Source: Candidatus Omnitrophota bacterium | Lineage (GTDB): Bacteria; Omnitrophota; Gorgyraeia; Gygaellales; Profunditerraquicolaceae | DNA: 64,000 bases | Assembly (NCBI GenBank): GCA_028717885.1 | Contig: JAQUMX010000003.1 | Coordinates: 7,903-71,902 of the forward strand | Direction of reading: 5' to 3' | The notes under the pieces: generated by a model | The model's database searches: none | Told to the model about the DNA's origin: nothing | The model's input: only the letters and a program-made list of their open reading frames with translations | In this document: positions 1 to 64,000 of the stretch, in pieces | Layout: each line of letters starts with the position of its first letter | Position numbering within the stretch: position 1 is the first letter of the stretch | Position numbers and translations under genes: made by a program

Positions 1-56
1 CTAGTATATAGTACCGTCAGTATCGGCTGCGTCCACTTCCTCTTTTGTTCCATCAT
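1..56 (-). CDS. 5' end of an unidentified protein gene running off the left edge (MMEQKRKWTQPILTVLYT...)
   Basis: ATGATG at 56-51 is preceded by GGAGG (complement of 62-66) with 5-nt spacing. The frame stays open to position 1 and the orientation matches all neighbours. Too short to identify. Confidence 0.3.
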   Translation of the reverse strand, partial: MMEQKRKWTQPILTVLYT

Positions 57-192
57 TGGCACCTCCACCAGCTTACCGGAGTCATATTTAATGTTTCCCA
101 CTATATGTTAGCCCCCACCATCTCTAGCGTCAAGGGGGAAAAGTGCGAGTTTAGCGTTATCCACAACCTAAGTCATGGATAAACATGCGACC

Positions 193-3102
193 TTATTTGA
201 TCGCAGCGTAGGGGCAAACCTGATTATAAGCGCAATAACGGCAGGCCATATAAGCAGGCCTGGCAACAAAATTTTCTTTGCGTAAACCTTCTGCCACTTC
301 CCTTACCTTTTCAATAACTTTTTCTAAATCACTTTCTTTAACCGGGGCGCTGCCGATAACCCCGGATTCCAAAAAGTGCAATTCCACCCGCTTGGGAAGT
401 TTTCCGAAAGTATTCTTATAGGCAAGGGCATATAAATCCATTTGCATGCTTTCTTTTACCCTCTTATCGGCATCCGCCTGCTTGGTAATTTCCGAAGTCT
501 TAAAATCGATAATTACCGCATCATCCCCTTCCCGGTCTACACGGTCAAAACGGCCGTTGATGCGGTTATTCTCCAGCGGAAAATGAAATTCCTTTTCGAT
601 TAAAAAAGGCTTACTCTTCTTGACCTGCTCCTGCTCGTAAAACCTGGCTAAGGCATCGTTACCGATACGGAACCGCTCTTCTTGATGTTTCTTATCCAGG
701 AAACCTTGCGGGTCAAAACTCTCGGAAAAAATACGCAGCAGTTCTCCTAATTTCATTTCTGCCCCGGCAAGGCGCTGCTCAAAAAATTTGCAGACCGCCT
801 CATGCATTGCCCGGCCGTAAATTACGGTATGATGCTCCATAATCGGCACGCGCAGGATATTTACGTATTTATATTTCAAAGGGCAAGTCAGGTAATCATC
901 TATTTGATAATAACTTAAGTTTATGGCTTTACTCTCCGGAAATAACGGGGCCTTTTCTTTTTTAACCGGCTTTACCGGCGCAAAGCGCTTAATCGATTCC
1001 AAGGCTGCACCTTTAAGCTTTTCTTTTTCCGCTGCTTCTTTGCCTAATGCTTCAATGACAAACTGGCTTAATTTACGCATACGCGCTCCGCCGTAATCTT
1101 GGGCGCTGGTAAGATAGAGTATTTCTTTTGCCCGGGTCATTCCTACGTAAAAAAGCCGGCGCTCTTCCTGGATATGGAAATCGCCTTCCGGAAGCATTTC
1201 TTTAATCAATGCGTCCGGCAATTCGATCGCTGCCCTGCGCTTAGAAACCGGAAAACGTCCGGCTACGAGGTTCACCAAAAAAACCACTCTAAATTCCAAC
1301 CCCTTGGCCTTATGAATAGTAAGCACATTTACCGCATCGGTTTCCAGGTCCGCTTCCACTGTCGGCGGGTCGTCACCGGCTTCGATCAAAAGGTTCAGGT
1401 AATTCGTAAAATGGATTACCCGGTCCTCGCGGGAAACTAATTCGAAATCGCGCACGATATTAAAAAATTTTGCCAGGTTCTGGATCCTGGTTTCGTTCTC
1501 CAGGTTTTGTTCCTTGGTTAATTTTTTCAGATACCCGGTTTCATTTAAAAAACTATAAAGCAGGCGGCCGGTAGTTTCTTCCCGGGAAACTTTGAGGAAT
1601 TTTTCTAAATCCGTAAGAATATTCCTGATTTTTTCGCGCGAATCTTGCCTTACCGGCTCTAACTCCGCAATATTATCCAGATCCTGAAAAACAGAATAAA
1701 GCGATTTGTTCCTGCGTTTGGCATAATGCATGCAAAGAGTCAAGTCCTCAAGGTTTAAGCCATAAACTTCACAACTGGCGAGATAATAAAGGTTCAGCGA
1801 ATCCGATTGATTGGCAACACTGCGCAAAAAACTGATGCAAAGCTTAACTTCTTCGCGGGAATAAAGGCCTTGGTTACCGCTAAACTGCCACGGTATATCC
1901 TGCATATTCAAAGCCTGCAAATATGCCAATGCATCGGAATTCGAACGCACCAGGATCGCAAAATCCCGGTAAACGAATTCCTTGCTCTTTACTTTTTCGG
2001 CGATCTCTTGCGCTACCCAATCGCTTTCCGCGGAATTGGCATCAAAAAAACGGTGTTCTAAGGTGCCTTCTGAATTGCTGATTGCCACTAATTTTTTATT
2101 GATTTTTGCCTTGATTTCAAAACGGTCAGGATTGTTTTGCTGTATCAATTGATACGCAGAATCGAGGATGGTTTGATTCGAACGGTAATTCTGGATCAGG
2201 CTGACCTTGCGCGCATCCGGAAAAGTTTCGACAAAATTCAAGACATTACTATAAGCAGCCCCGCGCCACCTGTAAATGCACTGGTCATCATCAGCCACGA
2301 CATTGATGTTTTTATCGGAGCCTGCCAATAATTTAATGATTTGGAATTGGGCAAAATTGGTATCCTGAAACTCATCGACCAGGATATATTTGAATTGCTG
2401 TTGGTATTTTTTTAATACCAGCGGGTGCTCGCGTAAAAGGTTTAACGCCAGATAGAACTGATTGCCGAAATCAACCAACCCTTCTTTAGCCAAAAGCTCC
2501 TGGTATTTACCGAAGGCCTCGGCGATTTCGCGCTGCTGCAATGCTTCTTCCTGTAAAGCCGCATCCTGCGGGCTTTCCTTGGCCCTCAAAGCCAATTCCT
2601 GGGCGAATTTCAAATATTCTACAGGAGAAATATCTTCGTCTTTGGCGCGGCTGAATAACGAAATCAATGCTTCGATGAAACGCGTAGGATCCGATAAGGG
2701 GCGGAAATAGGAAAGATTAAACTCAAAAATATGTTCCCGGAAAAACACTGCGGCTTCCGGACGGGTAAGCACCTTAAAATCCGGCGCCACTCCCGCTACC
2801 AGCGCATTCTCCCGTAAGAGCTTATCCCCAAAGGCATGAAAGGTAGAAATCCAGATATCCGTGTACCCGTAAGGCACCAGCACATCCACGCGCTCGAGCA
2901 TCTGACGCGCTGCCTTATCGGTGAACGTAAGCGCTAAAATTTCTTCCGGCTTACAAAGCCCTTCCGAAAGAAGCCAGGTAATCCGACGGGTAATTACTGT
3001 GGTTTTTCCCGTACCTGCGCCGGCGATAATTAATAAGGGGCCATTACGATGCGTAACAGCAGCCAGTTGTTCCTGATTCAGCCCCTCTAAAACCGTACTC
3101 AT
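193..3102 (-). CDS. UvrD/PcrA/AddA-type SF1 DNA helicase fused to a C-terminal PD-(D/E)XK (AddB/Cas4-like, Fe-S) nuclease domain
   Basis: Walker A GAGTGKTT, plus VDEFQDTN, QNYRS, TIHKAKGLEF and VGMTRAK helicase motifs. The C-terminus has CPLKY...CRYCAYNQVC (C-x2-C-x5-C), the pattern typical of iron-staple nucleases. Confidence 0.85.
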   Translation of the reverse strand: MSTVLEGLNQEQLAAVTHRNGPLLIIAGAGTGKTTVITRRITWLLSEGLCKPEEILALTFTDKAARQMLERVDVLVPYGYTDIWISTFHAFGDKLLRENALVAGVAPDFKVLTRPEAAVFFREHIFEFNLSYFRPLSDPTRFIEALISLFSRAKDEDISPVEYLKFAQELALRAKESPQDAALQEEALQQREIAEAFGKYQELLAKEGLVDFGNQFYLALNLLREHPLVLKKYQQQFKYILVDEFQDTNFAQFQIIKLLAGSDKNINVVADDDQCIYRWRGAAYSNVLNFVETFPDARKVSLIQNYRSNQTILDSAYQLIQQNNPDRFEIKAKINKKLVAISNSEGTLEHRFFDANSAESDWVAQEIAEKVKSKEFVYRDFAILVRSNSDALAYLQALNMQDIPWQFSGNQGLYSREEVKLCISFLRSVANQSDSLNLYYLASCEVYGLNLEDLTLCMHYAKRRNKSLYSVFQDLDNIAELEPVRQDSREKIRNILTDLEKFLKVSREETTGRLLYSFLNETGYLKKLTKEQNLENETRIQNLAKFFNIVRDFELVSREDRVIHFTNYLNLLIEAGDDPPTVEADLETDAVNVLTIHKAKGLEFRVVFLVNLVAGRFPVSKRRAAIELPDALIKEMLPEGDFHIQEERRLFYVGMTRAKEILYLTSAQDYGGARMRKLSQFVIEALGKEAAEKEKLKGAALESIKRFAPVKPVKKEKAPLFPESKAINLSYYQIDDYLTCPLKYKYVNILRVPIMEHHTVIYGRAMHEAVCKFFEQRLAGAEMKLGELLRIFSESFDPQGFLDKKHQEERFRIGNDALARFYEQEQVKKSKPFLIEKEFHFPLENNRINGRFDRVDREGDDAVIIDFKTSEITKQADADKRVKESMQMDLYALAYKNTFGKLPKRVELHFLESGVIGSAPVKESDLEKVIEKVREVAEGLRKENFVARPAYMACRYCAYNQVCPYAAIK

Positions 3103-3995
3103 GGAATTTCGCTTATTTCCTCTTTAGTTTTCTTCGCATCCTCGATAATATTTGACAGATCATCGGCATTAACTTCAGTTTCCTGCGCCTGCAACTGAGG
3201 ATTTATAATCTTAAAAAATTCCTCCGAGGCAACCATTTTCGTGCCCTCCGGAACCCCAAGCTTAGTTTCGTCAATAGGAATATCCAAGCTTAATTTTACT
3301 GCCTCTCTCACAAAGCTTCGTTTTGAAGAGGGATCAAAAAGCTCCTCTTTTAAAAGTACCCCTTCCCAAAAACATAATTCTTCCTGTTCAGCCTTATATA
3401 ACTTGCATTCTTTGCCTAAAATAAACTTTTTACCTTTATAATAAGGGCGGAAGGCCTCCTCATTAAACACATTGGCAAGCGCATCCCGGGTATTACCTTC
3501 AAAGACAGAACCTATTTTTTTATTAAGGTCAACCCTGGTAATTTTCTGCCCTTCAGCGATTTCCCTGTTTATATTTTTTGTTATTACCCCGGAGTCATTC
3601 CTCTCTGCTTCGGAATCCAGGATGATTTTATTTTTTGCCAAATCGATATAAGCTATCTGTCTTCCGCTGACATTATTCGCGCTCATCTTGTAATGAACGA
3701 TTGCCGTAGTAAAGGGCGCTTTACGCTGTGTTTGCGGCTCTTGCGCAAGCGGCGTATCGATAGCCGGAGAAGGCTGTGCAGGAGATAGCGGTTCGCCATC
3801 AATAGTTTCGATGTCTTCGTAAAAATAAGGCAAAGCCACACCTTCAAAATCAATCGTCAGGTAATTATCCTTTCTTTCGATAATCTTTCCTTCGATTTTT
3901 TTTCCGGATTTTAAAGCAATTACCTCAGCAGAAGCTTGTGCGTAAAAAAACAGCGCAAGCATCAGGCATAAAACCGAAAACCGCTTACCCCTCAT
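3099..3995 (-). CDS. hypothetical secreted protein
   Basis: 298-aa ORF with a signal-peptide-like N-terminus (MRGKRFSVLCLMLALFFYAQASA/EV). Its stop overlaps the helicase start by 4 nt (ATGA). No family recognised. Confidence 0.55.
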   Translation of the reverse strand: MRGKRFSVLCLMLALFFYAQASAEVIALKSGKKIEGKIIERKDNYLTIDFEGVALPYFYEDIETIDGEPLSPAQPSPAIDTPLAQEPQTQRKAPFTTAIVHYKMSANNVSGRQIAYIDLAKNKIILDSEAERNDSGVITKNINREIAEGQKITRVDLNKKIGSVFEGNTRDALANVFNEEAFRPYYKGKKFILGKECKLYKAEQEELCFWEGVLLKEELFDPSSKRSFVREAVKLSLDIPIDETKLGVPEGTKMVASEEFFKIINPQLQAQETEVNADDLSNIIEDAKKTKEEISEIP

Positions 3996-4041
3996 TTTTT
4001 CTCCTTTCCCTTGATTATGGGATTATCGAGCTTATTTTACC

Positions 4042-4069
4042 TTGACATTGCCTGCTTTTCAAGTATACT
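4042..4069 (+). promoter_or_regulatory. candidate sigma70-type promoter for rpmB
   Basis: TTGACA (4042-4047), a 16-nt spacer, then TATACT (4064-4069). This lies about 60 nt upstream of the rpmB ATG. A small CCGGC/GCCGG hairpin sits in the leader and AAGGAG at 4116-4121. Confidence 0.5.
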
Positions 4070-4131
4070 TTAAATCCTAAACAGCCGGCCATAGAAACAA
4101 GCCGGGAGCATATTAAAGGAGTAGTTAAAAA

Positions 4132-4362
4132 ATGTTAAAGAAATGTGCAATTTGCGGAAAAGGGGAACTTCCGGGAAAAACAGTCACCCGAAAAGGCCAA
4201 TATAAGAAAAAAGGCGGCACCGGCAGCAAAATCGCCCGCTGGAGCATGCGTAGATTCCTGCCTAACCTGCAGAAAATGCGCCTGGTAATTAAAGGGCACA
4301 CGAAAAAGGTTTTCGTCTGCACCAAATGCATTAAAAAAGGCGTAATTTCCCGGGCAGCCTGA
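4132..4362 (+). CDS. rpmB: 50S ribosomal protein L28 (Cys-containing, zinc-ribbon form)
   Basis: 76 aa. Contains the RRFLPNLQ motif characteristic of L28, plus CAIC and CTKC cysteine pairs. It is the only plus-strand gene in the window. Confidence 0.9.
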   Translation: MLKKCAICGKGELPGKTVTRKGQYKKKGGTGSKIARWSMRRFLPNLQKMRLVIKGHTKKVFVCTKCIKKGVISRAA

Positions 4363-6051
4363 TTATTTTAGGAAAATTTCCTCGGTTTCCAGGATTATCG
4401 ATGCTTCATCCCGCCAGGTATCAATCTTAGGAGAATACACCAAATCCAGGCTCTCGCTAGAGACAAGGCTTTCCTTTAAACTAGCCATACCAAAGGCGAT
4501 TGCCTGGGAGGTATTTTTCCCGTCAGTTACCCAGAATTTCAAGGTATCGCGGCTTAAAACCTGGGGCTCGCCTTTTAGTTTCAGGTTCCTGGTAAAAAAC
4601 AAAGGCTGCGGATTACCCGCACCAAAAGGCTGTAAAAGCGCAATCTCCTGCGCGATTTTTTCATTTAAAACCGATAACCCCACTTCCATATCCACTTCGA
4701 TAGCCGGCAATAAATCTTCAAAAGTCATTTTCTCGCGGGCAAAACGGTTAATCACTTTCTTAAATTCTGCGACATTATCTTTATTTACCACCAGCCCCAC
4801 TGCGTGGCTATGCCCGCCAAAGCTATGCAAGAATTCTTTACATTCGCAAAGCGCCTGAAAAAGATGGAAGCTCTTTATCGACCTGCCCGAGCCACGACAA
4901 AGCCCATCATTAAGCGAGATCACGATTGTCGGCCGATAAAATCTGTCAGCCAATTTTGACGCTACTATCCCCAATACCCCCTGATGCCAGCCTTCCTTAG
5001 CTAAAACCATGATCTTGTGTTCCTTAAAATCAATTTCGCTATCGATGATTGACCGCGCCTCTTCCATGATTGCGGCTTCGATTTTCTGACGCTCGCGGTT
5101 AAGCGTTTCGATATTTTTTGCCAGCCCGAGCGCCTCTTCTTTATTTTCGCTCATCAATAACTGTAATGCCGTTTCGGCAGTAGCTACCCTGCCGCTGGCA
5201 TTTAGCCGCGGGCTTAAAATATAACTGACAAAAGTGGAATTAATTTCTCTGTTTCCCAGGCGGCTGGTTTCAATCAAGGCCTTTATCCCCAAACGTTTAG
5301 CCTGGGTCAAGGTTTTTAAACCCTCTTTTGCGATCACCCGGTTTTCTCCGGTTAAAGGGACTACGTCGGCAATCGTCCCTAATGAAACCAGGTCCAGTTC
5401 ATCCGCTAGGTTTTTCCCTGCCAAAGCTTGCGCCAGTTTAAAGGCTACCCCTACTCCTGCCAAGTCCTTATATTGATAATTACAACTTTCTAATTTTGGA
5501 TTAAGGATTGCGTCGGCTTGTGGTAAGGTTTCACCGCTTGCCTGGTGATGATCCGTAACAATCACCTGGATGCCGTTTTCTTTAAGGGCTTTGATTTCCG
5601 CGTGGCTGCTGGTGCCGCAGTCAACAGTAATCAAAAGCCCGATCCCCTTTTCTTTGGCAGCCTGAAGAATATTTTTATTCAGGCCATAGCCTTCCTTGAT
5701 CCGGTGCGGAATGTAATGCGAAACATCGAGGCCTTTTTTTATTAAAGCGCTCTTAAGAATTGTCAGCGCAGTTACGCCGTCGACATCATAATCCCCGTAA
5801 ATAAGCACTTTTTTCTTTTCTTTGATTGCCTGGTTAATCAAGGCAATTGCCTTTTTCATATCGGAAAACGAAAAAGGGTCCAAAAGCGCGGCGAGGCTTG
5901 GCTTAAGGAAATTATGCGCTTCCCGGGGATGGCGTAGCCCGCGATTAAGCAATAGCTGGGCACAAACCGCAGAGATACCTAATTCTTTGGCAAGATTTTT
6001 TGCGAGTGCTTCGTTGGCAGGGGTAATTTTTAAAATCTTGTGTGTGGACAT
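4363..6051 (-). CDS. recJ: single-stranded-DNA-specific exonuclease RecJ
   Basis: DHH-family motifs DYDVDGVT, TVDCG and VTDHHQ. Length is 562 aa. Confidence 0.9.
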   Translation of the reverse strand: MSTHKILKITPANEALAKNLAKELGISAVCAQLLLNRGLRHPREAHNFLKPSLAALLDPFSFSDMKKAIALINQAIKEKKKVLIYGDYDVDGVTALTILKSALIKKGLDVSHYIPHRIKEGYGLNKNILQAAKEKGIGLLITVDCGTSSHAEIKALKENGIQVIVTDHHQASGETLPQADAILNPKLESCNYQYKDLAGVGVAFKLAQALAGKNLADELDLVSLGTIADVVPLTGENRVIAKEGLKTLTQAKRLGIKALIETSRLGNREINSTFVSYILSPRLNASGRVATAETALQLLMSENKEEALGLAKNIETLNRERQKIEAAIMEEARSIIDSEIDFKEHKIMVLAKEGWHQGVLGIVASKLADRFYRPTIVISLNDGLCRGSGRSIKSFHLFQALCECKEFLHSFGGHSHAVGLVVNKDNVAEFKKVINRFAREKMTFEDLLPAIEVDMEVGLSVLNEKIAQEIALLQPFGAGNPQPLFFTRNLKLKGEPQVLSRDTLKFWVTDGKNTSQAIAFGMASLKESLVSSESLDLVYSPKIDTWRDEASIILETEEIFLK

Positions 6052-6071
6052 ATTTTAAGTTATGGCCTCAC

Positions 6072-7712
6072 TTACATCTTCTCTGGCTGAGAAACTCCCA
6101 ACAATTCCAAACCGCAGGCCAAAACAATCCTTGTTCCCTCCGCCAGCGCTAAGCGCGCCTGAGTCAATTCCCGGTCTTCTCCCAGGACGCGGTGCTGATC
6201 GTAAAATTTATGGAAGGTTTGGCCAAGTTCCTGCAAATAAACCGTAAGCATATAAGGATCCAAAGTAGAAAGACAAATATGCAAGATATAGGAAAACTGG
6301 ACAAGCTTTTTTAACAGGTCGAGCTCCGCCTTTTCCTTCAGCAAGGAAAGGTTTGCTTGGGAAAATTTTACGGCTGCGGGGCTGCTACGTAAAATACTAC
6401 AGATCCTGGCGTGGGCATACTGCACATAAAAAATCGGGTTTTCCGCGGTCTCTTTTTTTGCTACTTCCAAATCAAAATCCAGGTGGCTGGAAGTCCGGCG
6501 CATTAAAAAGAAAAACCGCGCGGCGTCCTTGCCGACCTCATCCAGGACTTCTCTTAAAGTAATATACTGGCCCTTACGCGTGGACATTTGCACAACTTGC
6601 CCCGCGCGGAAAATCGTGGCCAGCTGCACGATGATAATCGATATACTTTCCGATTTATGGCCAAAAGCTTCCACAGAAGCCTTTAAACGATTGATATAAC
6701 CATGGTGATCCGGCCCCCAAAGATTGATCAGCCAACTAAAGCCGCGCTTAAATTTCTCCTGATGATAGGCAATATCAGGAGCTAAGTATGTTTGCGAGCC
6801 GTCGCTTTTAACTACTACCCGGTCTTTATCATCGCCGAATTCCGTAGACTTAAACCAGGTTGCTCCATCCTGCTCATAGAGATAACCTTTGGCCTTAAGG
6901 AATTTAAATGCTTCTTCTATTTTACCGCTTTTGGTCAAGGCCTTTTGGCTTGACCAATGGTCGAACTCCACGCCAAAATCCGCCAATTCTTTTTTAATCA
7001 CATCCAGGATAATCCCGGCGGCAAAATCTCCCAGCTCCTCCTGCTTGATTTTTTTTGCCTTTGCCTCTTTGGCAATATCATAGATATAATCGCCTTGGTA
7101 ATAATTCTCGGGAAACTCCTCTTTTATTCCGTCAAGCTCGCGCATCCTTAATTCCACGGATTTCCCCAGGATATTGATCTGATTTCCTTCGTCATTCAGG
7201 TAATATTCGCGCTCGGCACGGAATCCTAAAAAATTCATGATGCTTGCCAGGGAATCGCCTACTGCAGCTTGCCTGGCATGTGCTACGGACAAAGAGCCGG
7301 TAGGATTGGCACTTACAAATTCGATCAACACCGGCTGCTTTGCGCCAAAATCCTCTTTTAAAGCTTGCTTGCCTTCGCTAAGCAGCTCCTCTAATTTCGC
7401 GTAGAAAAAGTTTTCGGAAAAATAAAAATTAATAAAGCCTGCGCCTTCAACTTTAACCTCTTTAATGAATTTTCCGGCAGGGTCTTTCTGCAGATGCTTA
7501 TTGATCGCTTCGGCCAGGATTGTTGCAGTTTCACGCGGAGATTTTTTTATCCCCTTACAAAGGCGTAGCGCCAAATTGGTAGTCAAATCCCCGAAACTTG
7601 AGCCCGTAGGCAAATCCAAATTAGGCTCTAACGGCGCATCTGCTTGAGGAAAAAGCTCTTTTAGCGCGCCTTTAATTACTGAATTAAGTGCATCTTGTAT
7701 ATTGTTTTTCAT
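6072..7712 (-). CDS. argS: arginine--tRNA ligase
   Basis: 546 aa. Class I signature region SANPTGSLSVAHAR, an MSTRKG (KMSK-like) motif, and a typical DALR-type C-terminus ending in M. Confidence 0.95.
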   Translation of the reverse strand: MKNNIQDALNSVIKGALKELFPQADAPLEPNLDLPTGSSFGDLTTNLALRLCKGIKKSPRETATILAEAINKHLQKDPAGKFIKEVKVEGAGFINFYFSENFFYAKLEELLSEGKQALKEDFGAKQPVLIEFVSANPTGSLSVAHARQAAVGDSLASIMNFLGFRAEREYYLNDEGNQINILGKSVELRMRELDGIKEEFPENYYQGDYIYDIAKEAKAKKIKQEELGDFAAGIILDVIKKELADFGVEFDHWSSQKALTKSGKIEEAFKFLKAKGYLYEQDGATWFKSTEFGDDKDRVVVKSDGSQTYLAPDIAYHQEKFKRGFSWLINLWGPDHHGYINRLKASVEAFGHKSESISIIIVQLATIFRAGQVVQMSTRKGQYITLREVLDEVGKDAARFFFLMRRTSSHLDFDLEVAKKETAENPIFYVQYAHARICSILRSSPAAVKFSQANLSLLKEKAELDLLKKLVQFSYILHICLSTLDPYMLTVYLQELGQTFHKFYDQHRVLGEDRELTQARLALAEGTRIVLACGLELLGVSQPEKM

Positions 7713-7735
7713 TGTTATTTTAAGAAGAGAAAGTA

Positions 7736-8128
7736 TTACGGTAAGGGTTTCTTAGGAATCCGCAGTTTCTTTGCGTCGCTCCACAGGCGCTCTAAAGAAT
7801 AAAACTCTCTCATTGGTTCATAAAAGACGTGCGCCACTACACTGGAATAATCCAGGACTACCCAGCCGGACTCGTCATTTACGCTGGCCTTTGAGAGAGA
7901 TTTTATTCTGTATTTATTTAATTCTTCTTCGATGCCCAAGCCGATTGCATTTACCTGGCGTATCGAATGGGCGCTGGCAATCACAAAATAATCGCAGAAA
8001 GTGCATACCTGGCGCATATCTAAAATTACTAAGCCGGTAGCTTTCTTGGACCTGGCAACCTGGGCAATACGAAGGGCGATATTTTTCGGTTCTATTTTAA
8101 GAATACCTCCTAGCAGAAAACTGCACAC
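7736..8128 (-). CDS. rsfS: ribosome silencing factor RsfS (iojap family)
   Basis: Core motifs VILDM...CDYFVIASAHSIRQVNAI...WVVLDYSSVVAHVF...REFYSLERLW. The annotated start is a GTG and the true start is uncertain. Confidence 0.8.
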   Translation of the reverse strand: MCSFLLGGILKIEPKNIALRIAQVARSKKATGLVILDMRQVCTFCDYFVIASAHSIRQVNAIGLGIEEELNKYRIKSLSKASVNDESGWVVLDYSSVVAHVFYEPMREFYSLERLWSDAKKLRIPKKPLP

Positions 8129-8160
8129 CGACTTATCCTATAAAGTCGGGTGGAGAAGTA

Positions 8161-8310
8161 CTATTTTTTTCCTAGGATCTTATACATGCCGGTACCGCAA
8201 TCGGGGCATTTTCCTTTTACTGCTAGCCTTTTATTCTTCATGGTTACTTTTTGTTCATCTTTCATGCTCTTTTTGCCTTTGCATTTTACGCAATATCCGA
8301 CTTCAGCCAT
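8161..8310 (-). CDS. small zinc-ribbon protein, 49 aa (resembles the DUF5679-type CxxC...CxxC mini-proteins)
   Basis: Translated by hand as MAEVGYCVKCKGKKSMKDEQKVTMKNKRLAVKGKCPDCGTGMYKILGKK. AAGGAGG lies 7 nt upstream of the ATG at 8310. It falls below the ORF-track length cutoff. A 7-bp hairpin (ccgactt/aagtcgg) follows the stop. Confidence 0.55.
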   Translation of the reverse strand: MAEVGYCVKCKGKKSMKDEQKVTMKNKRLAVKGKCPDCGTGMYKILGKK

Positions 8311-8437
8311 TTCTTGTTCCTCCTTCGCAGTTAGCGAACACCGGCCAATCCAATATGGCCGGGTGTCTGTTGGATTAGATAAATACCGATATGATTAATT
8401 ACTTTTTAATCATACCATACCAATTTTTTGGTGTCAA

Positions 8438-9472
8438 TTAAGTTCTTGCTGGCTTATGGCGTTTAATGTGCTTCTCTTCTACTTCCCCGACAATTTCTTC
8501 GGTTAAATCCTCAAGGGTCACTAAGCCGACGGTCTTTTTCTGTTCGTTAACGACAATAGCGATCTGGATCTTATCAGCCTGGAATTTCATCAAAAGTTTA
8601 TTTACCGGCATTGTATGCGGGACATAAGAAGCTTCGTGCACCAAATCCTGCAACAAAAATAGCCCTTTATCCTTTAAAATATAAAGCAGGTCATGCGAAT
8701 AAATTATGCCGACAATATTATCGATTGTACCGCGGTAAACCGGAAGCCTTGCATGCCCCTGTTCCACAAAAATATTCAACAGGTCATCCGGCGAGGTGTT
8801 GATATTTACGGCAACGATTTTTTCCTTAGGCACCATGAGGCTACCCACCTGCATATCTCCGAATTCGAAAATCCGGTGCAACATGCTTCCTTCCTGGTCG
8901 GTTAAAAAGCCTTCCTCTTTGCCGACTTCTATCATCAGGCGCAATTCTTCTTCGGTGATCAGGGGAGATTTTTTAGCCGGTTTTATGCCTAATAATTTGA
9001 TCAGAAGATTGCTTGCCTGCATAAAAACCACGATAACCGGATTAAAAACCTTAACAAATGCTTCCATAAACGGAGCAATTGCCAAAGCAATCCTTTCCGT
9101 GTGCTTAATAGCCAGGATTTTAGGAGTGATCTCGCAGACAATGACGATAAATAAAGCTGTAGCTACTGTGGCAATGATAATACCCCATTTATAACCGAAA
9201 ATAAAGATACAGCTGCCGGTAATAATAGCAGAGATGGCGATATTGACGAAATTATTTCCCACAAGGATTGCGACAATGAACTTATCGAGCTTTGTAATCA
9301 GGCGCTGGACGGATTGCGCACGCTTGATCTTGCGGCTGATCATATTGCGCAGCCGAATCTTGCTTAAGGAGATAATCGAAGTTTCCGAAACAGAGAATAA
9401 GAAAGAAACTAAAATTAAAATTATTAGTACGGTCAGGCTGGATGGCTGAGTAAAAACGTTGTAATTGTGCAT
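8438..9472 (-). CDS. CNNM/DUF21 transmembrane domain plus CBS-pair protein (hemolysin/CorC-type family)
   Basis: N-terminal multi-TM DUF21-like region followed by a CBS-pair-like region. It ends at the LEDLTEEIVGE junction, so the usual CorC_HlyC C-terminal domain appears absent. Confidence 0.8.
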   Translation of the reverse strand: MHNYNVFTQPSSLTVLIILILVSFLFSVSETSIISLSKIRLRNMISRKIKRAQSVQRLITKLDKFIVAILVGNNFVNIAISAIITGSCIFIFGYKWGIIIATVATALFIVIVCEITPKILAIKHTERIALAIAPFMEAFVKVFNPVIVVFMQASNLLIKLLGIKPAKKSPLITEEELRLMIEVGKEEGFLTDQEGSMLHRIFEFGDMQVGSLMVPKEKIVAVNINTSPDDLLNIFVEQGHARLPVYRGTIDNIVGIIYSHDLLYILKDKGLFLLQDLVHEASYVPHTMPVNKLLMKFQADKIQIAIVVNEQKKTVGLVTLEDLTEEIVGEVEEKHIKRHKPART

Positions 9473-10741
9473 TTATTTAAGTTTAAGCTTATCCTTTAAT
9501 TCCTCTTCGCCTGCAGCTAAAGGGCCGATGAGCGCTAAATTTATTTTATTTTCCTTAAAAATTTGCTGCGCCGCTTCCCGGAGATCCTCTCTTTTTACCT
9601 TTTTGACTTCTGCGATAATTTCCGCGATGGTAAATGTCCTGCCTAAGGTGGCCGTGGTCTCTCCGACCCAGAGCATATTATCCATGGTGTCTTCCAACGC
9701 CAATAATAGCTGGCCAAGGTAAAAATCTTTTGCCCTCTTAAATTCATCTTGCGTAATCAGGCTTTCTTTAATCCTCTTTAACTCCTTTAAAATTAATTCT
9801 ATCGATTCATTTACTTTCCGGTTATCAATGCCCGCATGCACCACAAAAGCCCCGGTATCATAAAAACGTTTTGCAGCGCTGCCGATCTCGTATGCCAGGC
9901 CGCGTTTTTCCCTTAATTCATTAAAGAGCCGGCTGGACATATTTCCGCCTAAGGCTACATTCATTAACCCTAAAGCATGCTTTAGCGGATGATTGCGCTT
10001 AAAACTATGAAAACCCATTGCCAAATGCGTTTGCTCCGTATCTTTACGGAATAGTTTTACCCTCGCGTCAGTTTGCGCTTCACTAGCCGCAAGAAAACTA
10101 TTGGCTGATTCTTTTTTCTGTTTGGAAAAAATCTTCTCTACGCCTTTTTTTAATTTCGCGAAATCCACTGCTCCGGCGGCACTCACTACGATATTAGGCG
10201 CCGTATAATGGCCTTGCTTAAAAGAAGCGATGTATTCGCGCCCGGTATTCTGTACCGATTCCACGGTCCCGATAATAGTTGCACCCATTGGCTGATCCGG
10301 CCAAAGCAGCTCATCGAGCAATTCCCCAACATAGCTTTGCGGCTGGTCCTTATACATCTTAAGCTCTTCTAAAATGACCTGGCGTTCTTTTTCTACTTCT
10401 ATTTTCGGCAATAACGGATTAAGCACCATATCCGATAAGATATTCAAAGCCAGGTCCTGAAAACGGCCGGGAATCTTTACCAAATAACAAGTAAGCTCTT
10501 CCGAGGTAAAACCGTTAAGCGCGCCGCCTACGCCTTCGATAGATTCTTTGATTGCCCTGCAGGAATATTTTTTTGTCCCCTTAAAAAGCAGGTGCTCTAA
10601 AAAATGCGATACGCCTTTATTTTTGAAAGTCTCGTACCTGCCCCCTACTTTTATCCAAATACCTAAAGAGAGCGATTGCATACCCGGCATAGGATGGGCA
10701 ACGATTTTTAAACCGTTATCTAGCTGCGCTTTTTTATACAT
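9473..10741 (-). CDS. M16-family (pitrilysin/insulinase-like) zinc peptidase
   Basis: Inverted zinc motif HFLEHLLFKG (HxxEH). Length is 422 aa, with the two-domain M16B layout. Confidence 0.85.
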   Translation of the reverse strand: MYKKAQLDNGLKIVAHPMPGMQSLSLGIWIKVGGRYETFKNKGVSHFLEHLLFKGTKKYSCRAIKESIEGVGGALNGFTSEELTCYLVKIPGRFQDLALNILSDMVLNPLLPKIEVEKERQVILEELKMYKDQPQSYVGELLDELLWPDQPMGATIIGTVESVQNTGREYIASFKQGHYTAPNIVVSAAGAVDFAKLKKGVEKIFSKQKKESANSFLAASEAQTDARVKLFRKDTEQTHLAMGFHSFKRNHPLKHALGLMNVALGGNMSSRLFNELREKRGLAYEIGSAAKRFYDTGAFVVHAGIDNRKVNESIELILKELKRIKESLITQDEFKRAKDFYLGQLLLALEDTMDNMLWVGETTATLGRTFTIAEIIAEVKKVKREDLREAAQQIFKENKINLALIGPLAAGEEELKDKLKLK

Positions 10742-11525
10742 GTTTTAAATGAGAAACAAAATCTCCCACCCGTTGCACTAAGTTTTTATTGCCGGTATTC
10801 TCTTTGATTTTTTTTACGATCGCGCTTCCCACGATTACTCCGTCGGCAACTTTAAAGACATCCTTTACCTGCCGATTAGTAGAAACCCCGAAGCCAACGC
10901 AAAGTGGCTTTTGGGTATACTTCTTAACCTGGCGCAGCTTCGCCAACAAATCTTTTGGCAGCCCCTTACGCGCTCCGGTAACACCGGTAAGCGAAACATA
11001 ATAGATAAAACCGCGGGAGGCTTTAGCCACAAGCTTAGCACGCTCCAAAGAGGTAGTAGGTGAAATGAAAAATACAGTATCTAAGCCTGCTTTAAGAGAG
11101 TATTTGATCAAACCCTTGCCTTCTTCGGGGGGTAAATCCGGGACAATAATCCCGTCCACTCCGCAGACAACTGCTTTTTTCGCAAACTGCGCATCGCCAA
11201 AAGCAAAAACCGGATTGTAATAAGTCATCAAACAAATCGGTACTTGCGTTCTTCTACGCGCCCTTTTTACCAAATCCAGGATTTGCTTAAGGGTAGTTTT
11301 CTTTTTTAACGCCGCAAAAGAAGCCTCCTGGATCGTCGGGCCGTCTGCCATAGGGTCGGAAAAAGGCACGCCTAATTCGATAATATCTACGCCTCTTTTA
11401 TCCAGCTCTAAAACTAATTTTTCCGTAGTGGCTAAATCCGGAAAACCCGCGGTAATAAAAGCAATAAAGGCCTTTTGTTTTTTGCGCTTTAATTCTGCAA
11501 ATTTTTTATCGATTCGATTTCTCAT
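10734..11525 (-). CDS. trpA: tryptophan synthase alpha chain
   Basis: GVPFSDPMADGPTIQ motif. 263 aa. The start overlaps the trpB stop (ATGA). Confidence 0.95.
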   Translation of the reverse strand: MRNRIDKKFAELKRKKQKAFIAFITAGFPDLATTEKLVLELDKRGVDIIELGVPFSDPMADGPTIQEASFAALKKKTTLKQILDLVKRARRRTQVPICLMTYYNPVFAFGDAQFAKKAVVCGVDGIIVPDLPPEEGKGLIKYSLKAGLDTVFFISPTTSLERAKLVAKASRGFIYYVSLTGVTGARKGLPKDLLAKLRQVKKYTQKPLCVGFGVSTNRQVKDVFKVADGVIVGSAIVKKIKENTGNKNLVQRVGDFVSHLKHV

Positions 11526-12712
11526 CAGAACTTTCCCGTAACAATCCCTAAGTCTTTATCGCCTCTTCCGGAAAGACAAACAATGATAATGGAATTTTTT
11601 CTTTTAGCCCGGTTCATCTTCTTTAAATAACTGAGTGCATGCGAAGATTCCAATGCCGGAATAATGCCTTCTACTTCCGATAATAATTTAAACCCTGCCA
11701 AAGCTTCTTTGTCATTAACTGTCACATATTGGGCACGCCCGATTTTTTGATAATAAGCATGCTCCGGACCCACACCCGGGTAATCTAAACCTGCAGCAAC
11801 AGAATGGGTGTTACTGACTTGCCCGGAATTATCCTGCAAGAGGCTGGATTTTGAACCGTGTAAAACTCCGGGTTTGCCGGCAACCAGGCTGGCTGCGTGT
11901 TTTCCGGTAGATAGCCCTTTCCCTGCGGCTTCCACACCGATAAATTTAACACTTTTATCTTTGAAGAAAGCATAAAACAAACCCATAGCATTACTTCCGC
12001 CGCCCACACAAGCTACTAAATAATCCGGCAGGCGTTTTTCTGCTTTTAAGATCTGCGCGCGCGCTTCCTTTCCGATGATGGACTGAAAATCACGCACCAT
12101 TGCCGGATAAGGATGCGGCCCGGCAACTGTTCCTATAATATAATGCGTATGCCCGACATTGGTAACCCAGTCTCTTAAAGCTTCGGTCATCGCGTCTTTC
12201 AAAGTTTTAGTGCCGCTGGTAACCGGGATCACTCTTGCACCGAGTAATTTCATGCGAAAAACATTTAAACTCTGGCGCTTAATGTCTTCCTCACCCATGT
12301 AGATATCGCACTTCAGTCCAAATTTTGCCGCAACCGTAGCTGTAGCTACTCCGTGCTGGCCGGCGCCGGTTTCCGCAATCACGCGCGGCTTCTTCATTCT
12401 TACGGCAAGTAAAATCTGGCCGAGGGTATTATTGATTTTGTGCGCGCCGGTATGCAGCAGGTCCTCACGCTTAAGATAAACCCTTTTTATTCCTAACTCC
12501 TGGCTTAAACTTTCGGCAAAATATAACGGTGTGGGCCTGCCGGCGTAATCTTTAAGATAATAGGCAAATTCACAGTGGAATCTTTTATCGTGCCTAGCTT
12601 TTGCGTACTCATGCTCGAGCTCATCCAAAGCAAAAATCAGCGTCTCTGAGACGAATCTACCGCCGAAACCATCGAAATGTCCGCTTCTATCAGGTAACAT
12701 ATTTACCCCCAA
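11525..12712 (-). CDS. trpB: tryptophan synthase beta chain
   Basis: PLP-lysine region HTGAHKINN and GGGSNAMG. 395 aa with a TTG start. Confidence 0.95.
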
Positions 12713-12938
12713 AAAAACTCATTATCTGCATCCAAAACAGATGCGTATGATGCATTAAACTTCTAAAGAATTCTTCTATGCCCGGAGGCAAAAGAAGAAA
12801 ATGCAAATTTGGAGAATTTAAAGAGAATATACTATAAACTACGAACTTTAGCAATAAGATACTTAAATATAAAAATCCGGTAAAAATTATAATAATGACC
12901 CAAAAAATTGCCAGGCATCCATAAAAACAGCTAAACAT
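12690..12938 (-). CDS. doubtful small hydrophobic ORF in AT-rich spacer
   Basis: 82-aa ORF with no Shine-Dalgarno sequence. It overlaps the trpB start and has very AT-rich composition. It may simply be non-coding promoter DNA. Confidence 0.2.
12826..12854 (-). promoter_or_regulatory. candidate promoter that could drive trpBA after the insert
   Basis: On the minus strand: TTGCTA (12854-12849), a 17-nt spacer, then TATATT (12831-12826), about 115 nt upstream of trpB. AT-rich context makes chance matches likely. Confidence 0.25.
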
Positions 12939-12997
12939 ATTATTATCTTTAAGTATCTAAATGAATCTGTCCGTGGCTTCTCGCTCTCGCGTATCCC

Positions 12998-13014
12998 GCG
13001 TCTGTCTTGTCTGT
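12998..13014. repeat. solo copy of the palindrome-arm motif gcgtctgtcttgtctgt
   Basis: Identical, apart from one missing c, to the reverse complement of 14071-14088. Weaker similarity extends outward (cgtat...gcgtctgtc). Confidence 0.6.
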
Positions 13015-13035
13015 GCTTTCGTAGCAATATTATCT

Positions 13036-13217
13036 GATTTTATGGTTTCGCTTCCGCGTGCTGAAATTTTTTGCCGTGTGCTTCGGTTTACGCCTCACTT
13101 TCGGTTCGAGACTAACGCATGTGCGCGTCCTCTCGTTCGACGTAATTCCTCGCACACCCTAATCTAAATGCCGGGCCAAAAAATTTCTTATGCACGCTCC
13201 AGCAAAACCATAAAATC
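13036..13217. repeat. 182-nt imperfect palindrome (long hairpin-forming element)
   Basis: The terminal arms gattttatggttt (13036-13048) and aaaccataaaatc (13205-13217) are perfectly complementary. Pairing continues inward through gcgtgc / gaaatttttt / gtgtgc blocks, with bulges. Confidence 0.7.
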
Positions 13218-13251
13218 TACACCATTTTTTGTTCGAAATTTACCGGGCCGC

Positions 13252-13872
13252 TCACGAGCGATAATTTTTTAAAAAGCCCCATAATCTCTGCAAAGCTCCC
13301 GATTCTATGAGTAAAACTAAAATCAAAGAAAAAATACTTATAATCATCAACCAAAAAGACCATTTTCTATATTTAGATAAATTCTTGTCTTTCGTTGTCA
13401 CTTCTCCATAAATTTCATCCACCTTCTTATTATATTCCGTATTATAGCTATCAACCATTTTACAGAATTCAACAGTACCATTATTAAAATTATTCCCAAC
13501 TGCCTGCACAAAATCTTTTTGTATACCCTCAAGTGATTTTAACCTTTTTTTAATAATTTTTATATCAACAGAAATAACTTTTTTTCTATAGATAATTTCT
13601 AAAATAATTGCGAAGAAAGAACAGATTAAAAATAATGACAGGATCTGTGACGCTGGATGTAAATGACTTCCCCTTCCGAATACAAAAGATGCAGCAGCAA
13701 TAATACCAAAATTAATAGTTATATAAAAATGCGAAGTTTTATAAGAGTTTTCGTCACCCAACCCTGTCATACTCTTAGCATTATATTCAATTGCCTCATT
13801 AATTTTCTCTAAGAATTTAAAAGTGACTTCTTCTTTAATTTCAATATCTGATTTATTATGTATTGTTTCCAT
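13252..13872 (-). CDS. orphan membrane protein, 206 aa, three predicted TM helices
   Basis: Visibly AT-rich ORF. Hydrophobic segments are FYITINFGIIAAASFVF, ILSLFLICSFFAIILEII and FWLMIISIFSLILVLLI. No family recognised. Confidence 0.6.
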   Translation of the reverse strand: METIHNKSDIEIKEEVTFKFLEKINEAIEYNAKSMTGLGDENSYKTSHFYITINFGIIAAASFVFGRGSHLHPASQILSLFLICSFFAIILEIIYRKKVISVDIKIIKKRLKSLEGIQKDFVQAVGNNFNNGTVEFCKMVDSYNTEYNKKVDEIYGEVTTKDKNLSKYRKWSFWLMIISIFSLILVLLIESGALQRLWGFLKNYRS

Positions 13873-13893
13873 TTCTTCCCATTTTTAGTGTTA

Positions 13894-14088
13894 GCGCCTG
13901 TCTTTGGCTGTGTTTTTGCGGGGCATAAAGGCAAGGAGCGGGCACGGATGTCCGCATCCGCTCCAAAATTAAAAAAACGGACTTATCCACGGCCGGATGC
14001 GGACAGAGCGACGCAGCCGACATGAGCGAGTCCCGCCTCGCAGGGGCGGGACGAGCGTCCCCGCAAAAATACAGACAAGGACAGACGC
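13894..14088. repeat. 195-nt GC-rich imperfect palindrome
   Basis: The 30-nt arms 13894-13923 and 14059-14088 are complementary at 26 of 30 positions. The interior contains an 11-bp perfect stem (13950-13960 with 13994-14004) and an 8-bp stem (14030-14037 with 14045-14052). Confidence 0.7.
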
Positions 14089-14124
14089 AAAAAATACGTA
14101 ATTTTAAATCAAAGAGCGCGAAAT

Positions 14125-14739
14125 TTATCCCTTAGCAGCAGCGATGAAGCGCTTGACGCGCTTATGATCCTTCTTGCCGGGCTTTGATTCCAAAGAGCTC
14201 GAAGCATCCACCCACGCCGGATGCACAGCTTTAATTGCTGCCTGCACATTCTTGGCATTCAGGCCGCCGGATAAAAATATCGATTCTTTCAAATCGCCGA
14301 GTTGCGTAAGCAAGTTCCAGTTAAATTTTTTTCCGGTGCCGCCTAATTTGGCTTGGGAAAAAGTATCAAAAAGAAACCCAAAAACCTTATATTTTGAGAC
14401 ATCTTTTAGGCCGGCCTGATTTTTTACCCGGAAAACCTTAATCACCTTATAGTTTTTAAATTTCTTACAGAATTCCGGCGACTCGCTACCGTGAAACTGC
14501 AAGATATCCAAACAGCATGCCTTGGCAATCTGTTTAATAGTTTTCTCTTTTGCATCGACAAATACGCCGATCTTAATAATATCCTTTGGGATATCCTTGA
14601 TAATTTCTTTGGCGTCTGCCACGGAAATATAGCGCGGGCTGTTTCTATAAAATAAAAAACCTAAGGCATCGCAGCCGGCTGCCACTGCCACCCTGGCATC
14701 CTCTACATTAGTAATACCGCAAATTTTTACTCTTACCAC
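14125..14739 (-). CDS. trpF: phosphoribosylanthranilate isomerase
   Basis: VRVKICGIT N-terminus and overall TrpF-like sequence. I place the start at the GTG at 14739, which overlaps the trpC stop (GTGGTAA). The ORF-track start at 14805 would add 22 unlikely residues. Confidence 0.9.
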   Translation of the reverse strand: MVRVKICGITNVEDARVAVAAGCDALGFLFYRNSPRYISVADAKEIIKDIPKDIIKIGVFVDAKEKTIKQIAKACCLDILQFHGSESPEFCKKFKNYKVIKVFRVKNQAGLKDVSKYKVFGFLFDTFSQAKLGGTGKKFNWNLLTQLGDLKESIFLSGGLNAKNVQAAIKAVHPAWVDASSSLESKPGKKDHKRVKRFIAAAKG

Positions 14740-15527
14740 CCCATCACCTCTTGCACTTTTTTTCCGATATCGGGGGCTTCCATAAATGCGGTGCCGATTA
14801 AACATGCAGCTACGCCTAAAATTTTTAAGAACAAAACATCCTGGTAGCTTTTAATCCCGCTTTCTACGACTACGGTTTTATCTTTAGGGATCAAAGGGAA
14901 AAGTTTTTCCGTAGTTTTAAAATCAGTTTCCAGGGTATGTAAATTGCGGTTATTAATGCCGATTAAGCTTATTGATTTTAACTTTAATACTTTTTTTAGT
15001 TCTTTCTCGTCGTGAACTTCAACTAAAACTTCCATCCCCAGGCTATTTGCTAACTCCGTTAAAATAACAATATTTTCCTGCGTAAGTAAATCCGCAATCA
15101 ACAATATCGCATCCGCACCGAAATAACGCGATTCATAGACCTGATATTCTTCCAGGATAAAATCTTTTCTTAAGGCCGGGCCGGTGAAGATATTTTTTAC
15201 TTCGTTAATATAAGAAGTATTCCCCTGAAAATAATCCTCTTCGGTTAAAACCGAAACCGCCTGCACTCCCGCCTCCTGATAAACTGAGGCGATATTCTGT
15301 GGGTTAAAATCTTCACGGATCACGCCGCGCGAAGGAGAAGCTTTTTTAATTTCGGCAATCAAACAAATTTCCCGCGGCTTGAAAATTGCCTTAATAAATG
15401 GCCGCGTAGGCGGCAGGCCCGTACATTTTGCTTTCAGGTCCTCCAAAGGCAAAGCAGTTTTTGCCAGAAGGATTTTTTCTCTTTTTTTAGCAACAATTTC
15501 TTTTAGGCTATCGGATTTTTTAGTCAT
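14733..15527 (-). CDS. trpC: indole-3-glycerol phosphate synthase
   Basis: IAEIKKASPSRG motif, 264 aa, in trp operon context. Confidence 0.95.
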   Translation of the reverse strand: MTKKSDSLKEIVAKKREKILLAKTALPLEDLKAKCTGLPPTRPFIKAIFKPREICLIAEIKKASPSRGVIREDFNPQNIASVYQEAGVQAVSVLTEEDYFQGNTSYINEVKNIFTGPALRKDFILEEYQVYESRYFGADAILLIADLLTQENIVILTELANSLGMEVLVEVHDEKELKKVLKLKSISLIGINNRNLHTLETDFKTTEKLFPLIPKDKTVVVESGIKSYQDVLFLKILGVAACLIGTAFMEAPDIGKKVQEVMGW

Positions 15528-16530
15528 GCGAAAACCCCTTTAATAATTCGAACTTTTCGAAAGCCTTCCCGGAATCAATTGCGTTTTTGGCTAATTCTAT
15601 GCCGTCCTGAATCGACTTTACTTTATCCGCGGCGTAGATAGCAGCTGCCGCATTTAACAAGACAATATCGCGCTTTGCTCCTTTAGCGCCCTTTAAAATA
15701 TTTAAGAAAATTTGTGCATTTAACGCGGTGTCCCCTCCTGCCAAATCAGCGATTGCAACGCGCTTAAAACCAAAATCTTCCGGCTTAATTTCATAAGTCT
15801 TAACTTTGCCCTTAGATTCTTCGGAAATCACCGTAGAATCCGTAGTAGTAATTTCATCCAGGCCGTCATTACCATGCACAACCAAAGCATGCTCTGAGCC
15901 TAATTTGGCGAGTGCCTCTGCCAAAGGCAGCGTCCAGCGCTGGTCAAAGACCCCGATTAACTGATGTGTAGCACAGGCAGGATTACTTAAGGGCCCCAAG
16001 AGATTAAAAATTGTGCGTTTGCCCATTTTTTTGCGCGCTTCCGCAACATATTTCATCGCCGGATGCAGGTTTTGCGCGAATAAAAAAGCAATCCCGATTT
16101 TTTCCAGGCACTCCTGGCTTTTTTCCGGGGCAAGATTGATATCTACTCCCAACTTTTCCAGGATATCGGCGCTGCCGGCAGAACTGGAAACCGCGCGGTT
16201 ACCGTGTTTTGCTACTATGATCCCGCAGGCGCTGGCCACAAAAGCTACGGACGTGGAAATATTAAAAGTACCTGCCCTATCTCCGCCTGTCCCGCAGGTA
16301 TCTAAAACGACCCTTTCTTTGGGGCAAACTTTTCTTACATGAGTGCGCATCACCAGTGCCGCTTCAACCAATTCTTCGATAGTCTCGCCCTTCTTGTTCA
16401 ATGCTTCCAAAAAAGGCACAATCTCTTCGGTCTCTACCTCACCGCATAAAATTTCTTCCATCACGGCGGACATCTGGCCTTGAGTTAAATCTTTGCCGCT
16501 GGCAATAATTGCTGTTATCTCTTTGATCAT
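15520..16530 (-). CDS. trpD: anthranilate phosphoribosyltransferase
   Basis: DTCGTGGD and KHGNRA motifs. 336 aa. Confidence 0.95.
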
Positions 16531-17090
16531 AGTTCGAGAAAATTCCGCAGGATATCCTTGCCGGATTTAGTCAAAATCGATTCCGGATGGAATTGTACAC
16601 CCCAAAGCGGGAACTTTTTATGTTTTAACCCCATAATCTCTTTTTCTTTGGTCCAGGCAGTAACTTCCAGGCACGCAGGCAGGGACTTTCTTTCAACCAA
16701 TAATGAATGGTACCTGGTAGCTTCAAAAGGATTGGGAATATAGCGGAAAATCTCTTTTTTGTTGTGGTAAATCAATGAAGTTTTTCCGTGCATTAATTTT
16801 TTTGCGATGATAATCTTGCCTCCGTAGGTAAAACCGATTGCTTGATGCCCGAGGCAAACCCCTAAAATCGGTATTTTTCCGGCGAACTGCCTGATTACTT
16901 CGCAGGAAATCCCGGCATTCTCCGGCCTCCCGGGGCCGGGAGAGATGACGATTTTTTCGGGGGATAGCTTTTTAATTGCGGCAATCGAAATTTTATCGTT
17001 ACGGAAGACTTTTACCTTAACACCCAACTCGCCCAGATACTGCACCAGGTTATAGGTAAAAGAATCGTAATTATCGATCATCAAAATCAT
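16527..17090 (-). CDS. trpG: anthranilate/aminodeoxychorismate synthase glutamine amidotransferase component II
   Basis: Triad-type GATase with GVCLGHQ and a C-terminal FHPES motif. 187 aa. Overlaps the murA stop by 4 nt. Confidence 0.9.
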
Positions 17091-18355
17091 TCTCTTTCCC
17101 TCCAGATCCGCGCCCCAATTTTTTCCAGTTTTGATTCGATGTTCTCATACCCGCGCTCTAAATGATAAATCCTGGAGATCGCGGTTTTTCCTTTTGCTAC
17201 CAGGCCTGCCAATACCAAAGACGCCGAAGCGCGTAAATCCGAGGCCATTACAGGCGCACCGGATAACGACTTTATCCCCGCTACAATTGCGTGCGGGCCT
17301 TCTCTTTGAATAGTTGCACCCATACGGTTTAATTCCGCCACGTGCATAAAGCGGTCAGGATAAATCTTTTCGGTAATCACGCTAATGCCGGGCGTAACAC
17401 TCATTAAGCTCATGAATTGAGCCTGCATATCTGTGGCAAACCCGGGAAAAGGCAAAGTCGTAATATTTACCGGCTTTAAATTTTTTCTGGAATATACGCG
17501 TAAGGAATTTTCTGACTTACAAACGCAAGCACCCGCTTCCTGCAATTTATCGATTAAAGCTCCCAGATGGCCGCAGCAGGCATTCTTGATCGTAATATCT
17601 CCCCGGGTAATCAAGGATGCCAACATAAAAGTACCGGCTTCGATCCGGTCAGGAATAATCCTATGCTCAGCTCCGTGCAAATGTTTTACGCCTTCGATTT
17701 CGATAATCGGCGTGCCATGGCCTTTGATCTTTGCGCCCATCTTAATCAAAAATTCTGCCAAATCCGCCACTTCCGGCTCACAAGCAGCTGACTCAATCAC
17801 AGTATTCCCCTGGGCGAACACTGCAGCCATCATCACATTATCCGTGGCCAATACCGAAGAACCAAAAACTCCTCCCAGATAGACTAAATTGCCTTTCAAT
17901 TTTTTCGCCGAGGCCACCACATAACCGCCCTCAACATCGATCTCTGCTCCCAATGCTTTCAATCCTTTAATATGCAAATCTACGGGCCTAATCCCGATAA
18001 TACAACCGCCGGGCAGAGAAACTTTGGCTTTTTTCAATTTAGCTAAAAGCGGGCCCAGGACGCAGAAAGAAGCGCGCATTGTGGAAACTAATTTGTAGTC
18101 CGCGATGTAACTGATATTTTTACTGGGGCTAACCGTGACTACACCTTTATCACCGTCAAAATCTACCGCTTTACCGAGAGAACGCAGGATTTTAAACATC
18201 GTGTTGGTATCGCGCAAATTCGGCACGCCTCTTAGCACGCAAGCATCATCGGTAAGAAGCGTAGCTGCCAAAATCGGCAACACTGAATTCTTTGCCCCGG
18301 AAACCGTAACCTCCCCTTTTAAAGGAAGGCTGCCTTCAATAAGTAATTTATCCAT
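17087..18355 (-). CDS. murA: UDP-N-acetylglucosamine 1-carboxyvinyltransferase
   Basis: VSGAKNS N-terminal motif and the catalytic Cys loop [15 protein letters not shown]. 422 aa. Confidence 0.95.
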
Positions 18356-18358
18356 TCT

Positions 18359-19171
18359 CTACCTTTTCTCTATGATGGCTACCCTGTCGATATTATTATA
18401 ATCCTTTATTACTTCTATTGCCTCAAAATTTTTATTTTTCTGGAAAATATTTTTTATTCCTTCTAGCTGGCCAAAGCCGATTTCCAGGATCAATTTACCA
18501 TGTATTTTCAGGCATCTTCCGCAAGTGAGCGCGATTTTACGGTAAAAATCCAGGCCATCCTCTCCGCCATCCAAAGCTATTCTCGGCTCATAAGCAATCT
18601 CTGGCTGAAGTTGAGAAATTTCCCAAGAGGGGATGTATGGAGGATTACTGACGATAATGTCATACTGCGTACGGCGTACGGCGTACGGAGAGAGCAGATT
18701 GCCTTGAATGAACTGAATTCTTTCATCTACCCCATGCAATATCGCATTTTGCTTTGCAATTCTTAATGCCTGTTCTGAAATATCAACTGCAGTTATTTTT
18801 GCAGCAGGAAACATCTTAGCCAAAAAAACAGCGATACAGCCGGAACCTGTCCCCAAATCTAGAAGGCTCAAACTTATGGCGTTGTGGCCCTGTGACTTTG
18901 TGACTTCCTGAACCACCTTTTCAACAAGTATCTCCGTCTCCTGCCTGGGGATCAATACACCGGGCTCAACCTTAAATTCCAGCCCCATGAATTCTGTTTT
19001 GCCGAGGATATACTGCAACGGCTCGCCATGAATCCTTCTTTTTAAAACTGTACCGATATATTTGGAAATTTCGGCATTTAAAGGCAGGGCGCGATTGCGG
19101 TATAAAGACATTCTGTCGCAACCTAAAACTTCAGCAAATAAGATTTCTGCTTCTGTCATTTTAATAAGCAC
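18359..19171 (-). CDS. prmC: release-factor glutamine N5-methyltransferase
   Basis: SAM-binding DLGTGSG and catalytic NPPY motifs. Lies directly downstream of prfA. Confidence 0.9.
   Translation of the reverse strand: MLIKMTEAEILFAEVLGCDRMSLYRNRALPLNAEISKYIGTVLKRRIHGEPLQYILGKTEFMGLEFKVEPGVLIPRQETEILVEKVVQEVTKSQGHNAISLSLLDLGTGSGCIAVFLAKMFPAAKITAVDISEQALRIAKQNAILHGVDERIQFIQGNLLSPYAVRRTQYDIIVSNPPYIPSWEISQLQPEIAYEPRIALDGGEDGLDFYRKIALTCGRCLKIHGKLILEIGFGQLEGIKNIFQKNKNFEAIEVIKDYNNIDRVAIIEKR
18667..18688. repeat. perfect tandem heptamer (GCGTACG)x3 inside prmC
   Basis: gcgtacg gcgtacg gcgtacg g, read directly from 18667-18688. It encodes SPYAVRRTQ. Confidence 0.85.
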
Positions 19172-19187
19172 ATAACTGCGGGATCTC

Positions 19188-20255
19188 TCATTTATTTCTC
19201 TCCAGTAATTCCTGCTGTGCCTTAATCAAGGCTTCGGAAAGCTCATCAAGCTCTCCCTCTAAAATCGCTTCCAACTGATGCGAAGTAAAATTAATTCGGT
19301 GGTCGGTAACCCTGCGGTCAGGAAAATTATAAGTGCGGATTTTTTCACTGCGGTCGCCGGTGCCGATCTGTGCTTTTCTTTCCCGGGAAACCTTCTTTAA
19401 CTCTTCCTGCTGTTTCATATCCAAGAGCCGGGCACGCAAAATACGCATTGCCTTGGTTTTATTTTTTATTTGCGAACGCTCATCCTGACAGGCAACTACC
19501 AAACCGCTTGGGGTGTGCGTAATCCGCACGGCAGAATCGGTTTTTTGCATGTGCTGCCCGCCGGGGCCGCTGGAGCGATAGGTATCAATGCGCAAATCCT
19601 TTGTATCAATTGCCAACTCCACTTCTTCAGGCTCAACGAATACCGCTACAGTCGCAGTAGAGGTATGGATCCTGCCCTGCGCCTCGGTTACGGGAACGCG
19701 CTGCACACGGTGCACGCCACTCTCGTATTTTAACCGCTTAAACGCATCTTTTCCTTTAACGCTAAAGGAAACTTCTTTAAATCCGCCGGAATCATTTTCG
19801 CTGGCAGACATTAATTCTACCTGCCAGCCCTTAGCGGAAGCATATTTATTGTACATCCGGTAAAGGTCAGCGGCAAAAAGCCCTGCTTCATCTCCGCCGG
19901 TGCCCTGCCTGATTTCGACGATCATGTCCTTACCCAGGTCCCTATCTTCTCCGGCGAGTTTTCTTTTTAGTTGCTCTTCCAAGCTTTGCTTTTTAACTTT
20001 TAGCTCTTCAAGCTCTTTTCTGGCTAAATCCAAGAACTCTTTATCATGCTTCTCCCCTAGAACCGATTCCAAATCCTTGGCTTCTGCAGAAGCACGCTTA
20101 TAGTCCCGGAATAAAAACACTTGGTCTTTCAGGCTGGAAAGCTCCCGGACATAACGGCCATAAAGTTCCTTATTGGAAAGAACCTCTGGTAAGCCCAAAA
20201 GATTCTCCAGCTCTTGATAGCGTTGTTCTATTTTTTCTAATTGTTGCTCTTGCAT
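19188..20255 (-). CDS. prfA: peptide chain release factor 1
   Basis: [11 protein letters not shown] (GGQ) motif and [15 protein letters not shown] (PxT-type tripeptide region). 355 aa. Confidence 0.95.
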
Positions 20256-20259
20256 ATTT

Positions 20260-20466
20260 TTAAGCAGCTTTTTTCCCGTATTTCTTCATAAACTTATCCA
20301 CTCTACCCGCAGAATCAACGAACTTCTGCTTTCCGGTAAAAAATGGATGGCATGCAGAACAAACCTCAACCCTAATGTTCGGTTTAGTAGAACGCGTGTG
20401 GATGGTATTGCCGCATGCGCAAACAATAACACAATCCTGATACTTAGGATGAATCTTTTCTTTCAT
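20260..20466 (-). CDS. rpmE: 50S ribosomal protein L31 (Cys-containing form)
   Basis: MKEKIHPKY...[13 protein letters not shown] use the internal ATG at 20466, which has GGAGG 6 nt upstream. The longer ORF-track start adds 15 non-homologous residues. Confidence 0.9.
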
Positions 20467-20478
20467 TTGAATCCTCCT

Positions 20479-20521
20479 TGCCCGCGAGGGCATACCCGCG
20501 CAAATCAACATAAGCGCGGGG
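20479..20521 (-). promoter_or_regulatory. structured rho-rpmE intergenic leader (two GC hairpins)
   Basis: One hairpin is tgccc-gcga-gggca (20479-20492). A second stem of about 8 bp is formed by acccgcgc and gcgcggggt (20494-20521). No U-tract follows, so this is not a clear intrinsic terminator and its function is unknown. Confidence 0.3.
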
Positions 20522-20527
20522 TATCTC

Positions 20528-21784
20528 TTATTGGTTCATACCGTTTAAAAACTCTTCATTATTCTTTGTCTTTGCCAATTTCTCGATCAACAATTCCATT
20601 GCCTCGACATTGCTCAATTCATTGAGGACTTTGCGTAAAATCCAGGCCTTCTGCAAGATCTCCTGTTTTAGTAATAACTCTTCATGCCTGGTGTTGGAGC
20701 GCTTGATATCGATTGCCGGATAGATGCGGCGCTGGAATAAATTCCTGTCCAGCTGCAATTCCATATTCCCGGTGCCTTTAAATTCTTCGAAGATAACTTC
20801 ATCCATCCTGCTTCCGGTATCTACCAGGGCTGTAGCAATAATGGTAAGGCTCCCGCCTTCTTCGATAGCGCGAGCCGCGCCAAAAAAGCGCTTTGGCTTT
20901 TGCAAAGCATTCGAATCAATACCGCCGGATAGAACCTTGCCGCTATGCGGCACTACCGAATTATAAGCCCTGGCTAAACGGGTAATGCTATCAAGCAAAA
21001 CCACTACGTCGCGCTTGTGCTCTACCAGCCTCTTGGCTTTTTCCAGTACGATTTCCGCAACCTGCACGTGCCGTTCTGGCGGCTCATCGAAAGTCGAAGA
21101 GATTACTTCGCCTTTAACGTTTCTCTGCATATCCGTAACTTCTTCCGGGCGCTCATCGATCAGCAATACGATTAAAAACACATCCGGCTGGTTATGCATA
21201 ATTGCATTAGCGATCTTCTGCAAAAGCACGGTTTTACCACTGTACGGCTGAGCAACAATCAAGCCGCGCTGCCCCTTACCGATAGGGGTAAGCAAATCCA
21301 TGATACGCATGGAAACTTCTTTGGGGTCGCTCTCCAAAACAAAATGCTCTTTCGGATACACAGGAGTAAGGTTATCAAAAAGCACTTTCTCTTTTGCTTC
21401 CTCCGGGTTCTCGAAGTTAACCGCCTGGACCTTTAACAATGCAAAATATTTTTCTCCTTCTTTCGGGGGGCGGATCTCGCCGCTTACCGTGTCTCCGGTC
21501 CTTAAGTCGAATTTCCTGATCTGTGAAGGGGAAATATAAATGTCGTCCGGGCAAGGCAAATAATTATAATTCGGGGAACGCAAAAACCCGAAACCTTCGG
21601 GAAGGATCTCCAATATCCCCTCCCCAAACATAAGCCCCTCTTTCTCCGCCTGCGCCTGCAGGATCTTAAAAATCAAGTCCGTTTTTTTTAGCCCGCTAAA
21701 GCCGTTGACATTAAGCTCCTTGGCGAGTTTATTTAACTCCGTAATTTTCATTTCTTTTAATTTTCCGATATCTAATTTTTCCAC
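20528..21784 (-). CDS. rho: transcription termination factor Rho
   Basis: N-terminal RNA-binding domain (GFGFLR) and a RecA-type ATPase domain with P-loop PYSGKT. 418 aa. Confidence 0.95.
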
Positions 21785-22380
21785 AACTGCCTCCTGATTT
21801 TTTCCACTTGTTTTTTTGTCTCCTGTAAACTACCGCTATTATCTATTACAAAATCCGCGATACGGACCTTATCTGAAAGGGGCAGTTGCGCTTTTATCCT
21901 GTTTAATACTTCTGCCTCGCTAAAGGAAAACTTTTTCTTCATGCGTTTGATTTGTTCCTTACGGTTGATTTTTACCACAATAACCTTATCCACGTTTTTG
22001 TACATTCCCGACTCGATTAAAAGCGGCACATCAAGGATAACCAACCCGGGCCGGGCCGTCCTGATTTTATCCTTGATCATCCGGATTACCCGGGGGTGGA
22101 TAATCCGATTAAGTTCCGTAAGCAGCTTTCGATTTTTAAAAACCAGCGCGCCAATATTTTTACGGCTAAGGCTTCCGGAAAAAAGTTTTTTTACTTTCCG
22201 GCAGGTTGAAGTGCCCGGCTTAAGCAAGCTATGCGCGATTTTATCCGCGTCGATAACCGTACAACCATGCGCCTTAAAATACCTGGCGGCGGTACTCTTT
22301 CCGCTGCCGAAAGAACCGGTTAACCCGACAATGGTTTTTTTGGCTATTTTTTTCTGCAGCATGCGCTTTTTTCGCAACAT
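21772..22380 (-). CDS. coaE: dephospho-CoA kinase
   Basis: P-loop [12 protein letters not shown]. 202 aa with a typical CoaE layout. Confidence 0.9.
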
Positions 22381-23777
22381 CCAAAAGTCCTGCTATTCCT
22401 GGCTTTCATATAAAGATCAAGGTATTTCTTCGCTGACTCCCCCCAGGAAAAATCGGCATTGATTGCCGTATTCAATAATTTATTCCATTTATTTTTGTTC
22501 TTGAAAGCCTGGATCGAAGATTCGATAGTGCCAATCAGCGCGTCCTTACTGTATCGGTCAAAAATAAAACCATTATCCTTATTTACCGTATCAGCCAAAC
22601 CGCCGGTTTTAAAGACCAAAGGTATAGTCGCATAGCGCAAGCTGATTAATTGCCCCAAACCGCAAGGCTCATACTTCGATGGCATAAGAAATAAATCCGA
22701 GCCGGCGTAAATTTTATGCGCCAGCGCATCATCGAATTTTAAATGCAGAGAAATCACCTTAGGGTGTTTCTTAACCATCTCTTCCATAATCTGATGGTAT
22801 TTTAAATCGCCGGTGCCTAAAATTACCAGCTGCAAATCCATATTGCAGATCTCGTCAATGCCTTCTGCTACGATATCAAAACCTTTTTGTTCCGCTAACC
22901 TGGAGACCACGCCAAATAACGGTACGTCTTTTTTCAAAGGCAACTTGCAAAAGGCCTGTAAATCTTCCTTGTCTTTTGCTTTACCGCTTAAGTTCTTGGC
23001 GGAAAAGTTACTGGCAATGAATTTATCGGTTTCCGGGTTCCAGATGGTATAATCCAGGCCGTTTAAAATCCCAAAGACAGAATTTTTACGCTTATTCAAA
23101 ACCCCTTCCAGGCCGAAACCGAATTCCTGGGTCTGGATTTCTTTGCTATAGGTGGGGCTAACCGTATTGATAATATCGCTGTAAACCATCCCGCCTTTAA
23201 GGATATTGATCTTACCGTAAAACTCCAGCCCCTCAATATCAAAAACGCTCCAAGCCAAATCCAGCTTAGGAAATTCTTCTTTTGGGAAAAGCCCCTGGTA
23301 ACCGATATTATGGATAGTCAATACCGTTCTAGTATTTTTGTAAAAACTATCCTGGGCATAAAGGTTCCTTAAGTAAACGGGAATTAAGCAAGCCTGCCAA
23401 TCATGCACATGGATAATATCGGGCTTAAAATTAATCTCTTTTAATAATTCCAGCGCCCTTTTGCAGTAATAGGAAAACCTTTCCAGGTTATCCGGGTAAT
23501 CCCCGGTCTTATCGCCATAAAGGCTGTCCCTGCCGTAGAAGCTTTCCTTTTCGATAAAATATACCTTGATGTTCTTGCCGAGAGTGGAATATAAAATATC
23601 GTTCTTCAATCTTTTAAGGTTAAACTTGGTTTCCTGAATCATTTTATATTTGGGCATAACGATAATGATTTCCTGGCCTTCAGCCTCCAGCGCCAAGGGT
23701 AAAGCGCCTGCCACATCCGCCAAACCGCCTGTCTTTGCGAAAGGAACCACCTCTGATGCGCACATCACTATTTTCAT
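22344..23777 (-). CDS. glgA: glycogen (starch) synthase, GT5
   Basis: N-terminal KTGGLADV motif. 477 aa. Confidence 0.9.
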   Translation of the reverse strand: MKIVMCASEVVPFAKTGGLADVAGALPLALEAEGQEIIIVMPKYKMIQETKFNLKRLKNDILYSTLGKNIKVYFIEKESFYGRDSLYGDKTGDYPDNLERFSYYCKRALELLKEINFKPDIIHVHDWQACLIPVYLRNLYAQDSFYKNTRTVLTIHNIGYQGLFPKEEFPKLDLAWSVFDIEGLEFYGKINILKGGMVYSDIINTVSPTYSKEIQTQEFGFGLEGVLNKRKNSVFGILNGLDYTIWNPETDKFIASNFSAKNLSGKAKDKEDLQAFCKLPLKKDVPLFGVVSRLAEQKGFDIVAEGIDEICNMDLQLVILGTGDLKYHQIMEEMVKKHPKVISLHLKFDDALAHKIYAGSDLFLMPSKYEPCGLGQLISLRYATIPLVFKTGGLADTVNKDNGFIFDRYSKDALIGTIESSIQAFKNKNKWNKLLNTAINADFSWGESAKKYLDLYMKARNSRTFGCCEKSACCRKK

Positions 23778-26314
23778 TTTACCTCCTCCATGTTTAACCA
23801 GTTTTTCCCTTTTTTGATACTGACCCTGATTGGCACATCCAATTTCAAAACATTCTCCATGCGCTCCTTTACCAAAGCGCTTGTTACCTGCAATTCCTCC
23901 TGCGGAATTTCAAATACCAGCTCATCATGGATTTGAATCAGCATTTTGGTTTTTAACTGCTTATTTTTGATTTCACGCTGTATATCTACCATTGCTAATT
24001 TAATCAGATCGCTGGCAGAGCCTTGTATCGGAGTATTCACTGCCTGGCGCTGCGCAAGCTGGCGGATCGCCATATTCCTGTTCTTGATTTCCGGTAAATA
24101 CCTGCGCCGGCCAAGAATAGTAGTAGCGTAGCCGGAATCTTCTACTCTTTTAATCTGCTCATCAATATAAGTTTTAACCCCCGCGTACCTAGAAAAATAA
24201 GCATCGATAAAACCTTGTGCCTCATCAACCGGAATATTCAGGTCGCGCGACAAGCCGTAAGCAGAAAGGCCGTAGACAATTCCGAAATTAATACGCTTGG
24301 CAACCTCTCGCATCGCTTCATTGACATCATTCTCCTCTATCCCATAAATCAAAGACGCAGTGAATTTATGCACATCTTTATCTTGTTTAAAAGAAGCGAG
24401 CAGGGTTTGGTCTCCGGATAAATGCGCCAAAATCCTAAGCTCGATCTGCGAATAATCAAAAGATAAAAGAAAATTATTTGTTTCCGAAACGATGATTGCC
24501 GCGCGGATTTTACTGCCAATCTCGGTCTTAATCGGAATATTCTGTAAATTCGGATTAGTGGAACTAAGCCTTCCGGTTTCTGTGGTGGTCTGGTTAAAAG
24601 AAGCATGGATCCTTCCCGTATCTTTATCCACCAAATCCGGCAAAGTATCTACATAAGTAGTTTTTAATTTCATCAACTGCCGGTACTCCAGGATCAAGCC
24701 CGGAAGCGCGTGCTTAACTGCTAATTTTCTTAAAACCTCTTCATCCGTCGAAGGGCCGGTTTTGCTGCGCTTGGCTACCGGTAATTTCAATTTCTCAAAT
24801 AAAATCTCTCTTAGTTGTTTCGGGGAATTAATATTAAATTCGCTGCCGCTTATAGTATAAATCCGGCTGATTAGTTCCTTTAACCGCTTATCCAGCTCTA
24901 TGGAAAGTTCTTTTAAAAGCTTCAAATCGAGCTTAATGCCGTTAATTTCTATTTCTGCCAAAACTTCGGAAAGCGGCATCTCCAGGTCAAAAAAAAGTTT
25001 CAAAAGTTCCTTTTCCCGCAACTCTTCTTCCAGTTTTGGCCTTAAGCGAATGATAAGGTCGATTGCCCGGCCGGGCCCCAGTGTTTCCTCCTTAACCCCT
25101 TCTTTAAGGTAATTCCATGCCAGGTCAGCCAGAGTAAATCCTCCGGCAGAGGGATTAATCAAATATGCGGCGATCATAGTATCAAAATACGCGCCCGCCA
25201 AAGCCAGATCCGATTTCGCCAGGGAAACTTTAGCCTTCTTTAAATCGTGGCCGATTTTCTTTAGCTTTGTGTCGGCAAGTGCCTGTTTTATTCCTGCGCC
25301 AAGCTTATTGAAGCGGAAAATTTTTTCTTCCGCGCAAAATACCAAATCGTTTTCGGAAACCCCAAAAAGAAATAATTCCCCTGTTTTCCCGAACGCCTCT
25401 TTTAAATCCTTATCTTCTATTTTCTCTACTGCTGCCTGTTCAACCGGTTTTTCCTCAAGGGGAAGGGTTTTTAAAAACGACTTAAATTCCAGGTATTTAA
25501 AAAGGCTGAATAATTCCTGGTAATCAGGAGTGCCGATTTTGATTTTTTCCAAGTCCAGCGCCACTCCGGCATCCTTATCCAAAATCGCCAGCTCTTTGCT
25601 TAATTTGATATTCTGCGCATTTTCCTGGACGATTTTTTTCAGCCTTTCCTGCTTGATTTTAGCAACGTTATCCAAAAGGTTTTCTGCCGAACCGAACTCT
25701 TTTACTAATTCTACCGCGGTCTTTTCGCCGATGCCTTTTGCCCCGGGGATATTATCAACATCGTCTCCCATCAGAGCCAGAATATCGGGGATTTGTCCGG
25801 CGGAAATTCCAAAACGCTCCAAAATCTTCTTTTCGTCATAAAAAGTACCCTCATTCTTATAAGGGCTAAACACCTTTGTGTTCTTATTCACCAATTGCAG
25901 CATATCCTTGTCAGAACTGATAATCGTTACTGCCAGCCCCTTTTCCTCTGCCTGCTTAGAGAGTGTAGCAATCACATCATCCGCCTCAAAGCCTTCTTTT
26001 TCCAAAATCTCTATTCCGTAAGCGGCAATGATTTTCTTGATCAAAGGGAACTGCCCCTGCAGCCCTTCGGGCATAGGCGGGCGCTGTATTTTATATTCCG
26101 CGTATTTTTTCTGACGGAAGGTTTCCCTGGACACATCGAAACAAGCTGCCAGGTATTGCGGGTCATGCTCCTTCAAAATTTTATTGAGCATATTCACAAA
26201 GCCGAAAATTGCGTTCGTGGGCTGGCCAAAAGAAGTACTTAAGCCGCTTACCGCAAAAAATGCCCGGTAACAAAATGCCGTCGCATCAATTAAATATACC
26301 CGTTTTTCTTTCAT
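23774..26314 (-). CDS. polA: DNA polymerase I
   Basis: 5'-nuclease N-terminus, plus polymerase motif A (DYSQIELR) and motif C (QIHDELVFE). 846 aa. Confidence 0.95.
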   Translation of the reverse strand: MKEKRVYLIDATAFCYRAFFAVSGLSTSFGQPTNAIFGFVNMLNKILKEHDPQYLAACFDVSRETFRQKKYAEYKIQRPPMPEGLQGQFPLIKKIIAAYGIEILEKEGFEADDVIATLSKQAEEKGLAVTIISSDKDMLQLVNKNTKVFSPYKNEGTFYDEKKILERFGISAGQIPDILALMGDDVDNIPGAKGIGEKTAVELVKEFGSAENLLDNVAKIKQERLKKIVQENAQNIKLSKELAILDKDAGVALDLEKIKIGTPDYQELFSLFKYLEFKSFLKTLPLEEKPVEQAAVEKIEDKDLKEAFGKTGELFLFGVSENDLVFCAEEKIFRFNKLGAGIKQALADTKLKKIGHDLKKAKVSLAKSDLALAGAYFDTMIAAYLINPSAGGFTLADLAWNYLKEGVKEETLGPGRAIDLIIRLRPKLEEELREKELLKLFFDLEMPLSEVLAEIEINGIKLDLKLLKELSIELDKRLKELISRIYTISGSEFNINSPKQLREILFEKLKLPVAKRSKTGPSTDEEVLRKLAVKHALPGLILEYRQLMKLKTTYVDTLPDLVDKDTGRIHASFNQTTTETGRLSSTNPNLQNIPIKTEIGSKIRAAIIVSETNNFLLSFDYSQIELRILAHLSGDQTLLASFKQDKDVHKFTASLIYGIEENDVNEAMREVAKRINFGIVYGLSAYGLSRDLNIPVDEAQGFIDAYFSRYAGVKTYIDEQIKRVEDSGYATTILGRRRYLPEIKNRNMAIRQLAQRQAVNTPIQGSASDLIKLAMVDIQREIKNKQLKTKMLIQIHDELVFEIPQEELQVTSALVKERMENVLKLDVPIRVSIKKGKNWLNMEEVK

Positions 26315-26366
26315 GGATTATTTCATGGGAAATTTTGGTAGGAATAACTAAGGCTTTTTTGCTCTC

Positions 26367-27176
26367 TTATCTGACTAACAACCTGTTCTGCAACTTATCC
26401 ACGAACTCTACTATCCTTAAGTTATCCGAATCTAGTTGCATGGCATCCAGGGCCTCCCGATAAGCCTGCAGTGTATCTCCTGTATCATAATGTTTTTTTG
26501 CCCGTTCAAAATAAATTCTGGCTGCCGCCTTATCATCCTCGCGGATCAATTTCTTTTGCGCGGCAATCCCTTCTGCCAGGTCCGCAACTTCCTTTTCTCC
26601 GAGAGCTGCCAGCTCGCCTTGTTTTTGCCCGGTAGCAACCTTGATATCTTCAACCCGCTGTTGGGCCTTTAACGTCCAGGGCTCATCGGGTAAGCCTAAT
26701 TCCGCCCTTTTCTCCCAGAAGAATTGCGCCTTCTTTAGATTACGTTGGGTTTCGTATAAAAGGGCCAAGTTTGAATAAGCGCTTAAGAACCCCGGGTCAG
26801 CTCCGATACATCTCAAGTAATATTCCTCCGCCGAAGGCAAATCCCCTTCTGCCTCGGCGATAATACCTAAATCATTATAAGGAACCGCGTATAAGGGATC
26901 GGCAATCACTGCGCGCTGATAAAAAGCTTTCGCATCTTCCAGGTTACCGGCATCTTGCAAAACAACACCTTGCTGACGGTAATCCCTGGCCATTTTTTGA
27001 AATCCGGCCAACGGGCCAAGCTCCGGAAGCCCCTTTTTTGCTTTAGTATTTTGAGCAGAAGAACTATTTATCGTAGATTGCTGTGCAGCGAAAACAAAAG
27101 AGTGACCCATAAGAAAGATAGCAATGATTATTGTCCTTAGGCTATTTTTGAAGGAGGGGTAAACCATTGATACCAT
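26367..27176 (-). CDS. TPR-repeat protein with N-terminal hydrophobic signal/anchor
   Basis: Repeated A-x-x-x-Y/F...A...P TPR-like units (AKAFYQRAVIADP, AEEYYLRCIGADP). Hydrophobic N-terminus IIIAIFLMGHSFVFA. Confidence 0.7.
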   Translation of the reverse strand: MVSMVYPSFKNSLRTIIIAIFLMGHSFVFAAQQSTINSSSAQNTKAKKGLPELGPLAGFQKMARDYRQQGVVLQDAGNLEDAKAFYQRAVIADPLYAVPYNDLGIIAEAEGDLPSAEEYYLRCIGADPGFLSAYSNLALLYETQRNLKKAQFFWEKRAELGLPDEPWTLKAQQRVEDIKVATGQKQGELAALGEKEVADLAEGIAAQKKLIREDDKAAARIYFERAKKHYDTGDTLQAYREALDAMQLDSDNLRIVEFVDKLQNRLLVR

Positions 27177-27237
27177 TAATTATACCTTCAATTTCCTTGT
27201 GGTCAAGAGAAAAATTCCGCAGAAAGCGGCATACCGT

Positions 27238-29787
27238 TTAAATTAAAGGATCCATGCTTAACGCAGGATGCTTAACTTTCTCCAAATATGCCAACAATTC
27301 TTCTGAATTAGTAGCTATGGATTCATCGGCAATTTTTTCCATTAAATCAGGCTCGCCGATTTCTGCGCAGCGCTTTTTTAATTTTTCGCTCAAAAGCTCT
27401 TTTAGCTCTTTAGGCAGCCACACTAAACGCTTTAATCCGCCTTCGGCAAGAATGAATTTTTTGCTCACGATGTATAATTTTCCTACTCCGGCAAACCCGG
27501 GAGTCTGTACTCCTCCGCCAACTGAGCCGGCTAAAGTAGTAAATGTCATGCCGCAAGGTGTTGTCCCGGAAAAATCGCGATGCACTACCATAACGCCATT
27601 AGCTTCGGGGATAATTGCCACAATACACTCAAAACACCCGCAGGATGACTGCGGGGCATCCATCATCGAATACATATTTACTTTTTCCACGGATTTATTC
27701 GATTTTTGGTAAACAAAATCATTGATACTCTTCCACTGCCCCAATTTTGCATCCAAGGCATTTCCTTTCAAGATCGGCTGGTTCGGGCCGGTAGGCGTAA
27801 TTTCATAAGAGGCTTTGCCGTCGAGCCAGGAATATGCCCCGCACAACCCTAAGCGTTCGGGAGTGATAATGCAAACGTGGTTAGGCGCAAATGACTGGCA
27901 CAACAAGCAGGAATAAAAAGTATCTACGCTTTCGTCGGTCATGCCGCCAATACGTTCATCGCGCTCGGCAAAAGTCTTATTCGCTCCGGCAAGCAATTTT
28001 TCTACATCCGCCTGCTTGGTATAAAGTTTTACCGCAATCTTATCGACAATTGCGCTATATTCCTGATGCAGCATGGCATGCAAAATCACCCCGATATGCT
28101 TTAAGCGAAAACCTTTTTGATAGGCATCCTGAGAAATCCTGATCCAGTTCATATCGCGCTGGCCGACGTGCATCAGGCCCATGGCGTAATTGACAAAACG
28201 GTGGATCTGGCGCTCCAGGATAGGCTCAAAATCCTTTTGCATTTTTCTGCCGGCAATTTCCACGATGATTGCCAACGGCAAACTCCTGGAATTTTTTTCC
28301 AATCCATCGATATCCGGCCCGACAAGTTCGATTTTTCCGTCTTCAACCTCTTCCATCTTCTTCATGGAAAGGTATTCAAAAGCAGCGGAGGCTTTGCCGC
28401 CGAATTCCACATAAAGATTTTCCCGGCGCACGCGCTCGCCTTCAAAGGCAGCGGCATAAGGAACCGGGATATCGATATTGGCGACTTTCACTTTTAGGCC
28501 CCTGACTTCGATACATTTTGCAGCAAGTTTTTTATAGTCGGTTTGCGTAACCAGTGCCTCGAAAAGTGTCGTATCAATCTTTCCTAAATTCGGCACTTCC
28601 AAGTCCGTAATAATCGGAAAACCTAGGGCCAATACGCCTAAACCCGTAGCGACAATCACTTCATCTACGTGGCTTAAAAGCACGACAAATGCCGGCACCT
28701 TTTGCTGGGTATATTTTAAAATTTCCTGCCATTGCCCGCTTTTTAATCCGCCGTACATTAGCGGAGCGCGGATAGCCCAGTTGACCGCGTAAATCGCCGA
28801 TAAATAATCTTCTCCTAAAGGGACAATATAATTTTCCAGGCCCATCTCGATTTTTTGGGCTTCCAACTGCGCCTTAAAAGTTTTTCCGTTCAGATTACCG
28901 ACTAAAATACTGACAATACTTCTGCTCTGGAACTCCCGGATCAAAGTAACTGCAGAAGCTTCGTCTTTTGCCGGGCCTAAAATCACTGCAATCCCGGCGA
29001 TCCTTCCGTCGACAAGCTGAATCCCTAAAGAACGCAGTAATGTATCGGACAAAAACCCGGCGTATCCGGCCTGCGGATGCTCATGATTTTCGTATTTTAA
29101 AACCGCTAAAATTTCTTCGCAGAGCAACGTAGCAACACCTTTATTCAATATCCCGCCCAGCGCCGGAATATTAAAACCATTGCCGGCTGCCTGGTTTTTA
29201 CTCAAAGCCTCTGCCTGCTGCAACACAACAGAACAATCCGCTAAAGTTTTGACTTCGATTTTTAAAAGCGCATCGGTTAACGGCAAATAATAGTTAGTCT
29301 CCGGAAAAGCCAATTTCGCATCGCTCCCCTTAGCCTTAATTGCGCCTTCGAGAACTGTTTTAGTAAGGTTTAATACTGCTTCATTGCCTTTAGTGCCTAA
29401 TTGGATGATGACATCTGCGGACATTTCTTCTCCCTTTCCTGTAATTTGCCCTTCTACGAAAACCACTAAAGATACACCGACTGCTTTTCCGTCTTTGAAT
29501 TTAACTGCTTCTGCCTTGCCTTCGCCGACGATTTCCTGAATCGGGCTTTGCACTACCTCAATCTCCGAAGGCAGTCCTGCAATATCGCTATCCGGGTTAA
29601 CCAGCTTGATCCCTACTTTGAATTTTTCCTGGAGTTGTTTGGCTAGGCCGACTGTCCAGTCCTGCGGCCCGTTGATACACACAGTATCATTAATCAAATA
29701 TTCATCTAGTTTTTTAAGGTCTTCGGGGGTGCTTAAAAACACAACGCCTTTTTTTCTTGCTCCGGGGATCGCAGGTAAGTTCGCCAT
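27238..29787 (-). CDS. acsB: CO-methylating acetyl-CoA synthase (A-cluster subunit, AcsB/CdhC type) with an N-terminal extension
   Basis: The cubane ligand pattern CLLCQSFAPNHVCIITPERLGLC (C-x2-C-x8-C-x9-C) and the Ni-binding SCGCFEC motif are both present. At 849 aa it is longer than the roughly 730-aa bacterial AcsB I recall. Confidence 0.9.
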   Translation of the reverse strand: MANLPAIPGARKKGVVFLSTPEDLKKLDEYLINDTVCINGPQDWTVGLAKQLQEKFKVGIKLVNPDSDIAGLPSEIEVVQSPIQEIVGEGKAEAVKFKDGKAVGVSLVVFVEGQITGKGEEMSADVIIQLGTKGNEAVLNLTKTVLEGAIKAKGSDAKLAFPETNYYLPLTDALLKIEVKTLADCSVVLQQAEALSKNQAAGNGFNIPALGGILNKGVATLLCEEILAVLKYENHEHPQAGYAGFLSDTLLRSLGIQLVDGRIAGIAVILGPAKDEASAVTLIREFQSRSIVSILVGNLNGKTFKAQLEAQKIEMGLENYIVPLGEDYLSAIYAVNWAIRAPLMYGGLKSGQWQEILKYTQQKVPAFVVLLSHVDEVIVATGLGVLALGFPIITDLEVPNLGKIDTTLFEALVTQTDYKKLAAKCIEVRGLKVKVANIDIPVPYAAAFEGERVRRENLYVEFGGKASAAFEYLSMKKMEEVEDGKIELVGPDIDGLEKNSRSLPLAIIVEIAGRKMQKDFEPILERQIHRFVNYAMGLMHVGQRDMNWIRISQDAYQKGFRLKHIGVILHAMLHQEYSAIVDKIAVKLYTKQADVEKLLAGANKTFAERDERIGGMTDESVDTFYSCLLCQSFAPNHVCIITPERLGLCGAYSWLDGKASYEITPTGPNQPILKGNALDAKLGQWKSINDFVYQKSNKSVEKVNMYSMMDAPQSSCGCFECIVAIIPEANGVMVVHRDFSGTTPCGMTFTTLAGSVGGGVQTPGFAGVGKLYIVSKKFILAEGGLKRLVWLPKELKELLSEKLKKRCAEIGEPDLMEKIADESIATNSEELLAYLEKVKHPALSMDPLI

Positions 29788-29788
29788 T

Positions 29789-30658
29789 TTAAAGTGAGGC
29801 TGCGTCTAAAACTTTAGGTACTAGCTTATCCCAGCCAATCGGCATCAAATGAATGCCCTGGCACATTGGTTTTAATTCTTTGATCAAGCGCGCGGCAATC
29901 TCGATACTGGTTGCAGCCTTGTCTTTAGTCTCTTGCATTTCTTTAATTAAAGCTTCCGGAACGGAAACTCCGGCAACATTCTGGTTCATATATTTTGCCA
30001 TGCCGGCGGATTTCAATAAAACGATTCCCCCCATGATCGTAGTCTTCAAATGTTTGGTTTTTTGCAGAAAATTTTCAAAAAGCTTAATGTCATAGACTGC
30101 CTGGGTCTGGAAAAATTCAGCGCCCGCAGCGATTTTTTTCTCCATTTTAATAATCTGCGGTTCAAGAGGGTCTGCTCCGGGATTTACCACTGCGCCCATA
30201 CAAAATTTTGGCGCTTCGCCCAACAATTTATTGCCTTTCATATCCGTACCCTGCTGAAGGATTTTTGCCACTTGTAACAATTGCACGGAATCCAGGTCAA
30301 AGACCGGTTTTGCTTCCGGATGGTCGCCAAGCGCAGGATGGTCGCCGGTTAAAATCAAAAGGTTTTCAATGCCGAAACTTGCTGCGGAAAGAATATCGGA
30401 TTGTAATGCCAAACGGTTCCTGTCGCGGCAGGTAATCTGATAGATCGGCTCAAAACCGTTTTGCTTTAATAAAACGCAAACGCCTAAAGAACCCAAGCGC
30501 ATTACCGAACTCTGCAGGTCGGTCACATTAATTGCGTCAACACGCTTACGGATCAATTCTGCGTCTTCCAATAATTGCTTGGTTTCAATGCCTTTTGGCG
30601 GGCCGATCTCTGAGGTTAACAAAAACTTCCCAGCTTGAATTTTTTCTTTGAAGGTCAT
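29789..30658 (-). CDS. metF: methylenetetrahydrofolate reductase (MetF family)
   Basis: 289 aa with a MetF-like TIM-barrel sequence (TSEIGPPKG, ITCRDRN, LILTGD). It lies 1 nt upstream of acsB. Confidence 0.85.
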   Translation of the reverse strand: MTFKEKIQAGKFLLTSEIGPPKGIETKQLLEDAELIRKRVDAINVTDLQSSVMRLGSLGVCVLLKQNGFEPIYQITCRDRNRLALQSDILSAASFGIENLLILTGDHPALGDHPEAKPVFDLDSVQLLQVAKILQQGTDMKGNKLLGEAPKFCMGAVVNPGADPLEPQIIKMEKKIAAGAEFFQTQAVYDIKLFENFLQKTKHLKTTIMGGIVLLKSAGMAKYMNQNVAGVSVPEALIKEMQETKDKAATSIEIAARLIKELKPMCQGIHLMPIGWDKLVPKVLDAASL

Positions 30659-30662
30659 TTGA

Positions 30663-30992
30663 TTACCACTTTTTAAAGATAAAGAAAACTGCCGCTAGGA
30701 TTAGCAAGAAGCCTACGGCGTAATTCCATTTGAATTCTTCTTTTAAATACAGTACGGAAAAAACCGTAAAAACTACCAAAGTAATTACTTCCTGGATGGT
30801 TTTTAGCTGCGCCGCAGTAAACCTATAAGAACCGATGCGGTTTGCCGGCACTTGAAAACAATATTCCGCAAAAGCAATCAACCAGCTCACCAGAACTACA
30901 ATCCAGAGCGGCGAGTTTTTAAACTTCAGGTGGCCGTACCAGGCAAAAGTCATAAAAACATTGGAAATCGTCAAAAGAACAATCGTGCGCAT
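30663..30992 (-). CDS. small DMT-superfamily membrane protein (DUF486-like)
   Basis: 109 aa with four hydrophobic helices. The N-terminal FMTFAWYGHLKF motif matches the DUF486 family as I recall it. Confidence 0.65.
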   Translation of the reverse strand: MRTIVLLTISNVFMTFAWYGHLKFKNSPLWIVVLVSWLIAFAEYCFQVPANRIGSYRFTAAQLKTIQEVITLVVFTVFSVLYLKEEFKWNYAVGFLLILAAVFFIFKKW

Positions 30993-31838
30993 CTAAGCTT
31001 GCTGTAATTTCGCAGCCTCTACCAAGTTGCGCATCAGCATAGTCACAGTCAAAGGCCCTACTCCTCCGGGAACCGGAGTAATTTGAGCAGCCTTCTTTTC
31101 TGCGGGCTCAAATTCTACGTCACCGACTATTTTTTCAGCTACGCGGTTAATCCCCACATCGATAACAATTGCCCCATCTTTTACCCAATCGCCTTTGATT
31201 AATCCGGCTTTTCCTACTGCCACAATCAAGATTTCTGCTTTACGCACATGTTCTTCTAATTTCCCCGCCTTGGAAGTACCAATATGGCAAACAGTAACCG
31301 TAGCGAATTTTTCCAGCAATAAAAGGGCTAGGGGCTTGCCCACGATTTCACTATGCCCGACCACCACTACTTCTTTACCGTATAAGTCCGCGCCGCTAGC
31401 AGATAGCAACTCCATTACTGCCGCAGCTGTACAAGGCAGGATTTTCGCCTTTCCAAAAATAATCTTACCTATATTAGCCGGATGCATCCCTTCTACGTCT
31501 TTTTCCGGAGCAATAAATGCACTGATTTTCTTGTAATCGATGCCTTGTGGTAACGGCATCTGGATAATGATTCCGTTTGTTGCTTTGTCTGCATTTAGCT
31601 TCTTAATAAATTCGATTAGGGCACTTTCTTGCGTATCGCCGGGTAATTTCTCTAAATTATATTCGATACCTAAAGCTTCTGCGGCTTTTTTCTGCGACTT
31701 GGTATAGCTTTCTGCACCGGCATTCTCTCCGACCATCACACTTGCTAAAACCGGTTTATTTTTTAGTGTCGCGATTTCCTGCTTGATCCCTTCCTTAATC
31801 GTCTCTGCTAAAGGCTTACCCTCTAATAATTTTGCCAA
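30993..31838 (-). CDS. folD: bifunctional methylene-THF dehydrogenase / methenyl-THF cyclohydrolase
   Basis: GIIIQMPLP, VVGHSEIVGKPLA and PVPGGVGPLT motifs. 281 aa. Confidence 0.95.
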   Translation of the reverse strand: MAKLLEGKPLAETIKEGIKQEIATLKNKPVLASVMVGENAGAESYTKSQKKAAEALGIEYNLEKLPGDTQESALIEFIKKLNADKATNGIIIQMPLPQGIDYKKISAFIAPEKDVEGMHPANIGKIIFGKAKILPCTAAAVMELLSASGADLYGKEVVVVGHSEIVGKPLALLLLEKFATVTVCHIGTSKAGKLEEHVRKAEILIVAVGKAGLIKGDWVKDGAIVIDVGINRVAEKIVGDVEFEPAEKKAAQITPVPGGVGPLTVTMLMRNLVEAAKLQQA

Positions 31839-32379
31839 CTTTCTCCTCCATGAGATGCCTTATCCGCTTAATCCTTTTTTCTTTCTCTTGCAGCTCTTTC
31901 CTGATTTTTCCGGCTAATTTCTCATCCTTAAGGCCTTTTAAATTTATCTCCACATTGAAACTAGCGCTCACGAAACCTGCCTCCAAAAGCACTGCTGCCA
32001 CAGCTACATCGCTAATTAAATTAACATTGCTTTTGCGGATCAATGGAGGGCAAAGTTTTATCCCCTCAAAACAGAGGCGCGCGGTCATAAAAGGAATATT
32101 CAAAGCATCATTAAGATTTTTACTTTTGTAAGCTATCACATCTAAATCAACCAGCTCAAGGAATCTTTTGCTTAGCTGTTCGGAGCTAGCCAGTATTTTC
32201 TGCAGTTCTTCTTCATACTCTGAGTACTTCGGCTTACCCAAAGTAAAATTAAGCACCATACTAATCAACGCTGCTCCCATTGCCGCAGTCAAAGCAGCTA
32301 CAGAGCCGCCTCCGGGAGCAGGGAGCTTTGCCCCTAAATCCGCAAGGTATTTTTCTATCGAAACATCTTTATACATCAT
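31816..32379 (-). CDS. cyclodeaminase/cyclohydrolase family protein (FTCD C-terminal domain; FchA-like)
   Basis: PAPGGGSVAALTAAMGAALISMV motif typical of this all-helical family. 187 aa. Overlaps the folD start by 23 nt. Confidence 0.75.
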   Translation of the reverse strand: MMYKDVSIEKYLADLGAKLPAPGGGSVAALTAAMGAALISMVLNFTLGKPKYSEYEEELQKILASSEQLSKRFLELVDLDVIAYKSKNLNDALNIPFMTARLCFEGIKLCPPLIRKSNVNLISDVAVAAVLLEAGFVSASFNVEINLKGLKDEKLAGKIRKELQEKEKRIKRIRHLMEEKVGKIIRG

Positions 32380-32380
32380 C

Positions 32381-32767
32381 TTAATAACTATAACCCTCCT
32401 CTAAAGCAAAAGCGTTTTTGATCAACTTACTCTCTTTTTTTTCTTCGCTAAGCAACACAGACACCACATCGAATCTTGCCCTTTTACCTAAGAGATTATG
32501 GTTCTTTAAAAATAAAAGAGCGGCGCGGGAAGCGTGTCTTTGTTTCTTCGGCGTAACCGATTCCTCCGGAAAACCGACTTTAAGGCTTTGGCGCGTCTTA
32601 ACCTCTACAAAACAGATTGTGTCCGCTTCCCAGGCGATAATATCGATTTCGCCGGATTTAGTGCGAAAATTCCTGGTAATGATCCGGTAGCCGTTTCTGC
32701 GCAATAAATCAACTGCGATATCTTCACCGGAATTTCCCAGCTCTAAATTTAGCTTAGACACCGTCAA
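32381..32767 (-). CDS. YraN-family (UPF0102) endonuclease-like protein
   Basis: GEIDIIA...FVEVKTR core. 128 aa. Confidence 0.8.
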   Translation of the reverse strand: MTVSKLNLELGNSGEDIAVDLLRRNGYRIITRNFRTKSGEIDIIAWEADTICFVEVKTRQSLKVGFPEESVTPKKQRHASRAALLFLKNHNLLGKRARFDVVSVLLSEEKKESKLIKNAFALEEGYSY

Positions 32768-33356
32768 AACTCATCCTGTGGATAGCAGAAGCGCCGAATT
32801 TCTTTAAGGCGTCTCTATGCTCTAAGGTAGGGTAACCTTTATGCCGTAAAAAACCATAAACCGGATAAAGACGGTCATACAAAACCATGATCCGGTCACG
32901 CACTACCTTGGCAACAATAGAAGCAGAAGCGATACTGATCGAACGGGAATCCCCTTTTATAATATTGGTATATTCTATGCCCAGGTTCAGTTTTACTGTC
33001 CCGTCAACCAGGATATGGCATCCTTTGCCCTGGTTTACCCCGCAATTATACAGGAGGTTTAATACCGCTTCCTCCATTGCCATTGTGGTAGCTACCAGGA
33101 TATTTTTGCGGTCAATTATCTTTTCGTTTACGATGCCAATGCCAAATACGGACTTACGGATAATCTCCTTAAAGGCATTCTCTCTTTGCAAAGAACTAAG
33201 CTTCTTCGAATCGTCAATACGGTTGGAAAAATTTATTTCCTTTAAAACCACTGCCGCAGCTACTACCGGACCGGCTAAAGGGCCACGGCCCACTTCATCA
33301 ACGCCAATGATCAATTCTATGCCTCTACTTTGCAGCTTGCGCTCGTAGTAGAACAC
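32754..33356 (-). CDS. rnhB: ribonuclease HII
   Basis: GVDEVGRGPLAGPVV active-site motif. 200 aa. Confidence 0.9.
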   Translation of the reverse strand: MFYYERKLQSRGIELIIGVDEVGRGPLAGPVVAAAVVLKEINFSNRIDDSKKLSSLQRENAFKEIIRKSVFGIGIVNEKIIDRKNILVATTMAMEEAVLNLLYNCGVNQGKGCHILVDGTVKLNLGIEYTNIIKGDSRSISIASASIVAKVVRDRIMVLYDRLYPVYGFLRHKGYPTLEHRDALKKFGASAIHRMSFDGV

Positions 33357-33358
33357 TT

Positions 33359-33721
33359 TTATTTAGGCAGTTTTTCTTCTTTTGACTCGATCTTAGTGGC
33401 GCGTTTACCTACCTTGCCGCGCAGGTAATAAAGCTTTGCGCGTTTGACCTTGCCTGAACGGATAATTTCGATCCGGTCGATACTCGGCGAATACAACGGG
33501 AAAACGCGTTCGATCCCCTCGCCAAAAGAAACCTTACGTACGGTAAAATTTTCTTTTGTGCCGCTTCCTTTTTTGCAGATCACTACCCCCTCAAAAGGAT
33601 GCAGCCTCACTTTGTCCGGAGCTTCCGGAATCTTAACCAATACTTTTACCGTATCGCCAACGTTAAATTTCGGCATTTGTTTATTGGTATACTGGGCTTC
33701 GATAAGTTTCATTTTATCCAT
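33359..33721 (-). CDS. rplS: 50S ribosomal protein L19
   Basis: FNVGDTVKV...FEGVVI...RKVS.GEGIERVFPLYSP pattern. Lies downstream of trmD. Confidence 0.95.
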   Translation of the reverse strand: MDKMKLIEAQYTNKQMPKFNVGDTVKVLVKIPEAPDKVRLHPFEGVVICKKGSGTKENFTVRKVSFGEGIERVFPLYSPSIDRIEIIRSGKVKRAKLYYLRGKVGKRATKIESKEEKLPK

Positions 33722-33795
33722 TTTGTGTTACTCCTTTCGCCGCAGAAAGCGGCGCACCCGCCACTCCTGTATGGCGGCGTGCATACTATTGTTGG

Positions 33796-35615
<1,820 letters not shown>

Positions 35616-36620
35616 CTATATCACCAACATACAATCGCCGTAGCTGTAAAAACGGTATTTTTCTTCGATTGCTTTTCTGTAAGCCTCTTTTGCCAAATCT
35701 GCCCCCACAAAAGCATGCACCAACATCAGCAAAGTCGTACCAGGCAGATGAAAATTCGTGAGTAAGCAGTCTACAATTTTAAATTTATACCCCGGATAAA
35801 TAAAAAGGTCTGCCTCTCCTTCTTTTTTTCCTGCGGCAAAAGTTTCCAATGCCCGGCAAACTGTAGTGCCTACTGCCAAGGTTAAGCGATTCTTGCTGCG
35901 CGTTTTCGCAATCAAATCAATAGTTTCTTCCGGGACCTTAAAAGCCTCAGGCTCTATCCTGTGCTGAGTAATGTCGTCGGATTTTACCGGCTTAAAAGTA
36001 CCAATCCCGACGTGCAAAGTAATATGCGCGATTTTAATCCCGGATGCTTGGATATCTTCAAGTAATCCTTTACTAAAATGCAATCCTGCCGTAGGGGATG
36101 CAATTGCCCCGGCTTCTTTGGCAAAAACCGTCTGATAATCGATATTGTCGCTGGCCTCGGGGTTACGTTTAATATACGGCGGCAAGGGCATAACGCCCAA
36201 TGAATAGATACTTTCTATATCCGGCAAATCAAAAGTCAACTCATTGCGGTTACTTAAAGTTCCAAAGGCGCTATTGCCGTTAAAAATTATTTTTTCCCCG
36301 ATTTTTAAGCGCGCCGGCTTGATTAAAGCATCAAAGGTCAAACCACTTTTGCGCTTTAAAAGCAAAACTTCAACCTTGCCTCCGCTAGAGCGCCTCCCCA
36401 ATAGCCGGCTGGGCAGGACCTTGGTATTGTTCAGCACAAACAAATCATCCGGCTTAAAAAATCCGGCGATTTCCTTAAAAACCCGGTGCTCGATTTTACC
36501 GGTTTTGCGCGACACCACCAACATCCTGGCATCTTCGCGTTTTGCACATGGATATTGCGCAATTAATTCTTTAGGTAAATTATATTCGAAATCAGAAAGT
36601 TTTAGCAAGATAAGACACAA
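35616..36620 (-). CDS. queA: S-adenosylmethionine:tRNA ribosyltransferase-isomerase
   Basis: LSDFEYNLPKELIAQYP N-terminus and a C-terminal YRFYSYGDCMLV motif. 334 aa. Confidence 0.95.
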   Translation of the reverse strand: MCLILLKLSDFEYNLPKELIAQYPCAKREDARMLVVSRKTGKIEHRVFKEIAGFFKPDDLFVLNNTKVLPSRLLGRRSSGGKVEVLLLKRKSGLTFDALIKPARLKIGEKIIFNGNSAFGTLSNRNELTFDLPDIESIYSLGVMPLPPYIKRNPEASDNIDYQTVFAKEAGAIASPTAGLHFSKGLLEDIQASGIKIAHITLHVGIGTFKPVKSDDITQHRIEPEAFKVPEETIDLIAKTRSKNRLTLAVGTTVCRALETFAAGKKEGEADLFIYPGYKFKIVDCLLTNFHLPGTTLLMLVHAFVGADLAKEAYRKAIEEKYRFYSYGDCMLVI

Positions 36621-37758
36621 CCTCTGGGGTTAAATCATCGCAGGAAAAAATGGCTATGCCGTCGGGATTAAGGCCGCGCACTATTTCATACTGTTCCTGG
36701 AAAATGCTTAAGCTATCCTTCATTAAAAATAGGCCCATTCCTACAAAGACTCTTCCTTTTTGCCGCTGGGCCAAAGCAGACCTGACCATTTCTTTAGTTA
36801 ATTGCTCATCCGGCGTATAATTCATTAAAACCACATAATCTAAAGCTCCTTCTTCCAGCCAGAGCGGCCAATCCTGGAATAAACTAGCATATGCCCGCTC
36901 CGCAGACGGTACTACGGCAGCAGAAACCAGCATCTGGGGGTTTTGAAGTTTAATGTGCTTGGAAATCCTTCTTACCAGGCTGCTAACTTGTTGCCTTCGC
37001 CAATTATCCCACTCCAGGCATTGCTTGTCGGTTTTTAATCCATTCAACGGATCAATCCCGGCCAAAGAAGAAAAATGCTCGAGATTCTTTTTACCGTAGC
37101 CATAACTTAATCCGAACTTATTGAATTTAGAGCTGGGAATAAAAGGCACGGTCATCGGGTAACGCACGTAATCCAGGTGAAAACCGCTAAATAAAGGATA
37201 GCGCTTGCTAATTTCTTCGACGATAGCAATCAAAAACCTTGCTACTCTGGGGTCTCCCGGCTCGAGAAAATACTGGTCCTCCCTTAAATAATATTTATCC
37301 GATTCCAGCGGTTTTTCCTTCCCGGAGGGCCGTAAATATTGATCACGGGTGAGAATACCCTTGCCGAATTTTTTTACGATATCGGCATCCGTATTCTGCC
37401 CCAGGCTTAAAAGATTAACCCAGGCAAATACCTTAATATTATTCTCCTTTGCCTGTTTTAATAAAAAATCTATCGGGTCAGCTTGGTCCTTCTGCAGCAT
37501 TTCCCGGTATTTTGACTGGTCTAGAATTACGGAATTATAATAAGCCTTGCCCGACTGATAAACCTGTAGATAGATTTCATTAATTTTTGCCTCTTTGCAC
37601 AAATTGATAAGCTCTAGCGCCGCCTTTTTTGAATAGAGCGCTTTTTTCTGGGAGAAGACAGTCACCCAGACGCCGCGGCTGGTTTCCTTTGGCTGCGCAA
37701 AAACAGGATGCAGGAAAGAATAAAATAAAACAAAAAATAATAACGCTTTTTTAATCAT
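36592..37758 (-). CDS. secreted glycosyl-hydrolase-like family 10 (GHL10/DUF187) protein
   Basis: Signal peptide (ALLFFVLFYSFLHPVFA) followed by an RGVWVTVF...IYLQV...AWVN TIM-barrel-like pattern. The family call is from memory, not a search. Confidence 0.6.
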   Translation of the reverse strand: MIKKALLFFVLFYSFLHPVFAQPKETSRGVWVTVFSQKKALYSKKAALELINLCKEAKINEIYLQVYQSGKAYYNSVILDQSKYREMLQKDQADPIDFLLKQAKENNIKVFAWVNLLSLGQNTDADIVKKFGKGILTRDQYLRPSGKEKPLESDKYYLREDQYFLEPGDPRVARFLIAIVEEISKRYPLFSGFHLDYVRYPMTVPFIPSSKFNKFGLSYGYGKKNLEHFSSLAGIDPLNGLKTDKQCLEWDNWRRQQVSSLVRRISKHIKLQNPQMLVSAAVVPSAERAYASLFQDWPLWLEEGALDYVVLMNYTPDEQLTKEMVRSALAQRQKGRVFVGMGLFLMKDSLSIFQEQYEIVRGLNPDGIAIFSCDDLTPEVVSYLAKTF

Positions 37759-37778
37759 TATTTTTACCGGATAAAAAA

Positions 37779-38312
37779 TTATTTATGTTTTTTATGACTT
37801 GAGGCCTCGGAATGGATACAGCCGCAATATTTCTGGCAATAGATACCCTTTTGCCTGGCCTCATTATGGGCATCCCTGTAACCGATACGGAAATCTTCGT
37901 AATAAAATTTAATTTTTTCTTGCGCAGCTAAATCTTCCCCGATTTTCTTTAAGGCTTCCTGATCCTGATAGGGGCTAACTAATAGCGTTGTGGAAAAATA
38001 TTCGAACTGCCTGAGCTTTGCTTCCTGAGCGGTTTTTTTAAGCCGGAAATTCCAGCAGCTTAAACATCTTTCTTTGCCCTCTTTGCCTTGTGTCGCCTGC
38101 ACATATTCTTCGGGGCGGTATTGCGGATAAATAATTTCGGCACCCTGTCCCTGGCTATAAATCTCCAACGCCTCTTTTCTCCTTAAATATTCTTCCTGAG
38201 GATAAATATTAGGGTTATAAAAGAACCCGGTAACCGCTGCGCCTTTTTCTTTTAGCGCTTTCAGCGGATAAATTATGCACGGCGCGCAACAAATATGTAA
38301 TAGTATCTTCAT
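37779..38312 (-). CDS. queH: epoxyqueuosine reductase QueH (DUF208)
   Basis: MKILLHICCAPC N-terminal Cys motif plus downstream CLSCW and CGC cysteines. 177 aa. Confidence 0.85.
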   Translation of the reverse strand: MKILLHICCAPCIIYPLKALKEKGAAVTGFFYNPNIYPQEEYLRRKEALEIYSQGQGAEIIYPQYRPEEYVQATQGKEGKERCLSCWNFRLKKTAQEAKLRQFEYFSTTLLVSPYQDQEALKKIGEDLAAQEKIKFYYEDFRIGYRDAHNEARQKGIYCQKYCGCIHSEASSHKKHK

Positions 38313-39382
38313 TTGTCAAATAATTCTGATTGCTTCTCTTTATTCTTTAGCCCGAAGTGCTCAAAGGCCTGCTTTGTGGCTAATCTACCGCGCGAAGTGC
38401 GCTTCAAATATCCTGCCTGCAGTAAAAACGGCTCGATTGTATCTACGATAGTATCGACTTCTTCATTCAAAGTGGCTGCCAATGACTCAACACCCACTGG
38501 CCCTCCCTCATAAATATCGATAATCGTCTTTAAAACCTTGCGGTCATAGTCATCAAGCCCTGCCGGGTCAATCCCTAACTCTTCCAAAGTTTCCCTGGCT
38601 ATTCTTAGGTCAACTTGCTTTAGCCTCTTTACCTGCGCGTAATCCCTGACCCTGCGTAAGAGGCGATTGGCAATCCGCGGTGTGCCGCGGGCGCGCCGTG
38701 CTATTTCATCTGCCGCTTCCGATTCAATCTCTAACCCTAAAATTTTTGCCGAATGTTTAATAATCTTTGCCAAGTCCTCGATCCGGTAAAAATCCAAATG
38801 GTAAAAAATCCCGAACCTGGAACGTAAAGGCGAAGCCAAAAGCCCGGTGCGGGTAGTTGCGCCGATTAAAGTAAAAGGCTTAAGGTTAAATTTGATCGTC
38901 CTGGCGAATTGCCCCTTATCGATCACAAAATCGATCTGGAAATTTTCCATAGCCGGATAAAGGAACTCTTCGACTACTTTGGACAACCGGTGAATCTCGT
39001 CGATAAAAAGGATGTCCCCTTTTTCCAGGTTAGTGAGTATCCCGATCAAATCCCCCGCCCTTTCGATTGCCGGGCCGCTCGTTGCGGTGATCTTTGTGCC
39101 CATTTCATGAGCAACAATATGTGCCAAGGATGTTTTCCCTAAGCCTGGCGGGCCAGAGAAAAGCAAGTGCTCTAACGGCTCTTTTCTTTGCTTGGCTGCG
39201 GTTAAGCAAACCTTTAAATTATCCGCCAGTTCTTTTTGGCCGACAAATTCGGAAAGTTTTTTCGGCCGCAAAGAAAGATTTAAAACTAAATCCTCTTCGG
39301 TTTCATTTTCCGCGTTAAATACCTGCGCCTGTAAAGAGGCATCTTGCGGCTTAATTAGTTTCTCTCTTGTTATTTCGCTCAT
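38309..39382 (-). CDS. ruvB: Holliday junction branch migration helicase RuvB
   Basis: Walker A GPPGLGKTS, Walker B FIDEIHR, and the RGTPRIANRLLRRVRD sensor region. Confidence 0.95.
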   Translation of the reverse strand: MSEITREKLIKPQDASLQAQVFNAENETEEDLVLNLSLRPKKLSEFVGQKELADNLKVCLTAAKQRKEPLEHLLFSGPPGLGKTSLAHIVAHEMGTKITATSGPAIERAGDLIGILTNLEKGDILFIDEIHRLSKVVEEFLYPAMENFQIDFVIDKGQFARTIKFNLKPFTLIGATTRTGLLASPLRSRFGIFYHLDFYRIEDLAKIIKHSAKILGLEIESEAADEIARRARGTPRIANRLLRRVRDYAQVKRLKQVDLRIARETLEELGIDPAGLDDYDRKVLKTIIDIYEGGPVGVESLAATLNEEVDTIVDTIEPFLLQAGYLKRTSRGRLATKQAFEHFGLKNKEKQSELFDK

Positions 39383-40109
39383 AAGGGATAATATTGTTTT
39401 TATTCCTGGTAATTTCTATATCCTCGAAAAGCCCTTTTTGGACAGCCACGATTTCTTTCATCCTGATTAGCTCCAGGATCGCCAAAAAAGTAACGATCGT
39501 TTCGATCTTATTCTTTGCTGCCTTAAATAACTCGGAAATGGCCATGCTCGGCCTTTCCAACAAAAGATGCAAAATCTGGTGTACTTTTTCTTCAATGGTA
39601 AATTCGTCTTTGAACACCTCGTAAAAAACTTCTTTCGGGACTTCTTCCAGGGCTTTGGAAAAAGCGCTGATCAAATCGAAGATGCTTGCTTCAAAATACA
39701 CTTCTTTTTCCTGCGGTATTTGAACAGGGTCCGTGCCTTTCGGCCGTTTAAATACCTCCTGCTGGCCTAATTCCCTCTGGCGTAAAGTTTCCGCCACTTC
39801 CTTGAACTTTTCATATTCCAGGAGCCTGCGCACCAGTTCTGCGCGGGGATCCTCTTCCTCTTCCTGGTTTTCCTGCGGTTCCGCGGGCAAGAGCATCTTG
39901 GATTTAATCTGCATTAAAGTCGCAGCCATCACCAGAAATTCTCCGGCGATATTTAGGTCCAAAAGCTTCATTAGTTCCATATACGCCAAATACTGATCGG
40001 TAACTTTGGCAATCGGAATATCATAGATGTTCAGATGGTCTTTTTTTACCAGATATAACAATAAATCCAGCGGGCCTTCGAAAATTTCTAATTTAATTTT
40101 ATAAGCCAT
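39351..40109 (-). CDS. scpA: segregation and condensation protein A
   Basis: FEGPLDLLLYLVKK N-terminal kleisin motif. 252 aa. Confidence 0.85.
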   Translation of the reverse strand: MAYKIKLEIFEGPLDLLLYLVKKDHLNIYDIPIAKVTDQYLAYMELMKLLDLNIAGEFLVMAATLMQIKSKMLLPAEPQENQEEEEDPRAELVRRLLEYEKFKEVAETLRQRELGQQEVFKRPKGTDPVQIPQEKEVYFEASIFDLISAFSKALEEVPKEVFYEVFKDEFTIEEKVHQILHLLLERPSMAISELFKAAKNKIETIVTFLAILELIRMKEIVAVQKGLFEDIEITRNKNNIIPYERNNKRETN

Positions 40110-41092
40110 TATAATAGGTGCAACACTTTCTTGGCTTCGGCAACCGTTTTCTCGGCGATCGCCAAAGCTTTTTCCTTGCCCTGCTCCAGAATACCAAATA
40201 ATTTATCTTTATTGCTTAAGAGCTCCTTACGCTTTTCCTGTATGGGATTCAAAGTTTGTACTAAAATCTCCGATAGTTCTTTTTTACAATCCGTACAGCC
40301 AATCTCCGCTTTACGGCAGGCAGGGGCGATCTGCTTTGCTCTTTCCGGAGCAAAAACCTCATAATAGCTATGCACATTGCACTTTTCCGGATGCCCGGGG
40401 TCTGTGCGCTTAACCCGTAAAGGGTCGGTAAACATCCCCTGGATTTTTTTCCGGATATCCTTCGGATCCTCGGAAAGCGCGATAAAATTATTGTAACTTT
40501 TGCTCATCTTGCGGCCGTCAAGGCCGAGCAGGCGCGGCTGCTTGGTTAAAAGCGCATCTGGCTCGGGAAAAATTTTTTCTTTATATAAACTGTTGAACCG
40601 TCTGGCGATCTCCCGGGTTAATTCCACGTGCGGAAGCTGATCTTCGCCTACGGGGACTACTTGTGCTTTGTATAATAAAATATCCGCTGCTTGTAAAGCC
40701 GGATATCCCAAGAAACCATAAGTGCTCAAGTCACGACCTTTAACCTCGCGTAATTGTTCTTTATAAGTAGGGCAACGCTCCAGCCACCCTAAAGGAGTGA
40801 GCAAAGAAAATATCATAAACAGTTCCAGGTGCTCTTTGACCTGCGACTGGACGAAGATTGCGCTTTTTTCCGGAGAAATACCGCAAGCAATCCAATCTGC
40901 CAAGTTATCAATGATATTTTCTTTTAGATTCTGCGGGTTTTCGTATTCCGACATCAAAGCATGCCAATCGGCAACCATAAAAAAACAATCATACTGCTCC
41001 TGCAGCTTCACCCAATTATCTAATGCGCCTACCAAATGCCCTAAATGCAATTTTCCCGTAGGGCGCATTCCGCTCAAAATCCTTTTTTTCAT
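40109..41092 (-). CDS. trpS: tryptophan--tRNA ligase
   Basis: GKLHLGH (HIGH-type) and KMSKS motifs. 327 aa. Confidence 0.95.
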   Translation of the reverse strand: MKKRILSGMRPTGKLHLGHLVGALDNWVKLQEQYDCFFMVADWHALMSEYENPQNLKENIIDNLADWIACGISPEKSAIFVQSQVKEHLELFMIFSLLTPLGWLERCPTYKEQLREVKGRDLSTYGFLGYPALQAADILLYKAQVVPVGEDQLPHVELTREIARRFNSLYKEKIFPEPDALLTKQPRLLGLDGRKMSKSYNNFIALSEDPKDIRKKIQGMFTDPLRVKRTDPGHPEKCNVHSYYEVFAPERAKQIAPACRKAEIGCTDCKKELSEILVQTLNPIQEKRKELLSNKDKLFGILEQGKEKALAIAEKTVAEAKKVLHLL

Positions 41093-41105
41093 TTTAAATT
41101 TTTAC

Positions 41106-43268
41106 CTATAGCTTCCTGGCGATCTTTTCAATCTCATGCGCCTCAATCACATCGCCTTCCTGAAAATTATCAAAACCGTTTAAAGTAATCCCGCATTCAA
41201 AACCTTCTGCCACTTCCTTGACATCATCCTTAAAGCGCTTAAGGGCGGAGATAGTGCCTTCAAAGATCACTTCGCCGTTTCTTACTAAACTAACGGAACT
41301 ACCTCGCGTAACCTTGCCCTTAGTAACAAAACAACCGGCAACTGTACCTGAACGAGAAAGCTTAAATACTTTCCTTACCTCGACCCTGCCCAAGAAACTC
41401 TTTTTTAATTTTGGCTCGAGCATACCTTCCAGGGCAGCTTTAATTTCACTGGCTAATTCATAAATAATATTATAGATTTTTATTTCCACACCTTCTTTTG
41501 CCGATAATTCCTTGGCTAAATCATCTGCCTGGATATTAAAGCCTAAAATCAAAGCATTAGAAGCAATTGCCAGGATTACGTCCGAAGAATTAATATTGCC
41601 TACGCCTTCATGGATAATCTCCATTCTTATTTCCGGAGTGGAAATCTTTCCCACCACATCCTTGATTGCTTCCAAAGACCCCTGCACATCGGCTTTAATA
41701 ATCAGTTTTAATTCTTTGATTTTTCCTTCCTTAATATTAGCGTAAAGGTCTTCGAGGCTAATACGCTTTACGGTCTTAATCTGGCGCTGCTTTTCTTTTT
41801 CCTGGCGCAGCTCCACAACTTCTTTTGCCTGCTTATCGCTTTCTAAAGCAAAGAATTGTTCTCCGGCAGGCGGAATCCCCGAAAGCCCGAGGATCTCAAC
41901 CGGATGCGATGGCCCTGCCGCAGTAACCGCGTGCCCCAAATGATTGAACATCCCGCGGATCTTCCCATAATAATTGCCCGCGACAATATTATCGTTTAAA
42001 TGCAGCGTGCCATTTTGCACCAAAAGTGTAGCTACCGGTCCGCGGCCCTTAGACATCTTTGCCTCGATAATGATCCCGCGCGCCAAGCGGTTTGGATTGG
42101 CTTTTAATTCCAGGACCTGCGCCTCGAGTAAAATCATTTCCAATAAATCATCAATTCCCGCACCGGTCTTGGCAGAAACCGGGACAGTAATGGTTTTTCC
42201 GCCCCAGTCTTCAGCCATAAGATTCAGTTCCGAAAGCTGCTTTTTAACCTGATCAATATTCGCCTGAGGCTTATCGATCTTATTGGCTGCCACGATAATC
42301 GAAACCCCGGCAGCGCGCGCATGATCAATGGCTTCTCTGGTCTGCGGCATTACGCCATCATCAGCTGCCACCACCAAAACCACGATATCGGTGACACTTG
42401 CACCGCGCGCACGCATCGCCGTAAAAGCTTCGTGGCCTGGCGTATCAAGAAAAGTAATTTCTCCTTCCGGCAAGTTCACCCTATAAGCTCCGATATGCTG
42501 AGTAATCCCTCCGTGTTCCGTGTCTACGACTTTGGTTTCACGGATCGCATCGAGTAAAGAAGTCTTGCCATGGTCAACATGCCCCATAAAAGTAACGATT
42601 GGCGGGCGTGGCTTTAAATCTTGCGGCCGGTCCGCAGCTTCGTGCATTTCAATAGCTTCTTCTTCTTCAGTCAGCGCTTGTTTAATCCGGTATCCGTATT
42701 TTTCGCAAATTACCACAACACTTTTCTCGTCTAAAAACTGATTGATCCCGACCATAACCTTCATATCCATTAAAGTTTTAATCAGGACTGAAGGCTTTTC
42801 TTGTAGCTTAATAGCTAAGTCTTTTAGCGTAATCGGTAATTCTAATTCCAGCTCTTTCAGCTCCTTTTTTACTACTGGTGCTGCCGGAGCTGCTGGCGGC
42901 GGAGGCTGTGGCGCAACAATCGGTTTTGCCATCGGCACAGGCTTAACCACAGGCTTAACAACCGCAGGCTTAACTTGCGGCTTGATTGTAACCGGCGCGA
43001 CAGAAACCGGTTTCACTGTTGGCTGAATAACTTCTTTCGGCTTTTCGGGAATTATCGGTTTAGGCTTTCCCGGAATAACCTGAGGTTTAACTTCTGCCTT
43101 GATTTTTTTCTCTTTAACCGGCTTAGGCGCTTTAACAGCAGCTTTAGTAACCTTGCGTACCGGTTTAACTATCTTCGGTTTTACTACCGCTGCTTTTGCC
43201 TTTTTCTTAGGCGCGGCACTGACTTTCTTTACCTCTTTTTTCACGGTTTTTTTCGCTTTAATTACCAT
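41106..43268 (-). CDS. infB: translation initiation factor IF-2
   Basis: [13 protein letters not shown]-domain. The N-terminal region is a K/P/V-rich low-complexity stretch. 720 aa. Confidence 0.95.
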
Positions 43269-43277
43269 AAATACCCT

Positions 43278-44540
43278 CTATTCTTTTTCGATTAGTTTTT
43301 TTGCTTCGGCAATTAATTTTTCGGCTTTTTTCTCGCCGATACCCTTAACCTGCAATAAATCTTCCGCTTTTGCTGCGGCGATTTCCTCTGCGGTATTAAA
43401 ACCGGCAGCTTTTAAGCCTTGTAAAATTTTTTCTCCCACTCCGGAAAACTCCTCGATAGGCGTGCCGGCTTTTGCTTTTTTCGTTTTTTTGGCTTTCTTA
43501 GTTTTCTTGGCCTCTTGCTCTCCTGCTTCTGCTGTGGGCGCAACCGCCTCTTCCTCTTTTTGTTTCGGAGAAAGCGCTTCAGCTGCAGCTGCCGCTTTAT
43601 TACGGATATCCAGTTCCCAGCCAATTAACCTGGAAGCTAAGCGCACATTCTGGCCGTGCTTACCGATTGACAAAGAAAGCTGGTCATCATCCACGATTAC
43701 CTGGGCTTTTTGCGTTTCTTTATCTAACTTAATCTCCGCGATTTTTGCCGGAGATAATGCGGCTTTAATGTATTCTTTAATATCCTCATTGTACCTGACA
43801 ATATCGATTTTTTCGCCCTGAATTTCATTGACGATATTGCGCACCCGGTTGCCGCGCATTCCTACGCAAGCGCCTACGGAATCCACTTTTTCGTTTTTCG
43901 ACCAGACGGCGATTTTTGTGCGCTCTCCCGGCTGCCGGGCAACTGATTTAATCTCTACGATCCCCTCATAAATTTCCGGGACCTCCAGCTCGAATAATTT
44001 TTTGATCAAGTTCGGATGTGTCCGCGACAGGATAATCTGCGGGCCACGGGTATCTTTCTTTACTTCTACCACATAAGCCCGGATACGCTGGCCCTGCTTG
44101 AACTCTTCTTTAGGGCTTTGCTCGCGTTTTAAAAGCATGCCTTCAGCTTTGCCCAAAAGGTCAACGACGATATTGCCTTTGTCAAAACGGTAAACTACTC
44201 CGGAAACAATTTCCCCGACTCGCCCCTGAAAATCATTGAAGACCACTTCTTTTTCTGCCTCACGGATCTTTTGAATAATTACCTGCCTGGCAGTCGAAGC
44301 TGCAATCCTTCCAAAATCAATGGAAGTGACCTCTTCCCTTTTCTCGTCTTTCAACCGAAAAGCCCTGATCTTGCCGTTAGTGCGGTCCAATTCCACGGCC
44401 AAGTCCTCTCCAGGCTTAATATCGATTACTTTCCGGGCAGCGCTTAACAAAGCGCTCTCCACAGCCTGGATAAGCACTTCTTTCTTAATCCCTTTTTCTC
44501 TTTCTATCTGGTCCAATATCGCTAATAATTCCTGACTCAT
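43278..44540 (-). CDS. nusA: transcription termination/antitermination factor NusA
   Basis: S1 and KH regions (IGKHGQNVRLASRL) with a C-terminal Lys-rich linker and an HhH-like tail. Lies between rimP and infB. Confidence 0.95.
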   Translation of the reverse strand: MSQELLAILDQIEREKGIKKEVLIQAVESALLSAARKVIDIKPGEDLAVELDRTNGKIRAFRLKDEKREEVTSIDFGRIAASTARQVIIQKIREAEKEVVFNDFQGRVGEIVSGVVYRFDKGNIVVDLLGKAEGMLLKREQSPKEEFKQGQRIRAYVVEVKKDTRGPQIILSRTHPNLIKKLFELEVPEIYEGIVEIKSVARQPGERTKIAVWSKNEKVDSVGACVGMRGNRVRNIVNEIQGEKIDIVRYNEDIKEYIKAALSPAKIAEIKLDKETQKAQVIVDDDQLSLSIGKHGQNVRLASRLIGWELDIRNKAAAAAEALSPKQKEEEAVAPTAEAGEQEAKKTKKAKKTKKAKAGTPIEEFSGVGEKILQGLKAAGFNTAEEIAAAKAEDLLQVKGIGEKKAEKLIAEAKKLIEKE

Positions 44541-44998
44541 AGAATCTCCTGTTTTGCTTTATTAATTTGCGTAAAAAGAATCTTCAATTCTTTCCCGTTT
44601 ACTTCAATAAATACGGAATCCTCATCCGCATCTTTAACTTTTCCCAACCATTCTAATTTCCCTTCTATCATTTCATTCAAAAAAAACCTCACTTCTTTAT
44701 CTTTTGAACGTAAAAAATCGTTTTTTGATTTTAGCGGCCGGTCAATCCCCGGAGAAGAAACTTCCAAGAGATACTGGTCTGCAATAATATTCTTTTCATC
44801 GAGGATACGGCTGATTTCTTTGTTTATAAATGCGCAGTCTTCGATAGTAATACCGCCTTCAGGCCTATCCGCAAGAATACGTAAGACCAATTGCGGGCCT
44901 TCTCGGCGTAAAATCAATTCCACTAACTCCAGGCTTGCCTGCGTCAGAAAAGTACCGATGATATCAGTCAACTCTGCGGTAATCGCTTCTTTATCCAT
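44537..44998 (-). CDS. rimP: ribosome maturation factor RimP
   Basis: LEVSSPGIDRPL motif. 153 aa. Lies upstream of nusA. Confidence 0.9.
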   Translation of the reverse strand: MDKEAITAELTDIIGTFLTQASLELVELILRREGPQLVLRILADRPEGGITIEDCAFINKEISRILDEKNIIADQYLLEVSSPGIDRPLKSKNDFLRSKDKEVRFFLNEMIEGKLEWLGKVKDADEDSVFIEVNGKELKILFTQINKAKQEIL

Positions 44999-46241
44999 GT
45001 AAAGCCGCCCTTATTTTCTCTAATACCCCTTCTGCAGTAACGGCGTTTTTCTCTTCTTTGCCGCGTTCTTTTAATTCCAAAGTGCCGTCTTTTAAAAACT
45101 GTTTGCCGATAACTAACTGCAAATTAATACCTAACAAATCTGCATCCTTGAATTTTACTCCTGCGCGCTCATCCCGGTCATCAAGTAAAACTGTTACCCC
45201 TGCGCCTTCCAATCTGGCATGCAAATTGTTTGCCTGCTCCATAATTTTAGGCTCCGTAATATCCAGCGGCAGGATAATTACCTTATAAGGAGCTACTTCC
45301 ATTGGCCAGATAATTCCGTTTGCGTCGTGATTCTGCTCTACTACCGCAGAAATCAGGCGCGAGACCCCGATCCCATAACAACCCATGATAATCGGCTGCA
45401 TTTTTCCCTGCGCATCCACGAAATTTGCCCCCAGTACACTGCTGTACTTTGTGCCTAATTTAAAAATATGCCCGACTTCCAAAGTGCTCACCTTTTCCAG
45501 TTTACCCTTACACTTCGAGCAATTTAAAGCAGCATTTTCCTTCGCCGGAAACCCCTTATGGCAAACAGCGCAAAAAAGTACGTTATCCTCGCCTTCCTGT
45601 GCCGGAACCATAAATTCATGCGAGACGCTCCCGCCCATTACCCCGGAATCAGCCTCGACACTTAAAACCCCTAAGCCGCAACGCTTAAAAATCCGCTCGT
45701 ATGCCGCAAAGATCAGTTGGTAATTTTTATCCAGGCCCTGTTCATCCCTGTCAAAGCTATAAGCATCTTTCATAATGAATTCACAGCCGCGCACTAATCC
45801 GAAACGCGGGCGCAGTTCATCGCGGAATTTTGTCTGGATCTGATAAAGCACTACTGGTAATTGCTTGTAAGAAGAAACCTGCTGCCTGACTAAATCGGTA
45901 ATCACCTCTTCATGAGTCGGCCCCAGGCAAATCTTACGCCCCTTACGGTCCGTAAAACGGATCATTACCTCACCGATGTCTTTATCGCGGCCTGACCTCT
46001 GCCATAGCTCCAAAGGCTGCAGAGCCGGAAGCAATACTTCAGCTGCGCCGCTTGCCTGCATCTCCTGCCGGATTATATCCTGGATATTCATTAATGCGCG
46101 GTAGCCCAACGGCAAATATGAATATACGCCTGCCATAAGCATCCGGATCATGCCGGCGCGCAACAATAATTTATGCGATTCGGATTCCGCTTCCTGCGGC
46201 GCATCTTTAAGTGTCGGTATAAATGTTTTTGACCAATACAT
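44991..46241 (-). CDS. proS: proline--tRNA ligase, bacterial type but without the INS editing domain
   Basis: Class II motifs (FRDELRPRFGLVRGCEFIMKDAYSF; GCYGIGVSRL) and a C-terminal anticodon-binding domain. It is only 416 aa. A CAVC-x13-CSKC segment occupies the position of the editing insertion. Confidence 0.9.
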   Translation of the reverse strand: MYWSKTFIPTLKDAPQEAESESHKLLLRAGMIRMLMAGVYSYLPLGYRALMNIQDIIRQEMQASGAAEVLLPALQPLELWQRSGRDKDIGEVMIRFTDRKGRKICLGPTHEEVITDLVRQQVSSYKQLPVVLYQIQTKFRDELRPRFGLVRGCEFIMKDAYSFDRDEQGLDKNYQLIFAAYERIFKRCGLGVLSVEADSGVMGGSVSHEFMVPAQEGEDNVLFCAVCHKGFPAKENAALNCSKCKGKLEKVSTLEVGHIFKLGTKYSSVLGANFVDAQGKMQPIIMGCYGIGVSRLISAVVEQNHDANGIIWPMEVAPYKVIILPLDITEPKIMEQANNLHARLEGAGVTVLLDDRDERAGVKFKDADLLGINLQLVIGKQFLKDGTLELKERGKEEKNAVTAEGVLEKIRAALHG

Positions 46242-46245
46242 TTTT

Positions 46246-47502
46246 TTATCCTGCGTTAAAGATTTCTTTAGCTAAATCAATTCCTGCTTTTTTAAATAAC
46301 GGGTAAAAAACCGGGATAACTCCGGTAGCCCTCCATTTGCCTTTTACTTTACCGTCCTCTACGCTTTCGATATCATAGACAAAAATATCTTCCAGGACTA
46401 CCTGCCCATCTTTTAATCCGTTAATCTGGGCAATATGCGTAATCCTTCTCGTGCCGTCTAAAAGCTGGTCCTGCTGGACAATCAAATGGATTGCCGCGGC
46501 AATCTGGCGGTGGACAGCGTCCAGGGTAATCGGCACCCCTGAAGTAAGGATCATGGTTTCCATCCTGTAAATGACGTCCTGCGGCGTATTTCCGTGCATG
46601 ACTGCCAGGGAACCGGTATGCCCTGAACAGATTGCCTGAAGCATATCCAGGGTTTCTCCGCCTCTGATTTCTCCGAGGATAATCCTCTCCGGCCGCATAC
46701 GCAGGGAATTTTTAAATAAATCCCGGGTAGTAATTTCGCCCTTACCTTCGATATTCGGCTGGCGGGTTTCCAAACGCACTACGTGATCCTGGTATAAATG
46801 CAATTCCGGAGTATCTTCAATAGTAATAATCCGTTCGTCTTTATCAATATACGTGGAAAGCACGCCCAAAGTAGTAGTTTTTCCGGAACCGGTAGCGCCG
46901 GCAACCACCAAATTCAGCCTTGCCCGCATACTGGCAATCAGAAAATCCGCCATTCTCTTATCAAGGGTACCGCGGCCCAATAAATCCTCCATGCTTCTAA
47001 TCTCGCTTAAGAATTTCCTGATCGTAATAATCGCCCCGTCAACTGCCAGAGGAGGAATAATAATATTTACACGCGATCCGTCTTTTAAGGAAACGTCGGT
47101 AAAAGGCACTGCTTCGTCGACGTGGCGGCGGGTCGGCATTAGGATTTTCGAGATCAGCCGGTTTAACTGTTGCTCATCATCAAAGGAAAGCTGGGCCAGC
47201 TCTTTCTTGCCGTTTCTTTCCAAATATACCCTTTTGGGGCCGTTAATCATAATTTCTGTGACAGTCGGGTCGCTGAGCAATGCGTCAATAATCCCCAGGC
47301 CGGTAAACTCTATCAGGATCTCAGTCATTAACACTTTACGATCCTGGTCAGAAGTATAAATATGCTCTTCTTTTGCGATATCATTAAGAATTTCATCGAA
47401 GGCGGTTTTTAACGCAGCTTCATCCATGGTCGGACGGGAAAAAAGTTCATTGTATTCGGCAATCAACTTCTTCCTTACCTTGTCTTTTAAAATCTTATCC
47501 AT
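46246..47502 (-). CDS. CpaF/TadA-family type II/IV secretion system ATPase
   Basis: Walker A GATGSGKTT, Walker B-like IITIED, and GEIRG and His-box (GHTGSLAVMH) motifs. 418 aa. Confidence 0.85.
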   Translation of the reverse strand: MDKILKDKVRKKLIAEYNELFSRPTMDEAALKTAFDEILNDIAKEEHIYTSDQDRKVLMTEILIEFTGLGIIDALLSDPTVTEIMINGPKRVYLERNGKKELAQLSFDDEQQLNRLISKILMPTRRHVDEAVPFTDVSLKDGSRVNIIIPPLAVDGAIITIRKFLSEIRSMEDLLGRGTLDKRMADFLIASMRARLNLVVAGATGSGKTTTLGVLSTYIDKDERIITIEDTPELHLYQDHVVRLETRQPNIEGKGEITTRDLFKNSLRMRPERIILGEIRGGETLDMLQAICSGHTGSLAVMHGNTPQDVIYRMETMILTSGVPITLDAVHRQIAAAIHLIVQQDQLLDGTRRITHIAQINGLKDGQVVLEDIFVYDIESVEDGKVKGKWRATGVIPVFYPLFKKAGIDLAKEIFNAG

Positions 47503-47522
47503 AAATCCTCCTATGGCGGGTG

Positions 47523-48581
47523 CTAATTTATCTGATTTAATAATGCCGAAACGCTTTTTCTTAAGGTAACCTTTTTTATTGCTTTGCCGTGTTTAAATAA
47601 AAGGCCCTCTTTCTTTCCGAAAGCTATTCCCAAATCAGCTTCTTTTGCTTCGCCTGGGCCATTGACTACGCAGCCCATGACTGCTATTTTTAAAGGCTTC
47701 GCCCGTACGGAGTACGGCGTACGGCGTAGGGCGCTCTCTAATTCTTTAACAACATTCACCAAATCCACTTCGCAGCGCCCGCAGGTCGGGCAACTGATAA
47801 TTTGTGGCCCGAAATTACGTAGTTCCAAGGCTTCTAAAATACTCTTCGCCGCCTTAACTTCTTCTTGCGGCTCTTGCGTAAGAGAGATGCGGATCGTATC
47901 TCCGATTCCCTCTAAAAGCAATGCCCCTACTGCGATAGCGGATTTGACCGCTCCGCAAAAAGGCGCACCCGTAGCAGTCACACCCAGATGCAGAGGATAA
48001 TCACAAGCCTTAGCCATCAAACGATACGCTTCCACAGTATCGCGAATATTCGAAGCTTTCAAAGAAATGACAATATCATGGAAATTACAGCTTTCCAAAA
48101 TCTTGATATAATCTAAAGCGCTTTTTACCATCCGCCCGGGAACACCCCTTTGTCCGCCCCCTTTAGGAAGCGAACCGGAATTTAGCCCCATCCGGATAGG
48201 AATTTTTCTTTTTTTCGCGGCTTTTGCTACTGCAACTACTTCTTCTTTACGAAAAATATTCCCCGGGTTTAACCGGATTTTATCCGCGCCGTTTTCCATT
48301 GCGGTAATGCCTAAACGCCAGTCGAAATGAATGTCTGCCACCAACGGCATCTTTACTTTAGGCTTGATCCTGGCAAATGCCCTGGCGTCATCCATATCTT
48401 TTACTGCCAGGCGCACGATCTCACACCCGCTTTTCTCCAATTCTTTAATCTGGGCGATAACTTTAGCGGTATGCGCGGTCTTAAATTTTACCATCGACTG
48501 AATGGCAACCGGATGATTTCCCCCGATACAAAGAGCGCCGATCCTTACTACCCTAGCCTTACGCCGAAATAACTTTGCCAT
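47523..48581 (-). CDS. ispG: 4-hydroxy-3-methylbut-2-en-1-yl diphosphate synthase
   Basis: Fe-S ligand motifs ISCPTCGRC and GCVVNGPGE. 352 aa. Confidence 0.95.
   Translation of the reverse strand: MAKLFRRKARVVRIGALCIGGNHPVAIQSMVKFKTAHTAKVIAQIKELEKSGCEIVRLAVKDMDDARAFARIKPKVKMPLVADIHFDWRLGITAMENGADKIRLNPGNIFRKEEVVAVAKAAKKRKIPIRMGLNSGSLPKGGGQRGVPGRMVKSALDYIKILESCNFHDIVISLKASNIRDTVEAYRLMAKACDYPLHLGVTATGAPFCGAVKSAIAVGALLLEGIGDTIRISLTQEPQEEVKAAKSILEALELRNFGPQIISCPTCGRCEVDLVNVVKELESALRRTPYSVRAKPLKIAVMGCVVNGPGEAKEADLGIAFGKKEGLLFKHGKAIKKVTLRKSVSALLNQIN
47704..47731. repeat. four degenerate tandem units of the CGTACGG heptamer inside ispG
   Basis: cgtacgg agtacgg cgtacgg cgtaggg, read directly from the sequence. 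It encodes LRRTPYSVRA. Confidence 0.75.
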
Positions 48582-49664
48582 CTATTTAATGATCTTTGAA
48601 ATCTTGTCCCCGAAAAACCTTAAAATATCGTTATAAGTAACAACTACCACCAATAGCATTAAAAATAAAAATCCCGCTTGGCTGATTATTCTTTCTGCTT
48701 TAATGCTTAAGTACCTGCCGCGGATTTTTTCTACCAGCAGCAGAAAAATATGCCCGCCGTCTAAAACCGGTAAAGGCAACAAATTAAAGATCGCCAAACT
48801 TACGCTCAATAGGCCAATCAGGTTTAATATCGAAGCTAACCCCGTATGCGCAGCTTTAGCCGTAATCACGAATATTCCGATAGGCCCGGTAACAGAATCT
48901 TTTAAAGACAAGCTGCCGCTCATCATCCGCCAAATTGCTTTATAGGTAATTACGGTCAACATCCCGGCTTTTTGCCAGGACAAAGAGAGCGATTCGATAA
49001 TACCATGCCTAACCTTGACTGTCTCTTCGAAATCCGGGGTAATCCCCAATAGCCCGACATTGCGCTTTTTCCCTAACGCGTCATCCACTTCTTTCTTTTT
49101 TAAAACTACATTTGCGCTTAAGTTTTTACCGGCGCGCAAATAATCGATTTTTACCTCTGCGCCCGGCTCCTTATCGTAAATAGCCATCTGCAGGTCATCC
49201 CAGGAATTTAGTTTCTTTCCGTCCACGGCAATAATCCTGTCCCCTGCGATAATCCCTGCTTCTTTAGCGCCGTAACCATCGAGCAGCCCGCCGACTTTAG
49301 CGGTAAGCGTAGGGTATCCGCCAAAAAAAACCAGCCAAAAACAAACCAACCCCAGAATATAATTCAAGAACGGCCCAAAAAAAACGATTTTTGCCCGCGC
49401 AAAAGCGCTTTTAGAAAGGTATTCGTCGCTCTTACCTTTATATTCCTCCAGGTTATCGCCGGCTAATTTTACATAGCCGCCTAAGGCAACGGCACAGACG
49501 CTATATTCGGTTTCCCCGACTTTCTTTTTTAAAAGTGCCGGGCCAAAACCTAAAGCAAATTTTTCCACCCGCACCCCTTGCATTTTAGCAACTATAAAAT
49601 GGCCGAATTCATGCACCACAATCAGGATACCGAACATTACCACAAAAACCAATATAGAAATCAT
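48582..49664 (-). CDS. rseP: RIP site-2 metalloprotease RseP
   Basis: HEFGH zinc motif in TM1, a central PDZ-like region, and a C-terminal NLLPLPVLDGG motif. Confidence 0.9.
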   Translation of the reverse strand: MISILVFVVMFGILIVVHEFGHFIVAKMQGVRVEKFALGFGPALLKKKVGETEYSVCAVALGGYVKLAGDNLEEYKGKSDEYLSKSAFARAKIVFFGPFLNYILGLVCFWLVFFGGYPTLTAKVGGLLDGYGAKEAGIIAGDRIIAVDGKKLNSWDDLQMAIYDKEPGAEVKIDYLRAGKNLSANVVLKKKEVDDALGKKRNVGLLGITPDFEETVKVRHGIIESLSLSWQKAGMLTVITYKAIWRMMSGSLSLKDSVTGPIGIFVITAKAAHTGLASILNLIGLLSVSLAIFNLLPLPVLDGGHIFLLLVEKIRGRYLSIKAERIISQAGFLFLMLLVVVVTYNDILRFFGDKISKIIK

Positions 49665-50815
49665 TAATTTGCCTTTCTTATAGCTTGAATAGCTTCCTGC
49701 CTTGCCCAGGCATCTGCCGCAAAAATATCCTCTAAACGCGGGACACTTACTTTTTTATGCTTTCGTAAGACTTTTTCAATTATCATAGGAATGGAGCAAA
49801 ATTTTAAATTTTTATTAAGAAACGCCTGCACGCAAATTTCATTTGCCGCATTCAGCACGCACGGCGCAGTGCCGCCCTGATTGGCAACGGCAACAGCCAG
49901 CTGCAAACAAGGAAACTTTTTAAAATCCGGCTTTTCGAAATTCAAACTTTTCATCCGCGTAAACTGCACCCTGCCTGCATTATTCGCCAGGCGCTCCGGA
50001 TAGGTCAAAGCATATTGAATCGGGATACGCATATCCGTAAAAGAAAGCTGCGCCATTACTACCCCGTCTACGAATTCTACCATCGAATGAATCACTGCTT
50101 CCGGATGGATCAAAATTTCGATTTCTTTTGCCGGAAGGTTAAATAAGTACATCGCTTCCAATAATTCCAGCCCCTTATTCATCAGGGTTGCGGAATCAAC
50201 GCTGATTTTCTTGCCCATCTTCCAGCGCGGATGCTCTAAAACTTTTTTTAGTGATACGCGTTTTATATCTTGAACGCTACAACCGCGCAATGGCCCGCCG
50301 GAAGCAGTCAGATAAACCTTCTTGATTTTATTGCTTTCTTCTGCCTGCAAGCACTGCCAGATCGCTGACTGCTCGCTGTCAACGGGAATAATCTCTGCGC
50401 CAGCGGCCCTTACCTTTTGCATAATCAAAGGGCCCGCCATAACCAATGCCTCTTTGTTCGCCAGGGCGATTTTTTTCCGGCATTCTATTGCCGTTAATAA
50501 AGGTTTTAGGGCCGCAGAGCCGCTGATTGCCAGGACTATTTTTTCTAAGCGCTGATCGGAAATAATCCTTTTTAACCCCTCTTGCCCGGTAAGAATTTTT
50601 GTTTTAAGTTTCTTCTGCAAGCAAAAAGCTGCCTGAGGTTCTTCAACACAAACAAATTCAGGCTTAAATTCTTTTGCTTGGGCATATAAAAGATCGATGT
50701 TCGAATTTGCAGTCAATCCCAAAACCCGGAATCGATTGCCTAATTGCCTTACTACCCTAAGCGTGCTTGTGCCAATGGACCCTGTTGAACCTAATACCGC
50801 TATATAGCGCATCAT
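49664..50815 (-). CDS. dxr: 1-deoxy-D-xylulose 5-phosphate reductoisomerase
   Basis: GSTGSIG NADPH-binding motif. 383 aa. Confidence 0.95.
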   Translation of the reverse strand: MMRYIAVLGSTGSIGTSTLRVVRQLGNRFRVLGLTANSNIDLLYAQAKEFKPEFVCVEEPQAAFCLQKKLKTKILTGQEGLKRIISDQRLEKIVLAISGSAALKPLLTAIECRKKIALANKEALVMAGPLIMQKVRAAGAEIIPVDSEQSAIWQCLQAEESNKIKKVYLTASGGPLRGCSVQDIKRVSLKKVLEHPRWKMGKKISVDSATLMNKGLELLEAMYLFNLPAKEIEILIHPEAVIHSMVEFVDGVVMAQLSFTDMRIPIQYALTYPERLANNAGRVQFTRMKSLNFEKPDFKKFPCLQLAVAVANQGGTAPCVLNAANEICVQAFLNKNLKFCSIPMIIEKVLRKHKKVSVPRLEDIFAADAWARQEAIQAIRKAN

Positions 50816-51609
50816 TACTTCAAGATAATACTAATGTAAAAATAAAATACCGGAGCGGTAAAAAGCAAACTATCCATAACATCCAAAATTCCGCCCATCC
50901 CCGGCAGGATCACCCCGGAGTCCTTTACCTGGCAATCCCGCTTGATCAATGACTCGGATAAATCTCCCAGCTGGCCCAATATACCCAGTACTAACCCGAT
51001 CAAAACCACATGAAGGGTATCCATCTTTAAAAACGGGCTGCAGGCCAAAGCGCCTGAAATACTGAAAATCAACCCGCCGATCGAACCTTCTATGGATTTA
51101 TTCGGACTAATCCTGGGGATCAACGGCGTTTTACCTAAACGCGATCCTACTAGATATGCGCCGATATCGCCTAATTTGGTAACTATTAACACGGTACTAA
51201 AAAAACCGAGCCCTCCGCTTAAGTTGCGGATCTTGATCAAAAAACTAAAAAACCAGGAAACATAAAGGATCCCAAAAACAGTAGTAGAGATATCCACCAC
51301 TACCCCGCTATTTTTCCTGCGCTTAAAGAGCATAACAATAAGGAACAAAAGTGTCAGGATAATAAAGAGCAATTCCCATTTCTTGGTCAGCTCAAAACGC
51401 AACATAATGGAAACCGGGATAATTGTCCCCATAATGATCCCGAAATATTTATACGCGCTGATATCCTTCTTTTCGAGCATGGTAAAAAATTCATACAGCC
51501 CCATAACGATAAAGAAAATCATCATCAAATTGAAAAACCAGGTCAGGAATATCGTGGCCAGGACAATCGCAATTAAGGCCAAAGAAGAAGCTATTCTCTT
51601 AAGCAGCAT
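50815..51609 (-). CDS. cdsA: phosphatidate cytidylyltransferase
   Basis: Polytopic membrane protein with the C-terminal signature SLIKRDCQVKDSG..LPGMGGILD. Lies between uppS and dxr. Confidence 0.85.
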   Translation of the reverse strand: MLLKRIASSLALIAIVLATIFLTWFFNLMMIFFIVMGLYEFFTMLEKKDISAYKYFGIIMGTIIPVSIMLRFELTKKWELLFIILTLLFLIVMLFKRRKNSGVVVDISTTVFGILYVSWFFSFLIKIRNLSGGLGFFSTVLIVTKLGDIGAYLVGSRLGKTPLIPRISPNKSIEGSIGGLIFSISGALACSPFLKMDTLHVVLIGLVLGILGQLGDLSESLIKRDCQVKDSGVILPGMGGILDVMDSLLFTAPVFYFYISIILK

Positions 51610-52331
51610 TAAATCCCCCCAAACCTTCTCTCTCTTTTTTGGTATACTTCAATTGCTTTTTCCAAATCTTTAGGCCCAAACTCCGGCCAATATTTTTTAG
51701 GAAAATAAAACTCGGCATAAGAAAGCTGCCAGAGCAAAAAATTACTGATGCGCATTTGTGCGCTGGTGCGGATCAAAAGGTCCGGATCCGGCAACCCCGC
51801 AGTATAAAGATAACTGCCAAAAATTTCCTCATTAAGCTCTGCTGCCTTTGCCTGCCCCAGTTCTACCCGTTCTGAGAATTTTTTCGCCGCATCCACAATT
51901 TCCTGGCGGGCGCCGTAATTAAACGCCAGCACCACTATTAGCCCCGTATTCTTTGCCGTCCTTCTGGCTGCGTCTTCCAGTTTTTCCTGAAGGTATTCGG
52001 GCACAGGGTTTTTTCTTCCGATCGTCAGAAAACGGATATTGTTTTCTTCCAGTTCCCGGATTTCGCTATCCAGAAAATTATTCAAATAGCGCATCAGGAT
52101 GCTGACTTCGCTTTTTGGCCTGGCCCAGTTTTCGCTGGAAAAGGCAAAAAAAGTAACTACCTCAACACCCAATTGCGCTGCCCGCCGGACGATCTCTTTT
52201 ACCCTTTTTACTCCTTCACGGTGGCCGGCTGTGCGCGGCAATCCCTTTTGTTTCGCCCAACGGCCATTACCGTCCATAATTATAGCGATGTGCCGCGGGA
52301 TATTATTTTTATCGAGCATATTATATTGCAA
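51609..52331 (-). CDS. uppS: di-trans,poly-cis-undecaprenyl diphosphate synthase
   Basis: HIAIIMDGNGRWA and RTSAQMRISNFLLWQ motifs. Confidence 0.95.
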   Translation of the reverse strand: MQYNMLDKNNIPRHIAIIMDGNGRWAKQKGLPRTAGHREGVKRVKEIVRRAAQLGVEVVTFFAFSSENWARPKSEVSILMRYLNNFLDSEIRELEENNIRFLTIGRKNPVPEYLQEKLEDAARRTAKNTGLIVVLAFNYGARQEIVDAAKKFSERVELGQAKAAELNEEIFGSYLYTAGLPDPDLLIRTSAQMRISNFLLWQLSYAEFYFPKKYWPEFGPKDLEKAIEVYQKRERRFGGI

Positions 52332-52334
52332 GAA

Positions 52335-53915
52335 TTACTGGTGGACGCGGTAATCTATTTCCGGGAAAATATTATCCTTATATTCTATGTCCCTTAGCCA
52401 ATTATCATCGATTGCCCCGGATTTGATCTGCTCATACAGTGTTGTGAAGCGCAAAAGATGGTCCTTGGTACGCCTTACGGCGTAAGACACATGAGTACCG
52501 GTACCCATAATAAAAGCCCAGTCGGAACTTTGGGCAAGGAGTAGCTCTCTTAACGCCTGATTCAAGGCGCGCTTGACAATGCCGTTACAGGAATTCTGCG
52601 AATGGGCTTTTGCCAATTCGGTCATGCGGTAAGAAGACGTGTGCAAATGGCGGTAAATCCAGTCATTGGAGCCTTGCAGCCACATTTCGCTATAACCTTT
52701 CCATCCCCAGCTGGACATCGAAGGAGTAATCACCTGGTTACGCGGATTTTCCAATAAATATTCGGATGGAGTGGTCATTTTAATCGTCTTCTGGTCAAAA
52801 TACGTCTTACGAATAAGAAATTCCAGCCACATCGGGCCTTCATACCACCAATGGCCGTATAATTCCGCATCGTACGGAGAAACAATGATCGGTTTCTTCT
52901 GCATAAAATCATACAGATATTCTACCTGTTTTTCGCGGTTAAACAGGAAGTTACCCGCATGCTCTGCCGCTTTTTTCCAGGCCATATGCGCATCATAAGG
53001 CTGCTTATTGTCACTGCCGGTAATCCGGTAGTATTTAATGCCGGTGTTAATCCTAATTCCGTCGCGATGGATATAGGGGCGGATATAATCATAGTCAAGG
53101 TCAAAACCGATATCGCGGTAAAACTCACGGTAAAAATAATCACCGGGATAACCCTCAATAGAAGACCAGACTTGTTTTGAAGATTCCAAATCCCTGCCAA
53201 AACAAGCTACTCCTGATTTACAATATACAGGAGCAAAAACTCCGTATTTCGGGCGGGGAGTGCCGTGTAGCACCGAATGTGCATCGCCGAAGAAATAACG
53301 TAAGCCTGATTCTTTCAGGATTTCATCGTGCCCCGGCTGATAGCCACACTCCGGCAGCCAAATGCCAATCGGTTTCCTGCCGAAATTCTTTTCGTAGTGG
53401 CTCACTGCCACTTTTACCTGCGCGCGCACCGATTCCCTGCAAACATCCATCAGAGGAAAATAACCGTGAGTAGCGCCGCAGGTAACGATTTCAACTTTGC
53501 CTAAATCCTGAAAGCCTTTAAAGGCGCTAATCAGATTGCGCCGGTAGCGCTCGAAAATATCGCGCGACTTACAGAAATTATGCAAATACATCTGCGCCAA
53601 GGCATGAAATTCTCCCTGCCAACGCGTTCTTTCAACTTCCTTATGTGCCAATTCAATAAGTTGATTGATATGCTTAAGGTATCTTTCCTGCAAAAGCGGG
53701 TCAGTAAGCATGGAGATCAGGCTCGGGGTCAAAGACATCGTCACCCGGAAATCCACATTTTCATTGATCAGCCTTTCAAAAACATCAATTAAAGGGATAT
53801 AGGTTTCCGTGATTGCTTCGTATAACCAATCCTCCTCGAGAAATTCTTCATGTTCCGGATGCCGTACGAACGGAAGGTGCGTATGCAGAACTATGCAAAG
53901 ATACCCTTTATTCAT
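52335..53915 (-). CDS. glycoside hydrolase family 57 enzyme (probable 1,4-alpha-glucan branching enzyme type)
   Basis: LHTHLPFVRHPE N-terminus, WLPECGY, and SSDWAFIM regions typical of GH57. 526 aa. Confidence 0.85.
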   Translation of the reverse strand: MNKGYLCIVLHTHLPFVRHPEHEEFLEEDWLYEAITETYIPLIDVFERLINENVDFRVTMSLTPSLISMLTDPLLQERYLKHINQLIELAHKEVERTRWQGEFHALAQMYLHNFCKSRDIFERYRRNLISAFKGFQDLGKVEIVTCGATHGYFPLMDVCRESVRAQVKVAVSHYEKNFGRKPIGIWLPECGYQPGHDEILKESGLRYFFGDAHSVLHGTPRPKYGVFAPVYCKSGVACFGRDLESSKQVWSSIEGYPGDYFYREFYRDIGFDLDYDYIRPYIHRDGIRINTGIKYYRITGSDNKQPYDAHMAWKKAAEHAGNFLFNREKQVEYLYDFMQKKPIIVSPYDAELYGHWWYEGPMWLEFLIRKTYFDQKTIKMTTPSEYLLENPRNQVITPSMSSWGWKGYSEMWLQGSNDWIYRHLHTSSYRMTELAKAHSQNSCNGIVKRALNQALRELLLAQSSDWAFIMGTGTHVSYAVRRTKDHLLRFTTLYEQIKSGAIDDNWLRDIEYKDNIFPEIDYRVHQ

Positions 53916-54942
53916 GTTTGGCTTGCTCCCTTAAGTTGGTGTGCGCTTTTGTTTCCCTGCTGACTATTGGAGTAATCGTCCTGGTTTCCAATTCATCGGC
54001 AGAGGTTGCCTCCACGGGAATCACCTGCTTTCCGTCTGGTAAAGCAAAACGTAAACTGAAAGTGCCGTCTGGCCGTAATTTCAAAGGCTTACCCTGAATA
54101 GTAACTTTTGCATCCGGTTCCGTGGCGCCATAAACAATGAGTTCCGTATTCACCACAAGCCAGAATTTCCTTTCGCGCATTTTTTTCTTTACCGGGCTCG
54201 AACCCATTCCTGGTGAAGCCAGCGCTCCGGAAAATAAAACCTTGAATCTTTCCTGCCAGGCCTTGCCAACCGGCGAACTCTTGCCAAAACCAAATCCCAA
54301 GCCATAAAGCCTGGCGAACATATCTTCCGGGATCATCCATTCTTCGTCGGTTATCCATGAAGGCCCGTCCAAAGGAGTAGTCACGGTATTAGAACGCAAG
54401 ATAGTAATGAACCTGCCGTCTGAAAGCAATAATCCGAAATCAACGCACCAGGACCTGCCCGGGCCATTGGTATCGATATACCAGTTGATGGCCTGATCCC
54501 CTACCTCAATGTCAAAGAAGCGATGGGCATTGGAGCCGTTAAAAATAACATTACTGACGTCATAAACGCGTAAAATCCTTTTGGCGCTGTAAAAGCTATC
54601 GCCTAATTGATGGCGAAAATGTTCGCAGGTTGAATGTGTCACTTCCCAATAAGAATGTATCCAGCGCGGGTCGCGCACCTGCAGCACCAGCCGGTCCTGA
54701 CCGTATGTACCAGGGAGCTCTTCTACGATCCTGGGCGCAGAAGGAGCGGCCTGAGGAGTAAAATATTTCATCCGTTCCATTGCAATTTCCTGGATCACCG
54801 GGATTTCTTTTTCCGCAACAGGAGGAATTTCTTTTTTGGTCCGGCGGGCAGGAGTTTTCTTGCCGACAACTGGTTTCTTTTTTCTGGAAATCGCTTCCTT
54901 GATTTTCTTTTTTGCTTTACGCAAAATTGCCAAAGGAACCAC
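53908..54942 (-). CDS. DUF4912-like protein (commonly found next to GH57 genes)
   Basis: LPGTYGQDRLVLQVRDPRWIHSYWEV motif. The true start may be the TTG at 54933, 8 nt after an AAGGGGG Shine-Dalgarno-like run. Confidence 0.65.
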   Translation of the reverse strand: MVPLAILRKAKKKIKEAISRKKKPVVGKKTPARRTKKEIPPVAEKEIPVIQEIAMERMKYFTPQAAPSAPRIVEELPGTYGQDRLVLQVRDPRWIHSYWEVTHSTCEHFRHQLGDSFYSAKRILRVYDVSNVIFNGSNAHRFFDIEVGDQAINWYIDTNGPGRSWCVDFGLLLSDGRFITILRSNTVTTPLDGPSWITDEEWMIPEDMFARLYGLGFGFGKSSPVGKAWQERFKVLFSGALASPGMGSSPVKKKMRERKFWLVVNTELIVYGATEPDAKVTIQGKPLKLRPDGTFSLRFALPDGKQVIPVEATSADELETRTITPIVSRETKAHTNLREQAKHE

Positions 54943-54958
54943 CCCCTTTTTGATTAAT

Positions 54959-54986
54959 AAAAAGGGGGATGCCTATCCCCCTTTTT
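54959..54986 (-). terminator. intrinsic terminator (symmetric, potentially bidirectional)
   Basis: AAAAAGGGGG, an 8-nt loop, then CCCCCTTTTT. This is a 10-bp stem whose 3' half ends in a U-tract on either strand. It lies 41 nt after the stop of the 129-aa gene. Confidence 0.7.
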
Positions 54987-55026
54987 ATCGAACAAGAAAT
55001 CTGTTCTTTTATGCGTTTAGTTTAAG

Positions 55027-55416
55027 TCATTTTTTGTTTTTGGTAGATTTACCTTTAATCAAAGCATCCTTCAGGTCCTCTTCTAAGGCCTCTTTAAGCT
55101 TAGTCACTTTCTGCAACTCCTCTTTCAAGCTTTGGCCTACTAACTGTTCCTGAAGCAGTGCCTTCTTGGTTGTCTCAAGCGCTGTCTTTTCTTCTTCTAC
55201 CTGCTGCGAAAGAGCGGTGATTTTTGTTTCTAGCCCAAGCTTTTCCTGGTTGAATTTACTCATTTTCTCCTCGAGATCCAAGCGGGTAGCCATCTCTTTG
55301 TCGCGCGCGCGTTTTTGGCGCACGGCATTGCCGCAAGAACTGATCGTCCCGAGAAAAAAGATCGCTGCCAATACTGCTAAGATAATAATGACCCTGTTTT
55401 TCAGGCTCTCCTCCAT
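55027..55416 (-). CDS. coiled-coil lipoprotein (Lpp-like architecture)
   Basis: The hydrophobic N-terminus ends in the lipobox ISSC. The rest is heptad-like and E/K/L-rich. The C-terminus is KGKSTKNKK. Confidence 0.6.
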   Translation of the reverse strand: MEESLKNRVIIILAVLAAIFFLGTISSCGNAVRQKRARDKEMATRLDLEEKMSKFNQEKLGLETKITALSQQVEEEKTALETTKKALLQEQLVGQSLKEELQKVTKLKEALEEDLKDALIKGKSTKNKK

Positions 55417-55428
55417 ATTACCCCCTGG

Positions 55429-56076
55429 CTATTTCAAATTTTCCGATGGTTCCAGCATTTCCCCTTGAGAAGCGCCTTCTTTTACCTTGGTCATCGCCGG
55501 TAAAATCACGATTTCCACACGACGGTTCAGCTGGCGGCCTTCCCTGGTATCATTTGTAGAAACGGGGTTAAATTCGCCGTAGCCGATAGCGGTTAAGCGG
55601 TCAGGAGAAACATCCTTTTTGTTTACCAGATAATGCAAAACACTTAAGGCGCGAGCAGTGGATAATTCCCAATTAGATTTCCAGCCGGAAAATTTAATCG
55701 GGGTATTATCGGTATGTCCTTCGATGCCTACTTTATTCTGGGGCACATTTTCATTTAAGACCGTAGCCACTTTATCAAGGATATTGTAAGCTTCGGGCCG
55801 GATTTTGTCTTTGCCGGAATCGAATAAAAGGTCGCCGACAACCGTAATCACCAGGCCCTTTTCCATCATTTTCAGGCTCACCTGTTTATCCTGGATTTCT
55901 TTGCCTAACCTCTCTTCAAGCAGCTTTTTAGCGTTGTTTAATTCTTCCAACTGCGCGCTTAACTCTTCGATTTTTTGCACATCCGAGCGCCTGCCGGTCT
56001 GAAAAACAAAAGTACATCCTGTAATAGATAAAGACAAAAATAGCACTGCCAAAACCTTAAACCACTTGCTTTTCAT
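55429..56076 (-). CDS. OmpA/MotB-domain lipoprotein with coiled-coil linker
   Basis: Lipobox ITGC, a coiled-coil segment, and an OmpA-like C-domain (GHTDNTPI...NWELSTARA...NRRVEI). Confidence 0.8.
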   Translation of the reverse strand: MKSKWFKVLAVLFLSLSITGCTFVFQTGRRSDVQKIEELSAQLEELNNAKKLLEERLGKEIQDKQVSLKMMEKGLVITVVGDLLFDSGKDKIRPEAYNILDKVATVLNENVPQNKVGIEGHTDNTPIKFSGWKSNWELSTARALSVLHYLVNKKDVSPDRLTAIGYGEFNPVSTNDTREGRQLNRRVEIVILPAMTKVKEGASQGEMLEPSENLK

Positions 56077-56263
56077 AACTGCCTCCTGTCTGGATTAAAA
56101 TTTTTTGAATGGAACTTAACTATAACACAACCAATAGGTTTAGTCAAGCCAATTTTTCCAATAAGCACAGATAATATCGGGGTGTGCCATTTTTTCATCA
56201 TTGCCTCTTTAATAAAATTATTTTATCAATAAAGCCTAAAAAAGTAATGTTTTTTGAAAAATT

Positions 56264-58779
<2,516 letters not shown>

Positions 58780-58781
58780 AG

Positions 58782-60581
58782 CTATCTCCTTAACATTAAT
58801 ATTTTTTTCAGCTCTTTTTCCGTAACCGCCCCTTGCGTGCCGAATATTTCCTGGTTATCCACAAGGTATGTCGGCCCGGACATGACCATAACTTCTTTAT
58901 TCAAACGGATATTTTCTTTTAAAAGCTCGGCTGCCTCGGGGCTGCGCGAGACTATCCTGATCTTCTCGGCCTCTACAGGGCTCAAACAATCCTCCCACCA
59001 GGTGGAACTGATATTATTTGCCCGGCAGCTGATGTAGTTAAAGAATTTATCGGGATAATATTTTGCGACACTAACCGCGCGTAGCGCCTCTTCTACTTCC
59101 GGCTTGCCGTTTAAAGCCTCGAATTTGCCGTTATTCTCCGTCAGTAAAAAATGCAACGATGGATGAAGGCCCTTTACCCCTTCCAGGACTCCGGGGGTAT
59201 CCTTGTTGAATAGACTAATAAATAAATCCAGCTTGCCGCTGAATTTTTTACGGCCCAAGAAAAGGGAAATGCCGCTATATTGAGGCTTTACCAGATAATA
59301 GTTCCCTCGTAATTCAAACCTCTCTTTAAAATCGGAAAATTTTTTTTCCTGGTCAACTTCCTTGCCAAAAAGATAACCCGGCAAATTATCTATTTTCAAC
59401 TCTGTGATGATTTTTTTTGCCTGTTCTTGCGGATAGTATAGGCGCGTTACCGCTAGCCCCGGAAAAATATTTTTAAACGTAGTAAGCAGATCTGAGCTGG
59501 CGCAAGCAATGCAATTCTGCGGCTCAATCACCAGGAGATGGACTTTATTTGCCTGGTTAAATTGGCACTGCGCCTTAATATTCCCGGGATTTATACAAGA
59601 GCCGACCGCCCCTTCTTTTTTACAATCCATATCACGGAAACAACGCGGCAAAATCGCCTCTATTTTCGGGTCGTTACTAATCTTATCGGACAAACCGATA
59701 TCTTGCCCGCTTGCATCAACAATCTGCTTATCTTTTAATTTTAAAACTGTTTTACCTAGATGACGGCCCTGCCAGGAAGGCCGGAGCACTATTGTGGAAC
59801 CGATTTTCTCCAGGGCAAGCGCATTTTGCTTGGCATAAGTTGTAATTAAAACGTCTACGCCGGAGACCTGGCTGATGAGCTGTAAGTCATACTCTTCGCC
59901 CAACCGGCTTAAAAGCACGATAATATCAGCCCCTTCTTTTTTTAATTCTTCTATTGCGCTCTTTAAGGCTATCGCAGGCTCGATAAACTCTAAGCCAGTA
60001 GCTTTATTGACTACCCGTTGGCTGGTTAAACCGACTATCCCCGCCTTTATTCCTCCGATTTCTTTTATCGCAAAGGGCCTAATCTTGCTCGAACGGATAT
60101 TTGCAGATAAATAAACAAAATTTGAATTTGCCAGGGCCTCTTCCAGAAAATCTTTTCCGAAGTTAAATTCATCATCCCCAACACAAACAGCATCGTAACG
60201 CATTAAACCCATCGCCTGCAGGTTAATCCTGGTACGCTGCATATCAAGGCTGGGGTTCTGCGTATTTTCATCCAGCTGCCCGCCGGCAAAAAATGACCCT
60301 GAATCCAATAAAAGCACATTGCGGTTAGCTTTACGCACCTGATTGACCAGTGTAGCGCGCCGCGCTACTCCCCCATCCGGCTCAATCGGGCAATTGCAGG
60401 GATAAAGCGCTGCATGGGTGTCGCCGGTGTAGAGAATGGTAATTTCTTCGGCAGTTGCTGATTTAATGACAAAGTTCAAAGCACAAATGACAAAAAAAAT
60501 AAAAAATCCAAAATTCAAAACAAAGGTTTTGAAATTGAAAATTAGAATTTTGAATTTATTTTGACATTGAGATTTTGACAT
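58782..60581 (-). CDS. secreted fusion protein: calcineurin-like metallophosphoesterase (5'-nucleotidase-type N-domain), a Cys-rich linker, and thioredoxin-fold region(s)
   Basis: Signal peptide, then ILYTGDTHA...LLLDSGSFFAGG, which resembles the UshA/SoxB-type metallophosphatase N-domain. The middle has C-x6-C...C...C followed by VIEPQNCIACAS (CxxC). The C-terminal roughly 170 aa looks DsbA/thioredoxin-like. Confidence 0.6.
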   Translation of the reverse strand: MSKSQCQNKFKILIFNFKTFVLNFGFFIFFVICALNFVIKSATAEEITILYTGDTHAALYPCNCPIEPDGGVARRATLVNQVRKANRNVLLLDSGSFFAGGQLDENTQNPSLDMQRTRINLQAMGLMRYDAVCVGDDEFNFGKDFLEEALANSNFVYLSANIRSSKIRPFAIKEIGGIKAGIVGLTSQRVVNKATGLEFIEPAIALKSAIEELKKEGADIIVLLSRLGEEYDLQLISQVSGVDVLITTYAKQNALALEKIGSTIVLRPSWQGRHLGKTVLKLKDKQIVDASGQDIGLSDKISNDPKIEAILPRCFRDMDCKKEGAVGSCINPGNIKAQCQFNQANKVHLLVIEPQNCIACASSDLLTTFKNIFPGLAVTRLYYPQEQAKKIITELKIDNLPGYLFGKEVDQEKKFSDFKERFELRGNYYLVKPQYSGISLFLGRKKFSGKLDLFISLFNKDTPGVLEGVKGLHPSLHFLLTENNGKFEALNGKPEVEEALRAVSVAKYYPDKFFNYISCRANNISSTWWEDCLSPVEAEKIRIVSRSPEAAELLKENIRLNKEVMVMSGPTYLVDNQEIFGTQGAVTEKELKKILMLRR

Positions 60582-60592
60582 TTGGATTTAAA

Positions 60593-62182
60593 TTAAACCC
60601 TAATCTCTTTTGCCCCAAGTATATTCTTAATCTCTTTGATTTGTTTCAGGATTTCCGGAGAAATCGGAGTATCGATATTAAGCAGAGAAATCGCTTTCCC
60701 GCCCGGCTTATCGCGTCGGCCAAAAGACATGGCGGCAATATTTATATTGTGCTTACCTAAAAGCGTGCCCAAGCTTCCGATGATACCGGGCACATCTAAA
60801 TTTTGTATTACCAACATGTCGCCTTCAGGGGCAGCTTCCACATAATAGTCCTGAATTTTGACAATCCGCGGTTTCTTGTTTGCAGAAAGCGTGCCGGAAA
60901 GCTTGATTGTCTCCTTATCGGTTTTCAATTCTAATTCTACTAAAGTAACAAACTCCTGCTCCCGGGAAAGTTTCGATTCTTTAATACTGATCCCTCTTTC
61001 TTTGGCTATGCTGGTGGCATTGATAAAATTCACTGTTTCCTGCAGGATCGGCGAAAGTACGCCCTTAACCAAAGCCATGGTCAACGGCGCTAAATCGTAT
61101 TTTGTGATCTCTCCGCCGTAACTGATATTTAATTCCTGGAACCGGCCTTCTGCCAACTGGCCGCAAAAACTGCCTAACTTTTCCGACAAGCTGATATGCG
61201 GCTCTAAGAATTTGCAAACCTCGGCTTCCAAGCAAGGGTAATTAGCGGCATTACGGATCCCTTTTCCCAATAAAGCATCGCGCACGATCTCCGCTACCTC
61301 GATTGCCACGTTTACCTGCGCTTCTTCTGTGGAAGCCCCCAAGTGCGGAGTAACCACGACATTCTCCAATTTCAAAAGTTCATTTTCTATAGCTACGGGT
61401 TCTTTTTCAAAAACATCTAGCGCTGCGCCGGAAACCTTACCTTCTTTGATCGCTTCGGCCAACGCTACCTCGTCGATAATGCCGCCCCTTGCGCAATTGA
61501 CAACCCGCACGCCTTTTTTCATGACCGCAAACTGCTCCTTGGAAATCAGGTGCTTAGTCTCTTCGGTCAAAGGCGTATGCACGGTAATATAATCCGAACG
61601 CACAAATAAGTCCTTTAATTCCACGACTTCCACACCGATACTCTCCGCAACCTCCTTAGAAAGAAAAGGGTCATAAGCTAAAACCTTCATTCCGAAAGAA
61701 AGCGCGCGCTTGGCAACTTCCGAGCCAATCCTTCCGAAACCAACGATCCCTAAAATTTTATTGTAGAGCTCGACCCCCATAAATTTGGAACGCTTCCATT
61801 CCCCTTTTTTCGTCGAGGCAGTTGCCTGCGGGATATTACGCGATAGCGACAAGATCATGCTCACGGTATGCTCTGCCGTAGAAATAGTATTACCGGCAGG
61901 GGTATTCATCACGATAATGCCTTTTTGCGTCGCAGCATCAAGATCGACATTATCCAAACCGACGCCTGCGCGGCCCACGACTTTTAAATTCGTGGCTGCA
62001 GCGATAATATCTTTGGTGACTTTTGTAGCGCTGCGCACGATCAAAGCGTCATAGTCCTTGATTACCTCTTTTAATTGTTCGGGCTTAAGGTCGGTTTTAA
62101 CGTCGACTTGAAAGTCTTTTACATCTTTAAGAATCTTCAAGCCCTCTTCGGATAACGCGTCACTCACAAGAATCTTTTTCAT
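60593..62182 (-). CDS. serA: D-3-phosphoglycerate dehydrogenase (long form with ACT domain)
   Basis: GFGRIG NAD-binding motif, catalytic-domain pattern, and a C-terminal ACT-like region. 529 aa. Confidence 0.95.
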   Translation of the reverse strand: MKKILVSDALSEEGLKILKDVKDFQVDVKTDLKPEQLKEVIKDYDALIVRSATKVTKDIIAAATNLKVVGRAGVGLDNVDLDAATQKGIIVMNTPAGNTISTAEHTVSMILSLSRNIPQATASTKKGEWKRSKFMGVELYNKILGIVGFGRIGSEVAKRALSFGMKVLAYDPFLSKEVAESIGVEVVELKDLFVRSDYITVHTPLTEETKHLISKEQFAVMKKGVRVVNCARGGIIDEVALAEAIKEGKVSGAALDVFEKEPVAIENELLKLENVVVTPHLGASTEEAQVNVAIEVAEIVRDALLGKGIRNAANYPCLEAEVCKFLEPHISLSEKLGSFCGQLAEGRFQELNISYGGEITKYDLAPLTMALVKGVLSPILQETVNFINATSIAKERGISIKESKLSREQEFVTLVELELKTDKETIKLSGTLSANKKPRIVKIQDYYVEAAPEGDMLVIQNLDVPGIIGSLGTLLGKHNINIAAMSFGRRDKPGGKAISLLNIDTPISPEILKQIKEIKNILGAKEIRV

Positions 62183-63315
62183 TTCAAAAATACCTCCTCT
62201 GCAGCTTTGACACCTTTACCTAACTCAAACTTATACCCCATCTGGGAGAGCACTTTTTCCAAACAGGAAATCCCGGCAATAATATCGAATTCTTCGATAA
62301 AACCCATATGGGCGATACGGAAAACTTTTCCTTTTAATTCTGCCTGTCCGCCGGCGATTACGACGCCGTATTTATCGCGCATAGTCTTGACCAATTTTTC
62401 CCCTTCGAGGCCTGCCGGGACCTTTACTGCGGTTACTACATCAGAAGCAGCAGTAGGAGCAAATAATTCCAGGCCCAATGCTTTCATCGCAGCGCGGGTG
62501 GCGTCTGCCATTTTTTTGTGGCGGATGAAAATATTTTCCAGGCCGTCTTCACGCATCATTTTTAATGCTTCATTTAAAGCAATCACCAGGGTCAAGGCGG
62601 GAGTAAAAGGCGTATCCGTAGACTCCCAGGCTTTTTTTGCCGTCCTTAAATCAAAATAATAACGGGGAGATTTTGCCGCATTAACCAGGCCCCAGGCCTT
62701 AGCCGAAACGCTGATAAAGGCCAGCCCCGGCGGCAGCATCAATCCTTTCTGCGATCCTGACACGCACACATCTACGCCCCAGCTATCGGTTTTTAAATCA
62801 ATTGCGCCTAAGCCGCTAATAGCATCCACTACCAAAACCGCATCGGTTTTCTTCACTACATCTGCGATAGCCGCAATATCATTGGTTACGCCGGTAGAAG
62901 TTTCGCAGAGTGTGGTAAAAACCGCTTTGATCTTGGGATTAGCCTTTAATTTCTTGGCAATCTCCTGCGGGTCAACTGCTTTTCCCCATTCTACATTAAT
63001 AACTTCGGCAGTAATCCCGTAGGCTTTGCAAAGTTCGGTCCATCTTTCTCCGAATTTCCCCCCATGCACGGTAAGGGCAGTGTCACCTGGGGACAAAAGG
63101 TTAATTACTGCGGTTTCCATTGCTCCGGTTCCCGAAGAAGTAAGGATATAAACATCTCCGGAAGTCTGGAAAACATATTTTAAACCTTCGCCTACCTCTT
63201 TTAGGACTGCCTGGAATTGCGGCGTACGGTGGTGAATGATCGGGCGTGCCATCGCAGCGCGTACTTGAGGCGGTAAAGGTGTGGGCCCTGGGGTTAATAA
63301 ATAACTCTTTCTCAT
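62179..63315 (-). CDS. class V aminotransferase (serine-glyoxylate / phosphoserine aminotransferase-like)
   Basis: PLP-lysine region VSGSQKGLMLPPG. 378 aa. Overlaps the serA start by 4 nt, suggesting a role in the serine pathway. Confidence 0.85.
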   Translation of the reverse strand: MRKSYLLTPGPTPLPPQVRAAMARPIIHHRTPQFQAVLKEVGEGLKYVFQTSGDVYILTSSGTGAMETAVINLLSPGDTALTVHGGKFGERWTELCKAYGITAEVINVEWGKAVDPQEIAKKLKANPKIKAVFTTLCETSTGVTNDIAAIADVVKKTDAVLVVDAISGLGAIDLKTDSWGVDVCVSGSQKGLMLPPGLAFISVSAKAWGLVNAAKSPRYYFDLRTAKKAWESTDTPFTPALTLVIALNEALKMMREDGLENIFIRHKKMADATRAAMKALGLELFAPTAASDVVTAVKVPAGLEGEKLVKTMRDKYGVVIAGGQAELKGKVFRIAHMGFIEEFDIIAGISCLEKVLSQMGYKFELGKGVKAAEEVFLK

Positions 63316-63347
63316 TTCAATCCTCCTAAATTCAAAATATTGTTAAT

Positions 63348-63458
63348 CGTTTGTAGGTTACGTAGCTCGTTACGGTGTTCGTTTAACGTTTTACGGCACG
63401 GTTAACGTATAACGATTAACGTTTCGAGTTACGTAACCGATAAACGTATTACGAAAAC
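63348..63458. repeat. degenerate heptad array, about 15 units of CGNNTAA-like sequence
   Basis: There are CpG dinucleotides at 63361, 68, 73, 80, 87, 94, 99, 63406, 13, 20, 25, 32, 38, 45 and 52. Ten of the 14 spacings are exactly 7 nt. The array contains the palindromes GTTACGTAAC, AACGTT and TACGTA. Confidence 0.75.
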
Positions 63459-63463
63459 CAAAA

Positions 63464-64000
63464 TTATTTCTTTTTATTCGGTAAAATTACCTCGTCGACG
63501 ATTCCGTATTCTTTTGCTTCTTCCGCGGACATGAAATAATCCCGGTCCGTATCCTTCTGGATTTTATCCAAAGATTTTCCCGTATGTAGCGCCAAAATCT
63601 CATTGATCTTATCGCGCATTTTTAAAATTTCTTTTGCCTGGATGGAAATATCCGAAGCCTGGCCCTGTACACCTCCCCAGGGCTGATGAATCATTACCCG
63701 GGAATTCGGCAAGACATGGCGCTTACCCTTAGTGCCGGCGCATAAAAGCACTGCGCCCATGCTGGCAGCTTGGCCGACGCAATAGGTAGCTACGTCGCAT
63801 TTTACGAACTGCATCGTGTCATAAATGGCTAAGCCTGCGGTAACCGAACCGCCCGGAGAATTAACATAAATATTAATGTCCTTATTTACATCCTCCATCT
63901 GCAGAAAAAGCATTTGAGCCATAATCAGGTTAGCTACATTATCATCAACCGGGGTACCGATGAAAATAATCCGGTCCTTTAAAAGACGGGAATAAATATC
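63464..64000 (-). CDS. clpP: ATP-dependent Clp protease proteolytic subunit (5' end beyond the window)
   Basis: Catalytic Ser (GQAASMG) and His (MIHQP) motifs. The frame stays open upstream of the ORF-track Met to position 64000 ([20 protein letters not shown]...). Confidence 0.9.

Follow-up and report, generated by a model that had tools for sequence, protein, structure and literature searches.

The ERIC/IRU and BIME elements of enterobacteria, like the neisserial intergenic mosaic elements, consist of imperfect palindromes or of several palindromic units combined. They occupy transcribed stretches between the genes of operons and can point either way. Some are longer due to internal insertions, and the hairpins they form in mRNA can affect transcript stability. 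Mobile insertion cassettes, such as MIC231 of Bacillus cereus, and composite MITE pairs are built from non-autonomous repeat ends placed around a passenger gene that is not a transposase. REPINs are hairpin-forming doublets of REP sequences that RAYT transposases mobilise; the RAYT (HUH/Y1 transposase) gene is single-copy and has the repeats on its flanks. In REPINs, two conserved inverted arms flank a spacer that varies in sequence yet keeps the hairpin (PMC3337134).

The locus compared with these systems lies in the window, the whole 64,000-nucleotide stretch of Candidatus Omnitrophota DNA that was analysed. A 1.4-kb insert is located between trpF and trpB, and the positions of its two palindromes, its solo arm and its AT-rich ORF were verified (Table 1). 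In this operon aroA, not trpE, is upstream of trpG. The trpB start had been placed at TTG 12712 in the initial annotation; the most likely start is the ATG in Table 1. GC content is 0.60 in A, 0.47 in B, 0.285 in the ORF and 0.443 in the window. The named close relatives of the flanking proteins are all Omnitrophota. When presence or absence within the species was checked, the same window genes were found on one other contig only, and that contig is identical.

Table 1. Features of the trpF-trpB insert and its borders (window coordinates)
Feature	Position	Strand	Description	Evidence or remark
trpB	11525..12701	(-)	probable start ATG 12701	Pfam PALP; start context MLPDRSG as in relatives
Zinc-ribbon membrane-protein gene remnant	12690..12950	(-)	residues 27-106 retained, zinc ribbon gone	
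Module C	12960..12986	(+)	AATGAATCTGTC...TTCTCGCTC; third short repeat module	window has left copy only
Solo arm	12998..13021	(+)	5' half of A-type outer helix	alignment with L101, L112, L111
Element B	13036..13217	(+)	long imperfect hairpin repeat	nhmmer B HMM 139 bits
ORF206 cargo gene	13252..13872	(-), trp direction	206 aa, 28.5% GC, predicted membrane protein	exactly in the B-A linker
Element A	13886..14096	(+), antisense to trp genes	branched GC-rich repeat	nhmmer A-family HMM 99 bits, E=8e-29
Window-specific insertion inside A	13949..14005	(+)	~50 nt	missing from the other 21 A copies of alignment A3
Hairpin within A	14030..14052	(+)	8-bp stem GTCCCGCC/GGCGGGAC	covarying across the family
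trpF (PRAI)	14125..14805	(-)	final gene ahead of the insert	Pfam PRAI E=1.6e-41

The proposal that this region is an insertion was borne out by empty junctions in eight Omnitrophota relatives, in which trpF and trpB abut with gaps of -9 to 41 nt. Judged by the relatives, the spacer is not an ancestral, conserved part of the operon. Repeat modules (B, A or a 68-nt mini-A) are present at the trpF-trpB junction in 8 of about 32 Omnitrophota loci, in the sense orientation at L007 and L011 and antisense in the window, L015 and L201. About 250 bp next to trpB had been described as AT-rich DNA with a possible promoter. Most of this DNA is coding instead, and belongs to a truncated zinc-ribbon membrane-protein gene in which an 82-aa ORF from ATG 12938 is still open. 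In small blastp and tblastn searches the remnant matched 13 relatives at 25-31% identity (E 1e-4 to 9e-8), and every alignment begins at residue 27-33 of the small protein. The intact gene sits between trpF and trpB in relatives. The insertion in the window removed the 5' end of this small gene.

The terminal arms of B in the window (13036-13048 and 13205-13217) form a perfect 13-bp match, as first reported, and can be extended to 26 nt at 85%. A conserved core running from CGGTTTAC (13084-13091) to TCGACGTAA (13137-13145) flanks a variable apex. Members of the B family are about 150-185 bp long, consist of two conserved inverted arms with the variable apex between them, and have the ends ATTTTATGG.../...CCATAAAAT. 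In an alignment of 87 non-redundant copies (A2), 93% of the pairing is Watson-Crick and many pairs covary between two states. G-U pairs number 22 and A-C pairs 19 when one fixed position is left out of the count; that position is G.T in 50 of the 87 copies, a small strand asymmetry. Both palindromes, B and A, fold with z scores of -5.0 to -7.4 relative to shuffled sequence on either strand.

Of the 30 positions in the outer arms of A (13894-13923 and 14059-14088), 26 are complementary, in agreement with the initial annotation. When mismatches are allowed the arms reach 38 nt (13886-13923 and 14059-14096) at 82%. Family members are about 160-200 bp long, start with TTAGCGGGTGGC and end with ...GACAGGACCCGCT, and in each a long outer helix closes a branched structure. 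The conserved motifs are CATAAAGGC (13924-13932), GAGCGGGCA (13936-13944), AGAGCGACG (14005-14013), GCCGACATGAGCG (14016-14028) and GAGCGTCCCCGC (14053-14064). Those that are unpaired include GAGCGGGCA, AGAGCGA, CGAGCG and the CGCTGGG loop, and there is a tandem G.A-like internal loop. In an alignment of 22 members (A3), 91% of cells are paired, compared to 74% in shuffles and 32-49% in slid controls, with compensatory changes at 21 of 30 pairs. Helix 5, the small hairpin of Table 1, shows UA13/CG7, GC15/UA5 and CG13/GC3, and its loop TCGCAGG corresponds to the family consensus nCGCTGG. Across the paired positions of the family there are 13 G-U and 20 A-C. Internal perfect stems are found in A as described before, except that the supposed 11-bp stem is really 12 bp (13949-13960 and 13994-14005). 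This stem sits in the insertion specific to the window copy, which also holds a weak terminator-like hairpin followed by a T-run in the trp direction (14005-13984, minus strand).

The solo arm at 12998-13014 (GCGTCTGTCTTGTCTGT) differs, as claimed, by a single indel from 14071-14088 in reverse complement; the two arms agree at 17 of 18 positions and have the ORF between them. Within the 64 kb the arm motif occurs twice, with 0.01 occurrences expected. These arms had been likened to terminal inverted repeats. They are actually the two halves of an A outer helix, and no target-site duplication accompanies them. In L101 and L112, the solo-arm sequence pairs with a 3' half just past B, forming a helix that encloses B. 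Module C occurs at other loci as an inverted pair, C/C', around B or other modules, and its exact 12-mer was found at nine other loci, each time adjoining repeat modules. B, A, mini-A and C appear in varied combinations and nestings from locus to locus, with B sometimes nested within A or within A's outer helix. The layout in the window is 5' arm, B, cargo, 5' arm, A core, 3' arm. The modules behave like BIME, ERIC and NIME elements in that they form intergenic palindrome mosaics, in either orientation, with nested and longer variants.

A strict pattern for B, searched against metagenome contigs, matched at least 120 contigs. Single contigs with extra copies of A were found as well. Both palindromes have many copies elsewhere, in support of the mobile reading. 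Trp genes were nearby in 2 of the 120 B-bearing contigs among the matches listed. B and A are two conserved repeat families of Candidatus Omnitrophota and are not trp-specific. They are widespread in the phylum and apparently undescribed so far. Copies that are 92-98% identical lie in unrelated flanks, in housekeeping operons, with no similarity between the flanks. At least two B copies were found on each of eight contigs, and L202 carries two full B-A units with 6.9 kb between them. The 64-kb window holds one B and one A, with no further copies or mini-copies. Chimeric joins made at repeats during metagenome assembly could account for some cases of different flanks and for a flipped B in L190.

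Similarity among copies ends at terminal inverted repeats, for example ATTTTAGGG...CCCTAAAAT. Inverted repeats at the element ends, as in the 13-bp arms of B in the window, are a property shared with MITEs. Direct repeats of 2-6 nt flanking 79 copies were no more common than in shuffled pairings of flanks, and there were none at 12990/14096 around the window insert. The first automatic boundary walk halted at internal bulges in about 35 of the 79 copies, and its lengths are reliable for the full-length subset only. Relative to the flanking genes, 30 copies are sense, 22 antisense, 7 divergent and 1 convergent, which puts 52 of 60 scorable sites between co-directional genes.

In the usual arrangement A shares a strand with B and comes after it, about 10-60 nt past B's closing stem. 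This order on one strand was seen in about 24 loci, with the two elements close together in about 17. Most copies of B and A have no cargo. Eight cargo-bearing B-A loci were found, the window and seven others, and each has one AT-rich orphan ORF, all of them different. In seven cargo loci the gap between B and A is 440-850 nt, AT-rich, and occupied by a single ORF that differs per locus; in the eighth (L195), one AT-rich linker ORF is followed by a divergent A-like region. The idea that the AT-rich orphan ORF is a passenger held up: the ORFs of these eight loci behave like exchangeable cargo between the palindromes. Three orthologous loci (L118, L195 and L204) have three different cargo ORFs at the same position, and the segment in which they differ runs from the end of B to the 3' arm of A, comprising the cargo and most of A. 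Six of the eight cargo ORFs aim at A, with a stop codon that abuts or overlaps the A start, TTAGCGG, and two have the opposite direction. L097 and L101 each have one AT-rich ORF between two B copies. In L127 a RhuM/Fic gene lies between two B copies, in a segment that, compared with its contig, is not AT-poor (GC 0.38 vs 0.40).

ORF206 is a foreign-looking accessory gene that occupies the short stretch by which B and A are normally linked. Its homologues, at 50-62% identity, are found in three unrelated contexts without A or B. In a check of whether the palindromes travel with the ORF, those in L002-L006 showed neither large inverted repeats nor matches to A or B. Its Pfam result was a weak 8xMP match (E=0.011), below cutoff. 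Pfam and PADLOC gave sub-threshold results only for the cargo proteins (8xMP, Trypco2 and Cas2b-like noise), and the other cargo ORFs had no confirmed homologues.

The window and 15 better-conserved loci were searched against Rfam 15. At the gathering score there were no matches, and at E<=10 only chance-level ones; a Pedo-repair match was dismissed since it scored 17 bits against a cutoff of 150. The housekeeping RNA that would have undone the mobile reading was looked for and none was found. The strand signature of a functional RNA, G-U far above A-C in a consistent orientation, was absent from A and B, and no conserved promoter or terminator flanks were seen at their copies. T-box or attenuator, 6S RNA, SRP RNA, retron ncRNA, the omega RNA of TnpB, group I/II introns and a hammerhead-like core in mini-A were rejected by inspection only, on the grounds of copy number, orientation, a missing partner protein or missing core motifs. 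Among 770 flanking ORFs of 120 loci in the matches listed, there was no transposase-like protein, integrase or recurrent protein family. IMG/VR viral contigs gave no matches to the A and B patterns, and phage and plasmid collections gave none when searched with the insert by blastn. No attC core sites, R'' (RYYYAAC) or R' (GTTRRRY), were found at the ends of A or B by inspection only. No cassette arrays, integrase or attI were seen at the loci covered, and cargo genes occur singly, scattered through operons. A full-text search of the literature found no paper on repeats or structured RNAs of this kind in Omnitrophota.

Among the described systems, B has the layout reported for REPINs (PMC3337134) and is also extragenic and multi-copy. 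Both lack a transposase of their own, and B is also without target duplication. At 150-185 bp, however, B has about double the length of a REPIN (~90 bp), and its best-conserved part is close to the apex, not in short terminal REPs. The sequence examined showed no RAYT gene, B is coupled to the branched element A and to cargo genes, and no such system has been reported from its phylum. The resemblance to ERIC/IRU, BIME and neisserial elements is that the Omnitrophota repeats are palindromic mosaics in operons, in either orientation and with longer variants. They have no sequence relationship to those elements, are larger, include a branched module that covaries strongly, and are repeatedly placed around single accessory genes. 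Like mobile insertion cassettes and composite MITEs, the A and B repeats stand on either side of a passenger gene other than a transposase. MICs have a known parent IS, target duplications and IS-type terminal inverted repeats. These features were not found here, and in contrast to both systems the flanking elements are unlike each other, with B on one side and A on the other. As with integron cassettes and attC sites, a promoterless, often orphan AT-rich ORF lies by an imperfect palindrome conserved in structure but not in sequence, and the cargo at one site differs among relatives. Unlike in integrons, there are no attC core motifs, integrase, attI or arrays, and the sites are single, dispersed in housekeeping operons and mostly empty.

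The insert is a mosaic of the non-coding hairpin-forming elements B, A and C, which are dispersed through Omnitrophota genomes. Our explanation as a whole, to which we give a probability of about 0.68, is a dispersed hairpin-repeat mosaic of non-autonomous mobile or recombinogenic DNA that carries ORF206 as cargo in the linker between B and A. What selection maintains in B and A is probably one strand of the DNA in its folded state, in the manner of REPIN/RAYT or IS200/IS605-type systems, and this strand may be handled by an enzyme encoded elsewhere. Cargo genes would be gained or swapped via recombination at or between the conserved repeats and are predicted to owe their expression to read-through of the host operon. 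Both hairpins are predicted to form in the trp mRNA whichever orientation they have, and through them the stability or translation of trpGDCF may become independent of that of trpBA. Mobility is read from distribution alone, because no transposase, recombinase or autonomous parent element was found in the approximately 1.6 Mb examined. Also weighing against our explanation are the single B and single A of the 64 kb, the possible assembly chimeras, the unpaired motifs of A and the fixed B-to-A order, the G.T position of B and the small number (eight) of cargo-bearing B-A loci. The cassette or mobile reading of the initial annotation survives broadly, in its insertion, multi-copy repeats and exchangeable cargo, but not in its classical MITE form.

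That annotation had also offered two large structured RNAs, and A and B could be the genes or domains of one or two functional RNAs, acting in trans or, as mRNA elements, in cis, with an ORF between them by chance. The strong covariation in both families fits this proposal, as do the very stable folds of both elements, the conserved unpaired motifs and tandem G.A-like loop of A, and the fixed B-to-A order on a shared strand. Against it are the multiple copies of A and B, with near-identical ones at unrelated sites, their two orientations inside operons (30:22) and the lack of a G-U excess over A-C on either strand. It also has to contend with the missing conserved promoters and terminators and with the lack of an Rfam 15 family match even at E<=10. 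Nesting of B in A or in A's outer helix is typical of insertions, not of one RNA architecture, and we consider functional RNAs unlikely. Covariation with no G-U bias suits a single-stranded DNA substrate, and A, perhaps with B, could be the folded-DNA site of an integron-like dispersed system with one cassette per site, in which a dedicated recombinase inserts an ORF together with A. This could explain why L118, L195 and L204 differ from the B end to the A 3' arm and why six of the eight ORFs run toward A with stops at or over TTAGCGG, and the window layout is what insertion of cargo plus A before a resident 3' arm should give. However, no integrase or recombinase recurs near the sites of the listed loci, arrays and RYYYAAC/GTTRRRY core sites in A are lacking, most B and A copies are cargo-free, and two cargo ORFs are reversed. 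Homologous recombination via the conserved repeats accounts for the same pattern, and such a system is in our view improbable.

Two further explanations have even less in their favor. In a classical MITE or mobile insertion cassette, the arms at 12998 and 14088 would be the IS-derived ends of a 1.09-kb transposon with a passenger gene. The arms do match at 17 of 18 positions and bracket an ORF, and the element family is dispersed. Nevertheless, they are the two strands of the A outer helix, which is present around A alone in 22 copies; no direct repeats surround the elements, no related element with a transposase was found among the listed loci, and B and A each spread independently. The MITE-like element with a passenger gene, as first proposed, is weakened on these grounds, and we find it very improbable. 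Finally, the spacer could be an ancestral control region specific to trp, for instance a riboswitch or attenuator of trpBA, and the modules at the trpF-trpB junction in 8 of about 32 loci are what it could point to. With 118 of 120 listed B copies away from trp genes, a spacer that is absent in eight relatives, a module orientation that varies at the trp junction and no T-box or other Rfam match, this is contradicted by how the copies are distributed and seems scarcely credible.

A bolder reading is that B and A are the folded-DNA sites of a hitherto unrecognized Omnitrophota cassette-exchange system in which a dedicated enzyme inserts or swaps single promoterless genes. We hold this to be decidedly unlikely. 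Each cargo would travel with most of an A site into B-A landing pads in housekeeping operons and would then be expressed through operon read-through. If true, the system would be a dispersed counterpart of the integron.

Omnitrophota is an uncultured, widespread phylum whose mobile DNA is nearly unexplored. The repeats are unusually large, highly conserved across genera, show textbook covariation and are not in Rfam 15, and they are easily misannotated as novel RNAs. They account for the breaks in contigs and the chimeric joins seen when Omnitrophota metagenomes are assembled, and serve as portable markers for locating accessory genes. In the trp operon, the insert separates trpF from trpB by a foreign gene and two hairpins of great stability, and it destroyed the beginning of a small conserved gene. 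The B-cargo-A arrangement looks like a new way of placing accessory genes in operons. Its layout, with different orphan genes at one site in relatives, suggests that small accessory genes have a route into operons that leaves these undisrupted.

The insert between trpF and trpB is probably a mosaic of dispersed repeats that carries a cargo gene, a reading to which we give a probability of about two in three. On the minus strand, the genes of the window run prmC-like, aroA, trpG, trpD, trpC, trpF, the 1.4-kb insert, trpB and trpA. The gene directly upstream of trpG, and overlapping it, is aroA (EPSP synthase, 16527-18355) and not trpE, which is not adjacent to it; a prmC-like methyltransferase gene lies upstream of aroA. 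Palindrome A, a branched GC-rich repeat, and palindrome B, an imperfect hairpin repeat, are the strongest inverted repeats within the 64-kb window, which contains one copy of each. On each strand, the predicted fold of either palindrome is much more stable than that of shuffled sequence (z -5 to -7.4). The GC content is 0.60 in A, 0.47 in B and 0.285 in ORF206, the predicted membrane protein gene between them, compared to 0.44 for the window. Three copies of a heptamer-like motif, TACGGCGTACGGCGTACGG, lie in the window (18663-18688, 47706-47731 and 52462-52487), two of them 88% alike.

Most of the repeat geometry described in the initial annotation was reproduced. The 30-nt arms of A pair at 26/30 positions, B has 13-bp perfect terminal arms, and the solo arm at 12998-13014 is an inverted copy of 14071-14088 save for one indel. 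The internal perfect stem of A, reported as 11 bp, is 12 bp long, and trpB more likely starts at ATG 12701 (MLPDRSG, matching relatives) than at TTG 12712, a start derived from a mechanical ORF list. The solo arm and the end of A (12998/14088) had also been read as terminal inverted repeats bracketing 1.09 kb. At two other loci, L101 and L112, where B is ~85% identical to the window copy by blastn, the same A-type 5' arm has its 3' partner just past B, and the paired arms form an A-type shell around B. In the window, the 3' partner of this arm is absent and the cargo begins at that point. The apparent bracket is therefore the outer helix of A, used twice. The third short module, C, was found near repeat modules in nine other loci, mostly as an inverted pair, and repeat modules are nested in one another's loops or helices.

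Features of the insert and of the trpF-trpB junction in related loci (positions are those of the window unless a locus handle is given)
Feature	Position or loci	Strand or remark
Module C	12960-12986	+ (family orientation, antisense to trp)
A-type 5' arm (solo arm)	12998-13021	+
B	13036-13217	+
Cargo ORF206	13252-13872	opposite strand to B and A
Complete A	13886-14096	+
Zinc-ribbon gene between trpF and trpB	L007, L012, L014, L017, L019, L023, L025-L027, L029-L032, L201	truncated in window 12690-12950 (-)
Mini-A	L011 ~7040-7110, L012 ~6345-6415, L020 ~2805-2870, partial in L029	just upstream of small gene or trpB

A scan for TrpF in species-representative genomes yielded about 30 Omnitrophota loci (42-63% identity), whose trpF-trpB junctions were compared for an empty site. 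The junction is empty in eight loci (gaps of -9 to 41 nt), contains a conserved gene of 104-119 aa in about a dozen, and holds GC-rich structured DNA in a few. The small protein has an N-terminal zinc ribbon (MKKCPFC..KCKHCGEF; MKKCPFCxEEIQDDAxKCKHCGEFL), then a membrane segment; toward the C terminus, a ..FWE.. motif is conserved. The truncated window ORF aligns with residues 27-106 in 13/13 relatives tested and is missing the zinc ribbon. This alignment identifies the AT-rich DNA once credited with a possible promoter as the remnant of the small gene. The remnant overlaps the ATG start of trpB by about 11 nt. Together with the junction states in relatives, it indicates that the 1.4 kb was inserted here, with loss of the 5' end of the gene already present. 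Using nhmmer, B homologues were detected at this junction in L007, L011 and L015, and genomes differ in orientation there (L007 and L011 are sense; L015, L201 and the window are antisense). The L201 spacer (8700-9200) consists of module C, a ~150-nt GC-rich module, C', antisense B, a remnant of the A 3' arm and an intact zinc-ribbon gene. A 68-nt mini-A, comprising the outer shell of A and a small hairpin (GCGGGTGACGA..ATTTGAGG-hairpin-CGAGAAA..CGGCAGGACCCGC), is present at the trp junction in L011, L012 and L020; its internal loop resembles tandem G.A pairs.

Additional copies of the palindromes were looked for elsewhere and found. The pattern TTACGNCGA N35-60 GTAAACCGNAGCNNAC, taken from the B core common to L007, L011 and L015, matches at least 120 metagenome contigs, one of them a chance match to 23S rRNA. 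Among the matches listed, trp genes lie near B on only two contigs, the genes beside B are ordinary housekeeping genes, and no recurrent family, transposase, integrase or reverse transcriptase was found there. Where flanking proteins have named close relatives, these are all Omnitrophota. B copies 92-98% identical occur in wholly unrelated flanks, and eight contigs have more than one copy of B in a span of at most 14 kb. Similarity between copies ends exactly at the terminal inverted repeats, and no target-site duplication flanks them. One copy, in L114 (~1283-1350), begins immediately 3' of a tRNA gene. Of 60 sites flanked on each side by a called gene, 52 have B between co-directional genes (30 in one orientation, 22 in the other) and one has it between convergent genes.

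Both families have a conserved fold. In an alignment of 87 non-redundant B copies, 93% of the pairings at the 26 core pair positions are Watson-Crick, and many pairs covary between two states (for example, CG 43 / GC 39; UA 46 / CG 28 / GC 11; UA 41 / CG 40) around a variable apex of about 40-45 nt. The consensus of A is AGCGGGTGGCTTGG..TGATTTCGAGC-[core]-GCGAGAAACA..CAAGACAGGACCCGCT, with core motifs GAGCGGGCA, AGAGCGAGG, CGAGCG and a hairpin with the loop nCGCTGG; the family HMM matches the window copy at 99 bits. Across 22 copies, the five-helix structure of A is 91% paired, compared to 74% for column shuffles and 32-49% with slid partners, and compensatory changes occur in 21/30 pairs. Neither family has an excess of G-U over A-C mismatches (B, 22 and 19, excluding a single position with G.T in 50 copies; A, 13 and 20).

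When A and B lie within 1.1 kb, A is usually the downstream element of a same-strand pair (about 24 loci), and other arrangements are limited to one or two loci. In about 17 loci, A begins 75-145 nt past the B core, i.e. about 10-60 nt past its closing stem; the L202 linker measures 9 nt. In the window and at six further loci, the two elements are separated by an AT-rich gap of 440-850 nt (27-36% GC). Each long gap holds exactly one ORF of 106-247 aa, every one different, whose end abuts the A start, TTAGCGG. The orthologous loci L118, L195 (an eighth cargo-bearing locus) and L204 have left flanks and B copies 86-88% identical, yet each of the three has a cargo ORF of its own, and their A subtypes differ; in L118 and L195 the shared sequence resumes downstream of A. 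The cargo runs in the direction of the host operon in the cases judged (window, L100, L118/L195/L204). Single AT-rich ORFs also lie between two B copies in L097 and L101. In L127 (4600-5601), a RhuM plus Fic/DOC gene lies between two B copies of the same orientation, in a segment not AT-poor relative to its contig (GC 0.38 vs 0.40). No cargo protein could be assigned to a family above threshold; the sub-threshold matches were ORF206 to 8xMP (E=0.011) and the L100 cargo to Trypco2 (E=0.002). ORF206 is a real gene, with homologues (50-62% identity) in three other contexts without A and B. The closest (62%) directly follows a gene with a faint CAP12-PCTIR_TIR match (L002 1066-2788, L003 2107-3829), a hint that the protein family may belong to a conflict or defence setting.

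Metagenome assemblers can make chimeric or fold-back joins at such repeats. Across B, the left flank of L092 is common to one contig group and its right flank to another (L116/L166 and L141/L185), and in L190, compared with L146, B is flipped relative to its A-like context. Such contigs either record genuine recombination at the repeats or are chimeric assemblies, and some of the different-flank pairs, like the flipped B, may be artefacts. A, like B, occurs in extra copies on single contigs; such multiple copies, and the regular placement of the cargo, are less easily explained in this way.

By behavior, the elements resemble REPINs, intergenic mosaics of the ERIC/BIME/NIME type and mobile insertion cassettes, and the B-cargo-A pattern is reminiscent of integron cassettes. 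Membership of the classical MITEs fails, as does that of the mobile insertion cassettes, since there is no target duplication and no parent insertion sequence was found among 770 ORFs flanking 120 loci; membership of the integrons fails for lack of core sites, integrase and arrays. Neither A nor B has a match in viral, phage and plasmid collections. The annotation had matched the palindromes to no known RNA family, and membership of Rfam families likewise fails, with no Rfam 15 hit for A or B even at E<=10. Its cassette intuition was right in outline.

In REPINs, as described in PMC3337134, two inverted units flank a spacer whose sequence varies but which still forms a hairpin, and RAYT transposases move the doublet. 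The same logic is proposed for A and B: selection would act on a single strand of DNA in its folded form, or on a hairpin that works in either transcript orientation. An enzyme encoded elsewhere would act on the elements. A HUH-type single-strand mechanism is one candidate, which we consider rather doubtful. Cargo could be exchanged if the conserved repeats recombine homologously, or if site-specific recombination takes place near the 3' arm of A. In the trp sense, the predicted folding energies of the two elements are -97 and -86 kcal/mol, and the modeled hairpins could serve as processing, stabilising or partial termination sites in the trp mRNA. The palindromes belong to two conserved, dispersed and apparently undescribed repeat families of Omnitrophota, and ORF206 is one of many exchangeable genes carried as cargo between them.
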